From: Flavisolibacter sp.
GTDB lineage: Bacteria > Bacteroidota > Bacteroidia > Chitinophagales > Chitinophagaceae
Reading direction: 5' to 3'
DNA: 64,000 bases
NCBI GenBank assembly: GCA_035645595.1
Contig: DASQMG010000322.1
Coordinates: 2,041 to 66,040, forward strand
Shown: in pieces, positions 1 to 64,000 of the stretch
Numbering within the stretch: the stretch's first letter is position 1
Layout: every line of letters begins with the position of its first letter
Made by a program: the position numbers and the translations under genes
The notes under the pieces: generated by a model
What the model saw: only the letters and a program-made list of their open reading frames with translations
What the model was told of the DNA's origin: nothing
Databases searched by the model: none

Positions 1-846
1 AATGGCGATAATGAATTGTTTATGCATCAACTCAGGGTTGTATTCTTCCAGCTCATTTCTTAGTATCTCAAATTCCTTTTTATGATCCTTGCTGTCGGCA
101 GGAATTAAAAACAACAAGATAGAATTGCGTTCTATATGCCGCAAAAAGCGATGGCCCAAGCCTTTTCCTTCGGCAGCGCCTTCAATAATTCCGGGCAGGT
201 CGGCAATACAGAAGCTCTTGCCATCGCGGTATTCCACCATTCCTAAATTGGGCGTAAGTGTTGTAAACGCATAATTGGCAATTTTTGGTTTGGCAGCCGT
301 CATTACAGAAAGCAGGGTTGATTTACCTGCGTTGGGAAACCCTACCAAACCAACATCGGCCAATACTTTCAGTTCTAAAACCTTCCATCCTTCTTTACCC
401 GGTAAACCCGGTTGCGAATGTTCCGGTGCCTGGTTGGTAGGCGTTTTAAAATTAGTATTGCCCAATCCTCCCTTACCACCAGGCAGCCAGATAATTTCTT
501 CGCCATCGTGTAAAACCTCCGCTTCCTTTTCACCGGTTTCTTCATCGCGTACAATGGTGCCTAAAGGAACCTGTAGAATAATGTCTTTCCCATCCTTTCC
601 GGTTTGGTTATTATCCCGGCCGCGATCGCCATCTTCGGCCAATACATTTTTATGGTAGCGCAAATGAAGTAAGGTCCACAGGTTGCTGGCGCCTTTTAAA
701 ATAATATGGCCGCCACGTCCTCCGTCGCCACCATCGGGCCCGCCATAAGCGGTTAGCTTATCTCTTCTAAAATGTTTTATGCCGGCGCCACCATGACCGC
801 TTTTACAAAACACCCGTATCTGGTCAACAAAATTACTCTTCTCCAA
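1..846 (-). CDS. obgE: GTPase ObgE/CgtA (3' end runs off the window)
   Basis: Manual minus-strand translation from TTG at 846 gives [79 protein letters not shown]. Absent from the ORF track because it is truncated. Confidence 0.95.
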
Positions 847-864
847 AAGGGATTATTTTTGCCG

Positions 865-872
865 CAAAGATA
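865..872 (-). promoter_or_regulatory. Bacteroidota -7 promoter element (TATCTTTG) for obgE
   Basis: Matches the TAnnTTTG consensus about 20 nt upstream of the start codon. Confidence 0.6.
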
Positions 873-898
873 ACAGTACACCCTCCCAATTATTCGTT

Positions 899-1246
899 AT
901 GAAAATCTACTTACTCCTTGCTTTGGCAGCCCTTACAGGAGGGGCACAAAAATGCGGCAAAACAGCCACTGCAGGAGTTCCATCTTGTATCCAGCAAAAG
1001 ATTGATTCTATAAAAGTGCAGCCCAAATGGAACCCGCCTGCTACCGTTTACCAATATACCTACCAGGGAAAAACGGTATACTTCTTTAGTGCTGATTGTT
1101 GCGACCAGTATAATACAGTTTATGATGAAAGCTGCAACTATGTTTGTGCTCCCAGCGGTGGCTTTGCCGGCAGGGGCGATGGTAAGTGCAGCGATTTTGC
1201 GCAGGAAGCGAAGGAGATAAAATTAGTTTGGAAGGATGATAGATGA
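899..1246 (+). CDS. Small secreted/lipoprotein, Cys-rich, DUF6970-like
   Basis: Signal peptide and motif PSCIQQKI..NPPA.VYQY.Y.GKTVY..CCDQY..YDE.CN..CAPSGG..G.GDGKC. Confidence 0.7.
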   Translation: MKIYLLLALAALTGGAQKCGKTATAGVPSCIQQKIDSIKVQPKWNPPATVYQYTYQGKTVYFFSADCCDQYNTVYDESCNYVCAPSGGFAGRGDGKCSDFAQEAKEIKLVWKDDR

Positions 1247-1300
1247 TACCTTACCTCCTGCCCCTCTACAGTTTCGCTGTAGAGGGGCAGGGGTGAGGTA
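1247..1300. repeat. REP-like palindrome, copy 1 (may also act as a bidirectional terminator)
   Basis: TACCTTACCTCCTGCCCCTCTACAG-tttcg-CTGTAGAGGGGCAGGGGTGAGGTA is a near-perfect hairpin between convergent genes. Confidence 0.8.
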
Positions 1301-1370
1301 GAATAGAAGTTGTTACGAAATAAAAGAAAGAAATTTGCTTTTGGTGAAAATACGAACTGTAAACGACCGG

Positions 1371-1411
1371 TTCCCCTCTACAGCTTTGTTATAGAGGGGT
1401 CAGGGGCGAGT
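1371..1411. repeat. REP-like palindrome, copy 2
   Basis: TTCCCCTCTACAGCTTTGTTATAGAGGGGTCAGGGGCGAGT, same family as 1247-1300. Confidence 0.75.
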
Positions 1412-1413
1412 GC

Positions 1414-2664
1414 TTATTGTACAACAACTTTTTGTGTAAAAACGGATTGATTGTTTATATCATACACCTTAACCATGTACACACCTTTTGCGCTGCCTTT
1501 ACTTATCGCCAATGGCTGTACCTGCGTTTCATTATTTATAGTAAGTTTCCTCGCAGTAACGCTCCGGCCAAGTACATCCAGTAACTCAACTACATAATCG
1601 CCCTGCGGCACTTTGTTGAATTGAACCGAAATATGGCTGCTGGTAACCGGGTTAGGATAAACAGCAATAAGTTTAGAAAATTTTTCTTCCGGACGAGCGG
1701 TGACAGCGATTTCTGTAGTCTTGTTTTTGGGTGAGGTCGATAAGAAATTGCTGTTGGCAAGATCGGAACTGCGGAAGATGCTGGCAGCACTTTCAAATGG
1801 CGTTGCCGTCCAGTCTTTTACATTGACAGAGTAATAAGATTTGCCATCAACCGCACTGCTTACCAATAAAGCTCCATCGCCATCAACCACTGCACCATTC
1901 ACCGTAAAGTTAGCAGGCAGGTTTTTGATAGCGCCTAAATGAGTAGCTACTTTATTCTCTACGTTTACCTTAAACACATTGTTTCTTGCAGAGATAATAT
2001 AGAAGTTGCCAGCATCATCGGCAATCATATCACCACCAAAGGAACTGCAACGATTGTGTACAGAAATACCGTTGTTGGCAGGATCATCAACCAGGCTTCC
2101 CAACTGCTCAATCTTAGGTTTTTTACCAGTTGAAAATTTTACGAATGAAGTACCATCGTTGTTGATAGCATAACCAGACCCATCAGGTGCAATCACCATG
2201 CGGGTAATAATTTTAGCTTCGTCATTATGCATGTCGCCCAAACCTGTTAGCGGCTGGCCGGTTACATAATACACCTTCATTGTTTTTAAATCTATATAAC
2301 GCAATTGGTCGGCAAACATAGGCGTGAAGTAAAGCCTGTTATGCCTTTTATCAAAAGCGGCAGCAGCAACGCCGGTACTGAAAGGAGTTTGTAAAAGAGT
2401 ACCCCATTTGGCATCGGGTTGTAGTGCTAATCCTTTTTTTGTGGAAGCATCGTACACAGCCAGTTTCGTATCAGTGCCATTCAGCAGCACATCACTATAT
2501 TGGCCTGTTTGCAGATCTAGTTTGCGCAAAGCGTTCCAGCTTGAACCTTCTCTGGTCAAATCAGTAATTGCATAGGCAAAGCGGTCTGTTTGTGCATGAA
2601 CGTTAGCAGAACCTGCTAATAATAAAGCTGCAGAAAATAGTGCGTAGGGTAAAGGTTTTCTCAT
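1414..2664 (-). CDS. T9SS type A sorting domain protein (probable beta-propeller body)
   Basis: Signal peptide MRKPLPYALF..VHA; C-terminal VYPNP..KGVYMVKV..TQKVVVQ. Start trimmed from 2697 to ATG 2664. Confidence 0.85.
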   Translation of the reverse strand: MRKPLPYALFSAALLLAGSANVHAQTDRFAYAITDLTREGSSWNALRKLDLQTGQYSDVLLNGTDTKLAVYDASTKKGLALQPDAKWGTLLQTPFSTGVAAAAFDKRHNRLYFTPMFADQLRYIDLKTMKVYYVTGQPLTGLGDMHNDEAKIITRMVIAPDGSGYAINNDGTSFVKFSTGKKPKIEQLGSLVDDPANNGISVHNRCSSFGGDMIADDAGNFYIISARNNVFKVNVENKVATHLGAIKNLPANFTVNGAVVDGDGALLVSSAVDGKSYYSVNVKDWTATPFESAASIFRSSDLANSNFLSTSPKNKTTEIAVTARPEEKFSKLIAVYPNPVTSSHISVQFNKVPQGDYVVELLDVLGRSVTARKLTINNETQVQPLAISKGSAKGVYMVKVYDINNQSVFTQKVVVQ

Positions 2665-2747
2665 ATTCTTTTGATTTTTCGGTTTATTTGGGAACATTAA
2701 ATTACACCAATTTAATTCTGTTCAAAATGAATTTTTTGTGGCTACGC

Positions 2748-3338
2748 TCACTTCTTTTTAAAAGACGCATAATTACTCAAAAAAATTGGGGGTTGAGGGG
2801 TTTCTTCATGCAAAGGATCGCAAGGCAGCAAGGTATTGAAGCATTGTTGAGGCAACTGTTGATACAGTTTTGTGCCTTCTGTTTTCCAGGCTATCATATC
2901 GTCGGTTACCTGCTTTATTATTTTAGAAGGATTACCAACAACCAGGGAACGCGGTGGAATGTTTTCTCCCTGTTTGATAAAACATAAGGCGCCTACAATA
3001 CATTCATCGCCAAGCTCCACTTCATCCATAATAACGGCATTCATACCTACCAAACAATTACAGCCAATGGTAGCGCCATGAACGATGGCGCCATGACCAA
3101 TATGTGCACCTGCCTTTAATAAAACAGTTACACCCGGAAACATGTGTACCGTGCAGTTCTCCTGCACATTGCAGCCGTCTTCGATAATGATTTTACCCCA
3201 ATCGCCACGCAGAGCACAGCCAGGACCGATATAAACATCTTTCCCTATAATTACGTTGCCTGTAACTGCTGCCTGAGGATGTATGAAGGATGAAGGATGA
3301 ACAACCGGTTTGATGCCGTTGAATTGATAAAAAGCCAT
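2748..3338 (-). CDS. paaY: Hexapeptide-repeat (gamma-carbonic-anhydrase-like) protein, PaaY/CaiE type
   Basis: PVVHPSSFIHPQAAVTGNV..LRGDWG..NVQENC..HIGHGAIVHG; located in the paa cluster. Confidence 0.75.
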   Translation of the reverse strand: MAFYQFNGIKPVVHPSSFIHPQAAVTGNVIIGKDVYIGPGCALRGDWGKIIIEDGCNVQENCTVHMFPGVTVLLKAGAHIGHGAIVHGATIGCNCLVGMNAVIMDEVELGDECIVGALCFIKQGENIPPRSLVVGNPSKIIKQVTDDMIAWKTEGTKLYQQLPQQCFNTLLPCDPLHEETPQPPIFLSNYASFKKK

Positions 3339-3363
3339 GATGCTAAACTACGGCCAGTCTCTC

Positions 3364-3396
3364 AAACATAGAAGGTCTTGAAAACCTTCTATGTTT
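3364..3396. terminator. Perfect 13-bp hairpin between ptrB and paaY
   Basis: AAACATAGAAGGT-cttgaaa-ACCTTCTATGTTT. Confidence 0.5.
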
Positions 3397-3416
3397 CGCG
3401 GTTTCGTGGTAGCTAA

Positions 3417-5564
3417 TCAAAATCCCTGCTTATTCTTAAACGTCTTTGTTTCTTCATCCCACCCTAATTGCTGCAGCATAAAAGAAAACTTTTGTGCAGT
3501 GAGCTTTTGCCGGGCAAAACGGCCGCTTTCACCACCATGCCCGGCACCCATATTCACTTTAAATAGTACCGGGTTACTGCCTGTATTATTCTCCCTTATT
3601 TTAGCTACCCATTTAGCCGGAGAAAAGTAAGGAACCTGTGTATCATTCAATCCACCGGTAGCAAAGATGGCGGGATAGGCCGCCTGCTTTATATTGTCCT
3701 GTGGCGACCAGCTTTTCATATACTCATAATGCTCTTTCTTGTTTGGATCACCCCATTGATCATACTCCAACGTCGTTAGCGGAAGATCGGTATTATACAT
3801 ATCGGTGATTACATCCATCCATGGTACTTCAGCAATAATGCCTTTAAACAAATCAGGGCGCATATTGGTAATAGCACCCATTAACATACCGCCGGCACTA
3901 ACACCATTGGCAAATAATTTATCCGGTGATGTATATTTTTCATTCACTAAAAATTGGGCGGCATCTACAAAATCTATAAACGTGTTTTTCTTTTTTAAAA
4001 TGCGGCCGCCTTCAAACCAGTCGCGGCCCATTTCCTGGCCACCACGAATGTGTGCAATTGCATAAGTAACTCCACGATCTAACAAGCTAATAACAGAAGA
4101 ACTAAAGTAAGGATCGGAGTTGATACCATAAGAACCATAAGCATACAGCCATAAAGGATTGCTCCCATCTTTTTTAAACTTGTCTTTACGATACACGATC
4201 GAAACCGGCACTTTGGTTCCATCGCCTGATGTACTCCAGATACGTTTTGTCTGATATAAAGAAGCATTGAAATCTTTCCCTACATTTTGTTGTTTCAACA
4301 ATTTCTTTTGCCCTGTTTTTAAGTTGTACATGTATTCCGCGGCAGGTGTGGCTAACGATGTAAAGTAATAGCGAATACTATCCAGCGCATACTCATCGGT
4401 GGCCGTGTACATGCTGGCCACGTAGTCTTCCTCGCCAAACTGCACCGGCTTCCATTTGCCGGTTTTACGGTCAAGGATTTTAATTTGCGTCAACCCGTTT
4501 TCCTTTGTTTGCGCTACCATATAGTTTTTGAAAACCTCTACACCTTCCAGGTAAGCTTTATCGCTGGCAGGAATTACATCTTTCCAGTTAGCTACGCCAG
4601 GGCTGGCAATGGGTGCTGTTACATACTTAAAATTCTTAGCGTCTTTGTTGGTAAGGATATGAAAAACATTGCCCTCGTAATAAGCGGGTGTATATTCCAA
4701 ACCTTCCGTTCTTGGCTGAATGATAACCGGCAGCGCAGCAGGATTATTGGCATCTAAAAACCTCGCCTCTGTAGTATTGGTACTTGATGAATTGATAAAA
4801 ATATAGCGGTCGCCTCTTGCCTTGGTCAGGTAAACGCCATACGTACTATCTCTTTCCGTAAAAATTTCTTTGTCGGCAGATGGATCAGTGCCAACTACAT
4901 GGCGCATTACCTTATAAGCCCTTACAGTATGATCGTTCACCACATAATAGAAAGAGCTGTTGTCGTTGTTCCATACATAGTTGCCCGATGTATTGGGAAT
5001 AGTTTCCTGCAACATTTTTTCTGTTAACAATTGTTTGATATAAAGCGTAGTGCGCCTGTCGCCACTGGTATCAATGCCATAGAGATAGTGGTTATTATCC
5101 GGAGCAACAGCTGACCCCCTCACTAAATAAATCTGGTGGCTTTCGGCAAGTTTGGGTACATCTAAAAGAATTTCTTCTTTAGCCGCCGTAGTGCCTTTCT
5201 TTCTTGCGTAAAAAGGATATTGCCTGCCTTCTTCAAACCTTGTATAATACCAATAACCGTTGCGCTTAGTTGGGAGTGACTGGTCTTTGCCGGGAATGCG
5301 GGCTACCAATTCATCGTATAATTTTTTTTGCAAGTCTTCCGTGGGTTTCAGGTAAGCATCAGCATATAGATTTTCTGCCTTCAGGTGGTTGATTACGTTA
5401 CTGTCTTTGGGGTTGTTTAACCAGTAATAATCATCGGTTCGCTCTCCACCATGTTCATTAAAAACCTTTGCCTCTTTCTTGGCTTTTGGCGGCTGAAGCT
5501 GCGCATAAGTTACCTGGCCCACTAAAAATAAAACGGTAAGCAGCATACGAATCCGGCGTTGCAT
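3417..5564 (-). CDS. ptrB: S9 family oligopeptidase B, secreted
   Basis: DDYYWL, YAYGSYG, HIRGGQEMG, GVSAGG nucleophile, DTQV, AGHGG. Signal peptide follows M at 5564 or 5546. Confidence 0.9.
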   Translation of the reverse strand: MQRRIRMLLTVLFLVGQVTYAQLQPPKAKKEAKVFNEHGGERTDDYYWLNNPKDSNVINHLKAENLYADAYLKPTEDLQKKLYDELVARIPGKDQSLPTKRNGYWYYTRFEEGRQYPFYARKKGTTAAKEEILLDVPKLAESHQIYLVRGSAVAPDNNHYLYGIDTSGDRRTTLYIKQLLTEKMLQETIPNTSGNYVWNNDNSSFYYVVNDHTVRAYKVMRHVVGTDPSADKEIFTERDSTYGVYLTKARGDRYIFINSSSTNTTEARFLDANNPAALPVIIQPRTEGLEYTPAYYEGNVFHILTNKDAKNFKYVTAPIASPGVANWKDVIPASDKAYLEGVEVFKNYMVAQTKENGLTQIKILDRKTGKWKPVQFGEEDYVASMYTATDEYALDSIRYYFTSLATPAAEYMYNLKTGQKKLLKQQNVGKDFNASLYQTKRIWSTSGDGTKVPVSIVYRKDKFKKDGSNPLWLYAYGSYGINSDPYFSSSVISLLDRGVTYAIAHIRGGQEMGRDWFEGGRILKKKNTFIDFVDAAQFLVNEKYTSPDKLFANGVSAGGMLMGAITNMRPDLFKGIIAEVPWMDVITDMYNTDLPLTTLEYDQWGDPNKKEHYEYMKSWSPQDNIKQAAYPAIFATGGLNDTQVPYFSPAKWVAKIRENNTGSNPVLFKVNMGAGHGGESGRFARQKLTAQKFSFMLQQLGWDEETKTFKNKQGF

Positions 5565-5601
5565 AATAAACGATTTATAAGATGAAAAATAACTTTTGAA
5601 G

Positions 5602-6165
5602 TTACCTATTTTTACTTCTGCCCGAAAGAATCTGTTTAATTGTAAAGTATAAGATTGCAATTGCTGCTATGGTCAGAATAACCTTTCCCTGCCAGCCGAA
5701 TTCTGTAACCTGGTAAACAGCATACCCTTCTAATAACAAAGCAGGCAGCTTACCAAGAGAACTGGCTATTAAAAACGTAAAGAACGAAACACGGCCTATG
5801 GCTGAAGCAAAGGTTACAAGTCCTGAGGGTATAAAGGGAATTAAGCGAAGCGATAGAATAAGCCAAAAGGCTTTGCCGCCCTCTGCATGAAGAAGTGCCT
5901 TTACCGTTTTGTACTTTTCTAATTTTTGTCCTGCGCCTTTTTTAAATCCTCTTCTATAGAGATAAAAAGCAACAACAGCACCTAGTGATTCGCCTGCAAA
6001 AGACACGGCTATACCTTGCCAAAAACCAAAAAACAAAATGTTGGCTGCTGTAATAAAAAACGAAGGAATAATACCAATAACGGCAATTAAAACGCTTATA
6101 GCTAAACTACTTATTAAAGCAAAGTTGGGATATTCCTGAAAGAAGTTCAGCACGGCTTCTTTCAT
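5602..6165 (-). CDS. TVP38/TMEM64 (DedA/VTT domain) membrane protein
   Basis: Hydrophobic; LRLIPFIP and SSLGKLP motifs. Confidence 0.85.
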   Translation of the reverse strand: MKEAVLNFFQEYPNFALISSLAISVLIAVIGIIPSFFITAANILFFGFWQGIAVSFAGESLGAVVAFYLYRRGFKKGAGQKLEKYKTVKALLHAEGGKAFWLILSLRLIPFIPSGLVTFASAIGRVSFFTFLIASSLGKLPALLLEGYAVYQVTEFGWQGKVILTIAAIAILYFTIKQILSGRSKNR

Positions 6166-6599
6166 ACATCAACCAGGGTTTTACCGGTACGAAAACAAGT
6201 GCCTTTAAATAGTGCCACCTGTTCATTATGCTGATTAGTAATGGTTATCAGATAGAGACCCGTACTTCTGCCATTATGTAACTCTTTCGCTTCAGCTGTC
6301 AACACATCACCGGGCCTGGTGGCTTTTGTAAATGTGATGCTGGTGTCCAGGGCTACAGAAAGATTATTGCGATTGTTACAAGCAAATGCAAAGGCACTAT
6401 CAGCTAACGAAAAAGCAAGGCCCCCATGAATGATTCCAAAGCCGTTAATCATCTCACTTCGTAAGGTCATCTGAATTTTGGCATAGCCTTCTTTACTATC
6501 TATAACAGAGATGCCTAACCACTGGCTGAACAAATCGTCACGCATCATCTTCGCAACCACTGTCTCTGCTAAACTCTCCTTTCCACTTTGCATCATCAT
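6162..6599 (-). CDS. paaI: Phenylacetyl-CoA thioesterase (hotdog fold)
   Basis: NGFGIIHGGLAFSLADSAFAFACN. Confidence 0.9.
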   Translation of the reverse strand: MMMQSGKESLAETVVAKMMRDDLFSQWLGISVIDSKEGYAKIQMTLRSEMINGFGIIHGGLAFSLADSAFAFACNNRNNLSVALDTSITFTKATRPGDVLTAEAKELHNGRSTGLYLITITNQHNEQVALFKGTCFRTGKTLVDV

Positions 6600-7369
6600 T
6601 CGCCGATAAAATTTGGTTTCCGTTTTTCTAAAAATGCCTGTACTCCCTCTTTATAATCTTTTGTTCTACCCGCTCTTTGCTGATGAATTTCTTCATCGTG
6701 TAACTGGTCCTCGTAATTATTTTCAAATGAATTATCAAGCAATTGTTTTGTAAGTGCTAAACCTTTTGTTGGCATGGCAGCCAGCGTGGTGGCAATTTTT
6801 TTAGATTCATCGTCAAAGCTTTCATTCGGAAAGACTTTGTAGATCATTCCCATTCTCTCTGCTTCTTCAGCACTTACCTTATCGCCTAACATCATTAATG
6901 CAGATGCTTTTTGCCAGCCGACTAATCTGGGTAAGAAAAATGTTCCGCCGCTATCCGGTATCAAACCGATTTTTGAAAAAGCCTGTATAAAAGAGGAGGC
7001 TTTTGAAGCCACAACGATGTCACAAGCAAGTGCAATATTGGCTCCGGCACCAGCAGCCACTCCGTTCACGGCTGCTACAACCGGTTTTTGCAACTGCCGT
7101 ATGCGGGTGATGATGGGATTATAATGCTCACTGACAATAGTGTCGATCTTTGGCCCTTGCGGGTCTACTACTTCGTCTAAATCCTGCCCGGAACAAAACG
7201 CCTTTCCACTACCGGTAATGTAAACACATCGCACTGCTTTGCTCTTACACTCATCTAATTTTTCCTGTAGCAGCAAAGCCATTTCACGATTACAGGCATT
7301 GTATTTTTCAGGGCGATCGAAAGTAATATACGCTACCGAATCTTTTATTTCAAAAAGGATTGAAGACAT
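6596..7369 (-). CDS. paaG: Epoxyphenylacetyl-CoA isomerase (crotonase family)
   Basis: AFCSGQDL, EHYNP, GVAAGAGANIALACD, QAFSKIGLIPDSGG; paa context. Confidence 0.85.
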   Translation of the reverse strand: MSSILFEIKDSVAYITFDRPEKYNACNREMALLLQEKLDECKSKAVRCVYITGSGKAFCSGQDLDEVVDPQGPKIDTIVSEHYNPIITRIRQLQKPVVAAVNGVAAGAGANIALACDIVVASKASSFIQAFSKIGLIPDSGGTFFLPRLVGWQKASALMMLGDKVSAEEAERMGMIYKVFPNESFDDESKKIATTLAAMPTKGLALTKQLLDNSFENNYEDQLHDEEIHQQRAGRTKDYKEGVQAFLEKRKPNFIGE

Positions 7370-7400
7370 GCAGAAGAATTAAGTTTCAAATCTAAACCAT

Positions 7401-7916
7401 TCAATGGCATTTGAAATAATCAAACGCCTCTTTACACTCCAAACAGCGGTACATGGCTTTGCAGGCCGTTGAGCCGAATTGACTGATAAGTTCTGTATGG
7501 TAAGAGTTACAATGAGGACATTCAATGGCTTCCTCCCGAAACATTTCAGAAGAACAAAATTGTTGCCTCGGATTTGGTGCAGTAATACCAAAAGCCTTAA
7601 GCTTTGTTTTGCCTTCCTCGCTCATCCAATCCGTGGTCCACGCCGGAGAGAGTTGTTGTTTAATTGTTACAGGGCGGTAGCCTTTTTCAATAAGCTTCAA
7701 GCGGATGTCCATCGAGATAACATCCATAGCAGGACAACCTGAGTAAGTAGGTGTGATAGTAATAATTATCTTTTCATCTTCAATAGTAATTTCTCTTACA
7801 ATACCTAAGTCAATAATAGATAGCACCGGCACTTCGGGATCTTTAACTTCCTGAAGCAGCTGCCATATGTCTTGTTCGACAACGACAGGCTTTACATATA
7901 GTTCACTTTGTTTCAC
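7401..7916 (-). CDS. paaD: Phenylacetyl-CoA epoxidase subunit PaaD
   Basis: DPEVPVLSIIDLG, PTYSGCPAM, PAWTTDW, CPHC..FGSTACKAMYRC..FDYFK. Confidence 0.92.
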   Translation of the reverse strand: MKQSELYVKPVVVEQDIWQLLQEVKDPEVPVLSIIDLGIVREITIEDEKIIITITPTYSGCPAMDVISMDIRLKLIEKGYRPVTIKQQLSPAWTTDWMSEEGKTKLKAFGITAPNPRQQFCSSEMFREEAIECPHCNSYHTELISQFGSTACKAMYRCLECKEAFDYFKCH

Positions 7917-7926
7917 TTTTCATCTC

Positions 7927-8706
7927 TTATGTGGTTGCCTTTGCTTTAAATTTTTCAATGGCTTCCTTTGTAAAATTGCTCAACACTAAACGACCGCTGA
8001 TCTCTGCCCTTTGGGGTAACAAGTTGTCCCAATCTTCGGTTCCCTGCCAAAAAACTTTTTTTATTTCTGCCATGGCCTCCGTGCTGGAGTGGGCTAACTG
8101 GTTAGACAGCCTTTGTATAGACTCGTCCATGCCTTCGGTGGTTGGGTGGCACTCGGCATAAAGACCTTTTCTCCGTGCCCAGTCGGCATTGCGCCACATG
8201 GCGGCATCTATAGCCAACTGCGAAAAGGCAGACATTCCTATTTTACGTTGTATGGCAGGGCCTACTACAAACGGACCAATGCCTACAGCCAGTTCACTCA
8301 ATTTTACATCGGCTGTTTCATTGGAGATAGCGTAATCGACGGCTGCTGCCAACCCTACTCCACCGCCAACACATTTACCATGAATGCGGCCTATAATTAG
8401 TTTTGGACATTTGCGCATAGCGTTGATGACTTCTGCAAAGCCATTAAAAAATTCATAGCCTTTTTCTTTGTTTTCAATTTTTGTAAGTTCATCAAAAGAG
8501 GCACCGGCGCAAAAAGCTTTATCACCACCGGAACGTATCACCATAACTTTTGTGTCTTTATCAATGCCGGCGGTATGAATTTCGTTAGCCAAATCTTTTA
8601 ATAGCTGCCGGGGCAACGAATTGCTTTGTGGGTGAAAGAATTCGATGGTGGTAATACCGTTGTGTGTTTCAACATTTACATAGCCATTTATTATATCCTT
8701 TGCCAT
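7927..8706 (-). CDS. Enoyl-CoA hydratase/isomerase (methylglutaconyl-CoA hydratase-like)
   Basis: AFCAGASF, GKCVGGGVGL, LSELAVGIGP. Confidence 0.85.
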   Translation of the reverse strand: MAKDIINGYVNVETHNGITTIEFFHPQSNSLPRQLLKDLANEIHTAGIDKDTKVMVIRSGGDKAFCAGASFDELTKIENKEKGYEFFNGFAEVINAMRKCPKLIIGRIHGKCVGGGVGLAAAVDYAISNETADVKLSELAVGIGPFVVGPAIQRKIGMSAFSQLAIDAAMWRNADWARRKGLYAECHPTTEGMDESIQRLSNQLAHSSTEAMAEIKKVFWQGTEDWDNLLPQRAEISGRLVLSNFTKEAIEKFKAKATT

Positions 8707-8727
8707 ATCGGTTCGCTTTTACTTAAG

Positions 8728-10785
8728 TTAAGACTTCTTTTTTACCATCGTTAAAATTGTTGCTATTCCCGCTATCTCTCCCGTCTCATCCAGCATCTCA
8801 ACCAGCCATTTTACAATACCCTTTGGAATATCGGCCTCATCATCCGGCTTTGCATCCTGCGGCAGTTTTTCTTTGCAGGTGAAACGAATGGTCAGTTCTG
8901 CACCGGCGTAAACAGGTTTGGTAAACCGTAATTCATCAATACCATAATTTAGGAGCACTGGCCCTAAATCGCTACCATCAACAAATAAGCCTGCAGCTGC
9001 ACTTAAAATAAAGTAGCCATGCGCTACCTGCTTTTCAAACATGGTCCCGGTAAAATCAGTTGCCCTTTTATGCGCATAAAAATGATCGCCGCTCAGTTCG
9101 GCAAAAGCATCAATATCTTCTGAAGTAATAATGCGTTTTTCTGTAATAATCTGATCGCCAACCTGCAATTCCTCGAAGTGTTTTTGGAAAGGGTGCACGG
9201 CTGTCTGAATGCCCTTTGCACCAGGCTGATAGGATTGTGTGATGGCAGTAATTGTTGTTGGAGAACCCTGGATGGCTACCCGCTGCATATAATGTTTTAC
9301 CCCACGAACACCACCCATTTCTTCTCCGCCACCGGCACGGCCAGGACCGCCATGTATCAGCATGGGGAGGGGCGAACCATGACCGGTACTTTCTTTTGCA
9401 CAATCACGGTTTAAAACTAAAATACGTCCATGGTGTGTGCCGGCATTCACAACAAAATCCGTTGCCAGTTTATCATCGGCAGTAATAATAGAGCAGCACA
9501 AAGACCCTTTCCCTTTTTTAGTTAATTGAATAGCTTCCCCTAAGTCTTTATAAGGCATAATGGTGCTGACCGGCCCAAAACATTCTATGTCATGCACCGC
9601 TTCAGTTTGAAAAGGCTTTTCGTTGAGTAAAAGCAGTGGGGATAAGAACGAACCGTTGGCTGCATCGGCATCAATCACCTCAATACTGTCTAAAGTTCCA
9701 TATACAATTTGTGCGGAGGCCAACAGCTTTTGAACATTGGCTTTTACCTCATCACGCTGGCCTTTTCCTGCAAGGGCGCCCATGCGTACTTTATCGTTTA
9801 GTGGATTACCAATAACCGTTTGTGCCAAGGATTTTCCAATAGCGAGGTAAGCATCTTCCAGTAGATGTTCCGGTACGAATATCCTGCGCACCGCCGTACA
9901 TTTTTGCCCGGCTTTCACAGTCATTTCCTTGCGGATTTCTTTTATAAAAATATCCCACTCCGGGGAGCCTGGATTTACATCGCTACCAAGCACTAATGCA
10001 TTTAAAGAGTCGGCTTCCATATTAAATGGAACACTTTCTTCTGAAATAGCTTTGCCACCTTTTAGCATAAGGCCTGTTGTTTTAGAACCGGTAAAGGTTA
10101 CCACATCCTGCGACGTGACATGATCGAGCATATCGCCAGCGCTACCACATAATAACTGCAGGGCACCTTCTGGTAAAATGTCAGAAGCAATAATTTCTTT
10201 TACAACAATTTCCGTTAAATAGGAGGTGATGGATGCAGGTTTTACCACTGCAGGCACACCGGCTAACCAGTTCACCGCGCATTTTTCCAGCATGCCCCAG
10301 ATAGGAAAATTATAAGCATTGATATGAACCGCAACGCCTTCTTTTGGTACTAACAAATGATGGCCCATAAAGCTGCCACCCTTGCTTAAACCAATTGGGT
10401 CGCCATCGGTGCAGTAAGGCAGATCGGGAAATTTTCTGCGAAGCGATGCATTGGCAAATAAATTTCCAATACCACCTTCTATATCAATCCAGCTATCGGC
10501 TTTTGTAGCTCCTGAACGGTAACTAACCTGGTAAAAAATTTCTTTTTTCTCCATCAGGTGCAACGCCAATGCCTTCAACATACGGCCACGTTCGTGAAAA
10601 GTCAGTTTCCGTAAATTAGCATTACCCACTTCTCTTCCATATTGCAAAACAGAAGCAAAATCCAACCCCTTAGTTGTAGCAGCAGCAATGCTTTCACCGG
10701 TTACAGCATCATATAATAGTTGGCCTTCGCCATCACCGGCTATCCAGCTGCCGGCAACATAATTTTCTAATTTATTTACAAGCAT
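8728..10785 (-). CDS. paaZ: Bifunctional oxepin-CoA hydrolase / aldehyde dehydrogenase
   Basis: ALDH domain (HINAYNFP, EADSLN, GQKCTA) fused to a MaoC domain (FAELSGDHFYAH, AHGYF). Confidence 0.95.
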   Translation of the reverse strand: MLVNKLENYVAGSWIAGDGEGQLLYDAVTGESIAAATTKGLDFASVLQYGREVGNANLRKLTFHERGRMLKALALHLMEKKEIFYQVSYRSGATKADSWIDIEGGIGNLFANASLRRKFPDLPYCTDGDPIGLSKGGSFMGHHLLVPKEGVAVHINAYNFPIWGMLEKCAVNWLAGVPAVVKPASITSYLTEIVVKEIIASDILPEGALQLLCGSAGDMLDHVTSQDVVTFTGSKTTGLMLKGGKAISEESVPFNMEADSLNALVLGSDVNPGSPEWDIFIKEIRKEMTVKAGQKCTAVRRIFVPEHLLEDAYLAIGKSLAQTVIGNPLNDKVRMGALAGKGQRDEVKANVQKLLASAQIVYGTLDSIEVIDADAANGSFLSPLLLLNEKPFQTEAVHDIECFGPVSTIMPYKDLGEAIQLTKKGKGSLCCSIITADDKLATDFVVNAGTHHGRILVLNRDCAKESTGHGSPLPMLIHGGPGRAGGGEEMGGVRGVKHYMQRVAIQGSPTTITAITQSYQPGAKGIQTAVHPFQKHFEELQVGDQIITEKRIITSEDIDAFAELSGDHFYAHKRATDFTGTMFEKQVAHGYFILSAAAGLFVDGSDLGPVLLNYGIDELRFTKPVYAGAELTIRFTCKEKLPQDAKPDDEADIPKGIVKWLVEMLDETGEIAGIATILTMVKKKS

Positions 10786-10834
10786 AATCGTTTTTATAAA
10801 GTCTGATGTAAAGTAGTTCTGTTCAGAAGCCCCA

Positions 10835-11302
10835 TCAGGGGTTTGTATTGAATTGCCTTAAATGATGGAGCGCATGTTTATACAGCAGATGAACGTTCTG
10901 TTCAAAATTCAGGTCGCCAAAAAACGGGTTGCGGGTAACCTGTAAACTATCTTTCTCAAATACAGAAAAGAAGGTGCAGATTTCGTCTTTTAATTCTTTA
11001 AGTGCCTCTTCAATAGAAGGATTTTTAACCGGCGCAGGCGTTTCGGGCAGTAGCGCGTTTGGCGTATTTTCTTTGAATGGTTTCTCGCTCAATAAAAAAT
11101 CACGAAGCCGCTCCAGGTGTTCCGGTGGAGTAATGACTTCAGCAAACATGATTTTCCCTGAGGCAATACGCATGCTGTAGGCAATATGTTCAATCATTTG
11201 CTGGAGCGTCATTTTACCCCATGCCGGCTTTGTATCGGTGGAGATTTTTTGTAAAAGAGGAACCAATTTGTAGTGTAGAAAGTCCACTTTTTCTGCATTC
11301 AT
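10835..11302 (-). CDS. DinB/DUF1569-like four-helix protein
   Basis: WGKMTLQQMIEH, NPFFG, KHALHHLRQF. Confidence 0.7.
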   Translation of the reverse strand: MNAEKVDFLHYKLVPLLQKISTDTKPAWGKMTLQQMIEHIAYSMRIASGKIMFAEVITPPEHLERLRDFLLSEKPFKENTPNALLPETPAPVKNPSIEEALKELKDEICTFFSVFEKDSLQVTRNPFFGDLNFEQNVHLLYKHALHHLRQFNTNP

Positions 11303-11332
11303 ACTGGAGAGTTATGGCTGCAAGTTTACGGC

Positions 11333-11935
11333 CTATTGGGCAGATACTGACTGCTGTGCCGCCATCTCAGTTTCAATAGCGCCGCTTACTTTTTGAAATA
11401 TATCTTCCACCGTACCCTCTCCTTGAATTCTTTCCAGCTTGGCCTGCGTTTCGTAGTAGCCGGCTACCTGTTCAGTTTCGGCCTTATAAACAGTAAAGCG
11501 TTTTCTGATCACGGTTTCGTCGGTATCATCACTGCGGCCCGAGGTCTCGCCGCGTTTTAATAACCGCTTTACCAGTTCATCTTCCGTTACTTCCAGTGCC
11601 AACACTTTAAAAATGGATGTTTTCTTAAGAGAGAGAAGTTTGTCCAGCGCTTCGGCCTGTGCTATCGTGCGGGGAAATCCATCAAATAAAAATCCTTTGG
11701 CCTCAGGGTGTTTTTCCAAACAGGTATCAATCATAGCCGTTACAACTTCATCCGGCACCAACTGGCCCTTATCCATAATTTTTTTTGCCTCCAATCCAAG
11801 TGGCGTACGGTCATGAATTTCCTGGCGGAGTAAATTACCTGTAGATAAGTGGATCAACCCAAAGCGGCTAACAATTTTTTCCGATTGCGTACCTTTTCCG
11901 CTGCCCGGAGGGCCAAACAAAATCAAATTAAACAT
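11333..11935 (-). CDS. adk: Adenylate kinase (short LID type)
   Basis: GPPGSGKGTQ, HLSTG, FDGFPRT, RSDD. Confidence 0.97.
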   Translation of the reverse strand: MFNLILFGPPGSGKGTQSEKIVSRFGLIHLSTGNLLRQEIHDRTPLGLEAKKIMDKGQLVPDEVVTAMIDTCLEKHPEAKGFLFDGFPRTIAQAEALDKLLSLKKTSIFKVLALEVTEDELVKRLLKRGETSGRSDDTDETVIRKRFTVYKAETEQVAGYYETQAKLERIQGEGTVEDIFQKVSGAIETEMAAQQSVSAQ

Positions 11936-12152
11936 GTTGCTTACTAACCTTTAAAAACAAATATAGGGCAAATGAAGAAAGCAGGAGTCAGAATACAGGA
12001 GACAGGAACTACTACCGGCAATCAGTGGTAAGCAGTAATTGCTACTAATTCTTTGTTTCTTACGCGATACTTCTCTGCCGCCCTGCTCCCGCAGCCTGAC
12101 CTTTCACTTTTTCTTTTAAACCAAAGCCCACTGCTGTACGTATTTTTAACCT

Positions 12153-12710
12153 ATGAAACATCTGGTGTTATTACTGCCGCTGACTTTTTTATTACAGTGT
12201 TGCAGCTATTCTCAAACCAATAAAACAAATAGTGTGGATTCAACAAAAAAGGCCCCTGTTTATTCTAACACCGATACGTCTAAAATAACCATGAGCAATG
12301 AGGAGTGGAAGAAGGTGCTCTCTGCCGATGTGTACGAAGTAGCCCGGCTGAAAGGAACCGAAAGCCCTTGGAGCAGCCCCTTGGAAAAAATAAAGGATAA
12401 GGGCATGTACTATTGTGCAGTTTGTGGCAACGGCCTTTTTATTTCCGATACAAAGTTTGAAAGTGGTTGCGGCTGGCCTAGCTTTTACCAGCCGGTTACA
12501 AAGGGTTCAGTTATTTATGAAGTTGATAATACGCATGGCATGAAGCGTACTGAAGTAATGTGTGGCCGCTGCAAGTCGCACTTAGGCCATGTGTTTGAAG
12601 ATGGTCCGCCGCCAACAGGTTTGCGCTATTGTATAAACGGGGTAGTGCTTGATTTTAAGAAAGCACAGAAGGCAGAGCAACAATATAAAGATGGTGCAAA
12701 GTCGCAATAG
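12153..12710 (+). CDS. msrB: Peptide-methionine (R)-S-oxide reductase with N-terminal export signal
   Basis: KGTE, CAVC, KFESGCGWPSF, SHLGHVFEDGP, RYCING. Confidence 0.95.
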   Translation: MKHLVLLLPLTFLLQCCSYSQTNKTNSVDSTKKAPVYSNTDTSKITMSNEEWKKVLSADVYEVARLKGTESPWSSPLEKIKDKGMYYCAVCGNGLFISDTKFESGCGWPSFYQPVTKGSVIYEVDNTHGMKRTEVMCGRCKSHLGHVFEDGPPPTGLRYCINGVVLDFKKAQKAEQQYKDGAKSQ

Positions 12711-12996
12711 AGGATTGCAAATAAAAATGCCCAAGGAATCGAACTTTAGTACCTGGCAGGCATACCACCTATACCTTTTGTTGTGTTGCACTCCTGGCTG
12801 CCGGCAGGTTGTACACCTTATAAATCTATCAGGCATTCAATCTTCGCCAGGAGACAGCTGCCGCTACCTATCATCAAAATCATAAACTACCCGGGGCTGG
12901 CCTCCTTTCTAAAATAGATATTCTCTTTCATTTCCCCTTTATCCTGAAGGTAGCGAAGCCGTATGAGGCTTAGAGGCCGGGCTAAAGTCTTCTGCC

Positions 12997-13004
12997 TACA
13001 TTTG
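12997..13004 (+). promoter_or_regulatory. -7 promoter element TACATTTG for rpiB
   Basis: TAnnTTTG just upstream of ATG 13021. Confidence 0.55.
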
Positions 13005-13020
13005 TACAAACATCCATTGT

Positions 13021-13476
13021 ATGAGCACCGTATTTGATTTTTCGAAGCCAATTGCCATTGGCGCCGACCATGCCGGCTACGAATACAAAACCATGATAGT
13101 AGAAATGCTTGAGGCCAAAGGCTTAGCGATAAAAGATGTAGGTACATATAGTAAAGATTCGGTTGACTACCCCGATTTTGCGCACCCTGTTTCCAAAGCG
13201 GTAGAAAATGGTGAGGCTGCCTGTGGCATTTTAATTTGCGGCACTGCCAATGGTGTAGCTATTACAGCTAATAAACATCAACATGTACGGGCGGCTATCT
13301 GCTGGACAGACACGGTAGCCACGCTGGTGCGCCAGCATAACAATGCTAATATTATTTGTATCCCGGCCCGTTTTGTATCGCCGCCAACAGCAGAAGAAAT
13401 GGTGAACATATTCCTGGCTACGGCTTTCGAGGGTGGCCGTCACCAGAACAGAGTAGCCAAAATGGCTTGCATGTAA
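13021..13476 (+). CDS. rpiB: Ribose-5-phosphate isomerase B
   Basis: GADHAG, DYPD, ICGTANG, HNNAN, FEGGRH. Confidence 0.95.
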   Translation: MSTVFDFSKPIAIGADHAGYEYKTMIVEMLEAKGLAIKDVGTYSKDSVDYPDFAHPVSKAVENGEAACGILICGTANGVAITANKHQHVRAAICWTDTVATLVRQHNNANIICIPARFVSPPTAEEMVNIFLATAFEGGRHQNRVAKMACM

Positions 13477-13561
13477 TTGCAGCAGTAATTTAAAATCACC
13501 CAACAAATTCTTTAAATACATAGGATATAGGATATTTTCATTCCTGAAATTGTAAGTACAC

Positions 13562-15025
13562 ATGAAAAAATTACTAACCGTATTATTGGCAGGCACCTCG
13601 TTTTGTGCAGTGGCTCAAAAAGTTTCAAAGCCTGATGCTTATGCAAAAACAATAACAACGGAAGATTTAAAAAAGCATTTATATATTATTGCATCCCCTG
13701 AAATGGAAGGCCGCGAAACCGGTACGGAAGGACAGCGCAAAGCCGCCGCTTATATTGAAACTTACTTTAAAAACATTGGTTTGCAGCCCGGTAACGGCAG
13801 CAGTTACCAACAATATTATAGCCTTTACCAGGATAGTGTGGTTAGTGCAGTTATAGAAGTGAATGGTAAGACATATGAAATAGATAAAGACTTCACGGTA
13901 GGTGCAACCAACATGCAGGCTACAATGAAGCTGAGCGAAGTGGTTGTAGTTAGTGCAGGTACTGCTGCTTCTGATGCTTTTAAGAACACAGAGATAGGCG
14001 GCAAACTGGTAATGGTGTTAGGTAATGTTAACCAAAGCCTTTATGCACAATTATCAAAAAAATTACCGGCCGGGTTTTTAACTCTTGGTACTGACTTTCC
14101 AAAGAAAACCGCATCAACCCGTATTAGCCGCCAAAGTATCCGTGGCTTTAGAAGTACAGTTACCCCGGCAACATTCACGCTGTCTGAAAGCCTTGCACGA
14201 GCGATTACCGGCAGCAGGTATGATAGTGTGAAATTATCAACGACTATGGTCCACGTAGCAAAAGCAGATGTGATGCTTGACGTTAAAAAAGCTACTATTA
14301 CAGCAGAAGCCAGTAACGTTTTAGGGCTACTGCCAGGAACCGATTTAAAAGACGAGTATGTTGTTATCAGTGCCCACTACGATCACCTTGGTAAACGCAA
14401 TGGCGTAGTTTACCCGGGCGCCGATGATGATGGATCGGGAACGGTAGGTGTACTGGAATTAGCAGAAGCTTTTGTAAAGGCAAGCAAAGAAGGAAAGGGT
14501 CCCCGCCGCTCTATTTTATTTCTTGCTAACAGCGGTGAGGAAAAAGGTTTGTGGGGGTCGGAATATTATACCGATCACCCTGTATATCCCTTGGAAAAAA
14601 CAACTGTGAACCTGAATATTGATATGATCGGCAGAAGCGATCCCGATAGGAAACCTGATACGCTCAACTACATCTACGTTGTAGGTGACGATAAGATCAG
14701 TACCGATCTGAAAACAATTAGCGAAGCGCAAAATAAAAGATACACCAAAATAGATCTGGATTATAAATACAATGATCCTAACGATAAGGAGCGTATCTAT
14801 TATAGGAGTGACCATTACAATTTTGCGAAAAATGGAGTACCCATTATTTTTTATTACGACGGTATGTTACGGCCCGATTATCACAGGCCTACTGATACGC
14901 CCGATAAAATAAATTATTCGCTGATGCAAAGGCGCACACAACTCGTATTTTATACCGGCTGGGAAATGGCCAACCGCGATGCAATGCTGAAACGGGATAT
15001 TCCATTGAATACTCCCCCGCGATAA
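13562..15025 (+). CDS. M28 family metallopeptidase, secreted
   Basis: SAHYDH, GADDDGSG, GEEKGLWGS, NIDMIG, RSDHY, DYH. Confidence 0.92.
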   Translation: MKKLLTVLLAGTSFCAVAQKVSKPDAYAKTITTEDLKKHLYIIASPEMEGRETGTEGQRKAAAYIETYFKNIGLQPGNGSSYQQYYSLYQDSVVSAVIEVNGKTYEIDKDFTVGATNMQATMKLSEVVVVSAGTAASDAFKNTEIGGKLVMVLGNVNQSLYAQLSKKLPAGFLTLGTDFPKKTASTRISRQSIRGFRSTVTPATFTLSESLARAITGSRYDSVKLSTTMVHVAKADVMLDVKKATITAEASNVLGLLPGTDLKDEYVVISAHYDHLGKRNGVVYPGADDDGSGTVGVLELAEAFVKASKEGKGPRRSILFLANSGEEKGLWGSEYYTDHPVYPLEKTTVNLNIDMIGRSDPDRKPDTLNYIYVVGDDKISTDLKTISEAQNKRYTKIDLDYKYNDPNDKERIYYRSDHYNFAKNGVPIIFYYDGMLRPDYHRPTDTPDKINYSLMQRRTQLVFYTGWEMANRDAMLKRDIPLNTPPR

Positions 15026-15030
15026 AAAAT

Positions 15031-15063
15031 AAAAAGCGATTCAAAAAATGAATCGCTTTTTTA
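15031..15063 (+). terminator. Intrinsic terminator
   Basis: AAAAAGCGATTCA-aaaaa-TGAATCGCTTTTTT directly after the stop codon. Confidence 0.85.
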
Positions 15064-15141
15064 TTAACCTCGGCTTGAACCTCTTTCGTTTAGTTCTTTC
15101 TGTCCGTCTGTACTAACATTTACTTACTTAAAAATTTCGCT

Positions 15142-15568
15142 ATGAAAACTACCATTTAGATTTCCCTTTTAAGCGCGGCACTGCTCTTTGTAATAGCCCT
15201 TACTACTACAGCCAATGCACAAACCCGGCAAGAACACCTGGGATAAGGCAGAAAACAAACTTGATAAGAAAGAAGACACTGGCGACAGACGAGGGAACCA
15301 TCGTGACCGCAGGAAGATGTACGTGATGCACAACATGATGGCGAACGCAGGGTTAGCATAAAAGACCCGGCAGGACAAGCGCGAAGATGTAAAAGACCGA
15401 AGAGAAGACGTAAAAGATAAAAGAGCAGATGTTGCTGATAAACGTGAAAATAAAAGAGACCACAAAGACAACAAGCTAGACAGAGGAGAAGACCGCAGGG
15501 ATAGAGAAAATAAAATTTTACCGTATCCTGTACCAATCATAAAAAGCTCTTTGTTAAACCTTTTATAG
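15142..15568 (+). pseudogene. Degraded secreted D/R/E/K heptad-repeat protein
   Basis: MKTTI*ISLLSAALLFVIALTTTANAQ, then frameshifted DKAENKLDKKED..DKREDVKDRREDVKDKRADVADKRENKRD..DRGEDRRDRE. Confidence 0.65.
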
Positions 15569-15683
15569 TTAATTAAAGAAAATATTTTAAACCTGTGCAG
15601 CAATTGGCAAGACAGTCTTGTCTGTATAAACGCTGACCTACTTACTGCTTATTAGTTCGTTAAGGGTAACTCCTTATGTTTTT

Positions 15684-15725
15684 AAACCCCGTCCAACGGC
15701 AAGCTGGAACGGGGTTTCGTTTTTT
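15684..15725 (+). terminator. Hairpin plus T-tract
   Basis: AAACCCCGTCCA..TGGAACGGGGTTTCGTTTTTT. Confidence 0.65.
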
Positions 15726-15757
15726 ACTGCTGTTCTCTTTTGTTAATTTTGGTAATT

Positions 15758-16297
15758 ATGTCAGGTGCTGTAAAAATATTGCCTTATTATACTTACGAGG
15801 ATTATGTGCAATGGGAAGGCAAGTGGGAATTAATTGATGGAATACCCCATGCAATGAGCCCGGCACCTACGCCGAAACATCAGATTATTGCCAATACTTT
15901 GGGAGCATTATTTTTTTTCCCTAGAAAAAGTGCAAGCATTGTAAAGCAGCACAGGCAATAGATTATAAAATTTCTGAAGATACAGTTATACAACCCGATA
16001 TTTCTGTTCTTTGCCCGCGAAGCCGGAAAGAAGTTTATTGATTTCCCGCCTGCCTTGGTTGTAGAAATACTATCGCCTTCCAGTGCACTCAAAGATCGTT
16101 ATACAAAACACAATTTATACCAACATCAAGGTGTGCCTTACTATCTTATGATTTCTCAGGACACTGAAGAAACTGAAGTGTATATGTTGGTGGGTGGGAA
16201 GTATGAACTACAGCAAAAAGGCAAATCATTTTCTTTTAACTTTCAGTTTGCAGATGATTGTTTGGCCACGATAGATTTAGGTGAATTATGGCAATAA
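15758..16297 (+). pseudogene. Uma2 family (PD-(D/E)XK-like) endonuclease, frameshifted
   Basis: Three frames: YTYEDY..WELIDG..MSPAP..HQ / CKHCK..IDYKISEDTVIQPDISVLC / PPALVVEILSPS..DR..K..LY..GVPYY. Confidence 0.8.
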
Positions 16298-16326
16298 AAA
16301 AGCTGCAATGAAAGTTGCAGCTTTTT
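16296..16326. terminator. Bidirectional intrinsic terminator
   Basis: AAAAAAGCTGCAA-tgaaag-TTGCAGCTTTTT between convergent genes. Confidence 0.8.
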
Positions 16327-16342
16327 CTCTGTAAAATATATG

Positions 16343-17323
16343 CTACCATCCCAGCACCCACGCAAATACCAGCGGCGCTACTATCGTCGCATCGCTTTCT
16401 ATAATATACTTCGGTGTATGAATATCTAATTTGCCCCAGGTAATTTTTTCGTTAGGGTGCGCGCCCGAATAAGACCCATAAGAAGTCGTACTATCACTTA
16501 CCTGGCAGAAATAACTCCAGAACGGAATTTCATGCATTTCCAGATCCTGGTACATCATCGGCACCACACAAATAGGAAAGTCTCCGGCAATGCCACCGCC
16601 AATCTGGAAAAAGCCAATGCCTTTGCCGGCGCTGTTTTCTTTATAATAGTTCGCTAACCAAACCATGTATTCAATACCGCTCTTCATGGTGCTGGCGGGT
16701 ATCTCGTTCTTGTAAACGTAAGAAGCAAAGATGTTACCCATCGTACTATCCTCCCAACCGCCAACAACAATCGGCAAATTCTTTTCAGCAGCAGCAATCA
16801 TCCAACTATCTTTTGTATCAATCTGGTAATTGTCTTTCATTACTTCGCTTAGTAGTAATTTATACATGTACTCATGCGGGAAGTAACGTTCACCTTTATC
16901 AGCAGCATCCTTCCAAATTTTATGAATATGTTCCTGGATTCTTCTAAACGCTTCTTCCTCGGGAATGCAGGTATCAGTAACACGGTTCAACCCCCGCTCC
17001 AATAAATCCCACTCCTGCTGCGGTGTTAAATCCCGCCAGTTCGGTATACGTTCGTAGTGGTTGTGTGCCACAAGGTTCATGATGTCTTCTTCCAGGTTTG
17101 CACCTGTACAGGAAATGATATGGATCTTATCCTGGCGTATCATCTCCGCCAATGAAATTCCTAGTTCTGCTGTACTCATGGCGCCGGCCAAGGTTACCAT
17201 CATTTTCCCTCCTTCAGCCAAATGCTGTACATATCCTTTTGAGGCATCTACCAAAGCTGCTGCATTAAAATGGCGGTAGTGGTGCTCTATAAAATTTGAA
17301 ACGGGTCCTTTGCTCATTACCAT
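16343..17323 (-). CDS. Deoxyhypusine synthase-like protein (probable homospermidine synthase role)
   Basis: LAGAMSTAELG, CTGANLEED, IGGGIAGD, YGSYSGA.PNEKITWGK, ESDATIV. Confidence 0.9.
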   Translation of the reverse strand: MVMSKGPVSNFIEHHYRHFNAAALVDASKGYVQHLAEGGKMMVTLAGAMSTAELGISLAEMIRQDKIHIISCTGANLEEDIMNLVAHNHYERIPNWRDLTPQQEWDLLERGLNRVTDTCIPEEEAFRRIQEHIHKIWKDAADKGERYFPHEYMYKLLLSEVMKDNYQIDTKDSWMIAAAEKNLPIVVGGWEDSTMGNIFASYVYKNEIPASTMKSGIEYMVWLANYYKENSAGKGIGFFQIGGGIAGDFPICVVPMMYQDLEMHEIPFWSYFCQVSDSTTSYGSYSGAHPNEKITWGKLDIHTPKYIIESDATIVAPLVFAWVLGW

Positions 17324-17336
17324 AGATTTTAGGCGG

Positions 17337-17344
17337 CAAATTTA
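17337..17344 (-). promoter_or_regulatory. -7 element TAAATTTG
   Basis: TAnnTTTG on the minus strand upstream of the DHS-like gene. Confidence 0.55.
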
Positions 17345-17348
17345 GGGC

Positions 17349-17383
17349 AAAAAAAATCCCGCCTCGGTGTTGAACACACTTCG
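17349..17383 (-). terminator. Hairpin plus T-tract downstream of the 17520-17966 gene
   Basis: Minus strand reads AATCCCCGCCGAAG..GAGGCGGGATTTTTTTT. Confidence 0.6.
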
Positions 17384-17519
17384 GCGGGGATTTACACACC
17401 AAAACAAGATTAGTATATAGGACCTGAAAAGTGAAACGTGAGACAGTGGTTAGCTATAAATTAGATGTCTTTCTTATCCCACGCTGGTGTTTCACTTCGA
17501 AAGTTGACTTGCCACGTTC

Positions 17520-17966
17520 TTAGCTCTTACGGCATTTCTGAAATACCGTCCAATCGTTTGAATGCGTTGACTTCAATGTAACTTTAGAGTCTCCGTTTTC
17601 AACGGTTACATAATAAGTAGTGCCATTCTCGTCGCTTAGTTCAAACAGGTCAGAAATCCAATAGGCTTCATAGCTTTTCTTCAAGGCGGTTTGTAAAGTA
17701 ACCGGTAATTGAACCGATGTAATGTTGCGGGTTACAGCTACAAGATTAGCCGTTGCATCGTAAAAGGCAGTTACATACTGACCGTTCATGGCAAAATCGG
17801 CCTTGTAAAAATTACCCGAGGTTTTCCAGGCTACTTCTGAAACATTCTTGAAAGATGAATTGAAAGAAGACAGTACAGCTGCTGATACTTTGGTTTCGTC
17901 TGAGGCAGATGCTTTTGTGTTGATGATAGATAACACTGCGGTTATCGCTACTAATAAAATTTTCAT
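17520..17966 (-). CDS. Secreted PepSY/BLIP-like Bacteroidota protein
   Basis: Signal peptide from ATG 17966; V..SF..F..V.W..Y.A.F..AFYD..QLP..Y.I..E..G.TYYV pattern. Confidence 0.7.
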   Translation of the reverse strand: MKILLVAITAVLSIINTKASASDETKVSAAVLSSFNSSFKNVSEVAWKTSGNFYKADFAMNGQYVTAFYDATANLVAVTRNITSVQLPVTLQTALKKSYEAYWISDLFELSDENGTTYYVTVENGDSKVTLKSTHSNDWTVFQKCRKS

Positions 17967-18137
17967 GATTTTTGGTTTTATACTTTTTATAATTTTTTGT
18001 CGTCTGGTTAGTTTGACGATGTAAAAGTATATTCTGTTACAGGGCAAGGCAAGCGAATTGTGACTAACGGATGACTGTGTTAACCATCTTAACACAGGGT
18101 TATAAAAAAGCTAAGTTGAACCAATTGTATATTTTGT

Positions 18138-18731
18138 GTGATGAATTACCTGGCCCACGCTTACCTGTCGTATCAGGAGCCGCAAATTTTAGCAGGCAAT
18201 ATGATTTCTGATTTTGTAAAAGGAGCGCAGAAATTTGGATATCCGGTAAAAATTCAACTTGGAATGGAACTTCACCGGGCAATAGATGCCTTTACTGATG
18301 CGCATGCCGCTACTGCAAAAGCAAAAGAAATTTTCAGGCCGCATTATCGTTTATACAGCGGCCCTTTTGTAGATATCTTGTACGATCATTTTCTGGCTAA
18401 TGACGATTCGATATTTCCAGATGATTCACTTCTTCCATACACAAACGGCATATATCAAATTTTAGAAAAGCATACGGTACATTTTCCGCACCGGTTTTTA
18501 CCTGTATTCACTTACATGAAAGCACAAAACTGGTTATATAGCTATAGAACAAGAGACGGCATTCAAAAAAGTTTGCATGGACTCGTACGCCGTGCCACTT
18601 TTATTAGCGACAGCATAAAAGTCATTGAACTTTTTAATGATAACTATGATGAATTAAAAAATTGTTACACTGAATTTTTTCCCGATGTTAAACAAATGGC
18701 AAAACAAAAACTTACCGAACTTCTTGCCTGA
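18138..18731 (+). CDS. acpH: ACP phosphodiesterase (DUF479)
   Basis: MNYLAHAYLS, GNMISDFVKG, LHRAIDAFTDAH, DILYDHFLA. Confidence 0.9.
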   Translation: MMNYLAHAYLSYQEPQILAGNMISDFVKGAQKFGYPVKIQLGMELHRAIDAFTDAHAATAKAKEIFRPHYRLYSGPFVDILYDHFLANDDSIFPDDSLLPYTNGIYQILEKHTVHFPHRFLPVFTYMKAQNWLYSYRTRDGIQKSLHGLVRRATFISDSIKVIELFNDNYDELKNCYTEFFPDVKQMAKQKLTELLA

Positions 18732-18760
18732 TTTTTATGGTGTAACCGTAGTCACTTACT

Positions 18761-18768
18761 TAAATTTG
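18761..18768 (+). promoter_or_regulatory. -7 element TAAATTTG
   Basis: TAnnTTTG upstream of ATG 18791. Confidence 0.5.
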
Positions 18769-18790
18769 TCTCTAATAAACATCCATCAAC

Positions 18791-19393
18791 ATGAAACAAT
18801 TCTTTCTTTTTGCTTTGCTATCTGGCAGCCTTGCCGGCCTTTGCCAATCAACAGCTACTACAGCGGCAACTACAACTACAGTACCCACATTAAAACTGCC
18901 CGGCATTGATAAATCGCCAATGGATATGGCCTACTTTCCTGTTAATTACCCGGTATTAAAAATTCAGGATAAAGCCTCCGAGCCTTTAGTAGCCAGGGTT
19001 ATCTATAGTCGCCCGCAAAAAGCAGGGAGGGCGGTCTTTGGTAGCTTAATTGAGTATGGAAAAGTTTGGCGCTTAGGTGCTAACGAGGCTACAGAAGTTG
19101 AGCTATACCGTGATGTAAAAATTAAGGATAAGAAGCTGGCCAAAGGGCGTTATACTTTATATGCCATTCCTACTGCTACACAATGGACGCTTATTTTTAA
19201 TAAAGACACTGATATCTGGGGGGCTTTTAAATACGATGAAAGTAAAGATGTTTTGCGTGTAGATGTCCCGGTGCAAAAGAGTACTGCGGTTGCCGAAGCA
19301 TTCTCTATTCAATTTTTAAAATCAGCAGCGGGTGCCGATATGGTAATGGCCTGGGATGAGGCGATGGTTACACTGCCGGTTAGCTTGAAATAA
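18791..19393 (+). CDS. DUF2911 domain secreted protein
   Basis: YSRPQKAGR.VFG.LI.YGKVWRLGANEAT, GRYTLYAIP, WGAF.YD. Confidence 0.9.
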   Translation: MKQFFLFALLSGSLAGLCQSTATTAATTTTVPTLKLPGIDKSPMDMAYFPVNYPVLKIQDKASEPLVARVIYSRPQKAGRAVFGSLIEYGKVWRLGANEATEVELYRDVKIKDKKLAKGRYTLYAIPTATQWTLIFNKDTDIWGAFKYDESKDVLRVDVPVQKSTAVAEAFSIQFLKSAAGADMVMAWDEAMVTLPVSLK

Positions 19394-19411
19394 CTGAACA
19401 AGAAAATTTCT

Positions 19412-19436
19412 ACCCTGCATTACGGCAGGGTTTTTT
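19412..19436 (+). terminator. Intrinsic terminator
   Basis: ACCCTGC-attacg-GCAGGGTTTTTT. Confidence 0.8.
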
Positions 19437-19672
19437 ATTCCTGTGCTTTTGCGCAGATGACTCAATAAAAGTTTAATCTGGCTATACTAAAAATGGAATA
19501 CAGGGCAGGTATGTTTTTATCACTGGTGTATAGTATTACCTCTAAGCTGTTTTTTGCGGCTTATACTGACTTGTTTCATGGCAGTTTATGTGTTGTATAA
19601 GTAACAGGCAAAAAGAATAACTCAAATTCATCTCTACTAAGTATAGTAGTTGTTGGTTTTAAAACAGGAGCA

Positions 19673-20266
19673 ATGGCATTAACTATCAGGCAACGGATAC
19701 TGAAAATAATTTATCCTCTTTTAACCCTGCTTGGGAAAGCAACAGCCAAAGGAAAAATCAGGAGTAACAAACAACGGCTCACACCACAAATTCCATTCTA
19801 TTCCATCCCATTACAGCTTACGAATGGCAAGGCCTTGCCGCTTGAAATGGTAAAAGGAAAAAAAATTCTCATAGTGAATACAGCAAGCAATTGCGGCTAT
19901 ACTGCACAATATGCCGAGTTGCAAAAACTGTATTTGCATGCAAAAGAAGATTTAGAGATTATTGGTTTCCCAGCCAATGATTTTAAAGAGCAGGAAAGCG
20001 GAAGCGATGAAGAGATTGCACAATTCTGTTCGCTAAATTTTGGTGTTAGCTTTCCGCTTGCAAAAAAAAGCAGCGTAGTAAAATCTGCAACACAGCATCC
20101 AATTTTTATCTGGCTCAGCCACAAAGAAAAAAACGGCTGGAACGATCAGCAGCCCGAATGGAACTTTTCAAAATACCTGTTGAACGAGGAGGGTATCCTT
20201 ACCCATTATTTTCCACCATCAGTCTCGCCGCTAAGTACAGAAATGCTTACGGCAATCAACCAGTAA
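19673..20266 (+). CDS. Glutathione peroxidase (Cys-type)
   Basis: VNTASNCGYT.QY, GFPANDF..QE, WNFSKYL. Confidence 0.93.
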   Translation: MALTIRQRILKIIYPLLTLLGKATAKGKIRSNKQRLTPQIPFYSIPLQLTNGKALPLEMVKGKKILIVNTASNCGYTAQYAELQKLYLHAKEDLEIIGFPANDFKEQESGSDEEIAQFCSLNFGVSFPLAKKSSVVKSATQHPIFIWLSHKEKNGWNDQQPEWNFSKYLLNEEGILTHYFPPSVSPLSTEMLTAINQ

Positions 20267-20301
20267 ATCAGACCCATTAACCCGGTATAACTTTGCTTTA
20301 C

Positions 20302-21252
20302 ATGAAAGCCTTAACCTTCGCGCAGTTTGGTGGCCCCGATGTTTTAGAATATAAAGAAGTGCCCGAACCCATTTTAAAAGACGGTGAAGTTTTGGTAGCG
20401 CTGAAGGCTATCGGGTTGAATTATGCCGATGTATATCGTCGCCAGGGCAACTATCACCTTACCGGGAACCCGCCTTACATAAATGGGTACGAAGGTGCCG
20501 GAGTTATAGCAGATGCTAACGGAGTTAATGATGTTTATACCGGCGACAGGGTAGCTTTTGCCGATGTACCGTTTGCCAATGCTGAACTGATTGCCGTTTC
20601 CTATGAACACCTGATTCCGCTGCCGGAAGCCATCTCATTTGAAGTGGCAGCCAGTAGTTTGCTGCAAGGGTTAACCGCCCAGTATCTTACCACCGATAGC
20701 TATAAAATAAAAAGCGAAGAAACCGTGTTGATTCATGCCTGTGCCGGCGGTGTGGGGCAGTTATTAATACAAATTTGTAAAGCCAAGGATCTGCAGGTAA
20801 TAGGCTTAACATCATCGGATGAAAAAAGAGGTATAGCATTAGAAGCAGGCGCCGATGAAGTCTGGTTATACAAGGAAGATTGGGCAAACAAATTGAAAAC
20901 TAAAAATATTGCAGTAGTATACGAGTCGGTAGGTAGTACGCTGCTAAAAAGCTTAAATGTGGTACAGGAGGGCGGTACCGTGGTTTTTTTTGGATTTGCC
21001 GGTGGAACCCCGCCTCCTATAGACCCCCGCCTGTTGATGGATGGCTCTAAAACACTGACTGGTGGCGACCTGTGGACGTATTTAAATTCAAAAGAAGAAC
21101 GTATTAGTCGCAGCAGTATCTTGTTTGATTACATAGAGCGGGGCATAATTTCGGTAGCGCCTTCTGCGACATTTGCATTAGAGGATGGTGCAGAGGCACA
21201 TCGTTTTTTAGAGAGCAGGAATAGCACAGGTAAAATCATTTTAATTCCGTAA
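20302..21252 (+). CDS. NADPH:quinone oxidoreductase (MDR family)
   Basis: FGGPDVL, GLNYAD, HACAGGVG, STGKIIL. TAACTTTG at 20288-20295 supports the ATG 20302 start. Confidence 0.9.
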   Translation: MKALTFAQFGGPDVLEYKEVPEPILKDGEVLVALKAIGLNYADVYRRQGNYHLTGNPPYINGYEGAGVIADANGVNDVYTGDRVAFADVPFANAELIAVSYEHLIPLPEAISFEVAASSLLQGLTAQYLTTDSYKIKSEETVLIHACAGGVGQLLIQICKAKDLQVIGLTSSDEKRGIALEAGADEVWLYKEDWANKLKTKNIAVVYESVGSTLLKSLNVVQEGGTVVFFGFAGGTPPPIDPRLLMDGSKTLTGGDLWTYLNSKEERISRSSILFDYIERGIISVAPSATFALEDGAEAHRFLESRNSTGKIILIP

Positions 21253-21262
21253 ACGTATTAAG

Positions 21263-21502
21263 ATGAGTTTGAGCGACTGGATAGGAACAGGAGGTGTATT
21301 TCTTATTTTAACCGCCTATTTTTTTAGCACATTTAAGTTGATGTCTTCGCAAAGCAGGATATTTTTTGCACTCAATACTATTGGCGCTGCCATGAGTTGT
21401 TACGCCTCTTACCTTATTGAATACTGGCCCTTTGCTGTGCTGGAAGGCACATGGACAATTGTATCATTGATTGGATGGATAAGAGCAAAAGAACAAAAAT
21501 GA
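21263..21502 (+). CDS. CBU_0592-like small membrane protein
   Basis: 79 aa, three hydrophobic segments, DWIG..G..LIL.AY..LN.IGA..WPF..LE..W. Confidence 0.75.
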   Translation: MSLSDWIGTGGVFLILTAYFFSTFKLMSSQSRIFFALNTIGAAMSCYASYLIEYWPFAVLEGTWTIVSLIGWIRAKEQK

Positions 21503-22155
21503 ATGTTTATTTCATAAGCGGTTTAGGTGCAGACAAGCGTGCCTTTGAGCGAATACATCTCTCCAGGAAGTATTCTATTCATCACTTGCCGTGGTTGAGG
21601 CCATTAAAAAACGAAACATTATGCAGCTATGCCAAAAGGCTGGCTGCACCGGTTGATGTAACTAAACCTTTCGCACTGGTTGGTTTATCCATGGGAGGTA
21701 TGATAGCGGCAGCCATGAATGATTTTCTTCAACCAGAAAAAACAATTCTTATTTCAAGTGCAGGCAGCCCTACAGAGTTGCCCTCTTACTTTACATGGTG
21801 CGGACGGCTGCTGTTGCATAATCTAATTCCTGTTCATTTATTAAATAAACCCAATGTACTTGCTTATTGGCTGTTTGGAGCAAAAAGTGAAACCGAAAAA
21901 AAGCTTATGAGCCGCATCATTACAGAAGGCGATGCTGCTTTTATTAAGTGGGGTATTGGCGCCATTCTCACATGGAAAGGGCCCCAAAAGCCAAAGAACA
22001 TTTTTCATATACATGGCGAGAACGATAAAATTTTACCGCTACGATATACAAAGCCTGATGTGGTGATAAAAGCCGGTTCTCATTTTATGGTATGGACAAA
22101 GGCTGGCGAAGTATCACGATTGTTACAAAATGCATTAGATATATCGGCCCCTTGA
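21499..22155 (+). CDS. Alpha/beta hydrolase
   Basis: YFISGLGAD, GLSMGG, HIHG..D..P, GSHFM. ATGA overlap with the upstream stop. Confidence 0.85.
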   Translation: MNVYFISGLGADKRAFERIHLSRKYSIHHLPWLRPLKNETLCSYAKRLAAPVDVTKPFALVGLSMGGMIAAAMNDFLQPEKTILISSAGSPTELPSYFTWCGRLLLHNLIPVHLLNKPNVLAYWLFGAKSETEKKLMSRIITEGDAAFIKWGIGAILTWKGPQKPKNIFHIHGENDKILPLRYTKPDVVIKAGSHFMVWTKAGEVSRLLQNALDISAP

Positions 22156-22184
22156 AAGCAACCAAACTACTCCCCAATCTTCCC

Positions 22185-22192
22185 TAATTTTG
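22185..22192 (+). promoter_or_regulatory. -7 element TAATTTTG for psd
   Basis: TAnnTTTG upstream of ATG 22209. Confidence 0.55.
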
Positions 22193-22208
22193 CCCTTTAA
22201 ATTTTTGC

Positions 22209-22865
22209 ATGAAGATTCATAAAGAAGGATACCCAACTATTATTATAAGCACTGTGGTTGTGGCCGTGATTATTTTGCTCACCATGTTGCTGATCATGCC
22301 GGCTTATCCCGTTGTTGGATGGGTTTTGATAATGGCGATAGTTGGCCTGCTCATTTTTATTCTGTCCTTCTTCCGGATACCGGCACGAACCCATGCCGAA
22401 GGTGAAGAACTGGTGGTTGCCCCCTGCGATGGCACAGTGGTGGTAATGGAGGAAGTGGAAGCCGATGAATATTTTAAGGACAGGAGGTTGCAGCTTTCTA
22501 TTTTTATGAGCCCCTTGAATGTACACGTTAACCGTAACCCGGTGAGCGGGGAGGTGCAGTACAGCCAATACCACAAAGGAAAATACCTGGTAGCCTGGCA
22601 TCCAAAATCTTCTACAGAAAACGAACGGCATTCCGTAGTTTACAAAAGTGGCAACAAAGAAGTTTTGGTAAAACAAATTGCAGGAGCCCTCGCCAAGCGC
22701 ATTGTAAATTATTTAAAGCCCGGCGATAAGGTTCAGATGGGAAGCGAGATGGGTTTTATTAAATTTGGCTCCCGTGTTGATTTGCTACTGCCATTAGATA
22801 CAAAAATTGAAGTAAAGCTCAACCAGAAGGTAAAAGGCGGTGTAACAGTTTTGGCAAAATGGTAG
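22209..22865 (+). CDS. psd: Phosphatidylserine decarboxylase proenzyme
   Basis: FFR.P, APCDG, IFMSPLNVHVNR, NER, FGSRVD autocleavage motif. Confidence 0.95.
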   Translation: MKIHKEGYPTIIISTVVVAVIILLTMLLIMPAYPVVGWVLIMAIVGLLIFILSFFRIPARTHAEGEELVVAPCDGTVVVMEEVEADEYFKDRRLQLSIFMSPLNVHVNRNPVSGEVQYSQYHKGKYLVAWHPKSSTENERHSVVYKSGNKEVLVKQIAGALAKRIVNYLKPGDKVQMGSEMGFIKFGSRVDLLLPLDTKIEVKLNQKVKGGVTVLAKW

Positions 22866-22911
22866 GCTGATTGCAGAAATGGTTTTAACTTGTATATTCA
22901 AATCATAGGTT

Positions 22912-23073
22912 ATGAAAAAGTATTTACTTGTGTTTCTTGCCCTGCTGCTTACCGCCGCTGTAGTAACGGCCACGGTGTTAAACAGTGATAAAAAAGTAAC
23001 AGCTAAAAACAAGACGGAAAAACCCGTTAAAAAATCCGGCTGTCAAAGGCTATTTAAGCTCACCTGCTATTAA
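22912..23073 (+). CDS. Small secreted/membrane-anchored peptide (53 aa), not in the ORF track
   Basis: MKKYLLVFLALLLTAAVVTATVLNSDKKVTAKNKTEKPVKKSGCQRLFKLTCY*, followed immediately by a terminator. Confidence 0.65.
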   Translation: MKKYLLVFLALLLTAAVVTATVLNSDKKVTAKNKTEKPVKKSGCQRLFKLTCY

Positions 23074-23078
23074 CCTGG

Positions 23079-23107
23079 AAGCCCTTGCACTATGTGAGGG
23101 CTTTTTT
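23079..23107. terminator. Intrinsic terminator
   Basis: AAGCCCTTGCAC-tat-GTGAGGGCTTTTTT. Confidence 0.75.
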
Positions 23108-23801
23108 ATAAAAACGTTTTTAGTTCCTTCAGGTGGTTGATGGTATAGGTAGGTTTTATACCTTGCTCCAAGCCATTATAATTTACATGTACCGCATCCA
23201 TGCCAATGGCTAAAGCGCCTGCTACATCTACATCCGGCGTGTCGCCAATCATTAAGCTTTCTTCCACCCTGGCGCCGGTTTTATTCAGCGCATATTCAAA
23301 AATTTCTTTTTGCGGTTTTAAGCTGTTGCTGCATTCTGAGGTAACCACTACTTTGAAAAACTCGTCTAAACCCGAGCTTTTTAATTTACTATGCTGTGTT
23401 TCTTCAAAACCATTAGTAATAAGGTGCAGGCCATAACTTTTATTTCTGAGGTATTGTAAAACATCTATCGTATCGGGAAAGAGGATAGTTCTCGTTGGCA
23501 GTAACTGCAAAAACAGTTCGCTCATCTGGCGGGCTAAAGCTTCATCGGCAATTTTAAAATCCAGTAGCGCCAGCCACATTCTTTTTAAGCGCAACTCGTC
23601 TTGTTTAATGTGGCCTTTGCGATACTTAGCCCAAAGTTTTTCGTTATGTGCCAAATAATTTCTGTAAAACAAATCAAAATCATGAATGCCTCTTTCCGGC
23701 AGCTTCAAATCAATATGTAGTTGTGAAAGAGTAATTCTTGCGTTCGCATCAAAATCCCAAAGGGTATGGTCGAGGTCAAAAAAAAGGTGTTTGTATTTCA
23801 T
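23106..23801 (-). CDS. yjjG: YjjG-family HAD pyrimidine nucleotidase
   Basis: FFDLDHTLWDF, ITNGF, KP..IF, MIGD..D. Confidence 0.9.
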   Translation of the reverse strand: MKYKHLFFDLDHTLWDFDANARITLSQLHIDLKLPERGIHDFDLFYRNYLAHNEKLWAKYRKGHIKQDELRLKRMWLALLDFKIADEALARQMSELFLQLLPTRTILFPDTIDVLQYLRNKSYGLHLITNGFEETQHSKLKSSGLDEFFKVVVTSECSNSLKPQKEIFEYALNKTGARVEESLMIGDTPDVDVAGALAIGMDAVHVNYNGLEQGIKPTYTINHLKELKTFL

Positions 23802-23849
23802 GTAAGTGCCAGCCTGTAGTTTTGTAAAACATCAAAAATAGGGAACAAT

Positions 23850-24551
23850 ATGAATGCTGTTATTACCGGGGCTTCCCGGGGAATAGGAAAAGCGCTGGCG
23901 CAGATCTTCGCCTTGCATGGCTATAATCTTTTACTCTGCTCAAAAACCGAAAGTCATCTGTTGCAAACCATCGAAGAATTAAAAACAGCTTACCCAAATG
24001 TTTCTGTTGATGGTAAGGCGTTGGATATAGGTAACAAAACAGAAGCGGCTCTTTTTGGTGGATGGGTACTTAACAATACCGATTCAGTTGATGTGCTCAT
24101 CAACAATGCAGGAACTTTTATACAAGGCAATGTTACAGATGAGAGCGATGGTGCTTTAGAACAAATGCTGAACGTAAATCTTTACAGCGCCTACTACACC
24201 ACCAGAGCCGTTGTTCCACGTATGAAGTCGCAACATAGCGGGCATATATTTACTATCTGCTCCATTGCAAGTTTGGCGGCTTATCCCGGAGGCGGTGCCT
24301 ACAGCATCAGCAAATTTGCCTTGCTTGGCTTCACCAAAAATTTACGGCAGGAGCTTAAAGAACATGGCATTAAAGTAACCGCCGTAATACCGGGTGCCGT
24401 TTATACCGATAGCTGGAAAGGCAGTGGTGTAGCAGAGGAACGAATTATGGAAGCAGAGGATATAGCCAAAACAATTTTTGCCGCTTCGCAATTATCGCCG
24501 CAGGCAGTTGTAGAGGAAATTGTGCTGCGCCCACAGTTGGGCGATCTGTAA
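23850..24551 (+). CDS. SDR family oxidoreductase
   Basis: ITGASRGIG, LINNAG, YSISK. Confidence 0.92.
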   Translation: MNAVITGASRGIGKALAQIFALHGYNLLLCSKTESHLLQTIEELKTAYPNVSVDGKALDIGNKTEAALFGGWVLNNTDSVDVLINNAGTFIQGNVTDESDGALEQMLNVNLYSAYYTTRAVVPRMKSQHSGHIFTICSIASLAAYPGGGAYSISKFALLGFTKNLRQELKEHGIKVTAVIPGAVYTDSWKGSGVAEERIMEAEDIAKTIFAASQLSPQAVVEEIVLRPQLGDL

Positions 24552-24618
24552 ACTATAATTTGTGGAAACGAAGAAATAGTTCCTGTTTTTTGAGCCAGGC
24601 CGACGGGAGGATTGTTTA

Positions 24619-24641
24619 GCTTTTGTTGCGTCGCACACTTC
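24619..24641 (+). repeat. Dispersed GTTGCGTCGCAC repeat, copy 1
   Basis: GCTTTTGTTGCGTCGCACACTTC. Confidence 0.8.
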
Positions 24642-24779
24642 AGGGTTGTAATCGCTATTGTGCAAAATACAAAACAGCCAATTAAGCTACTACCGGCAAG
24701 GATACGGGCTAGCTGTCCTGGCGGTTGCCTACTCAAAAACGCTGGGCCACTTTTTGTAGTAGTTATAAAAACAGTTTTT

Positions 24780-25001
24780 ATGAGTACAAATAACAATAAT
24801 CCATCTTCTAACCAGCAGGAACACTCCCACCAGGAGGGCCAAATGAATAACATAGCACCTCAGCAAGGCGGCGCCGGCCAAAAAGAAAGCACCAATAATT
24901 CGCATGGCATGAGCGAGATGATGAATGAAAGCGAAGAGCAAAAAGCCGGAAGGGCGCATGGTCAGAAAGATGAAAGCGGTGTACAGCAGGAACAGAGGTA
25001 G
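24780..25001 (+). CDS. Small hydrophilic disordered protein (73 aa)
   Basis: MSTNNNNPSSNQQEHSHQEGQ.., Q/N/E/G/S-rich; A-rich leader; terminator follows. Confidence 0.65.
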   Translation: MSTNNNNPSSNQQEHSHQEGQMNNIAPQQGGAGQKESTNNSHGMSEMMNESEEQKAGRAHGQKDESGVQQEQR

Positions 25002-25049
25002 TCGTAACAAAAATAGTTTGCAGTTAATAATTGAGGTACATTTTCATTG

Positions 25050-25079
25050 AAAAAGCTGTGGTAATTTCCACAGCTTTTT
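25050..25079. terminator. Bidirectional terminator
   Basis: AAAAAGCTGTGG-taattt-CCACAGCTTTTT. Confidence 0.85.
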
Positions 25080-25124
25080 AATGTGTTAGTAGAAGTCAAC
25101 CTCTCTATTCACCATTCCTCCTCC

Positions 25125-25793
25125 TTATTGCTTCACCAGTTTCATATCAGCCAGTTTTTTGTTTTCACCCTCAAGGGTAGCCTGCTGGTTAATCTGGTCT
25201 TGCTGATTCTTTTTTAAATCCTCTTGCAGCTTGGCAATTTTTTTACTCATATCTTTTTCATCATTTCTAAGGTCATTCAATTTTTTCTCTGCTTTCTTCA
25301 CCGTTTCTTCCTGTGACTTAATATCTAAAGTGTGCTTGTAAGTAGCCGTTTCAGAAACAAAGCCGTTTAAAAATTTTTGTGCCGCATTAAAAGTGGCAGG
25401 CTCCGACGCATCGGTAATAAAGTTATCGCTCCCCTTGCTGGTCATCATATAAATTACCGATTGGTTATCTTTTTTACTGCCCCGGCGTTCTACTTTAAAA
25501 TAAAGGTCGGCAAGGGCGGCCGTACCGCTATCCGGCCGTAAGGCTACTCCCTTAAATACATAATAACCATCCGCCTTGCTTTGCTTCCAAAAAAGGCTGC
25601 CTTTACTTTCCGGTTCGAAGCCTGTTTCTTTTAGCTTGGTTAATATAGTTCCTTCCGCTACCTCCTGGTTGTAAGGTACGTAAAGCAATAGGGCAGGTTT
25701 ATCAGCTTTATTAAATTTTACGGTAGTTGTTACCGATTGTGCGGCAGCGCTTATGCAAATTGTAAAAAGCAGCAGTAATAGGATAGTCTTCAT
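25125..25793 (-). CDS. Secreted hypothetical protein with C-terminal coiled coil
   Basis: Signal peptide; K/E/Q heptad-rich C-terminus. Confidence 0.75.
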   Translation of the reverse strand: MKTILLLLLFTICISAAAQSVTTTVKFNKADKPALLLYVPYNQEVAEGTILTKLKETGFEPESKGSLFWKQSKADGYYVFKGVALRPDSGTAALADLYFKVERRGSKKDNQSVIYMMTSKGSDNFITDASEPATFNAAQKFLNGFVSETATYKHTLDIKSQEETVKKAEKKLNDLRNDEKDMSKKIAKLQEDLKKNQQDQINQQATLEGENKKLADMKLVKQ

Positions 25794-25856
25794 TTATCAA
25801 TTTTGATGTAATATAAATTGTTTCCTGCTTGTGGTGTCAGGCGGCATTATGTCTTT

Positions 25857-26615
25857 CTAATGCATAGCTGTGTACAGGGGCGTTTTTATATCATGGTAAA
25901 ATAAAAATGTCCAGCCTTCTTTTGTTCCCCTTTCCCACCATTGGTGCCGCAATGCCATTGCTTTATCCGGCTCAAAGTCATATTTTGTTTTATAACGAAT
26001 CTTCATTTGTTGTAACTGTGGCGACACATCGCCACCGAAAAAAACTGTTTCATCTCCTTCCTTTATCCAAAATACCTGGTGGTGTGGAGAATGGCCGCCT
26101 GTATGTTCGTAGAAGATGTAGTCATCAATTACACCTTTGTCATCGTGCATAAAATGTACAAGATCGGAGTGCAGTAAAGGTTCTATTTCATCGGGAATAA
26201 ACGAAGGAGCCCCCCTGGTCCATGCAAAATCAAGCTCCCTTTTTTGCAGGTAATATTTTGCAGCCGGAAAGTTCATAACATCAGTTTTGCCAAATTTTTC
26301 AGTGGATGGGGATGCAATGCCACCCGCATGGTCTTTATGTAAATGCGTTAGTAAAACTTTTGTTACCTGCTCCGGTTTGTAACCTGCCGCTCTAATGTTT
26401 TCATAAATCTGTAAGCCGCCCATCGCGTTATTAAAACCAAGCCCGGTATCTAACAGCAAAACATCTTTCGATGTGATAACCAGGAAAGGTTGAATTTCCA
26501 CCAGCAGACTACCCGCCGGCCGCTCGTTCAATACATCGTTCTCCTCATCAAAAGGAATAAAGAGTTTTGTTTTATCTATGGTAAATGAACCTTCCGATAG
26601 CGGGATAATCTTCAT
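25857..26615 (-). CDS. MBL-fold metallo-hydrolase
   Basis: LLDTG, THLHKDHAGG, GHSPHH, GGD, FYHD. Start ATG 26615. Confidence 0.9.
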   Translation of the reverse strand: MKIIPLSEGSFTIDKTKLFIPFDEENDVLNERPAGSLLVEIQPFLVITSKDVLLLDTGLGFNNAMGGLQIYENIRAAGYKPEQVTKVLLTHLHKDHAGGIASPSTEKFGKTDVMNFPAAKYYLQKRELDFAWTRGAPSFIPDEIEPLLHSDLVHFMHDDKGVIDDYIFYEHTGGHSPHHQVFWIKEGDETVFFGGDVSPQLQQMKIRYKTKYDFEPDKAMALRHQWWERGTKEGWTFLFYHDIKTPLYTAMH

Positions 26616-26623
26616 AGCCAATT

Positions 26624-26783
26624 CTGACCCCGGCCCCTCAAGGGAGCGGCAGTACTGCAAGACCTCTTTGGAACGGGAATATTTTATGTTTTAAAATGGG
26701 CCAAAACTATGGCTTAAAATCAGATGCATTTCTTTTTTACAGGCTTTATGCCCTAATGTTCCCCTTGACGGGCCGGGAGTAAG
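26624..26783. repeat. Inverted REP-like doublet
   Basis: CTGACCCCGGCCCCTCAAGGGAG (26624-26646) and TTCCCCTTGACGGGCCGGGAGTAAG (26759-26783) are imperfect inverted copies. Confidence 0.6.
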
Positions 26784-26786
26784 AAA

Positions 26787-28130
26787 CTATCTCAACACCA
26801 TCTGCCTGTCCGCATCCAGCCGTATCAAAATAAATAGCAGGATAGAAAAAGTCAGGAGCGACGTTCCCCCATAGCTAATAAAAGGCAAAGGAATTCCAAT
26901 TACCGGCGCAAGGCCAATTGTCATACAGATATTAATAACGATGTGAAAGAAAAACACGGCTGCCACACCATACGCATAACAACGGCTGAACACACTTCGC
27001 TGGCGTTCGGCAACTGCAATAATCCGAAACAGGAGCAACAAATAAATAAGCAGCACTACTGTGGTGCCCACAAAACCAAAGCCCTCACCAATGGTGCAAA
27101 AAATAAAATCGGTGCGCTGCTCAGGCACAAACTCATAACGGGTTTGTGTGCCTTTTAATAAGCCTTTACCCAATACACCGCCAGAACCGATGGCAATCTT
27201 CGATTGCTTGACATTATAGTCCGTGTCCTTAGGTACGGCATTAGCTGTTTGTACAAATTCTTTTTTGTGTACTTGTATGTATTCTGTTGGTACTTCGCGG
27301 CCCACGGTGCTGTAAATCCGTTCTACCTGGTAAAGCTTCAGCATGTGCTTAAAAAAATAGGGCACACCCACGCCTACAAAACCCATTGCCAAAACCCATA
27401 TCATGATAACCGGAACAATTACATAAAAACGCCTCCGCTTGCGTTCCCACAAGATATAAGCGGTGATGAGCGCAATTGCCGAAAGCACAATCAGCAACAC
27501 ATTTCTATCCATTAATAAAGTACCAACAACAATTACAGCTACAACAAAACCGATGGCCAGTATTGTAGAAGGCAGGCCCTCACGGTACATCACCAAAAAG
27601 AAAGAAAAGTATACCAGGGCCAAACCGGTTTCGCTTTGCATGAGACTCATTATAGCCGGCAGCAAAGCAATAGCTGCAGCAATTAATTGCGAGCGGGTTT
27701 TGCTAAAATCCATGTTAGGCTGCGACAGGTATTTTGCAAGCGCCAGGCAAACACACACTTTACAAAACTCCGCTGGCTGAAACTGAAAGCCGCCAAAGCG
27801 AATGATGGATTCGGTACCTTTTACACGGGAGTGAAAAGGAAATACAAGCAGCAATAAAACAATACCCATGGCATACCATAAGTTAGCAGTAGCAGTAAAA
27901 AACTTACTGTCGGTAAGCAGGATAAAAATGCCCAGGGCAGCAGCAATACAAAAATAAATAAGCTGCTTGCTGTAATCGGTTTTAAAACCGAAAAAGGTAG
28001 AAACAATAGGATCGCCATCCTGGTAAGTAACCGCAAAAATTGCCATGATGCCAATGGCCACAAGCAGCAAATAAATCCAAACCAGGCTCCAATCCACTCC
28101 TTTTGAAATGCCTACTTCTTTCCGGCTCAT
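26787..28130 (-). CDS. rodA: Rod shape-determining protein RodA (SEDS)
   Basis: FQPAEFCK, YNVKQSKIAIGSGG, PEQRTDFIF, GIPLPFISYGGTS. ATGA overlap with mrdA. Confidence 0.95.
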   Translation of the reverse strand: MSRKEVGISKGVDWSLVWIYLLLVAIGIMAIFAVTYQDGDPIVSTFFGFKTDYSKQLIYFCIAAALGIFILLTDSKFFTATANLWYAMGIVLLLLVFPFHSRVKGTESIIRFGGFQFQPAEFCKVCVCLALAKYLSQPNMDFSKTRSQLIAAAIALLPAIMSLMQSETGLALVYFSFFLVMYREGLPSTILAIGFVVAVIVVGTLLMDRNVLLIVLSAIALITAYILWERKRRRFYVIVPVIMIWVLAMGFVGVGVPYFFKHMLKLYQVERIYSTVGREVPTEYIQVHKKEFVQTANAVPKDTDYNVKQSKIAIGSGGVLGKGLLKGTQTRYEFVPEQRTDFIFCTIGEGFGFVGTTVVLLIYLLLLFRIIAVAERQRSVFSRCYAYGVAAVFFFHIVINICMTIGLAPVIGIPLPFISYGGTSLLTFSILLFILIRLDADRQMVLR

Positions 28131-30274
28131 GATACGGTCTCCCTTCTTCTGAAATTTTGAATGCTTCGGTCCCATAGTTCGTCGCGGATTAAAATTCCTG
28201 TCCGCTGCGAATCGGGCTGTGCCGGCGGGGGTTTTGGTTCCCGGGGGGTTTTTACAATAGCGATTTTAGGTTTTACCGTATCGGGCTTCTTCTCCGGTAC
28301 ATCGCCGTGTAAATATTTTTTTATGTAGCCGCTGTCTTTTGTAAGGTTAAAATAAAAGTACGCTCTTGTAGAATCGGCAATGAACTGCTCTACTTTTAAA
28401 ATGCTCGGCATTAAATCTTTCTTGGAAAAGTCATCTGCTTTTTTAGCACTGGCGGTGCTTAGCGTATCGTTTAAATATTTTTCTATCATTAACGAGGCAA
28501 TAGGCCCGGCTGCGGTAGAGCCATAACCAGCATTTTCAACTACCACACAAATAGCAATCGTCGGGTTCTTTCTTGGTGCAAAAGCAACAAACATAGAATT
28601 CTCGTTCAGCTCAATTTTTTTGCCGCGTATAAACCTGAAGTTTTGCGCCGTACCGGTTTTAGCGCAAACGGCAATGCCGGGAATACGGGCTCCGGTGGCG
28701 GTGCCCCTTTCTACTACATCCTGCATACCGGCACTTACTGCTTCAAAAGCCGTATCCGGAATAGAAGTAAGCACATTATGCCGTACCCTGTACCGCTTCA
28801 GGATTGTATCGTTTGTTGATTCATTGTCTATTGATTTTACAAAATGCGGCGTGTAGTAATAACCTTTATTGGCGATGATGCACATGGCATTGGCTAACTG
28901 TAAAGGTGTTGTTGTCATTTTATCCTGGCCAATGCCAAGTGTGAGATTGGTGCAGGAGTTCCAACTGCCCCGGTATTCTTTGTTGTAATCAACCGTATCA
29001 GGAATATTGGCAGCATCCTCACTTGGCAGATCAATACCTAACCGAATGCCTAAGCCAAAGGAATTCATGTACTGCCTCCATCGCTCGAACCCTTTTTTTA
29101 CGCCGCCGTATTTAGGATTATCGGCGGCTATACGGTACATATGTGTAAAATAAGAGTTGCACGAGTTGGCGATAGCGAGCCGCAGGTTAGCCGCATGGCC
29201 ACCACCAGCGTGGGTACACGCAGGCTTGCCATGACCACAGGTATAATAACGTCCGCCGCAGGGGTAACCAAAAGAAGGAGTGATTAACCCTTCGTCCAAA
29301 GCGACTAAGGCTCCTAAAGGTTTAAATGTAGAACCGGGTGGATACTGACCTTTAATAGCACGGTTCAGCAAAGGTCTTGCTACATCTAATACAAACTTGC
29401 CATAGGTTTTCCTGAAGTTGGGACCCGTCAAGGCTTCAGGACTAAAGTTGGGGCCTGATACCAAACTTAAAATACCACCGGTTTTGGGTTCAATAGCTAC
29501 TACAGCACCTACCTTATTCTGCATTAGCTTTTCGGCCAGTTGTTGCAATTCTGCATCTACATAGGTATGAAGTCCACGGCCAGCTTCGGGTTTCTCATTC
29601 AACTCGCCGTTTTCAAACTGCCCCACTAATTTGTTGCGGTTGTCCTTGATCCAGTACTGAACACCGCGCTGGCCCATCAGCACTTTTTCATACGTAGCTT
29701 CCAAACCACTTCGGCCTACATAGTCGCCCGATTGATAAAACCCTTCCGATCGGGCAATTATAGCAGAATCTACCTCACCGGTGTAGCCGATAAAATGACC
29801 TCCTACCCCAAAGGGGAAAGTGCGTATGGGGCGGTCCTGCAAATAAAAACCTTTACCCAGGCGCCAGCTATTCTCTTCCAGCCTTGCATGTTTTTCGGGC
29901 GATAACAAGCTTTCAAATGCCGATGCTCTTGAACGCCCGTTTTTTATGATAGCGGTAAGCATTCGGGATTTGAATTCGGCAGTATCAATTTCAAGCAGCT
30001 GGCAGATGTAGGCTGTATCAACACCTTTTGCTTCAGATGGCACCACCATCAGGTCGTACATCAACGTATTGTTGATAATGGCCTTGCCTTTACGATCGTA
30101 CACAATGCCGCGGGCGGGGTAAACAATTTTTTTAAAGATGGCATTTTCCTGCGCCAGGCGCTGGTATTTGCTGCTTATTACCTGCAGGGCAAATAACCGT
30201 ATAAGTATGATAAGAAAAGCGAGGATAAAAATTATCCGCACGATGTAACTTCTTGATTGCGTGAAAACAGACAT
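28127..30274 (-). CDS. mrdA: Penicillin-binding protein 2
   Basis: PARG..YDRKG, YPPGSTFK, SCN, KTGTAQ. Confidence 0.93.
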   Translation of the reverse strand: MSVFTQSRSYIVRIIFILAFLIILIRLFALQVISSKYQRLAQENAIFKKIVYPARGIVYDRKGKAIINNTLMYDLMVVPSEAKGVDTAYICQLLEIDTAEFKSRMLTAIIKNGRSRASAFESLLSPEKHARLEENSWRLGKGFYLQDRPIRTFPFGVGGHFIGYTGEVDSAIIARSEGFYQSGDYVGRSGLEATYEKVLMGQRGVQYWIKDNRNKLVGQFENGELNEKPEAGRGLHTYVDAELQQLAEKLMQNKVGAVVAIEPKTGGILSLVSGPNFSPEALTGPNFRKTYGKFVLDVARPLLNRAIKGQYPPGSTFKPLGALVALDEGLITPSFGYPCGGRYYTCGHGKPACTHAGGGHAANLRLAIANSCNSYFTHMYRIAADNPKYGGVKKGFERWRQYMNSFGLGIRLGIDLPSEDAANIPDTVDYNKEYRGSWNSCTNLTLGIGQDKMTTTPLQLANAMCIIANKGYYYTPHFVKSIDNESTNDTILKRYRVRHNVLTSIPDTAFEAVSAGMQDVVERGTATGARIPGIAVCAKTGTAQNFRFIRGKKIELNENSMFVAFAPRKNPTIAICVVVENAGYGSTAAGPIASLMIEKYLNDTLSTASAKKADDFSKKDLMPSILKVEQFIADSTRAYFYFNLTKDSGYIKKYLHGDVPEKKPDTVKPKIAIVKTPREPKPPPAQPDSQRTGILIRDELWDRSIQNFRRRETVS

Positions 30275-30540
30275 AGTAAGTGAAAGTGAAAATGGTTTTT
30301 CCTGGAGACAGTCAGGTTATTTCGGTACAAAAATGATAAAGCTTTGCGGATATGCAATGAAAGGGCTGGAAAGAAGTAATAATTTTTTTGTAAAAGCGGA
30401 AATGGGTTTGAGGTTGGGGGTTTGGTGTTTGGCGTTAGGGTTTTTTTAGGCAACCAGCTTTTGTACTGCTATGAAGCAATAGTGGCGACGCTCCATTGCC
30501 GCTACACTACTGGAGGATCGCTATCGCGCATGATGGTAGT

Positions 30541-30663
30541 TTGTCATCCCGACGGAGGAGGGATCTTTGAACTGCATTGTAAACGACTAATGATAAGAGC
30601 TTGGGTGATTGCGGTTGTCGCTTGGAAGGTTTAGCACAGATCCCTCGTTCCTCGGGATGACAA
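30541..30663. repeat. Palindromic MITE/REP-like element with 26-bp terminal inverted repeats
   Basis: TTGTCATCCCGAcggaggAGGGATCT ... AGATCCCTcgttccTCGGGATGACAA. Confidence 0.75.
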
Positions 30664-30742
30664 GGCAAGAGGGTTTATGATAGCAGTACACTTGGCTAAG
30701 TGAAGATTGGTTGCACAATGCCCAATAGAATTACAGAACTTT

Positions 30743-30765
30743 GAAGAGTGCGACGCAACGGAAGC
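30743..30765 (-). repeat. Dispersed GTTGCGTCGCAC repeat, copy 2
   Basis: Reverse complement reads GCTTCCGTTGCGTCGCACTCTTC. Confidence 0.8.
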
Positions 30766-30798
30766 TTTATAAGAGATACTAAAGCCCGGTACAAAAGC

Positions 30799-31881
30799 TT
30801 ACGCTTCCGTATCAAACCCCAATTTCTTTTCTATCTCCCCTGGCAATTGCGGCAACCGTCGCCGTTCAATTAAAAACGAAGTCAGTTGTGCAATTTCTTT
30901 GAAGATGTAGTGCTTATCGGCAGCGGCTTTTAAATAATCCTTACCACTGCTGCCGCCGGTACCAATGCGGGTACCGATCATGCGATGCACCATATTCATG
31001 TGGCGGTGGCGCCAGGTGCTGAGTTGTTCGTCAATATCTAACAATTGATTAAGCAATTGAAAAGGCATTTGCAACAAAGGATAACCACGGTACAGCATAA
31101 TAAATAAAGCGGCCCGGTTGGCTTTAGCTGAAAACGTATAGTGCGACTCCCGCTGGCCAAAGAAAACTTCATCAAAGTATTTAATATTGTCCTTTTCGGC
31201 TTCAGCTAAACTGTGACTATAAGCCTCCTGGTATGCTGTCCAAAAAGGATGTATGTCTTTTGCGCCTTTGCCAACTCCTTTCCACAATTCATGGTCATCG
31301 AAGAAAGGTATACGTTCCAGCCAGTCGCTTACCAGTTGCAAAAACGATTGCTCTACTTCCGCATTTTTTATCAGGTCTACATGCTCCTGCCGCAATTGTT
31401 TGGTATAATATTCCTGCCCGTGACGATAGTCGAATTTCAGCCCCAGTTTGGCTTCCAGCAATTTAAACTGCCAGCTTTGAAAACCCGAGGCGGGGCGAAG
31501 CATATCCCGAAAGTCAAGAAAGTCCATTGGCGTCATGGTTTCTAAAATATCAATCTGGTGCACCAGCACACGAAGGATAACACCCATGCGGTTGAGACGG
31601 TGAACAACGGTTTGTAATTCCGGGGAGTTATCGTTAACCGCCGGCTTGCGCATAATGGCTATCACCGAATCGGCTTCATGGTGGAGTTGCTTAAACCATA
31701 ACTCATAGGTTTGGTGAATGATGATAAAAAGCATTTCATCATGGGCCGAAACATTTAGCCTGTTGCTTTCGGGATGCTGGGCGCCTAATATTTTATCAAG
31801 CTGGAGGTAGTCGTGATAATGGATCCCGCTGTCCTCCTGAAGGGGAGACTTAGATTCATCAGACTTATTTTGATCGCCCAT
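30799..31881 (-). CDS. kynA: Tryptophan 2,3-dioxygenase
   Basis: YLQLDKIL, HDEMLFIIIHQTYELWFK, PASGFQS, WRHRH, GTGGSSG. Confidence 0.95.
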   Translation of the reverse strand: MGDQNKSDESKSPLQEDSGIHYHDYLQLDKILGAQHPESNRLNVSAHDEMLFIIIHQTYELWFKQLHHEADSVIAIMRKPAVNDNSPELQTVVHRLNRMGVILRVLVHQIDILETMTPMDFLDFRDMLRPASGFQSWQFKLLEAKLGLKFDYRHGQEYYTKQLRQEHVDLIKNAEVEQSFLQLVSDWLERIPFFDDHELWKGVGKGAKDIHPFWTAYQEAYSHSLAEAEKDNIKYFDEVFFGQRESHYTFSAKANRAALFIMLYRGYPLLQMPFQLLNQLLDIDEQLSTWRHRHMNMVHRMIGTRIGTGGSSGKDYLKAAADKHYIFKEIAQLTSFLIERRRLPQLPGEIEKKLGFDTEA

Positions 31882-31948
31882 ATTTTATAATTTAAAATTT
31901 CCCTGCGCTCCACTTTAAAAGCAGTGATGTTGAAGTAAGGCTCACAAT

Positions 31949-33259
31949 TCAAGGCTGTTCTTCAGCCTCTCCTTCAGGTAACGGGGGTAAAAACTCAAAA
32001 CCAATATCCCGTCTGAAATATTTTTCCTCAAACTCAATTGCTTCAATTAAGTCCCTGCTTTTATTAATGGCTTCATCTAAGTCCGCAGCCAATGCTGTTG
32101 CACAAAGTACACGGCCGCCGGCCGTTACCGTTTTACCATCCACCTCTTTGGTACCCATGTGAAAAATATATTCATCGTCACCCATATTATTTATGCCTTT
32201 AATCTCAAAACCTTTTTGATAATCATTCGGGTAACCACCACTCACAGCTACTATAGTTGTGGCACAACGGTCGTCAACTTCTAAAGAAATGGAATCAAGC
32301 CCTCCATTAGCAGTTGCCGTTAGCAGTTCAACCAAATCGTTTTTAATTCTTGGAACCACCACTTCTGTTTCAGGGTCGCCCATACGGCAGTTGTATTCAA
32401 TAACAAAAGGCTTATCACCAACCTTCATGATACCGATAAAAACAAAGCCTTTGTAGTCAAGCCCATCTTTTTGTAAGCCTTTTACAGTTGGTTCAACAAT
32501 GCTTGTAATTATTTTTTTCATAAAAGCATCATCGGCAAATGGCACCGGACTTATGGCGCCCATGCCACCGGTGTTTAAGCCTTTATCTCCCTCACCAACC
32601 CGTTTGTAATCTTTTGCTTCGGGCAGCAATAAATAATTTTTACCATCGGTAATAACAAAAACAGATAGTTCAATACCTGATAAAAAATCTTCTACTATCA
32701 CTCTTTTGCCGGCTTCACCAAATTTGCAACGCTGTATCATCAACTCAAGTTCAGAAATCGCCTCAATATGGTTTTGGCAAATGATAACTCCTTTACCTGC
32801 TGCCAATCCATCGGCCTTCAATACAATGGGCAAAGAGCGGCCTCTTAAGTACGAAATACCTTCGTCGAAGTTTGCTGAAGTGAATTCCTTATAAGCGGCA
32901 GTAGGAATGTGATGGCGCTGCATGAACGATTTTGCAAACGCTTTGCTTCCCTCTAATTGCGCGGCTTCTTTTGACGGGCCGATGATAAGTAGTGACTCAC
33001 CGAATTCCTGTTTTAAGTAATCTACAATGCCTTTTACCAATGGTTCTTCCGGGCCTACAATCACCATATCAATGGCTTCATTCCTGCAACATTCTTTAAC
33101 AGCTTCAAAGTCGGTTGTAACAAAAGGCTTATTGATTCCGCATTGTGCTGTGCCTGCATTGCCAGGTGCAATCAATAATTTTTTGCATAAAGGGCTTTGG
33201 GAGAGTTTGAGTGCCAAAGCATGTTCCCGACCGCCGGAGCCAAGTAAAAGTATATTCAT
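31949..33259 (-). CDS. purD: Phosphoribosylamine-glycine ligase
   Basis: GSGGREHA, VGPEEPL, LEGSK, KADGLAAGKGV, NTGGMG, RMGDPE. Confidence 0.97.
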   Translation of the reverse strand: MNILLLGSGGREHALALKLSQSPLCKKLLIAPGNAGTAQCGINKPFVTTDFEAVKECCRNEAIDMVIVGPEEPLVKGIVDYLKQEFGESLLIIGPSKEAAQLEGSKAFAKSFMQRHHIPTAAYKEFTSANFDEGISYLRGRSLPIVLKADGLAAGKGVIICQNHIEAISELELMIQRCKFGEAGKRVIVEDFLSGIELSVFVITDGKNYLLLPEAKDYKRVGEGDKGLNTGGMGAISPVPFADDAFMKKIITSIVEPTVKGLQKDGLDYKGFVFIGIMKVGDKPFVIEYNCRMGDPETEVVVPRIKNDLVELLTATANGGLDSISLEVDDRCATTIVAVSGGYPNDYQKGFEIKGINNMGDDEYIFHMGTKEVDGKTVTAGGRVLCATALAADLDEAINKSRDLIEAIEFEEKYFRRDIGFEFLPPLPEGEAEEQP

Positions 33260-33380
33260 AAGAAATTGAAAAAGTATGCTGCGAATATCGGCACAAAACT
33301 TAACGGCAAGGTTAATTGTAAGCCGTGAAACAGAATTTGTTTATTTTGGGCGCAACTAATTTTAAAAACAAAATAGCTAT

Positions 33381-34934
33381 ATGAACATTCTTCCTGAAGA
33401 CCAGGCTATCATGGCCCAAAAAGGACACCCCAAAGGATTGTATGTATTGTTTGCCACTGAGTTCTGGGAACGTTTTAGTTACTATGGCATGCGAGCCATT
33501 TTTGTTTTGTTTATGACAGATAAGTTATTATTCGATAAAGCTTACGCTTCAAACATCTACGGAAGTTATACCGGGCTTGTATACTTAACCCCATTGATTG
33601 GCGGTTACGTGGCCGACCGTTATTGGGGTAACCGCCGTTCAATTTTTGTGGGAGGGTTACTGATGGCCATCGGGCAATTTATACTTTTCTTTTGCGCCTC
33701 CGGGGAGCAAGGCTCAGGCGGACTAACCACCACTTTTTTATGGGCAGGTCTTGCGTTCCTCATTTTTGGTAATGGTTTTTTCAAACCTAACATATCAACT
33801 ATGGTAGGTCAGTTATATCCTGAAACCCAAAACACGAAGAAAGATTCTGCTTATACTATTTTTTACATGGGCATTAATGCAGGTGCTTTTGTGGCGCCGC
33901 TGGTGTGCGGGTATTTAGGCGAGAATGTAGATTTTAAATGGGGCTTTTTTGCGGCTGGTGTAGGTATGCTGATCAGTCTTGTAGTTTTTTATTTTACAAA
34001 AGATAGATATGTGGTATCGCATAACGGTGAACCCCTGGGTGTTGGCCCCAATAAATTAAGAGATACGTCCGTGTCGGAAAGCGGTAAGATAGGTTTCAGC
34101 TCAGCACAAATTGCTGTTTTACTTGCCACCATTGTAGGTGCGTTCTGTCTTATATTTTTTGTATTTAAGGTAGATGTATGGGGTTCTTTAATATACAGCA
34201 TGACACTGGTAGGCCCCTTTGCCATTATCACCGACAGGTCGCTTACCAAAGTAGAAAAATCAAGATTGACGGTTATCATTATTATCATGCTGTTCGTTAT
34301 TTTCTTTTGGATGTGTTTTGAGCAGGCAGGTGCTTCACTTACTTTTTTTGCTGATGAACAAACCAATCGCCGTGTATTTGGCTGGGAGATGCCGGCCTCT
34401 TATTTCCAAAGTTTCAACCCAATTTTTATTGTGATCCTGGCACCGATATTCGCAAGCCTTTGGGGTGTGTTAGGCCGTAAAGGCATAGAGCCTCCCGCAC
34501 CAATGAAGCAGGCAATGGGCCTCGGCTTTCTGGCGCTTGGCTTTTTATTTATTTCATTTGGCGTTACCGATAACCCATCTGTTAAAGTGAGTATTCTGTG
34601 GTTAAGCGGACTGTATTTTTTACATACGGTGGGAGAGTTATTTTTAAGCCCTATTGGCTTATCAATGGTAAATAAATTAACACCCGGACGTTTCACTTCG
34701 CTGATGATGGGAATTTGGTTTCTGGCAATTGCTACCGGTAATAAACTGGCAGGTACCATGAGTTCGTTGTATCCGGATCCAAAAGCAACGGGGCCTAAAC
34801 CTGTGTTTCTTGGAATTACAATTGATAATCTACATACGTACTTTATGATCTTTGTTGGCTTTGCCGGCGTGGCTGCCATTATCCTATTTCTGCTGTCATT
34901 TAAGCTTCGTAAAATGATGCATGGTGTCAAGTAA
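33381..34934 (+). CDS. POT/PTR peptide MFS transporter 1
   Basis: EFWERFSYYG (ExxERFxYY), GNGFFKPN, FYMGINAG. Confidence 0.93.
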   Translation: MNILPEDQAIMAQKGHPKGLYVLFATEFWERFSYYGMRAIFVLFMTDKLLFDKAYASNIYGSYTGLVYLTPLIGGYVADRYWGNRRSIFVGGLLMAIGQFILFFCASGEQGSGGLTTTFLWAGLAFLIFGNGFFKPNISTMVGQLYPETQNTKKDSAYTIFYMGINAGAFVAPLVCGYLGENVDFKWGFFAAGVGMLISLVVFYFTKDRYVVSHNGEPLGVGPNKLRDTSVSESGKIGFSSAQIAVLLATIVGAFCLIFFVFKVDVWGSLIYSMTLVGPFAIITDRSLTKVEKSRLTVIIIIMLFVIFFWMCFEQAGASLTFFADEQTNRRVFGWEMPASYFQSFNPIFIVILAPIFASLWGVLGRKGIEPPAPMKQAMGLGFLALGFLFISFGVTDNPSVKVSILWLSGLYFLHTVGELFLSPIGLSMVNKLTPGRFTSLMMGIWFLAIATGNKLAGTMSSLYPDPKATGPKPVFLGITIDNLHTYFMIFVGFAGVAAIILFLLSFKLRKMMHGVK

Positions 34935-34952
34935 CATCCTTCAAACTTCGGG

Positions 34953-34987
34953 AAAGGGTAGCTATATTTAGCTACCCTTTATTTTTA
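34953..34987 (+). terminator. Hairpin between POT genes 1 and 2
   Basis: AAAGGGTAGCTA-tatt-TAGCTACCCTTTATTTTTT. Confidence 0.7.
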
Positions 34988-34999
34988 AAACGATTGCGC

Positions 35000-36631
35000 A
35001 TGTTTAAACAACATCCAAAGGCCCTGCCTTTTCTTTTCTTTTCCGAAATGTGGGAACGCTTCGGTTACTACTTAATGATTGGCATTTTTACATTGTATTT
35101 AAAAGATGTAAAAGAAGGCTTTGCCATGACCGAAGCCGAATCGGCGGATCTGTACGGGACGTTTATCGCATTGGTTTTTCTAACGCCTTTCCTTGGCGGG
35201 TTGTTAGCTGATCGTTATTTAGGTTATCGAAGATCTATCATCGCCGGCGGTATAATGATGGGTTTTGGTTATTGTTTGATGTACGTTCATAACCTCACGG
35301 CTTTATATATTGCCATGTTTATGGTAATCATTGGTAACGGCTTTTTCAAGCCAAATATTTCTACGCTTTTAGGCAATGTTTACTCTACGCCGCAATACGA
35401 AAAACAAAAAGATGATGGCTATAATATCTTTTATATGGGCATCAACATCGGTGCCTTTATCTGCAATTTTATCAGTGCTGCCTTGTATGTAACGTATGGC
35501 TGGGGAGCTGCTTTTTTTTCAGCTGGTATCGGTATGTTCATCGGGGTACTGATATTTATCATCGGAACCAAGCATTATAAAGCTTATGATATAAAAAAAG
35601 GAGTGACTGAAAATGATATGCCCATGTCAAGAATCGTATTATTGATATTGGTACCATCTGTTATAGCCGGTATCATTGGGTGGATGATCCCCGGCACCTT
35701 GGTAGGTTCCGACTCTACGGATGCTTTCATCTTTGCCTGCATCCCTGTTATTTATTTTTATTCTTCCCTTTACTTCAAAGCAAAGACGGACGAGAAACGG
35801 CCCATTGCTGCCTTGCTGGCCATTTTTGCTGTGGTCATTTTGTTCTGGGCTGTATTTAAACAAAATGGTTCAGCATTAAATACCTGGGCAGACCGTTACA
35901 CTGACAGGTCTGTATCCGGCACAACAGGTAATGTGTTTACAAGTCTGCGACAGGCGCAACCACTGGCTTATAAAAAAGATTCTATCGCTGTTTATGATGA
36001 ACAGTTTCGTTTACAGAAAGCAGGTGGTAAAGTAGTAAAGGAGTATAACTACCCTACCTATTTTAGAAATATTCCTGAAACTGACAGGCCTGCCGATGGT
36101 AACGAAGTAAGCCTGTGGGCTACTAATCTTAGCCAGTCCATCAACCCCGGCTGGGTTATTATTCTCACACCACTTGTTGTTGCTTTCTTTTCCTGGCGGC
36201 GCAGGAGAAACAAAGAACCATCAACTGCCACTAAAATTGCATTTGGGCTCTTCATTTCTGCATTGTCGGCATTGGTGATGGTAGGCGCTGTATATGCCAG
36301 TAATAATGGCGGCGAAAAAGCCAGTGTGCTTTGGTTGATTTGCAGCTATGGTGTTATTACCATTGGCGAATTACTATTAAGCCCGATGGGCCTTTCGCTT
36401 GTTTCAAAACTGAGTCCTGTACGCATTACTTCGCTTATGATGGGCGGATGGTTTTTATCTACGTCAATCGGCAATAAATTATCCGGTGTATTAGCCACTA
36501 TGTGGGATACGTATGATAATAAAACAAATTACTTCTGGTTGAACTTTTCACTACTGATGGCCGCTGCCATTATGTGTTTTGCTATGCTGCGCTGGCTGAA
36601 TAGAATTATGAAAGAGAAAGGCGTGAAGTAA
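35000..36631 (+). CDS. POT/PTR peptide MFS transporter 2
   Basis: EMWERFGYY, GNGFFKPN, FYMGINIG. Confidence 0.93.
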   Translation: MFKQHPKALPFLFFSEMWERFGYYLMIGIFTLYLKDVKEGFAMTEAESADLYGTFIALVFLTPFLGGLLADRYLGYRRSIIAGGIMMGFGYCLMYVHNLTALYIAMFMVIIGNGFFKPNISTLLGNVYSTPQYEKQKDDGYNIFYMGINIGAFICNFISAALYVTYGWGAAFFSAGIGMFIGVLIFIIGTKHYKAYDIKKGVTENDMPMSRIVLLILVPSVIAGIIGWMIPGTLVGSDSTDAFIFACIPVIYFYSSLYFKAKTDEKRPIAALLAIFAVVILFWAVFKQNGSALNTWADRYTDRSVSGTTGNVFTSLRQAQPLAYKKDSIAVYDEQFRLQKAGGKVVKEYNYPTYFRNIPETDRPADGNEVSLWATNLSQSINPGWVIILTPLVVAFFSWRRRRNKEPSTATKIAFGLFISALSALVMVGAVYASNNGGEKASVLWLICSYGVITIGELLLSPMGLSLVSKLSPVRITSLMMGGWFLSTSIGNKLSGVLATMWDTYDNKTNYFWLNFSLLMAAAIMCFAMLRWLNRIMKEKGVK

Positions 36632-36658
36632 TTTAATGTGTAAATAGTCAAAACTGTT

Positions 36659-38164
36659 ATGAAAGAAATTGATGAGTCCACTGCACAACAGGTAGAAGTG
36701 CTAAGTACCCACCAGCCCAGGCAGTTATACCTGCTGTTTTTTACCGAGATGTGGGAGCGTTTTTCATTTTATGGAATGAAAGCTTTGTTGATAGCTTACA
36801 TGACCACGCAGTTGCATTATGATGATCCAAAAGCGTATGCTATTCTTGGTTCTTATGCGGCATTAGTTTACACCATGCCAATGTTTGGGGGCTTTATGGC
36901 CGACAGGTTTATTGGTTACCAGCGGGCTGTTTTATTTGGCGGAATTTTAATGACGATAGGGCATTTGGTGTTAGCCTTACCGCAAGACTGGAGCTTTTTT
37001 TACGGCATGGCATTTATCATTTGCGGCAATGGGTTTTTTAAGCCAAATATTTCCAGTTTGGTAGGCACGTTGTATAGCGAAAACGATCCTCGCAGGGATA
37101 GCGGCTTCTCTATTTTTTACATGGGTATAAATATCGGCGCGGCCATCGGTGGTTTTTTGTGTGCCTATGTCGGTACCGAAATTAACTGGCATTATGGGTT
37201 TGGATTGGCCGGTATTTTTATGGCCATCGGCCTTGTTGTTTTCGCCGTAGGTAAAAAATCATTAGGCAACAAAGGCCTGCCTCCAAACGAGGCTGCATTA
37301 CGTAAACCAGTATTTTCTTTTATAAAGCCGGAACTGCTTATTTACGGTGGAACTTTATTGGTGGTACCATTAGTCGTCACGCTATTTAACCAATACCACC
37401 TGATGGATTACATTATGTTTGGTCTTGGAATGATATCACTCATTTATGTACTTGTTATAGGGATGAAGCTGGAGCGGGAAGCAAAATATAAATTATTTGC
37501 AGCGCTTGTTATGATCATTTTCTCCATTGTATTCTGGGCTGTGTACGAACAAAATGCCGGATCTATGAACCTGCTGGCAGAACGTAATTCGCAGATGACC
37601 TTTTTAGGAATTGACCTGCCTGAATTATCAGTGAATAATTTCCTGCCACCGGGATGGGTCATCATTCTTACGTTAATTGTTGCACCCTTATGGCCCTGGC
37701 TTAACAGGCGGGGAAAGGAACCTAGTACACCGCTGAAATTCGCCCTTTCTTTTATGTTTTTAGGAATCGGCTTTTATGTTTTTTACTTAGGCTGCTATGC
37801 CAATGAGGATACGGGCATTGTGCCCCTTTGGCCGTTTGTTGGCGGCTACATGTTTATCATTCTCGGTGAGCTTTGCCTCTCGCCTATTGGCCTTTCCATG
37901 GTAACGAAATTGTCACCAAAAAATGTGGTCGCTATGATGATGGGCATCTGGTTTTTTGCCTCCGCTATCGGCGAGTTTTTAGCAGGGAAAATTGGTTCGC
38001 TAATGAGCGTACCAAAAGAAGTGCTGGATAAAAATGACCCGGTTCTTTCACTGCCTTATTATGCAGATATCATTCAAAAAATTGGCATTATTTCTCTTGC
38101 TATCGGCATCCTGCTTTTATTTACGGTTCCCTTTTTAAAGCGGTGGATGGGTAATGTAAAATAG
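36659..38164 (+). CDS. POT/PTR peptide MFS transporter 3
   Basis: EMWERFSFYG, GNGFFKPN, FYMGINIG. Confidence 0.93.
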   Translation: MKEIDESTAQQVEVLSTHQPRQLYLLFFTEMWERFSFYGMKALLIAYMTTQLHYDDPKAYAILGSYAALVYTMPMFGGFMADRFIGYQRAVLFGGILMTIGHLVLALPQDWSFFYGMAFIICGNGFFKPNISSLVGTLYSENDPRRDSGFSIFYMGINIGAAIGGFLCAYVGTEINWHYGFGLAGIFMAIGLVVFAVGKKSLGNKGLPPNEAALRKPVFSFIKPELLIYGGTLLVVPLVVTLFNQYHLMDYIMFGLGMISLIYVLVIGMKLEREAKYKLFAALVMIIFSIVFWAVYEQNAGSMNLLAERNSQMTFLGIDLPELSVNNFLPPGWVIILTLIVAPLWPWLNRRGKEPSTPLKFALSFMFLGIGFYVFYLGCYANEDTGIVPLWPFVGGYMFIILGELCLSPIGLSMVTKLSPKNVVAMMMGIWFFASAIGEFLAGKIGSLMSVPKEVLDKNDPVLSLPYYADIIQKIGIISLAIGILLLFTVPFLKRWMGNVK

Positions 38165-38388
38165 CATAATGTTAAGCCTACTTGTTAGATGTATCCCTCG
38201 CAAAGCCCCGGACCAGGCTATGCGATTCAATCATTTTGTACGATGCGGATACAAAAAGGATTTCCGCTTCTATCCCTCACGCAGGACAGGCCTCGCTCCG
38301 GGAGTGCAGTTGCCAGAAAAACATTGCCTTTTCTATTACTATCAATAAACTTAAACCACGCTTTTATTTTTTAGCTTTGAAGACTAAT

Positions 38389-39462
38389 ATGTCCATTCGC
38401 ACACTTAAATACTTATCGCCCTGCCTTATTTATATTGGAGCCATCACTTCATTCCTGGCGCAGGGCTTTCCTATCTGGATTCCACTGATTTATGCCTGGG
38501 CCATTATTCCTGTGTTGGAATTATTTATTAAACCTGATGCTTCAAATTTATCTGCCACCGAAGAAGAGACAGCCAAACAAAACAAGGTGTATGATTACCT
38601 GCTTTATTTAATCGTACCCCTTCAATTCTTTGCGCTTGGTTTATTTCTCCACAGTGTTACTTATGTGCAACAACCCTGGATAGATATCGCAGGCAAAACC
38701 GGCGTAATGGGTTTATTATGTGGAACCTTCGGGATTAATGTGGGGCATGAGTTAGGCCACCGTATAAATAAGAGCGAACAGTTCCTGGCAAAGCTGCTTT
38801 TGCTGTCATCCTTATATATGCACTTTTTTATAGAGCATAACAGGGGTCATCATAAACGTGTTGCCACACCCGAAGACCCAAGCAGTGCACGCTATGGCGA
38901 GACAGTATATGCCTTTTATTTCCGCTCTATTATATTAAGTTATTTAAGTGCATGGAGGATCGCCAATAACGAGACAAGAAAGAAAGGCTATCCACCCTTT
39001 TCAGTAAAGAACGAAATGATACAATTCCACCTCATTCAAATAGCATTTGTTGCCGTTATCTTTTTTGTATTTAGCCCGTTAACGGCATTGTTGTTTTTGG
39101 CAGCTGCAGTGCAAGGCATCTTACTGCTGGAAACCGTGAATTATATTGAACATTATGGCTTACAGCGAAGGCAGATAGCTGAAGATAAATATGAACGTGC
39201 CATGCCTTCTCATAGTTGGAACAGCAATCATGTGATTGGCCGTGTCATGTTGTTTGAACTGAGCCGCCACAGCGACCATCATTATTTAGCAAGCAGGAAA
39301 TACCAGTTGCTCCGGCATCACGATGATTCACCGCAAATGCCTACCGGTTACCCCGGGATGATGATTCTATCACTGTTGCCACCCGCATGGTTTTGGGTAA
39401 TGAACCCGCGCATAAAAGACTTGCAGCACGAGGCTGCCATACAATCAGTAGTTGTTAATTAA
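38389..39462 (+). CDS. alkB: Alkane 1-monooxygenase (membrane di-iron)
   Basis: His boxes HELGH, EHNRGHH, NYIEHYG, LSRHSDHH. -7 element TAGCTTTG at 38372-38379 supports ATG 38389. Confidence 0.88.
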   Translation: MSIRTLKYLSPCLIYIGAITSFLAQGFPIWIPLIYAWAIIPVLELFIKPDASNLSATEEETAKQNKVYDYLLYLIVPLQFFALGLFLHSVTYVQQPWIDIAGKTGVMGLLCGTFGINVGHELGHRINKSEQFLAKLLLLSSLYMHFFIEHNRGHHKRVATPEDPSSARYGETVYAFYFRSIILSYLSAWRIANNETRKKGYPPFSVKNEMIQFHLIQIAFVAVIFFVFSPLTALLFLAAAVQGILLLETVNYIEHYGLQRRQIAEDKYERAMPSHSWNSNHVIGRVMLFELSRHSDHHYLASRKYQLLRHHDDSPQMPTGYPGMMILSLLPPAWFWVMNPRIKDLQHEAAIQSVVVN

Positions 39463-39464
39463 GC

Positions 39465-40136
39465 TTATTTTCTTGAGGGAAGTATCCAGCGCAAGCCAAT
39501 AGACAGGCCACTGAACCCATTGGCATTAGCACTGCCATTAAATTGATTTCCTTTTAAAGTTCTTACAACGGTGCCGGAAAGATTGTATTCTTTGCGTTCG
39601 GAATTTTCATAAGAAAGGAAAAGCAAACTATTTAAAGATGCTTCTAAATGAAGTTTTTTCGTTGCGGCGAAAGAAATACCAGGCGTTAAGGCAAGATTGA
39701 CTTCAGTACGGTCATCTTTATAATTAAGAATCTTGTTAGTAGTTCTTTCTTCATCGCCCAGCTGTACTCCCAGAGAGCCTTCACCAAAAAGGAAAAAGCG
39801 GCTGCTAAGTGGGTAGTAACTGCGGTAGAAAATTCCTCCGCCATAGGATGACCCAGTGGTTTTTGAGTTATTGGTTCCTGAACTGTTTTCAGTCATGGAA
39901 CTGGTGTAGTTCAAAAATGCGCCAAAAATTTTGTTTGTTGAAATGGCCTTGCCAAACTGAGGTCTGATACCCCAACTACTTGTTTTGCTTTCATTCATTG
40001 GTGAAGAGTCATCTTCATTGGAATAGCTATTCACAGCTACCGACCCTCCCAGAAAAGTTGACCCTTTTGTGATCTGTGCATTGGAAACAAAACTAATGCA
40101 GGTAATCACAATAGTAAGCATGTAAATTTTTCTCAT
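39465..40136 (-). CDS. Outer-membrane beta-barrel protein
   Basis: Signal peptide, AQI.KG...GG N-terminus, alternating amphipathic strands. Confidence 0.75.
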   Translation of the reverse strand: MRKIYMLTIVITCISFVSNAQITKGSTFLGGSVAVNSYSNEDDSSPMNESKTSSWGIRPQFGKAISTNKIFGAFLNYTSSMTENSSGTNNSKTTGSSYGGGIFYRSYYPLSSRFFLFGEGSLGVQLGDEERTTNKILNYKDDRTEVNLALTPGISFAATKKLHLEASLNSLLFLSYENSERKEYNLSGTVVRTLKGNQFNGSANANGFSGLSIGLRWILPSRK

Positions 40137-40241
40137 AAGTAGTTTGTTTTAGGAAACGAATATGGTCATAAAAAGAAAAAGCAGAACAAAACTGCTCTGC
40201 TTTAACATCGTTTTACAGCAAGCCTGTTCTTTCAATTGCTG

Positions 40242-40865
40242 TTACAGTAGATCCTTTGTATAACGTCCATCCCTCTTTTCAAAACCCATCACTTTTAAAA
40301 ATTGTTCATGGCTTTTATTAGCTGCATTTTTATAAACAATCTGCTTTACACCTTTTGATATTAAATATGCCTTCTCCTTGTTGAAAATAAAGCGGCCTAC
40401 TTTATAATCCCGGTATTTTGGAACGGTGTAATTTAGCGTTACTTCCGCGGTTCCATCTGCTGTAAGCGAAGCAACAAAAACATTAGCAATAACAATATCC
40501 CTTAGCACAACAAACCGGATGTCGTTCTCTGCTTCCTTCAATTCAAAATCAGGGAAATAAGCCCTGATGTCCTCTTCGTAAAACGCTAAAAACTTTGCGA
40601 TTAAAGTTGCATCCGTACCAAATTCCAACAAATCAAAATCTTCCTTCTTTTTATAGATTTTTAAAAGCGTATAAAGGTTGATCAGTAACAACAGCGTGTT
40701 GGTGAGAATGATAGGAAACGCGTTGATCAATATCCCATAAATAATAAAGGCAATACAACCACCGGTGTTCAGCCATCTGAATTTTAAATCATTATTCACC
40801 AGTAAAGAGATACCTAATAAAACGGATGCTAAATAGCCGAAACCTTGTATGAGGAGGGAAGACAT
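40242..40865 (-). CDS. YgjV-like membrane protein with soluble C-terminal domain
   Basis: GYLAS...SL...KFRWLN..G..FIIYG; C-terminal Y..P.YRDYKVG..H..FL..MGF. Confidence 0.65.
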   Translation of the reverse strand: MSSLLIQGFGYLASVLLGISLLVNNDLKFRWLNTGGCIAFIIYGILINAFPIILTNTLLLLINLYTLLKIYKKKEDFDLLEFGTDATLIAKFLAFYEEDIRAYFPDFELKEAENDIRFVVLRDIVIANVFVASLTADGTAEVTLNYTVPKYRDYKVGRFIFNKEKAYLISKGVKQIVYKNAANKSHEQFLKVMGFEKRDGRYTKDLL

Positions 40866-41007
40866 AGGTAAAGATGACAGATGGGTAATAACAATAAAGT
40901 CGAGAGTGGCAAGCGAAACAGGAAAAGTATGACGTCAACCGTGAGACGGGAGGGAACTGCAGTTCGAAAGTTTCTGAATTTCACGCCTAACGTTTCACTT
41001 CTCTCAT

Positions 41008-42276
41008 TCAAATCATTTCGCTTCCAAAATAAGCTTGCAAAGCCAATGGCAGGTTAATACCATTTTCGTCCTGGTTATTTTCAAGCAGGCAGGCAAGTAT
41101 GCGTGGCAGTGCTAGTGAACTTCCGTTTAATGAATGAACGGCTTGCATTTTGCCTCCTTCATCTTTAAACCGGATCTTCATTCTGTTGGTTTGAAACGCT
41201 TCAAAGTTAGATACAGAGCTAACTTCCAGCCAACGTTCCTGTGCCGCACTCCATACTTCAAAATCGTATGTTAGCGCCGATGTAAAGCTCATGTCACCAC
41301 CGCACAAACGAAGGATACGGTAAGGCAGGCTTAACGATTGCAACAGCTTTTCTATATGGTCCACCATTTCTTCCAACACCTCGTAGCTGTTGACAGGATG
41401 CACCAATTGCACCAATTCCACTTTATCAAACTGATGTAAGCGGTTTAACCCGCGAACATCTTTTCCATAGCTGCCGGCTTCCCTTCTAAAGCAGGGTGTA
41501 TAACCCGTCATCTTAATAGGTAGCTCCGCCTCTTTTACAATCACGTCGCGGTAGATATTTGTCAATGGCACTTCGGCAGTTGGGATCAGATAAAAGTTAT
41601 CTTCTGTGGCATGATACATCTGCCCTTCTTTATCGGGCAATTGGCCCGTGCCATACGCCGATGCTTCATTCACCATAAGCGGCGGTTGGTATTCGGTATA
41701 CCCTGCACCCGTATTATAATCTAAAAAATATTGTATCAGGGCCCTTTGCAGCTTTGCGCCTTTGCCTTTGTAAACGGGGAAGCCGGTACCGGTTATTTTG
41801 TTGCCTAACTCAAAATCTATAAGGTCGAATTTTTTAGCCAGTTCCCAATGCGGTGCAGCGCCGGCATACAGTTGCGGCTTGCTGCCACCGGTACGTACTA
41901 CTTCATTATCCTCCGGCGTTTTACCTTTTGGCACTTTTACAGAAGGCAGGTTTGGCAGCTGCACTAATAAACTATTCAATTCCCTTTCTGCTTTTTCCAA
42001 TGCTTCACTAATTGGTGCCAGGGTATTTTTCAAGCTTTCTATATCCTTTTTCTTAGCCTCAACCTCCCCTTTTTCGCCCTTTGCCATCAGGCCACCAATC
42101 TCTTTTGATGTAGCATTGATCTTTGCTTTTGTTTCATCAAACTGAAAGGTCATTTTTTTCCTTTCATCATCCAGTGCAATGATATCATCAACAAGATGGG
42201 ATTCTTTAAAATTCTTTATAGCTAAGCGCTCTTTTACTTCCCCGGGATTGCTTCGTAAAACGGCCAACTGTAGCAT
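41008..42276 (-). CDS. serS: Serine--tRNA ligase
   Basis: GTGQLP, LIPTAEVP, FRREAGSYG, HQFDKVE, EVSSVSN, LNGS. TATATTTG at 42298-42305 on the minus strand. Confidence 0.97.
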   Translation of the reverse strand: MLQLAVLRSNPGEVKERLAIKNFKESHLVDDIIALDDERKKMTFQFDETKAKINATSKEIGGLMAKGEKGEVEAKKKDIESLKNTLAPISEALEKAERELNSLLVQLPNLPSVKVPKGKTPEDNEVVRTGGSKPQLYAGAAPHWELAKKFDLIDFELGNKITGTGFPVYKGKGAKLQRALIQYFLDYNTGAGYTEYQPPLMVNEASAYGTGQLPDKEGQMYHATEDNFYLIPTAEVPLTNIYRDVIVKEAELPIKMTGYTPCFRREAGSYGKDVRGLNRLHQFDKVELVQLVHPVNSYEVLEEMVDHIEKLLQSLSLPYRILRLCGGDMSFTSALTYDFEVWSAAQERWLEVSSVSNFEAFQTNRMKIRFKDEGGKMQAVHSLNGSSLALPRILACLLENNQDENGINLPLALQAYFGSEMI

Positions 42277-42551
42277 GGGCGTATTTTTTTGTGGTGGCAA
42301 ATATAGCAGTTTGGGGTTTGCAGTTTTGGGTTTAGCATTAGCCTGCCAAAAGATAAAACCAGTGATTTCACCGGCTCTCTTTTTTTCTTGAGCGGAGGTT
42401 TGATGTAGTGCAGCTGAGGCGGGGTACGTAAATCTACCTTCCCGCCTGCGTATTGTTGCTTAAACCGTATAAGCTTTTCAGTAAATACCATACGCATAAA
42501 CTAGGTCAAAACTGCTCTTGTCTGACGGGGGGGTACACCTTAGTTTTGTAG

Positions 42552-42662
42552 TAGAAGTTGGTTGATTCCATATCAATCCATCCAGTATCCAAAAGCCGTC
42601 CAGTAAATCATTAGTCCAAATCCTGAGAAAGACAAAGCCGTATCAGTCAACTTCTATTTTTT
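42552..42662 (+). ncRNA. Candidate structured ncRNA or leader RNA
   Basis: 15-bp stem (TAGAAGTTGGTTGAT / ATCAGTCAACTTCTA, two G-U pairs) encloses a TCC-rich loop and is followed by T6. Confidence 0.35.
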
Positions 42663-42770
42663 ATCCTATTGAAAACCTAACATCAATCCGTACCAACTGA
42701 AAAGCAGAAATGTTTTCCGTATCCTGAAGACCGTGAACAAAACTGAATTAGTGACCCTTAATGTTGGTTT

Positions 42771-43217
42771 ATGCGTACTACTGAAAAACACAAAGCAAAG
42801 CGGATTTTGCTTGTTGATGATGATATTGATTTATTAATGCTGCTGGAGCGAAAACTGCAAAAAACCGGTTATATTATTGAATCGGCCGCCTCTATGCCTG
42901 AAGCAGAATATGTACTTTCCCTTTTTAAGCCCGATGTGGTTTTACTGGATATTAATGTGGCCGGAGATGATGGCCGGCAGCTTTCGTGGAAAATAAAAAA
43001 TACCGGCGACAACAGGGATGCAAAAGTAATCCTCATGTCGGGATACAATTATACCATTAACAAGCAGCTGTTATTTGGCGCCGATGATTTTTGTGCCAAG
43101 CCTTTTCAATCCGAATACCTGATGCAGAAAATAGAAAGCCTGCTTACAGATGCGCCTTCTGTGGAAGACTGTATGGTACAAAGGGTAGAAGAGCAGATAC
43201 GTAAACTAACCGCCTGA
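42771..43217 (+). CDS. Single-domain response regulator (CheY-like)
   Basis: ILLVDDD, VLLDINV, ILMSG, ADDFCAKPF. Confidence 0.9.
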   Translation: MRTTEKHKAKRILLVDDDIDLLMLLERKLQKTGYIIESAASMPEAEYVLSLFKPDVVLLDINVAGDDGRQLSWKIKNTGDNRDAKVILMSGYNYTINKQLLFGADDFCAKPFQSEYLMQKIESLLTDAPSVEDCMVQRVEEQIRKLTA

Positions 43218-43352
43218 TGCCTGGATAAGGCAACTCCCTTTAAATTATTTTATAAATAATAGAACCCTCGAATGAGGGTTTTATCATTTATGCGGGTAAC
43301 CGTATGAGCTATTTTCAAACAATAGCACGTCTTTCAGATGTTATGCTATTGG

Positions 43353-45203
43353 CTATCTGAAAATAATCTGCTCTCTTGTTTTTGTATCGCCATAGCTTAC
43401 CTCCAGTATATAATGCGTTTCTCTTGAGAAGGAATTAGGTACTCTAAAATTGAGCGTTGATTGTACTCCCCTAAAGCGATTGTAATAATGCTTTGCGCCT
43501 ATCAGGTCATATATGGTTACATCCACCGGGACGCTTACCGGCTCAAAAAATTCAATGTGAATAGTGTTATTCTGAACCGGGTTTGGATATACCCGTATTA
43601 ACTGCTGCTTATCCGATGCCCGAAGCATAACAGTGTTTGAATAGTCCACTTTGCCTTGCTGGTCCTGCGCAGCTATGCGGTAATACATTTTTGAGGCTGA
43701 TGTAACATGCGTATAAGAATAATTTTCCCGCTGTGGGGCACTGGTAGCAGTTATGCGGCGTACCTCGGAAAAGCGGCTGCCATCAGTAGAAAACTCCAGC
43801 GCATACCACTTATACTTTTGGTTTTGCTCTGCTTTACAGCTTAGCCGGCTTTGCCCTCCAAAGTATTGTCCTGTAAGCGATACGCCGTCTAATGGTAATG
43901 TAGGACTGTCAAATATGGGCAGTTTAGTAAACGAGCTTCCCAGTACAGTTTGCGATTCGGCGGGAGTTAAGCAAAGCCAGTCCTGCATAACCGTTGCATA
44001 TAGTTGCCTGAAATCGTATTGCATAGGCACCTGGGTGCTAACTGTAATGGTGGCGGGCAATACCGGTGAGGTACCTAAAATACCACCCTGTACTGCCGCA
44101 CCAAAGAACAAAACGGGTGCTGCAGTGCCATGGTCGGTACCAATGGAGTCATTGCTTTTCACTCGCCGGCCAAACTCGCTAAAGGTCATGCCGGTAACCT
44201 TGGCTCCTTTACCCATGAGGTCAATATCGTTTTGGAAAGCACCAATGGCTTTTGATAAGATACCTAAGTTATTGGCCTGCGTACCCGAAATACGGTCGGC
44301 AGCTACCTGGTTCTCATGCGAATCATGCGAGTTAGGATGGTTTACAATATATATCGGGGTGGTTAATCCGCCGCCAATAAGCCGGGCTACTATTTTTAAC
44401 TGGTCGGCCAGCTTGTTTGTGTTCACGGCAGGGTATTGCGAGGAAAGAGTAAGTTGTGCGTTATAAGCGTTCTGGATCTTCGCCCGGTATATATTGCTTT
44501 GGTCTTTCATTAACCGCAAATACGTAAGCTCACGGCCATAATCATTGTTGGGAGCCGGGTCGGTAGTTTCACCAATTATTTGTACTAATGATGCGGGATC
44601 CGAAACATTATAACCCATATTGATCGAAGGCCCCTGTAAGGAAAACGGGAGCGTAGAACCAATTTGAACTGCCAGCGGGTGTTCCATTACCCCGTTGTTT
44701 AAAGGATAGTTTTGAGGGTAGTTAGGGTAAGTAATATCCAACTCCCTTCCCAGCCAACCGGTGTCCAGGTATTCGTTAGAACCTGAGCCGGAGAACCAAA
44801 TATCAGTAGCTCTAAAATGACTGAAGCTGGGGTTAGGATACGATACTCCCTGCACGATGGTCATATTACCAGTATCGTATAAATTTTTTAACTCTGTCAT
44901 AGCCGGGTGCATACCGGTAGCTGTGCTGCCATTTAGCGGAAGAATATTTGCCTGGGGCACTATCACATTGCCGCGGGCTGCATTCAATTCTGCATACTTA
45001 TCAATGGGGATGATCATGTTCAATCCATCGTTACCGCCGTTTTGCTGAATAATGACCAACACCTTACCGCAGTTTATCAGGCTCTGGCCCATCATATCAA
45101 TCATTACATTGCCGGTTGATTCAGACGCAAAAAGCGGAAGGCCATTGAGGAGCAGCGGGGCACTGGCAGCGGTGGTTGTTTTTATAAAATCGCGGCGTTT
45201 CAT
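43353..45203 (-). CDS. DUF1501 protein with Tat signal and C-terminal T9SS sorting domain
   Basis: MKRRDFIK, GGNDGLN, SHFRATDIW, DSHENQ, FSEFGRR, GTDHG, DFRQLY; C-terminal VYPNP..YILEV..REQIIFR. Confidence 0.88.
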   Translation of the reverse strand: MKRRDFIKTTTAASAPLLLNGLPLFASESTGNVMIDMMGQSLINCGKVLVIIQQNGGNDGLNMIIPIDKYAELNAARGNVIVPQANILPLNGSTATGMHPAMTELKNLYDTGNMTIVQGVSYPNPSFSHFRATDIWFSGSGSNEYLDTGWLGRELDITYPNYPQNYPLNNGVMEHPLAVQIGSTLPFSLQGPSINMGYNVSDPASLVQIIGETTDPAPNNDYGRELTYLRLMKDQSNIYRAKIQNAYNAQLTLSSQYPAVNTNKLADQLKIVARLIGGGLTTPIYIVNHPNSHDSHENQVAADRISGTQANNLGILSKAIGAFQNDIDLMGKGAKVTGMTFSEFGRRVKSNDSIGTDHGTAAPVLFFGAAVQGGILGTSPVLPATITVSTQVPMQYDFRQLYATVMQDWLCLTPAESQTVLGSSFTKLPIFDSPTLPLDGVSLTGQYFGGQSRLSCKAEQNQKYKWYALEFSTDGSRFSEVRRITATSAPQRENYSYTHVTSASKMYYRIAAQDQQGKVDYSNTVMLRASDKQQLIRVYPNPVQNNTIHIEFFEPVSVPVDVTIYDLIGAKHYYNRFRGVQSTLNFRVPNSFSRETHYILEVSYGDTKTREQIIFR

Positions 45204-45326
45204 GCATTGTGTTTTAGTGGTGTGGGAAGAAGTTACTGGTGACACGGAAAAGTGAAACAGGATACATAAGCGAACTATACCTTAAATGTTTGATGGTTTC
45301 ACCCTAATGGTAAACATCTCACGTCG

Positions 45327-47207
45327 TTACATCAACTGGTATTCGGCTAACTGTGTTATTTCAGAAATAAGGCGTTTCAAGGCATCTTCAACGGTTTTAC
45401 GTTTGGTGGCGTCCGTTGGTGCAGCGATATATGCGTTCCAGGCTGTAGTCCAGTACCCATCGGTTGTTTGATTGTATAAAAGCGTTCTTCCTTTTATGAG
45501 GTCTTTTTGCGCCTGGCTTAAATCCACAGGTAACAAAAATTTTATACATACAGCGGTTAAGGCATTTGGATCAGCGGCAATCGTATTACCAAACTGCTGC
45601 GCAAAAGCTATTGTATCAATACCAAACCTGCGTAACGTGGTGCCGGAACTGGTGATAGGACTGATGGTATGTGTATTTACCATATCGCGAACATAGGCAA
45701 AGCGCTTCTGCGCAGAATTAGAATTGATCCAGTACTGATGATAAGCAGGAGTTTGATAGTAAGCATTCCATCCCGAAACATTGGGGATGCTCCCCATCTG
45801 CTGTTCCATGCCGGCGCTGTAGGTATCATTATACCGGCTCCAGATGCGGTATTGCCATTCAATATTCGCATCGGCAGTATTCACGTTAAAACAATTTAAG
45901 GTGCCTGCCACCAGGTCGAACGGTGATTTTATATAAACCCCTTTATTGGCGGCGTCAAAAAAATGCTCGCTTTTAAACAGTTGCTCCAGCACAGGTTTTA
46001 TGTTCCAGTTATTAGCAACGAATGTTTGCGCCAGGGGCACAATCACATTGGTTTCTATGTTGGCATCAATATCATAATATACAAAATAGCGGTATAGCCT
46101 GCGGCAGATGTATTGGCTTACTTCCACCTGCTTTGAAAAGATCATGTTGATGAGCGCATCCAGCTCATTAGCCCCGGCAGCTCCCGTTTGACCTGTGATA
46201 ACAGTATTATTAAAGAAAGCGGAAAATGTTTTGTTGCCCTGCCTGTGCAAATTCGATTCAAAATTGGTAACCATGTTGGCCGTATTCAGGTTCCTGACCC
46301 GCCAGCCGGTTACGACTTTAGCCGCTTCTACCACATCATTTTGCGTATAGCTATTATCTGGGTCATCCTTTCCCAGGGTAAAAAGCTCCATTAGCTCACG
46401 GGCAAAATTTTCATCTGGGGCGGTAGCGCTGTTTTGCTGGTTATTCAGGTAATACATCATCGCCGGCTCGGTAGATACCGCACGGATCAGTGTTTTAAAA
46501 TTACCCAGCGCACTGTCCCGAAACAGTTTTAAATAACGATAAAAAACCCTTGCACTGTTAGTATTGATGTATTGATTGGCTGATTGGAAAATGGTTTCAA
46601 AATCAATTGGCATTAAGTGGTACCAGAACCAAACCATTTTTTCGCGGATGGTGGCGTCACCATTCAGCACAAGGCCAAATGACCAGCGGCGCAACGCATC
46701 CATGCGGTAGTGATTGGAAGTTTGCCCTGCAGGACTTGTTGGGAAAAAACTAGTTGTCCAATCAGCGCCTAAAGCCAACCCATTTTCATCGGCAGAGGTA
46801 GCATTTACATTTTGATACCAATTTACCGGTGGCGCCGGTGGCGTAGTATTAATATTGAGAACAGCATCTACCGCTGCGGAGGGTGTTAGCGTTAATAAGG
46901 AATCTACCCAGGGTTTCTTCCAGCCATAATTGGTGCGGCGTAAAAGGTGCAGCACCTCCCACTCTGTCCATGGACCGGTGTAAGGAGTAAGGCCACTGGT
47001 AATATTACCAATGCGCACAACAGGGTCGGTATCCTCGGTACCAATTTTATGCTGAACTATTTCAGGACTATAATGCCGCGGCGTTAGCTTTTTACGGCTG
47101 TATTTTTTAAAAAGCGGATCATTAGTATCGCCATCAGGAGCATCTGTAACAGGGGAAGTAGTAAACGCACGTAAGAAACTCCTTCTTGTAGATTTTTTGT
47201 CTCCCAT
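45327..47207 (-). CDS. DUF1800 domain protein
   Basis: STRRSFL, HLLRR, REKMVWFW, PAMMYYLNN, PDENFARELMELFTLG, TGW, IKSPFD, PNVSGW. Confidence 0.9.
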   Translation of the reverse strand: MGDKKSTRRSFLRAFTTSPVTDAPDGDTNDPLFKKYSRKKLTPRHYSPEIVQHKIGTEDTDPVVRIGNITSGLTPYTGPWTEWEVLHLLRRTNYGWKKPWVDSLLTLTPSAAVDAVLNINTTPPAPPVNWYQNVNATSADENGLALGADWTTSFFPTSPAGQTSNHYRMDALRRWSFGLVLNGDATIREKMVWFWYHLMPIDFETIFQSANQYINTNSARVFYRYLKLFRDSALGNFKTLIRAVSTEPAMMYYLNNQQNSATAPDENFARELMELFTLGKDDPDNSYTQNDVVEAAKVVTGWRVRNLNTANMVTNFESNLHRQGNKTFSAFFNNTVITGQTGAAGANELDALINMIFSKQVEVSQYICRRLYRYFVYYDIDANIETNVIVPLAQTFVANNWNIKPVLEQLFKSEHFFDAANKGVYIKSPFDLVAGTLNCFNVNTADANIEWQYRIWSRYNDTYSAGMEQQMGSIPNVSGWNAYYQTPAYHQYWINSNSAQKRFAYVRDMVNTHTISPITSSGTTLRRFGIDTIAFAQQFGNTIAADPNALTAVCIKFLLPVDLSQAQKDLIKGRTLLYNQTTDGYWTTAWNAYIAAPTDATKRKTVEDALKRLISEITQLAEYQLM

Positions 47208-47404
47208 AAGTAACCTGATTTTAAATTGAAAGTGAATGTAAGGGGATAGAAGAAATTTACAATAAATGTGCAACAAGCGGGTTTATCCATATGTTTTCGG
47301 TGAAATGCGTAATTCTTTGGGCAAAATCGCGCCGCCGCCATTAACCAGCACCGTACTTTTTAAAGAGCACCTGTCTTATAAAGCTTTTTTGGTATAGTTT
47401 GCCC

Positions 47405-47610
47405 AACAGTGGGCCCATGGGCTTTTCCACCAGCGAAAGTGTGACGCTTTCAACTACCTGAGCAATGCAGGGGATACCTTTCAATGGCATAACAATATAG
47501 ATATACCTGGTGCAACCAACGCAAACTATGTAGCTGCAATTACCGGCCACTATATGGTTATTGTTACTATATAGGCAGCGCATCGCAGCGTCACAGTAGT
47601 TTTAAAGTAA
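47405..47610 (+). pseudogene. Remnant of one Ig-like repeat from a large surface protein
   Basis: GPMGFSTSESVTLSTT* and, in another frame, DTFQWHNNIDIPGATNANYVAAITGHYMVIVTI*. Confidence 0.55.
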
Positions 47611-47875
47611 CTGCCACGTATAAAAGGGCCTTAAATAGTAGAAACAGTTCTGCTAATGCAGTAAGGTGCCTGCAGACGCTTTAAACTGTTTTGTTGAGGA
47701 GCGTCCTTTTCAAAAATAACAGGCCCCGTGCTATAAACGCAGAAAAGCCATGACTGGCTTTTTGCTTGGAAAAGGTGGAAGTATAAAATCAATTGAAAAC
47801 TGTATCAGTACGCACAGAGCCAGGTAGCAAAAGCTACAACTGGCAGTATGAAATAACCTATAAAAGAGATAGGTG

Positions 47876-48331
47876 TTAAACCGCTTTTTTTACGTTAAAG
47901 GCGTTAAGGCCTTTTGGTCCCTGTTCCACTTCAAAGCTTACTTTGTTGTTCTCTTTGATAGGCTCCGTTAACTGGTTGGCATGAATAAAAACGCTTTCAC
48001 CGGTTTGAAGGTCTTTGATAAAACCAAAGCCCTTTGCCTCGTTAAAGAAGCTAACTACACCCGTGCGTACAGGGTTATCATCTTCGCCGGCTACATATTT
48101 GGGAACCCCTATCTGCATGTCCTCTGCATTAAAGGTTTTCATTTTTTTGGGATCGGGCGGGGTAGATGAAATGTTGCCATTTTCATCGATATAAGCCATC
48201 ATGTCGTCAAGCGATTTGCCTTTTTTTGCACCCGCTTTACGCTCTTCCATTTTCTCAGCCTTCTCTTGCTTGTCTTTTGCCCGTTTTTTTTCTTTTTCTT
48301 TTTTTCCGAAAGTTTCTCCTGATCTGGCCAT
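47876..48331 (-). CDS. Cold-shock domain protein with K/E-rich N-terminal extension
   Basis: GVVSFFNEAKGFGFI..VFIH..GPKGLNAFNV. Confidence 0.92.
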   Translation of the reverse strand: MARSGETFGKKEKEKKRAKDKQEKAEKMEERKAGAKKGKSLDDMMAYIDENGNISSTPPDPKKMKTFNAEDMQIGVPKYVAGEDDNPVRTGVVSFFNEAKGFGFIKDLQTGESVFIHANQLTEPIKENNKVSFEVEQGPKGLNAFNVKKAV

Positions 48332-48881
48332 AGTTACTACTTAATTTTTAATGTGGGTAAAGGTCGGGAATTAAGGGCAAAATAACTAAACTTATACTGA
48401 TACATAACAAAGGTTTAGGGTTGCTGTAGTTACGTAAAATAAGCCGCTGAAATAACCCGCACCCGCGATTGTCTGACTGATATTTACTACAGTTTTACCT
48501 GCTATAAATGTCTCCTTATTTTGCTACCCGCCAGTAAAAATGGGCTTAAAATTTTTTCGGAAATCAACATTATGTACGTAGTTGACGGCACTTTTACAGA
48601 AGGCTTAACCCAGCAGAAAAAGCAGCTGCATACACTTACCACCGCCATGGGGTTTCGGTAAAAACTATTAGAAAAGATAACTTCCACTAAACAGGGAAAG
48701 ATGAAAGCAACTACCTGGGAGAAGTCTCTGGTAGCTACTGCAAGGAATATAAGAACATCATGAAGTATAGCAAACCCTGTTTTTTATAAAATAGCCGGTT
48801 TTAATGCTCTGCGGGCAAAGGTGGTAGTTGGTTCCAGTAGTGTAACAAAACAGGCTAACCTGCCTGCTGTTTTTGCAGAAA

Positions 48882-49733
48882 TTATTTCAGATGCTTTTCA
48901 AAAAAGGACAACGTGCGTCCCCAGGCGAGTTTTGCCGCGGCTTCGTTATACCTGGCCGCCGATGTATCATTGTGAAACGCATGTTGGGCTCCCTCGTACA
49001 GATACTGTTCGTATGTAACCTTGGCATTTTTTAAGGCTTCTTCATATGCCCCCATACCGGCATTTACTCTTTCATCTACCCCCGCATAATGCATCTGAAG
49101 AGCTGCTTTTATTTTAGGTGCGTCTTCCAGGGCAGGTTGCCGGCCGTAAAAAGCAACAGCCGCTTTTAACTCCGGAACATTTACGGCTAAGGTGTTAGCC
49201 ATAGCGCCACCCCAGCAAAAACCAACACAACCCACCTTACCATTGTAATCTTTACGGGTGTTTAAATAGGTAAATGCGTTTTTAAAATTCTGCAGGTTGT
49301 TTTCTGCTTTTAGCTCACTGAACCACTGGCGGCCTTCGTCTTCATTAGCTGGCGTTTTGCCCAATGCTGAAAGTGCATTGGGTGCAATAGCAAGGTAACC
49401 CGCTTCAGCAGCCCTTCTTGCCACATCTTCTATGTGTGGCGTAAGTCCGCGGTTTTCGTGAATAACGATGACTGCCGCATATTTTTTTTCTGCTTTTGGC
49501 CGTGCTATGTAGGCAGCCATTTCATTGGGCACACCGGGATATTTAACCGTCTCTGTAAATAAATCATCATTTGCCGTTTGCGCGGCCACGGCATAATTAC
49601 TTTCCAATAGTGGTAGAACGGTCATAGCCGCCGCGGTACCACCAGCAAGAATGGCCAGCCGTTTTAGAAACTCCTGCCGGCTCAAAGGGCGGTGGGTATA
49701 CTCATCGTACAGGTTAATAATCTGCTGATCCAT
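48882..49733 (-). CDS. Dienelactone hydrolase family (YghX-like)
   Basis: LYDEYTH..SRQEFL, IHENRGL, GFCWGG, HAFHND. Confidence 0.9.
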   Translation of the reverse strand: MDQQIINLYDEYTHRPLSRQEFLKRLAILAGGTAAAMTVLPLLESNYAVAAQTANDDLFTETVKYPGVPNEMAAYIARPKAEKKYAAVIVIHENRGLTPHIEDVARRAAEAGYLAIAPNALSALGKTPANEDEGRQWFSELKAENNLQNFKNAFTYLNTRKDYNGKVGCVGFCWGGAMANTLAVNVPELKAAVAFYGRQPALEDAPKIKAALQMHYAGVDERVNAGMGAYEEALKNAKVTYEQYLYEGAQHAFHNDTSAARYNEAAAKLAWGRTLSFFEKHLK

Positions 49734-49956
49734 GATTAGGAATTTATTTGAAGGTACAATAGACAAGGTACCCTTTGGTAACCTAAATCCTAAGGGATAG
49801 GTTCCTTTTTTCTTAGGGGCTAAAAATAGTTTTATCAGTAAGCTGTATCAGGCATTTTTTTCGTACATACTTATTGTACCTGGATAGCGGGGCGGGAAAG
49901 CCCCTTTATCGTCTGGGTAATTTTGTTAGCACCAGGAGAACATCTAAAATATTTAT

Positions 49957-50466
49957 ATGAAAGTCCTTATTGTATTTCTTCTTTTTCCATTTGCTTCTTT
50001 TACGCAAGTGCAAGCAGTTTCATATCATGTTAACTTACCATCGTCAATAGAAATCGGGCCACTGCCTGTTCTGGAAACATCTGCTACCAAGCTTTCACTC
50101 GGCTTTGTAGCCGGCGATTCTGGTGCGTTTATAGAGCTGAGCGGCTCTGGATGGGGTGCGACTACTATAAGCCTGGGCAATGAAGCCATTTTTTTATTTT
50201 CAAATGATGCGACTGTTATCGTAAAATCAATGGAAGTGCAGGGCTTTGATGCAGGCAGTGGCACCTACAAACACCGTTACGCGGTAAGCCCTGGCGACGT
50301 AGAGACATTAAGCCGGTATAACCTGATCGGTATCCGCAAGTACAGCTTCCGCGATTTTAACGACCTTGCCATACCCCGCCAAAAGGCAGAGCCTATCAAA
50401 AAACTTAGTGCGTCCTTTTTAAAGGAACTTTCAAAACTCAATACCGCTAAATCTGCACGCTTATAA
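49957..50466 (+). CDS. Secreted hypothetical protein
   Basis: 169-aa ORF with a signal peptide; no family recognised. Confidence 0.65.
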   Translation: MKVLIVFLLFPFASFTQVQAVSYHVNLPSSIEIGPLPVLETSATKLSLGFVAGDSGAFIELSGSGWGATTISLGNEAIFLFSNDATVIVKSMEVQGFDAGSGTYKHRYAVSPGDVETLSRYNLIGIRKYSFRDFNDLAIPRQKAEPIKKLSASFLKELSKLNTAKSARL

Positions 50467-50654
50467 GGAATAGGGGCTGCGGGCGGTGTAACCTATTCCT
50501 GTCAACAGTGTTGGCATCTATAGTTATTTCCTGTTGCAGGTTTTCCATTTTCATTCTAAGTTATAAAAATCCACTTCTGACATACAAATCGTGCTAAGCA
50601 GGATTCAACTGCCTGTCGTTATTCTTCTTTAACTTGTTAGCATAAATATTTTGT

Positions 50655-51944
50655 ATGAGAAAATGGCTTCCTTTCCTTTTTAGTATTTTAACCCTGCCAT
50701 CAATAGCGCAAAAAACCTATATCCATTGCGGCACATTGATAGATGGCGTTGCCGCCGCGCCTAAATTGAACATGACAATCGTCGTGGAAGGAGCTAAAAT
50801 CGTTTCAGTAGAGACAGGATTTAAACAAGGCACATCCACTGATAAAATTATTGACCTTAAAACTAAAACGGTAACTCCCGGCTGGATTGACATGCATGTA
50901 CATCTTGAAGGCGAAACCAGTAAAAACCAATACCTTGAAGAGTTTACCTTGAACCCGGCTGACTATGCCTTTAAAAGTGTAGGCTTTGCCGAAACCACAT
51001 TAATGACAGGCTTTACTTCGGTACGGGACCTGGGTGGCACCGGCGTAAATATTTCCCTGCGCAATGCCATCAATAAAAGATTAATAAAAGGGCCGAGGGT
51101 GTTTACAGCGGGGAAGTCTATTGCCACAACCGGCGGACACGCCGACCCTACAAGTGGTTACCGTAGCGATCTAATGGGCAACCCCGGTGCCGACCAGGGC
51201 GTAATTAATGGTGTGGAAGATGCACGAAAAGCGGTACGCCAGCGGTACAAAGAAGGTTCTGACCTGATTAAGATTACTGCTTCCGGCGGGGTATTAAGCA
51301 TGGCAAAAGACGGCAGCAACCCGCAGTTTGTAGCCGAAGAACTGGAGGCCATCGTGGCCATTGCAAAAGATTATGGCTTTAAAGTAGCCGCACATTCGCA
51401 TGGGGCCGAAGCCATGAAGCGGGCCATCCGCGCCGGGGTATCTTCTATAGAGCATGGCACCTATATGGATGATGAAGCCATTGAATTATTTAAGAAACAC
51501 GGTACGTATTATGTGCCTACCATCACGGCTGGAAAATCAGTGGCCGATTCTGCCAGGATGCCCGGTTATTATCCGGATGTGGTAACTCCCAAAGCATTGG
51601 CCGTAGGTCCAAAGATTCAGGCAACATTTGCGAAAGCATACAAAGCCGGCGTCAAGATTGCCTTTGGCACCGACGCTGCCGTGTTTCAGCACGGAAAAAA
51701 CTGGATGGAGTTTGGCTATATGATTGAAGCCGGGATGCCGGCTATGGAAGCCATTAAAGCAGCCACCGTGAATGCTGCTGATTTATTAGGTATGAGAGAC
51801 CGGTTAGGAAGTATTGAAGCCGGCAAGTTAGCAGATATTGTAGCCGTTGATGGCGACCCATTGAAAGATGCAACCGTTTTTGGAAAAGTGGTATTTGTAA
51901 TGAAGGATGGAGTGATTTATAAAGGATCGCAAAAACCGCTTTAG
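50655..51944 (+). CDS. Metal-dependent amidohydrolase (Xaa-Pro dipeptidase-like), secreted
   Basis: PGWIDMHVH, TGGHAD, KITASGG, AHSHG, IEHG, FGTDA, GKLADIVAV. Confidence 0.9.
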   Translation: MRKWLPFLFSILTLPSIAQKTYIHCGTLIDGVAAAPKLNMTIVVEGAKIVSVETGFKQGTSTDKIIDLKTKTVTPGWIDMHVHLEGETSKNQYLEEFTLNPADYAFKSVGFAETTLMTGFTSVRDLGGTGVNISLRNAINKRLIKGPRVFTAGKSIATTGGHADPTSGYRSDLMGNPGADQGVINGVEDARKAVRQRYKEGSDLIKITASGGVLSMAKDGSNPQFVAEELEAIVAIAKDYGFKVAAHSHGAEAMKRAIRAGVSSIEHGTYMDDEAIELFKKHGTYYVPTITAGKSVADSARMPGYYPDVVTPKALAVGPKIQATFAKAYKAGVKIAFGTDAAVFQHGKNWMEFGYMIEAGMPAMEAIKAATVNAADLLGMRDRLGSIEAGKLADIVAVDGDPLKDATVFGKVVFVMKDGVIYKGSQKPL

Positions 51945-52017
51945 TAAAAGCTTTTTTAATAATAGCTTTAAAGTAACAAAGGATATTTCTTTGTACTTAG
52001 CTGCATTGCTACTATCA

Positions 52018-52043
52018 ACTTTCGTTGCGTCGCACTCTTGTAC
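52018..52043 (+). repeat. Dispersed GTTGCGTCGCAC repeat, copy 3
   Basis: ACTTTCGTTGCGTCGCACTCTTGTAC. Confidence 0.8.
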
Positions 52044-52337
52044 GCTTTGTAATTTTACTGGGCTAAAATCTTAAAAAGCCCGCACTAAAAGTGTTTTATC
52101 ATTTTATTAATGTTCACCTGCAATTATACAAGTATAGCTGCTAAATAAAAATCTTATTACTGAGGAATCTGGCAATAGAACGATTTGTCAACTCACGGCT
52201 TATTGACACATCAATAGCTGCACTATCTACACAAACATTAAACAGCCATAAAAACACTGATGGTATAGTCTTTTATGTTTTTACCTCATCATCTTAATAG
52301 TATGAAAATAAACGCTGCATCACTAAAAACATAAACC

Positions 52338-52874
52338 ATGGATAGCATTAACCAACAGCAACAGGAAGAAAATCATAAAGACTTACAAGGCAACGAAGCC
52401 GGTAAAAAAATAAAAGAGCTGGCAGGAAAAACCAACAGCTGCTTTTTTTGTACTGCCATAACCCCCGGACAGCCAATAAACACAAGGCCTATGGCCGTGC
52501 AAAAAATGGATGAAGAAGGTAACCTATGGTTCTTAAGCGCTAATGACAGTCATAAGAATGTAGAAATAGCAAAAGACAACAGGGTGCAGCTTCTTTTTCA
52601 GGGGTCTGCGCACTCCAATTTTTTAAGCCTGTACGGCGTGGCTACCATCTCTACCGACAAAGAATTGATTAAAGAACTCTGGGAGCCTATTTTAAAAACA
52701 TGGTTTACCGGTGGTATTGACGACCCTCGGATCACGGCCATTAAAGTAGAAACCACAGAGGGGTATTATTGGGACAATAAACATGGCGATGCTGTAGCAT
52801 TTGTAAAGATGGCAGCCGGTGCTATAATGGGCAAAACGATGGATGATTCTATTGAAGGCAAACTCACTGTATAA
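52338..52874 (+). CDS. General stress protein 26 / pyridoxamine 5'-phosphate oxidase-like
   Basis: TRPM..G.LWFLS..S.K..EI..V.L.F..ELW..WF.GG.DDP..YWD. Confidence 0.85.
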   Translation: MDSINQQQQEENHKDLQGNEAGKKIKELAGKTNSCFFCTAITPGQPINTRPMAVQKMDEEGNLWFLSANDSHKNVEIAKDNRVQLLFQGSAHSNFLSLYGVATISTDKELIKELWEPILKTWFTGGIDDPRITAIKVETTEGYYWDNKHGDAVAFVKMAAGAIMGKTMDDSIEGKLTV

Positions 52875-52894
52875 CCTTGTTTGTTTCTGGCTAA

Positions 52895-52934
52895 AAGGGA
52901 AACGGTATCCTGTTTTGGGATGCCGTTTCTCTTT
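52895..52934. terminator. Intrinsic terminator
   Basis: AAGGGAAACGGTATCC-tgttttg-GGATGCCGTTTCTCTTT. Confidence 0.7.
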
Positions 52935-53093
52935 CTCCCAGTGGCGGATGCTTATGTAACGAGCCTTTAATGGTAACTTCTTAAAAGAAGCAAAAGTGTC
53001 CCTGGCATTTGCTATAAAAGGTGGCTCCGTTTAAAATAAGAGCAAGGTTTCCGCTCTAGTTTACAGAAGTAACAATATAGCTTCCTTATATAT

Positions 53094-55010
53094 TTATGAT
53101 AAGTACTTCGCCACTATCGGCAACCTTCTTCCAACGCCAAAGGCTTTTGTGCTTACCCTTATGATGGGACAGAACTGTGCCCGCTTGTATTCATTCATAT
53201 TCACCATCTTTAAAATTCTATTTACCAAAGCTGCATCATAACCTTGCGCAATAATTTCTTTTGGCCCCTGGCGCAACTCAATATAATTATACAACACCCG
53301 GTCTAAAACTGGATAATCAGGAAGACTGTCAGAATCTTTTTGATTAGGTCGTAATTCTGCCGAAGGCGCTTTGCTTAAAATATGTTCCGGGATAATTTCT
53401 CCGTTGCGGTTGATGTAACGGGCCAGTGCGTAAACCTGCATTTTGTATAGATCTCCCAACACACCTAAGCCTCCCGCCATATCGCCATACAGCGTTCCAT
53501 AGCCTGTAGCCAGCTCACTTTTGTTAGATGTATTAAGTAAGATGTAGCCAAACTTATTGGCCAGGGCCATTAATAAATTTCCCCTTACACGGCTTTGAAT
53601 ATTTTCTTCTGCCACGTTAAAGGGCAGGTCGCCAAAAATAGGTTTTAGTGAAGTGGAAAATTGATCAAAGAGTTCTTTGATGGTAACAATATCATAGCGG
53701 TTATCCAGGTTCTTACTTAACTGTTCCGCATCGCTTACCGAATGCCCCGAAGAATACTGCGAAGGCATCAGCAGAACATGCACATTCTCTTTGCCTAAAG
53801 CCTCAACAGCAAGGGCCTGCACTACGGCACTGTCAATACCACCGCTGGCACCAAGCGTTGCTTTTGTAAAGCCCATCTTTTGAAAATAATCGCGGATGCC
53901 CAATACCAGTGCGCAATAAATTTCGTGCATGTTTTTATCATCGGTTAAGTAGGCGATGATGTCGGAACCTTTGCCTACGTCGGCAGCGGAGTAATAATAC
54001 ACTTCACCCCGGCCCGGGCCAGGTTGCGGAGGGGGGGCTGGCGCAAGCGGCCCTTTTTGCTGTGCATCGCTGTTATCTCTATTTGTATCAAGAGGCGATG
54101 GTTCAATAACTGTGGTAGTGTTTTCATTACTTACTTCATGCGGCGCTACGGGCTCTTTTAATTGCGTTGGACCCGTAAGGTGTAATGCCTCTTCTTCATT
54201 AGTGGTGGGCTGTACGTCGGCAGTTCCTCTCTCTCCCTTTGCTGGAGAGGGGCCGGAGGCGAGCTCATACAAATAATAATCTTCTTCGAAGTAAGCCATA
54301 TCTTTTACACAGTTGCCTTCTGCATCGTAAACCAAACTGCCGCCATCAAAAACAATCTCGGTTTGGGAGCCAACCGCATTACAATACAACATGGGAATCT
54401 TGTACTTGTCAACATGCGCTTTCATAATACTGTTTCTAACAGTATCCTGTGCATAATTGTAAGGCGAAGCAGAAAGATTCAGCATTACATCCGGGCTTTC
54501 CTTTATCAACATTTCCATTGGTGTTTGGCGGTACAAAGGATTATCGCCTAAATTCCAGATGTCTTCGCAAATAGTGACGGCTAATTTTTTTCCTTTAAAC
54601 GGAATGCACTTCCATTCAAAGGCCGGTTCAAAATAACGGTTCTCATCAAACACATCATAGGTTGGCAAAAGGGTTTTGTGTATCTCCGCTTTTATCTCGC
54701 GTTCATGCAAAAGAAAAACAGCATTAAATAAATCTTTGCCTTCCCGCAAAGGGTTCCTGGCAGGGCTTCCTATTAATACACCAATGGTATCAGCATGTTC
54801 TTTTATGGTATCTATCGCCTCGTAACATTGGTTGATGAAGTCGTGGAATTCAACAAAATCACGGGGAGGATAGCCACATACACAAAGCTCCGAAAACAGC
54901 ACCAGGTCCGCACCGGCGGCTTTTGCTTTATCAATGCCGTCAATTATTTTTTTGGTGTTAGCGCTAAAGTTGCCAATATGGTAGTTTTGCTGTGCAAGAA
55001 AAATCTTCAT
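53094..55010 (-). CDS. nadE: Glutamine-dependent NAD+ synthetase with an inserted linker
   Basis: Nitrilase domain (SEL..GYPP.D, K.LLPTYDVFDE, ICEDIW) plus SGGIDS, ENIQSR, NKSE, PSAELRP.QKD.DSLP. Confidence 0.95.
   Translation of the reverse strand: MKIFLAQQNYHIGNFSANTKKIIDGIDKAKAAGADLVLFSELCVCGYPPRDFVEFHDFINQCYEAIDTIKEHADTIGVLIGSPARNPLREGKDLFNAVFLLHEREIKAEIHKTLLPTYDVFDENRYFEPAFEWKCIPFKGKKLAVTICEDIWNLGDNPLYRQTPMEMLIKESPDVMLNLSASPYNYAQDTVRNSIMKAHVDKYKIPMLYCNAVGSQTEIVFDGGSLVYDAEGNCVKDMAYFEEDYYLYELASGPSPAKGERGTADVQPTTNEEEALHLTGPTQLKEPVAPHEVSNENTTTVIEPSPLDTNRDNSDAQQKGPLAPAPPPQPGPGRGEVYYYSAADVGKGSDIIAYLTDDKNMHEIYCALVLGIRDYFQKMGFTKATLGASGGIDSAVVQALAVEALGKENVHVLLMPSQYSSGHSVSDAEQLSKNLDNRYDIVTIKELFDQFSTSLKPIFGDLPFNVAEENIQSRVRGNLLMALANKFGYILLNTSNKSELATGYGTLYGDMAGGLGVLGDLYKMQVYALARYINRNGEIIPEHILSKAPSAELRPNQKDSDSLPDYPVLDRVLYNYIELRQGPKEIIAQGYDAALVNRILKMVNMNEYKRAQFCPIIRVSTKAFGVGRRLPIVAKYLS
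54224..54264. repeat. REP-like palindrome inside nadE
   Basis: 29/41 ungapped identity to the intergenic copy at 1371-1411. Confidence 0.7.
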
Positions 55011-55076
55011 CTTCGTTAATAGTTGTGTAGTTTCCAAAGGTCAGTAATAATTCAAAACCAAAGCCGTTTATCCCCC

Positions 55077-56111
55077 ATGCGTTTCATAAGTTTAGCCATC
55101 GTGTTGCTTCTTTTCTCCTGCAATAATAAAAACGAGGCGCCCGATGTTTCCCGCATTAAAACTGATGTTACCATCCACCGCTTTGATAAAGACTTTTTTT
55201 CGATAGATACTTTACAGTTGCAGGCTTCGCTAACAAAGCTCGAAGGTGCCTACCCTGCTTTTCTTCCGTTGTACTTTAAATTTTTTGCACCGGTGAGGGA
55301 AATGGCGGCGCAGCAGGCCATTCCGTTTGACAGTGCCCTGGTTCAATACATTCGTTTCATCAAGCCACTTTATCAATCGGTAACACAAAAATTTGCGGAT
55401 GTTAGTTCTATTGAAAAAGGGCTGGAAGAAAATCTGCGTTATGTAAAACATTATTTTCCGCAATTTGCGTTGCCGGTTGTACTTACTTCCGTGGAAAGCC
55501 TGAACCCTGAGAACCCTACCGAGATTTATGGCACTACCTATTACCACGATACTCTCATCATCAGCCTGCAAATGTTTTTGGGAAAAGACTATCCGGCTTA
55601 CGATCCGAGCCAATACCCCGATTACCTGCGCCGCCGTTTTAGTGCGGAATACATTGTTCCTAATTCCATCAGAGCCATTGCCGGCGAGTTGTATTTAGAC
55701 AGCAGCCAAAGCGCCTCGCTAATTGAGCAGATGATTGAAAAAGGAAAGCAGTGGTGGCTGATGAAAAAGTTTTTACCCGATACACCTGACAGTTTAATTA
55801 CGGGTTATTCGGCTGCCCAAACAGAATGGGTGCAAAAGGAGGAAGGCAACATTTGGGGATACATCAATCAAAACGAAAAACTATTTTCTATAGAGCTGCC
55901 TGCTATTCAAACTTATATTGGCGAAGCCCCATTCACGCAGGCCTTACCACATGATAATTATGGCGGTGGCGCACCGGGCAATATTGGTCCGTGGGTGGGG
56001 TGGCGCATTATTTCAAAGTTTGAAGAGAAGAATGGAAAGCTTACTGTTAACCAGGTTTTACGTACAACGGCAAAGAAGATATTTGAGGAAGCGAAATATA
56101 AGCCGAAGTAG
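55077..56111 (+). CDS. gldB: Gliding motility lipoprotein GldB
   Basis: Lipobox LFSC; RFDKDFF, ISLQMFLG..Y..YP.Y..RF, MIEKGK, APFT..PG.IG.WVGWRI; divergent from nadE. Confidence 0.8.
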   Translation: MRFISLAIVLLLFSCNNKNEAPDVSRIKTDVTIHRFDKDFFSIDTLQLQASLTKLEGAYPAFLPLYFKFFAPVREMAAQQAIPFDSALVQYIRFIKPLYQSVTQKFADVSSIEKGLEENLRYVKHYFPQFALPVVLTSVESLNPENPTEIYGTTYYHDTLIISLQMFLGKDYPAYDPSQYPDYLRRRFSAEYIVPNSIRAIAGELYLDSSQSASLIEQMIEKGKQWWLMKKFLPDTPDSLITGYSAAQTEWVQKEEGNIWGYINQNEKLFSIELPAIQTYIGEAPFTQALPHDNYGGGAPGNIGPWVGWRIISKFEEKNGKLTVNQVLRTTAKKIFEEAKYKPK

Positions 56112-56213
56112 TTGGTGGTTTACTATTGTTTAGATTTGATACCTCTCTTACTGTTGATCGCTATCAAAATCAAATGCTATATTTTTTGTTACCAGCGCAG
56201 GAGTATCTATTGG

Positions 56214-56239
56214 GCTTTTGTTGCGTCGCACACTTGTAC
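56214..56239 (+). repeat. Dispersed GTTGCGTCGCAC repeat, copy 4
   Basis: GCTTTTGTTGCGTCGCACACTTGTAC. Confidence 0.8.
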
Positions 56240-56397
56240 ATTCTTATCGGTAAGCAGCAAAAGAAATCCTTGCGCTACTTGGTATTGATTATTAATTGAG
56301 TTTGGAGCAAGAACATGCGTTAATTAACTGTTAGCGGTCATTGCAGAGCGACACCCAACCGACTAATAAATAAAAAAGATCAATGATAATTTGTACA

Positions 56398-57537
56398 ATG
56401 AAAAAATATTTCCGGCAAAGGTTAGCTTTTACTTTTCTTTCAATACTTATTTTTGGCACTTCCTGCAACGGACAAGTTGCAAAAGATCTACCAAAAGAAA
56501 AGGCAAGGGAAACACAAATAGTATCTGACGGACAGCCAAAACTTATAAAAACCCAAGGCTCACAAAAAAGCGACAATGTTAATAGTAGTTTGCAAGACAA
56601 AGCAGGTAACCTGTGGTTTGGCACTACGAAGGAAGGCCTTTATAAGTACGACGGCAAGGTGTTTACCCAATTTACAGTAACCAATGGGCTAATCAGTAAT
56701 AAGGTTTCCAGTATTTTGGAAGATAAAGATGGTAAGATTTGGATAGGGACTGACGTTGGACTTTGTCTTTACGATGGTAAAACATTTTCCAAAGTCCCAA
56801 TCCCTGTAAGAAAAGATCTGCCTCCCAACAAGTACCACAACACGCACAATGTATTCAGTATCATGCAGGACAAAGGCGGGAAGCTATGGTTCGCCACCAT
56901 TGATGGTGTTTATATCTACGATGGCAAGACCTTTATTCCGTTTATAATTAAAGAAGACGGACCTGGTTTTATGAGCAGTAACCATAATGTGGAATATATT
57001 TTAGAAGATAAAGGGGGTAACATATGGTTCGGTGGGCGGGCTACTGAAGGTGTGTATCGTTACGATGGTAGATCCATAACTAACCTTAAAGTAAACGAAC
57101 AAAAAGAGTTCAATTGGGCCTGGCCTGCTCTGCAAGACAAGCAAGGAAATATTTGGTTCAGCAATTGGTCCGGAGCCTACCGTTATGATGGTAAATCATT
57201 TACCAGGTTTGCAAAAAAAGATGGCTTATCAAGTGATATGGTTATCCGGATTATAGAAGACAAAAAGCGAAACCTTTGGTTTGGCTGCGGTAGTGCCAGA
57301 GGTTTTAACAACGGTGGCATTTGTCGTTTCGACGGCAAAACCTTTACATGTTTGACCACCGGGGATGGCCGGGTTAACAACGATGCTTGGACAATTTTGG
57401 AAGATAGAAAGGGTCATTTGTGGGTCGGCACAAGGAACACAGGTTTGTGGAGTTACGATGGAAAATCATTTACCCATTTTACAGAAAAACATGAAGAAGT
57501 CAATACTTCTCCTTTAATGCCTTTTGGAAGACAGTAG
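56398..57537 (+). CDS. Two-component-regulator-type beta-propeller lipoprotein (stand-alone)
   Basis: Lipobox GTSC; seven repeats of [LM][QE]D[KR]xx[NKH][LI]W..[YF]DG[KR]. Confidence 0.85.
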   Translation: MKKYFRQRLAFTFLSILIFGTSCNGQVAKDLPKEKARETQIVSDGQPKLIKTQGSQKSDNVNSSLQDKAGNLWFGTTKEGLYKYDGKVFTQFTVTNGLISNKVSSILEDKDGKIWIGTDVGLCLYDGKTFSKVPIPVRKDLPPNKYHNTHNVFSIMQDKGGKLWFATIDGVYIYDGKTFIPFIIKEDGPGFMSSNHNVEYILEDKGGNIWFGGRATEGVYRYDGRSITNLKVNEQKEFNWAWPALQDKQGNIWFSNWSGAYRYDGKSFTRFAKKDGLSSDMVIRIIEDKKRNLWFGCGSARGFNNGGICRFDGKTFTCLTTGDGRVNNDAWTILEDRKGHLWVGTRNTGLWSYDGKSFTHFTEKHEEVNTSPLMPFGRQ

Positions 57538-57608
57538 AAAAGTGAGGATTGAGCTTTACAATGGAGCTGCTTATATTAATTTTCAACAGCAGACATTGGT
57601 GAGCACAA

Positions 57609-57759
57609 GCAACGAAACGCTAACATGCGGTTTATGCAGTGGAGGCGAACGCGCAGGTAACAAGCTATTTATTTACTAATCTGCCTTATATCTTTAGCAC
57701 GAACTAAGGGAAGGGTAATGGCACCAATGCATAAATACCCTTCCGTTGTGCGAAACCTT
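57609..57759 (+). repeat. attC-like site 1
   Basis: CGCTAAC..GGTTTATGCAGTGG ... CCAATGCATAAATAC..CCGTTGTGCG forms an imperfect long palindrome. Confidence 0.65.
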
Positions 57760-57782
57760 ACTCGTAGTTCAAAGCATCTAAC

Positions 57783-58616
57783 ATGAAGTACAAAATATTT
57801 TTCGCTGCACTTATTATAACTGTATGTTCAAAGGCTTCTTTTGCTCAGGTAAATAAAAATAGAAATTCAAAAAGCGCTATCATTTGCCTGACCTACGATG
57901 ATGGTTTGGAGACACAACTATCAACCGTTATTCCACAGTTGGACTCTTTAGGTCTGAAAGCTACCTTCTTTTTGAACTCCATTCAGGGTTCCTCTCAATC
58001 CGTTCTAATCGGCCAAACACCTGAAGCGGTTCTGGGGTGGACGAGTGCTGCCCGGAACGGACACGAGTTGGCAAACCATACCCTATTTCACCCTTGTCCT
58101 GAAAAATTAGGGTGGGAAAAAAAGGTTGCAATCGACAGTTATACCATTGATAAAATCATAGAAGAAATTAGCACCCAAAACGCTATCCTATCACTCTTGG
58201 ACCCGAAAAGAAAAACACGGTCTTTTGCCTTTCCCTGCAATAATGTTTTTGTTGGCAGTACGGATTATTCCAAGGTTATCAAAGACAGAGGGTTGGTACG
58301 ATTTGGCCGGGGAGGCGGGGATAGCAATAGCGTCATTACCAATTTTAGAAATTTAAACACCATGCAAGTTCCTTCCTGGCATGTATGGACCGGAACAACG
58401 CTTCAGGAACTTATCGCCTTTGCCGAAAAGGTAAAAAGAGCAGGGGGCATGGGTGTATATCAGATACACGGAGTCGGTGGACAAGTTTTTCAGATAAGCA
58501 CAGAAACGCACAAGGCATTTCTGGCGTATTTAAAAGACCATCAGGAGGACTATTGGGTAACAACTTTTTCCGAAGCAATGGAATTTATTACTTCTAAACC
58601 ACTCAACAAAAAGTAG
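57783..58616 (+). CDS. Polysaccharide deacetylase (CE4/NodB), secreted
   Basis: LTYDDG, ATFF, GHELANHTLFHP, SFAFPC, IHGV. Confidence 0.88.
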   Translation: MKYKIFFAALIITVCSKASFAQVNKNRNSKSAIICLTYDDGLETQLSTVIPQLDSLGLKATFFLNSIQGSSQSVLIGQTPEAVLGWTSAARNGHELANHTLFHPCPEKLGWEKKVAIDSYTIDKIIEEISTQNAILSLLDPKRKTRSFAFPCNNVFVGSTDYSKVIKDRGLVRFGRGGGDSNSVITNFRNLNTMQVPSWHVWTGTTLQELIAFAEKVKRAGGMGVYQIHGVGGQVFQISTETHKAFLAYLKDHQEDYWVTTFSEAMEFITSKPLNKK

Positions 58617-58619
58617 TTA

Positions 58620-58710
58620 AAGGCCTCGCCTAACCTGAACTGTGTAAAAAACCAAATAAATTTTCAGGGAATAGGCCCTCTTCGCAAACACCTTCCCTGT
58701 TGGCGGTAAT
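58620..58710 (+). repeat. attC-like site 2 (shortened)
   Basis: GCCTAAC (RYYYAAC) ... GCAAACACCTTCCCTGTTGGCGGTAAT. Confidence 0.55.
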
Positions 58711-58764
58711 TCGAACAAAGAGCTTGCTAAACAAAAATTGAAAATACTTGTTAGGAACGACTGT

Positions 58765-59817
58765 ATGAAAATACCTATACTATCCTTCCTGCTGGTTCTC
58801 GGCCAGTCAATTTTTGGCCAGTTAAACTCCTTTACCAACCTGTTGCAACAGTATCACCAAAACAAGGGTTTCAATGGTGCGGTTCTTATGGCATCCAACG
58901 GCCAAATTGAGTACATGAATGCAATTGGGGAAGCCGATAAGAAAGCCGGACAACGTTTGACGGTCAGCTCGAAATTCAAGATTGCCTCTATGACCAAAAT
59001 GTTTACGGCTGTTTTGGTGATGAAGCTTGTGGAAGAAGGCAAGATAAGCCTGGAGCAATCATTCGGAAACTACTTCCCCGGTTATAGAGGTGAGGGAAAG
59101 GATAAGGTTACTGTTCATCAGCTGCTGACCTATTCCTCTGGTATAAAAAACGAACTAGAGCCATTGGGGATGAGGCCTTACCAGGCAAAGTTTTCGTTGG
59201 ATGAATTCATTGATAAATATTGCTCGGGGAAACTGGTTATGTTACCGGGTGAAAAAAGTACGTATGGCAATACTGAGTACATTATCCTGCAAAAAATAAT
59301 CGAGAATGTTTCGGGTAAAAGCTTTGAAAAATTATTACAGGATGTGGTGTTGAAGCCATTGGGGCTGAAAAATACAGGTGTCGTCAAAACCCATTTGAAG
59401 ACTGGTGAACTGGTTAAGACCTACACTTACCGTGATAGTATAAAGGCATTTGCTGCCGACGCACCTTATTATACTGAGAACTATTTTGCAGCCGGGGCTA
59501 TATATTCAACCCTGGAAGATCTGCTACATTTCAGTAATGCTCTTTTTCAGCAAAAAATTTTAAAGCCGGAAACTGTAGAACAAATGCTCACCATCAATGA
59601 GAAACTGGGACATACCACCTATGGCTTTTGGGGCTCACGGGGCTGGGGCAATATCAATGAACCTTTCTATTATAGAACAGGAGGTATTTTAGGAGCCAGG
59701 GCAAACTGGATTTATACTGTAGGAACAAAAAAGACAATTATCGTTTTGAGCAATACAGATGCAACCAACCTGTATGAGCTTTCGGAGCAGTTATATTTAT
59801 TGAGTGCTAATCGATAA
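58765..59817 (+). CDS. Serine hydrolase, beta-lactamase class C-like family
   Basis: FKIASMTK (SxxK), LLTYSSG, YGN (YxN), AAGAIYST, RTGG. Confidence 0.88.
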   Translation: MKIPILSFLLVLGQSIFGQLNSFTNLLQQYHQNKGFNGAVLMASNGQIEYMNAIGEADKKAGQRLTVSSKFKIASMTKMFTAVLVMKLVEEGKISLEQSFGNYFPGYRGEGKDKVTVHQLLTYSSGIKNELEPLGMRPYQAKFSLDEFIDKYCSGKLVMLPGEKSTYGNTEYIILQKIIENVSGKSFEKLLQDVVLKPLGLKNTGVVKTHLKTGELVKTYTYRDSIKAFAADAPYYTENYFAAGAIYSTLEDLLHFSNALFQQKILKPETVEQMLTINEKLGHTTYGFWGSRGWGNINEPFYYRTGGILGARANWIYTVGTKKTIIVLSNTDATNLYELSEQLYLLSANR

Positions 59818-59842
59818 TAGATCAAAAGAGAGACAAGCATAA

Positions 59843-59993
59843 TTTGTACACTACCGTTACCGGCAGCCTTATAAAAGGGGGTTTGATGATTAATGTTTTA
59901 GCTGACTATCTTTATGGTACAACAGTAACGAAGTAAAGCGATAGAATAAAACATCTCGTCTTCACAAATTGTAAACGTTGCCAGTAAGTCAAT
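59843..59993 (+). repeat. attC-like site 3 (degenerate)
   Basis: CTACCGTTACCGGCAGCCTTATAAAAGGGG ... CTCGTCTTCACAAATTGTAAACGTTGCCAGTAA. Confidence 0.45.
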
Positions 59994-60016
59994 CATCCTC
60001 ACTCAATATTCGAAAG

Positions 60017-60658
60017 ATGAAGCATTTACTAATTCTTATTATTTGCTTACACTCTTTGAGCATTTGCGGGCAGGAAGTAAAACCTGACTTTGACGGGCAC
60101 AAATGGGAAGCACCTTATTATCTTCCGGTCCCAAAAGACTGGACAATAGAGCGGTTTCTTATTCCCATCTCTTTTGCTCCTCAAATTCCCTACAAAGGAG
60201 TGGAAGATATTCGCTTCACTCCCGGCTGGGGCAATGTAAAAAGCGGCGACTATTGGAGTTATGCTTTCCTATGGTATCTTGATGGAAGCCCTAAAACAGA
60301 TGCACGAATAATTGCCAGTAATTTAAAAGCGTACTACACCGGCTTAGCTACGGTTAATGTTGACAGTGCAAAACTTAAAGCTCTCCCCGAAAACGTTAAG
60401 GCAGTTGCCACATCTTTCAAAAACGCGCCAGCCAGCAAAGGAGATTTGAAAACATATACCGGTACAGTTGCTATGCTTGATTATATGCAATTGAAACGGA
60501 TAACACTTAACTGCATAGTACATGTAAGGTCCTGTTCAAAAGAAAACAAAACCATCATGTTCTACCAATTATCACCCAAGCCTCTGTCCCATAACGTTTG
60601 GACAGGCCTTAACAAGCTATGGCTGGATTTTACGTGCAAAAAACAGGATACTCCATAA
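60017..60658 (+). CDS. Secreted hypothetical protein
   Basis: Signal peptide; W..E.F..P..FAP.I.YKG.EDIRF.PGW...YWSYAF.W motif. Confidence 0.75.
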   Translation: MKHLLILIICLHSLSICGQEVKPDFDGHKWEAPYYLPVPKDWTIERFLIPISFAPQIPYKGVEDIRFTPGWGNVKSGDYWSYAFLWYLDGSPKTDARIIASNLKAYYTGLATVNVDSAKLKALPENVKAVATSFKNAPASKGDLKTYTGTVAMLDYMQLKRITLNCIVHVRSCSKENKTIMFYQLSPKPLSHNVWTGLNKLWLDFTCKKQDTP

Positions 60659-60822
60659 TAATATTGCCTCTACTTTTCGCTTATGTTGGCGTGGCGGCCA
60701 ATGACTGTTTGCCGCTGAAAAATAGCAAGCAACGCCGTATGATTCATATCCAGCTTAGTAATCAAGTTTTGCCTGCACCATTACAGTGGTCAGAGCATTT
60801 CGGCGTAGCATAAGTTTGTAGT

Positions 60823-61275
60823 GTGAGATATTTGCTTCTTTTTGTTACCCTCCTTACTTTATCCTGCAAACAACACATGATAAAAACACATGCCTTCCGC
60901 CTGAAGCCCGGCGATGACCTTCGCAATGAAATAGAAGCTTATGTAAAAACGGCCAATATCAAAGCGGGATGGATCAGCACTTGCGTGGGGAGCTTAACCG
61001 CTTATAACATTTGCTTTGCCAATCAACCGGAAGGAAGCAAAGGCACCGGTCATTTTGAAATTGTAAGTCTTGTTGGTACCCTCTCCGTCACTGGCTTACA
61101 TATCCATATCAGCCTGAGCGATAGCACAGGTAAAACTACCGGGGGCCATTTGCTGGACAGCAACATCGTTTACACTACGGCCGAAATAATTATTCAGGAA
61201 GATGATGATTTTGTTTTTACCCGCGAGAAAGATGGCAGCACGCCATGGGAAGAACTACAAATAAAAAAGAAGTAA
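60823..61275 (+). CDS. PPC/DUF296 domain protein
   Basis: FRLKPGDDL, TCVGSL, FEIVSLVGT, HIHISLSD..G...GGHL, TTAE. Confidence 0.88.
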   Translation: MRYLLLFVTLLTLSCKQHMIKTHAFRLKPGDDLRNEIEAYVKTANIKAGWISTCVGSLTAYNICFANQPEGSKGTGHFEIVSLVGTLSVTGLHIHISLSDSTGKTTGGHLLDSNIVYTTAEIIIQEDDDFVFTREKDGSTPWEELQIKKK

Positions 61276-61320
61276 GGAAGGCTTTTCAACTATTCATTTG
61301 ATGTATTGTTTTCCTTATCA

Positions 61321-61602
61321 ATGGAGAGCTTATCACCAACAGATGTTGACCGTATCATTGAAATGGCCTGGGAAGACCGTACCCCTTTTGAAGCGATTGC
61401 GTACCAGTTTCAGTTACCCGAAAGTGAAGTGATAACACTGATGCGGCAACAACTGAAAGCATCAGCGTTTAAACGCTGGCGCCGCCGTGTGCAGGGCCGC
61501 ACCACCAAACATATTTTTAAAAGGAGCAACGAAGTCACCAGGTTTAAATGTAACCGCCAACGTGCCATTACAGGCAACAAAATTTCAAAAAAGAACTACT
61601 GA
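61321..61602 (+). CDS. TIGR03643/DUF2805 family protein
   Basis: RIIEMAWEDRTPFEAI..QF.L.E.EVI.LMR..LK.S.F..WR.RV.GR.TKH. Confidence 0.85.
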   Translation: MESLSPTDVDRIIEMAWEDRTPFEAIAYQFQLPESEVITLMRQQLKASAFKRWRRRVQGRTTKHIFKRSNEVTRFKCNRQRAITGNKISKKNY

Positions 61603-61758
61603 AAGCAGCTACTGATCTCTTCAGGTAAGATCAAAGTGCTGTTTACAGCGCCTGGCCCTAATTGCCTGCGCCGTTAGGTAATTGATACCTCCCGGTTGAT
61701 GCTTCAATTAAGGAATGGGGCCCCCTTGCCTGCTAGTTTTACCGAATACAAAAAAGTC

Positions 61759-62367
61759 ATGCAAAAATATACTACAGCTGTTATTTTACTAACAGCACTC
61801 ACCCTATCAACCTTTGCACTTGCACAAAATACCAAAGCAACTACCGATTATTTAAAAATACCGGGGCCGATTGCATTTGAAAACAAACTGTATCACTTAA
61901 GCTGGAGTTCACATCCTGCAGCCAACTTTTACAAACAGGAATACACAGTAAAAGGGAACCCCGCAAACCATTATTCCAGCATGATACTATTGGATGCAGT
62001 AACCGGTGATGCTACCATAAAAAATGTTGCCGGTGCAAAAATCAGCGAGCTAAAGAAACTGAAAGAAACAAATCCTTTTGTTAACTATGAAGCCATTGAG
62101 AACCCAAAAACAGGCGAGTACATTATTGACTTCCTGGTAACGGCCAATGCGCCTGATGGAACCATCTCTATTGCCGAGCGAAACGTGTACCGCTACACCT
62201 CCTTCACAGATAAAGCTAACAACAAAGGTGTTTTACTGTTTGGTGTTAGTACCCGGGGTTATGGTACAGAGGTTACAAAGTTTTTATCGGCTTTAAAAAT
62301 GTCCCGAAAAGATATGACGACTAAGGTGGCACAATTCAAAATGCCTGAGCCGACAATTACAAAATAA
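61759..62367 (+). CDS. Secreted hypothetical protein
   Basis: Signal peptide; DYL..PGPI.F..Y.LSWSSHP..YKQEY..ERNVYRY. Confidence 0.75.
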   Translation: MQKYTTAVILLTALTLSTFALAQNTKATTDYLKIPGPIAFENKLYHLSWSSHPAANFYKQEYTVKGNPANHYSSMILLDAVTGDATIKNVAGAKISELKKLKETNPFVNYEAIENPKTGEYIIDFLVTANAPDGTISIAERNVYRYTSFTDKANNKGVLLFGVSTRGYGTEVTKFLSALKMSRKDMTTKVAQFKMPEPTITK

Positions 62368-62426
62368 ACCTGAGTAAAAGGAAAGCAGAAAAAAGCTTCC
62401 GGTTATGGGCACCTAAATAAATAAGA

Positions 62427-63035
62427 ATGAACACTATTAAGCTTCGGTTACAACAAGTTGTAATTACCTCTGCTTTCTTTTGCTGCTTCGCCTTTAATTT
62501 CCCGCCGCCGGGTAAGGAATCAGTAGCAAAAAGCAAAGGGTCCGCAGGGGCTGTAAACGACAGTGTAAATATAAAAGCCAACATCGTTGCATTCCTGCGC
62601 TGGTATAAGACCAATTTAAATAAAGCCGCCAGTTTCCCCCTTTTATCAAAGGATAGCCAGGATTATTTTATGGTGAATAGAAAAGCGTGTACCGCTTACC
62701 TTGCCTTTCTAAAATCGAGCAAATACATTTCTACGAAGTACATCGGCTACTGGCAACGGTATTTTGATGACAAGGCAGCAGACCTGAAAAAAGAAAAGAT
62801 CAGGTCGGACGTACCGGAAGGTTTTGATATGGATTTTGTTTTGATCACGCAGGAGCCTGAACTTATTTTAGATGCGATAGATAGTTTGAAACTCACTGTT
62901 GTTTCAATGAATAGAACTATGGCTGTAATAGGGGTCATTCTGCCTTCCGATACTACTGTTGACTATGAATTTGAAATGGCAAAAACAAAACAGGGCTGGC
63001 AGATCAACTACATCTCTACTCAAAATTTTGATTGA
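62427..63035 (+). CDS. Secreted hypothetical protein (possibly DUF3828-like)
   Basis: FLRWYK..GFD.D..L..Q..WQI pattern. Confidence 0.6.
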   Translation: MNTIKLRLQQVVITSAFFCCFAFNFPPPGKESVAKSKGSAGAVNDSVNIKANIVAFLRWYKTNLNKAASFPLLSKDSQDYFMVNRKACTAYLAFLKSSKYISTKYIGYWQRYFDDKAADLKKEKIRSDVPEGFDMDFVLITQEPELILDAIDSLKLTVVSMNRTMAVIGVILPSDTTVDYEFEMAKTKQGWQINYISTQNFD

Positions 63036-63078
63036 CATCCTTTTTAAAGGAATGAGCAATCTTTCTATACTAAACTGC

Positions 63079-64000
63079 ATGTTTAAAACAATCAGGTGGC
63101 CGGTTAAAACTGTTTTGGTGCTGACAGGTATTTTGTCTCTGGTCGGTTGCAGTAGTGGCTACAAAGAAAAAAACGGGAAAACCACTTTCAATGGCAAAGA
63201 AATTAACGATAAAAGCTTCATCGTACTAAGCGATGCCTTTGCCAAAGATTCCACTACGGCTTATTATAAGGAACAGCCCTTACAGAATGTCGATGTTGCC
63301 AGTTTTGAAGCGCTGGATATTCATTATGCAAAAGACAAAAGCAAGGTTTATTACTGTGATGAATACCGGGAGGGCCAGAATTATTACTTAACTAAGCGTC
63401 AAACTATTTTAGAAATTGAAAAAGCGCTGCCTGCCACATTTGTAAGTTTAGATAACGGTTATGCCAAAGACCACCTTAACGCTTATTTTGAAGGAAAGCG
63501 GTGCCCTGTGAAAGATGTGGCAACCTTTACAAGTATCAATGCCCATTTCGCAAAAGACAGCTTTCAGGCGTATTTAAATTGTCAGCCTGTTGCAGGCAGT
63601 GATGGAAAAACATTTGAGTTGATGGGTGATAATTTTGCAAAGGATAGGGCTCATATTTACTACTATGCATACATTGGCAATGGACAGCACAACATCTGCA
63701 TAGTGCCCTGCGATAAGCCGAGTTTTCAAATTTTGGATTATAGGTATTCGAAAGATAAAACGGCCGTTTTCTTTTTAGGCTTTACTATCGCAGGCGCCGA
63801 TCCTAAAACGTTTCTAATATCATCGTCTGGTTATGCAAAAGATCAAGCTGCTGTGTATTTTGGCTCAAAAAGGATAAATGGTGCTAATGCAGCGACCTTT
63901 GAAGTATATAAGGAAAATGATTCGGTTGGCCACGATGTTGTTTTTGCCAAAGATCATAGCTCAGTATATATGGATGATAAAAAGTTAGGTAGTGCCGATG
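63079..64000 (+). CDS. DKNYY-family repeat lipoprotein (3' end runs off the window)
   Basis: Manual translation MFKTIRWPVKTVLVLTGILSLVGC..; repeated [YF]AKDxxxxY[YF] units. Confidence 0.85.
   Translation, partial: MFKTIRWPVKTVLVLTGILSLVGCSSGYKEKNGKTTFNGKEINDKSFIVLSDAFAKDSTTAYYKEQPLQNVDVASFEALDIHYAKDKSKVYYCDEYREGQNYYLTKRQTILEIEKALPATFVSLDNGYAKDHLNAYFEGKRCPVKDVATFTSINAHFAKDSFQAYLNCQPVAGSDGKTFELMGDNFAKDRAHIYYYAYIGNGQHNICIVPCDKPSFQILDYRYSKDKTAVFFLGFTIAGADPKTFLISSSGYAKDQAAVYFGSKRINGANAATFEVYKENDSVGHDVVFAKDHSSVYMDDKKLGSAD

Follow-up and report, generated by a model that had tools for sequence, protein, structure and literature searches.

What defines an integron is its integrase, IntI, with a special domain for reading the extrahelical bases of folded attC sites. 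Integron cassettes recombine at G|TT and, being promoterless, are driven by an upstream Pc promoter. The XerC, XerD and XerA dimer resolvases are about 300 aa long and act at a single dif site. The named example to which we compare sedentary chromosomal integrons and CALINs is the Vibrio cholerae superintegron with its ~125-nt VCR attC sites (PMC4889954, PMC9024848), and in the 'inverted integrase' integrons of Treponema and others intI is oriented as the cassettes are (PMC4889954). The reference survey does not accept recombinases lacking the IntI domain near attC sites as integron integrases (PMC4889954), and almost no integrons were reported from Bacteroidetes proper (PMC9024848). In the soil Chitinophagaceae-like genome described here, ~85 attC-like sites show the full cassette signature, and IntI is absent. 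We found no published description of this system.

The window, a 64,000-nucleotide stretch of a 66.9-kb Flavisolibacter sp. contig (genome G000), very probably holds at 56302-59987 a short, recombinase-less and partly decayed three-cassette array of a widespread integron-like system. The features of the locus are listed below, where R1 denotes a covariance model derived from 49 other members of the site family.

53094-55037, minus strand: nadE, paired with gldB as the conserved left chromosomal flank
55023-56111, plus strand: gldB (Pfam GldB_lipo, 300.8 bits)
56171-56262, plus strand: el0 copy, a ~85-nt intergenic repeat with core TTGCGTCGCACnCTTGTAC, directly preceding the attI-like site
56302-56332, plus strand: candidate attI-like array-start site, TTGGAGCAAGAACATGCGTTAATTAACTGTT, proposed from recurrence of its motif in the genome
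56331-57745, plus strand: cassette 1, a Reg_prop beta-propeller lipoprotein gene (ORF 56383-57537, Pfam) with its own attC
57618-57751, plus strand: attC1, best-kept site of the window, a ~134-nt repeat copy (…CTAAC–hairpin–GTT…)
57746-58699, plus strand: cassette 2, a CE4 polysaccharide deacetylase gene (ORF 57783-58616, Pfam Polysacc_deac_1)
58628-58707, plus strand: attC2, truncated and degenerate (R1 15.6 bits, E 0.06, 77 model positions missing)
58700-59977, plus strand: cassette 3, a beta-lactamase-fold serine hydrolase gene (ORF 58765-59817, Pfam Beta-lactamase, 187 bits)
59854-59987, plus strand: attC3, degenerate (R1 39 bits, E 1.6e-7, full length; nhmmer E 8e-4)
60017-60658, plus strand: ORF matching no Pfam family, after the last site
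60823-61602, plus strand: PCC-domain and DUF2805 genes (Pfam), the right chromosomal flank

A sequence-only reading of this DNA had proposed four integron-like units, each ending in the approximate reverse complement of its own beginning. The strings it quoted all lie where it placed them, and its gene calls (propeller, CE4, serine hydrolase, hypothetical) agree with the Pfam matches and, for the last, with the absence of one. Its end-complementarity, taken as a free observation, is at chance level: the best Smith-Waterman complementarity of the spacers flanking each of the four genes was 11, 11, 7 and 9, equal to that of dinucleotide shuffles (11.4, 9.9, 9.4 and 10.1), and this evidence was therefore weak. 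The quoted end pairs themselves score only 5-9, and single-strand DNA folds of the four spacers gave z values of -2.0 to +0.6.

The three window spacers all match R1 on the plus strand. The full-length attC1 match reaches 62.9 bits (E 3e-13), with boxes R'' CGCTAAC (57618-57624), L'' (57629-57647), L' (57719-57737) and R' GTTGTGC (57745-57751), and likeness of attC1 to copies from other genomes ends at CTAAC and CCGTT. attC2 still has its R'' GCCTAAC (58628-58634) and, as its 3' half, L' plus CTGTT|GGCGG; where the 5' arm should be there are ~45 nt of a different conserved element, positions 58630-58669 being 92-95% identical to an element in G000 (contig C454), G002 and G014. The GTT at 58699-58701, together with the GTT of attC1, sets the limits of cassette 2. 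In attC3 the AAC of R'' has become GGC and several stem pairs are broken (marked non-pairs), with the R' GTT at 59977-59979. The third proposed unit thus has a real site, though a degenerate one, while the fourth is not supported as part of the array: the plus strand has no R1 match in 60659-60822, 3' of the ORF at 60017-60658.

Similar sites, which the sequence-only reading had suggested looking for, number 86 in G000 by nhmmer and 84 by R1 (E<=0.01), and others occur elsewhere in the phylum. Copies that share a contig are all co-oriented and spaced 335-2130 nt apart (median 653 nt), and in 37 of 41 units the largest ORF (median 173 aa) points the same way as the sites. Among 18 cassette proteins, ten had no Pfam hit, two were GNAT acetyltransferases, and DinB, thioredoxin-like, Sel1, WD40, FMN-binding and beta-lactamase-fold proteins were represented once each; cassette 3 of the window has a counterpart of its fold among the cassettes of array C407. 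Across the 49 copies the covariation score was 0.393; shuffles gave 0.161±0.011, none of 500 reaching the observed value, and sliding the pairing partners gave at most 0.129. In 204 cells both sides of a pair were changed. Compensatory changes in the two stem helices affect 12-22 sequences per pair, and AAC and GTT are retained in most aligned copies. The family therefore has the imperfect palindrome R''-L''…L'-R' with RYYYAAC/GTTRRRY cores that marks attC sites, which are recognised through their structure, the cores being looser than consensus (e.g. CGCTAAC, GTTAGCG). By the CALIN definition (at least two attC sites within 4 kb and no integrase nearby) the three sites at 57618-59987 form a CALIN, counted as sites of our own R1 family and with R1 in place of IntegronFinder's attC model.

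With cassette boundaries fixed by the repeat family, we scored for each cassette how well the 5 nt that follow the GTT at its start pair with the 5 nt that precede AAC in its own site. In G000, 15 of 21 units score at least 4/5, where 15-17% would be expected (binomial 5e-8); mean complementarity is 3.76/5 within the same cassette, against 1.94 in situ and 2.21 all-versus-all. Against the same expectation, five other genomes gave at least 4/5 in 16 of 21 units, 15 of the 21 being perfect (6e-10). Such same-cassette end pairing is the integron cassette signature, and discrete cassettes joined at G|TT are found here as in integrons (sensu IntegronFinder; Messier & Roy 2001). Unit 1 pairs at 4/5 (GTT|AGCGG at 56330, ACGCT|AAC at 57617-57624), or 7/7 if CGCTAAC is counted against GTTAGCG, and both of its ends are kept in a homologous cassette of another species (G009, contig C306), which shares the GTT|AGCGGTCATTGCAGAGCGACACCC start and the …GCAACGAAcCGCTAAC end and carries an attC of 104.8 bits. 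Unit 2 is likewise real, at 3/5 (GTT|GTGCG at 57745, CGCCT|AAC at 58627-58634). Covarying attC-like stems, co-oriented arrays and end pairing across GTT together bear out the proposal that cassettes were captured at G|TT.

Upstream of GTT, the likeness between cassette 1 and its G009 homologue is restricted to the attI-like motif. This motif, ending in GTT and followed by unrelated sequence, occurs at seven places in G000, with attC-like sites detected downstream at three of the six others; in G057 and G015 a similar motif, GCGTATATCTTAGTGTT, lies ~150 nt past the stop codon of the recombinase that is linked to arrays. Crossover at the window's attI-like site would fall within GTT 56330-56332. 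The el0 repeat precedes four of the seven attI-like sites; iterative nhmmer found 177 genome copies, in which covariation was looked for and none detected, and el0 lies outside the recombination site.

The nadE-gldB pair is kept in five species of the genus, and the content downstream is different in every one. Variation past gldB, for which the sequence-only reading had proposed a comparison of sister strains, is thus seen between species; in five other assemblies with an identical CE4 protein, gene order and array are identical, and the gldB locus accordingly gives no indication of being active at present. Because two of the three window sites are damaged and the array is the same in those five assemblies, the array is probably fixed and past cassette exchange. 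In the complete congener G015 a PCC homologue lies 3.4 kb from gldB with genes of mixed orientation between them, and in G023 an attC lies close to the PCC gene.

The sequence-only reading had placed the recombinase elsewhere, and no PF00589 match, hence no recombinase gene, was found on the window's 66.9-kb contig. A tyrosine recombinase adjoining arrays was found in other genomes, where arrays start beside a ~350-400-aa Xer-like enzyme: G015 (10 sites downstream), G057 (two loci), G323, G219, G222 and G247. It heads arrays in at least six genomes of several classes and, in most loci examined, has the orientation of the array; it is upstream of and co-oriented with the cassettes in G015, G057, G323, G219 and G222, and apparently divergent from them in G161 and G119. 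The catalytic residues R-K-H-R-H-Y are present in the enzyme, which also carries at its N-terminus a further domain of ~110-130 aa; in G247 this domain is doubled. Compared with IntI4 (2a3v) it lacks ~43 aa at the extra domain, 24 aa replacing 67 aa, and in our alignment this insertion is present in a canonical IntI of the same phylum and missing in all seven array-linked enzymes. The IntI-specific additional domain around patch III, by which integron integrases are known, is accordingly absent. Of the alternatives in the sequence-only reading, an IntI-like or other tyrosine recombinase, this fits the second, and with it the possibility of a distinct system. The best matches are to Xer proteins (NCBIfam XerA_Arch 206.8 bits, cut-off 220; XerC 182, cut-off 335; XerD 182, cut-off 330), below every Xer equivalog cut-off, which places the enzyme outside the XerC, XerD and XerA resolvases. 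It aligns contiguously with PDB 4a8e XerA (E 2e-39) and falls on the Xer side of the tree, in which the array-linked recombinases were not recovered as one clade. G000 has a single copy, on a separate 1.8-kb contig without an attached array, and separate ~299-aa Xer-type genes on contigs C599 and C443.

Of 61 genomes of the genus, among them the unpublished G067, 57 carry sites (56 of 60 without it), as do 90 of 150 high-quality genomes of the order and 51 of 150 high-quality genomes of the phylum. Across the 150 order genomes the co-occurrence of recombinase and sites is imperfect: 53 have both, 37 sites only, 15 the recombinase only and 45 neither. Canonical IntI was sought with TIGR02249 (cut-off 265 bits). 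No match above the cut-off was found in G000 (88.7% complete), the complete G015 (39 sites) or the 99%-complete G057 (44 sites). The best whole-protein score was 174 in G000, with 170.6 for the G015 homologue; the complete G015 and G057 gave only split matches of 80-96 bits, and all sub-cut-off matches skip model positions 180-240. Of the 16 genomes sampled from the family none had a canonical IntI; one genome of the order, G083, has it, as do 90 of 300 genomes of the phylum's other classes. Around canonical intI genes R1 had no match, the scan covering about 10 kb at seven of them and flanks of ~1.5 kb at 20 further ones; one of the loci tested, in G370, has an obvious canonical attC array.

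On these data we consider three other explanations. That ordinary chromosomal genes and spacers merely showed a chance pattern picked by eye would fit the free complementarity search, the unremarkable spacer folds and the shared gene order of the five assemblies, but is scarcely credible: the covariation, the boundary test in G000 and five genomes and the R1 matches of the spacers (E 3e-13 and 1.6e-7) to a family that forms arrays refute it. Only slightly less far-fetched are REP/MITE-like or terminator-like repeats that spread by themselves between immobile genes, with the recombinase nearby by coincidence. The genome does hold other abundant intergenic repeats, such as el0, and the sites lie just 3' of genes as terminators do; self-spread, however, would not produce complementarity between the 5 nt that follow one copy and the 5 nt that precede the next, homologous cassettes retain both ends across species and loci, and the recombinase recurs at array heads in several classes. 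A classical integron with ordinary attC sites, its canonical IntI unassembled or elsewhere and the array a plain CALIN, is unlikely, if the least so of the three. Architecture, site polarity and GTT crossover are as in integrons, G000 is incomplete, and canonical IntI is common in the phylum's other classes and present in G083; against this stand the lack of a TIGR02249 match above cut-off in G015, G057 and the sampled family, the missing IntI insertion in the array-adjoining recombinase and the absence of R1-type sites beside 27 canonical intI genes.

In the preferred reading of an integron-like array, each cassette comprises one gene and then a ~134-nt imperfect hairpin site, laid out as R'' (…YTAAC), a two-part stem whose sequence varies while pairing is kept, a ~70-nt loop and R' (GTTRGC…). 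The sequences show that cassettes went in as circles, through site-specific recombination within the invariant GTT, and for that reason the start bases match the pre-AAC bases of the cassette's own site and not those of the abutting site. The metagenome evidence on cassette recombination consists of contigs only, with short-sided joints. Array-head position, kept catalytic residues and the presence of an N-terminal domain instead of the IntI insertion point to the Xer-like tyrosine recombinase as the putative enzyme moving the cassettes. On the gldB array it would work in trans, since the one copy in G000 sits on a different contig. The chances are about even that much of the class containing G000, and some neighbouring classes, carry a second, IntI-independent integron lineage. 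Such a lineage would jointly possess its own attC family, attI-like site and Xer-like recombinase, the N-terminal domain might handle folded single-stranded sites in place of the IntI insertion, and dozens of arrays would be seeded per genome at scattered chromosomal loci. Surveys requiring the intI_Cterm profile would then have missed it or logged stray CALINs. If the N-domain enzyme is the recombinase, integron-type cassette capture arose, or was retained, by way of another protein solution, a large pool of cassettes hidden in soil Bacteroidota becomes visible, and a new structure-specific single-strand recombination enzyme becomes testable.

The system resembles sedentary chromosomal integrons and CALINs in its co-oriented arrays with mostly one small ORF per unit, in the many arrays without a neighbouring recombinase and in typical cassette content (GNAT, DinB, glyoxalase, many unknowns). 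As in integrons, a 120-140-nt imperfect palindrome with a …YTAAC start and a GTTR… end lies 3' of each ORF, sites share sequence within a lineage while it is structure that preserves the stems, and the two ends of a cassette pair across the conserved GTT. Integrons insert cassettes at an attI site beside the integrase gene, to which the candidate attI-like site at the array start may correspond. Unlike integrons, it has no IntI, the enzyme carrying an extra N-terminal domain instead of the insertion near patch III; the spacers between R and L boxes are asymmetric, at ~4 nt versus ~8 nt; and the site family is undetected beside canonical intI genes of the same phylum. Many arrays are scattered round the chromosome, whereas sedentary integrons have one large array. 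The recombinase lies upstream of and co-oriented with the cassettes in five genomes, as in 'inverted integrase' integrons, but those carry a true IntI with the additional domain. XerA, XerC and XerD are its best sequence matches, consistent with its side of the tree, and it differs from these resolvases in its N-terminal extension, array-head position and sub-cut-off scores.

The four genes of the block are co-oriented, as the sequence-only reading described, and the strings it quoted lie at the positions it gave; nadE-gldB flanks the block on one side and PCC/DUF2805 genes on the other. Running R1, a covariance model of an attC-like site family (a ~134-nt hairpin repeat with R'' ending in AAC, an L''/L' stem and an R' beginning with GTT), unfiltered across the entire window returned three matches above noise, every one on the + strand and within a spacer. 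The block comprises the following features, with genes assigned by Pfam:

56302-56332, +, conserved motif TTGGAGCAAGAACATGCGTTAATTAACTGTT with GTT at its end, read as an attI-like site
56383-57537, +, Reg_prop propeller gene
57614-57755, +, attC1, R1 match of 62.9 bits (E 3e-13)
57783-58616, +, CE4 deacetylase gene
58646-58709, +, attC2, R1 match of 15.6 bits (E 0.06), without the 5' arm
58765-59817, +, beta-lactamase-fold hydrolase gene
59854-59987, +, attC3, R1 match of 39 bits (E 1.6e-7), AAC changed to GGC and several stem pairs broken
60017-60658, +, ORF without a Pfam family

As the whole-window search found no site downstream of the fourth gene, the proposed fourth unit drops out of the array. 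Rfam gave no match in 56000-61400 at the gathering threshold or at E<=5; the sole Rfam family in the window is a Flavo-1 RNA (RF01705) at 38207-38291 on the - strand (43.2 bits, gathering 42).

The site family emerged from DNA searches of related genomes, where pieces of the spacers recur amid unrelated flanks. When 57619-57751 was aligned with its counterparts in three other species and on another contig, similarity ran from (G)CTAAC to CCGTT, with an inner inverted repeat of ~20 bp. Iterative nhmmer found 86 copies in the genome that holds the window, co-oriented on each contig and spaced by a few hundred to ~2,000 nt rather than scattered singly; array sizes include seven sites on contig C407, six each on C98 and C173, and five on C239. 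In an alignment of 49 near-complete copies with 8-nt flanks, RNAalifold recovered part of the stem, with compensatory changes in 9/10 pairs. We then wrote out a three-helix structure (R''/R' and two L''/L' stem halves separated by a small internal loop) and counted its pairs. The covariation score was 0.393 versus 0.161±0.011 for shuffles (0/500 reach it) and <=0.129 for slid partners, and in 204 cells both partners of a pair have changed. Pairing at the outer R''/R' positions is weak in situ (26-33 of the 49 copies unpaired), and most copies keep the inner AAC/GTT pairs; an integron array would be expected to look like this, since what follows GTT is part of the next cassette.

The array had originally been proposed from complementarity between the ends of each unit. 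Taken as a free observation, this is explained by chance: the best local matches between the two spacers either side of each gene were 11, 11, 7 and 9, versus 11.4, 9.9, 9.4 and 10.1 in shuffles, inverted repeats of comparable quality are plentiful in the region, and single-strand folds of the spacers were no better than shuffles. These tests proved too unspecific and were replaced by one anchored in the site family, in which both ends of a single cassette are compared: the 5 nt that precede AAC in site n, and the 5 nt that follow GTT in site n-1, read as their reverse complement. In the window's genome the same-cassette mean was 3.76/5, with 15/21 pairs scoring >=4 (binomial 5e-8), versus 1.94 in situ and 2.21 all-versus-all, where P(>=4) = 0.17. 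Arrays from five further genomes (G015, G323, G219, G007 and G019) gave 15/21 perfect pairs and 16/21 scoring >=4 (2.5 in situ; 2.17 all-versus-all; binomial 6e-10). Example cassettes begin with GTT followed by GTGCG and end with CGCAC followed by AAC, or begin with GTT followed by GGGCG and end with CGCCC followed by AAC. At the level of sequence, the pairing of same-cassette ends shows each cassette to be a discrete unit, joined to its neighbours inside the invariant GTT in the fashion of integrons.

For the window itself, the first unit holds up because the propeller cassette recurs with the same ends in another species (G009): the first 30 nt after GTT are near-identical and the end ...GCAACGAAcCGCTAAC is shared, with a different attC interior. 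Motifs of the TTGGAGCAAGAACATGCGTTAATTAACTGTT type occupy the array-head position at seven loci in the genome, three of the six others having attC-like sites downstream, and a similar motif lies ~150 nt past the recombinase gene in two relatives, the complete congener G015 and the 99%-complete G057. Strain comparison recovered only near-identical strains, with the array unchanged in all. Identity to the window's array in five other assemblies carrying the identical CE4 protein, together with the two damaged sites, suggests that the gldB array is fixed. Possible signs of movement come from contigs of four soil and biocrust metagenomes compared with the C239 array. In several of the studies, contigs match up to the GTT of three sites (locus L039, 2465, 3948 and 5935) and continue into other sequence, and two contigs omit exactly one C239 cassette; these joints, with sides of just 21-24 nt in contig-level data, hint at cassette rearrangement and are suggestive only.

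An IntI-like or other tyrosine recombinase encoded elsewhere had been postulated. The window's contig carries no tyrosine recombinase, and a homologue of the array-linked enzyme described below lies on another contig (1.8 kb) of the same genome. An integron integrase was found neither in this genome (top TIGR02249 match 98.7 bits, cut-off 265) nor in G015 and G057, which hold 39 and 44 sites. Instead, a ~400-aa recombinase in the orientation of the cassettes heads arrays in both relatives, with ten sites downstream of the gene at 1239663-1240868 in G015 and at two loci in G057; the same placement recurs in G323, which belongs to another order, and in three genomes of other classes (G219, G222 and G247). 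This enzyme keeps the catalytic residues and stays under all model cut-offs (best XerA, 206.8 bits, cut-off 220). Its alignment with XerA structures is contiguous; the 67 aa of IntI4 that make up the IntI additional domain are replaced by 24 aa. Alignment with a canonical IntI from G219 (429.7 bits) showed this insertion to be missing in 7/7 array-linked enzymes, all seven of which carry an extra N-terminal domain (motif GARWS...CWxLP) whose one Pfam match is a weak DUF5710 (E 2e-4) in the G247 protein. That 582-aa protein (L066; G247:C38:102771-104519, -) has the domain twice in tandem. In a small tree, canonical IntIs lie across an 89/100 branch from the N-domain enzymes and Xer; the tree does not resolve the N-domain enzymes as monophyletic, and two phage-type integrases were rogue long branches in it.

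R1 sites occur in 57/61 genomes of the genus (56/60 without the unpublished G067), in 90/150 high-quality genomes and 52/82 genera of the order, and in 51/150 high-quality genomes across the phylum, other classes included. The N-terminal domain was found in 68 of the same 150 genomes of the order: 53 have both, 37 sites only, 15 the domain only and 45 neither. Canonical IntI is present in 90/300 genomes of the phylum, nearly all in other classes, in 0/16 of this family and, within the order, in G083 only. R1 found no match near 27 canonical intI genes, seven of them searched to within ~10 kb and 20 in their ~1.5-kb flanks; one of the 27 is that of G370, which has a plain canonical attC array. 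This blank and the distribution together argue that the site family is specific and accompanies the N-domain recombinase, not IntI. The G370 integron, from another class of the phylum (L102; G370:C1:1888900-1908899; intI 448.5 bits), has no fewer than 12 ~124-nt attC repeats (...ATAACAAGCGTTTCAAGCGGACTCG...CGCCGCTTAAACGCCGGGTCGTTA), and beside it ~165-nt repeats form a tandem array of their own (L102 8000-9500).

The 41 inter-site units of the window's genome have a median length of 653 nt, and in 37 the largest ORF points the same way as the sites (median 173 aa). Among 18 cassette proteins searched against Pfam, ten had no match, two were GNAT acetyltransferases, and DinB, thioredoxin-like, Sel1, WD40, FMN-binding and beta-lactamase-fold proteins occurred once each. 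Toxin-antitoxin pairs are common in chromosomal integrons; one G015 cassette (L057:12744-13339) holds two overlapping small ORFs (93 and 105 aa) in a toxin-antitoxin-like layout.

Two further repeats neighbour the sites. The ~85-nt repeat el0 (consensus ...TTTTTTGTACCnGGC...GCTTnTGTTGCGTCGCACTCTTGTACGTTC...CTATTCAGCA) has 177 copies in this genome and many more in related ones, is intergenic in 171/177, facing either way with respect to adjacent genes, and lies immediately upstream of 4/7 attI-like sites; its mini-palindrome TGCG-T-CGCA becomes TGTG-T-CACA in a few copies. Window copies are at 56171-56262, ~24585-24672 (+), 30796-30687 (-) and 51979-52088 (+). A structured RNA or promoter was rejected, there being no consensus fold, covariation or orientation rule relative to genes. 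A ~105-nt element starting at the attC-like R'' (GCTAAC followed by ATGAACTGTGTAAAAAACCAAATAAATTTTCAGGG...CTTGTTTTAGCAG) is 92-95% identical across this genome, G002 and G014 (L028:845-960, L029:2190-2075, L026:203-100) and lies downstream of small cassette-like genes, frequently at contig ends; adjoining G002 ORFs encode a serine hydrolase, a glyoxalase and a UvrA-like protein. Its opposite strand contains a hairpin resembling a terminator, with a T-run after it. In the window copy (58630-58669) only the first ~45 nt are retained, and they run directly into the 3' half of attC2. With no transposase or reverse transcriptase nearby, the reading of the element as the end of an IS or group II intron was dismissed.

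The original idea of an integron-like array with its recombinase elsewhere was thus right on weak evidence, its support now coming from the site family, the boundary test and the non-IntI recombinase. We consider it very probable that the window's array, small, decayed and lacking a recombinase, belongs to a widespread integron-like system with a non-IntI candidate recombinase. The full-text literature searched on Chitinophagales and Bacteroidota describes neither arrays of this kind nor the recombinase, an absence that is not proof of novelty. From Bacteroidetes, the authors of IntegronFinder found only In0 in 2016 and, in 2022, one complete integron, in Salinibacter (PMC9024848). Recombinases without the additional domain have been seen near attC sites, never more than two of them (PMC4889954), and that domain is the defining feature of IntI (PMC9668308, citing Messier & Roy 2001).
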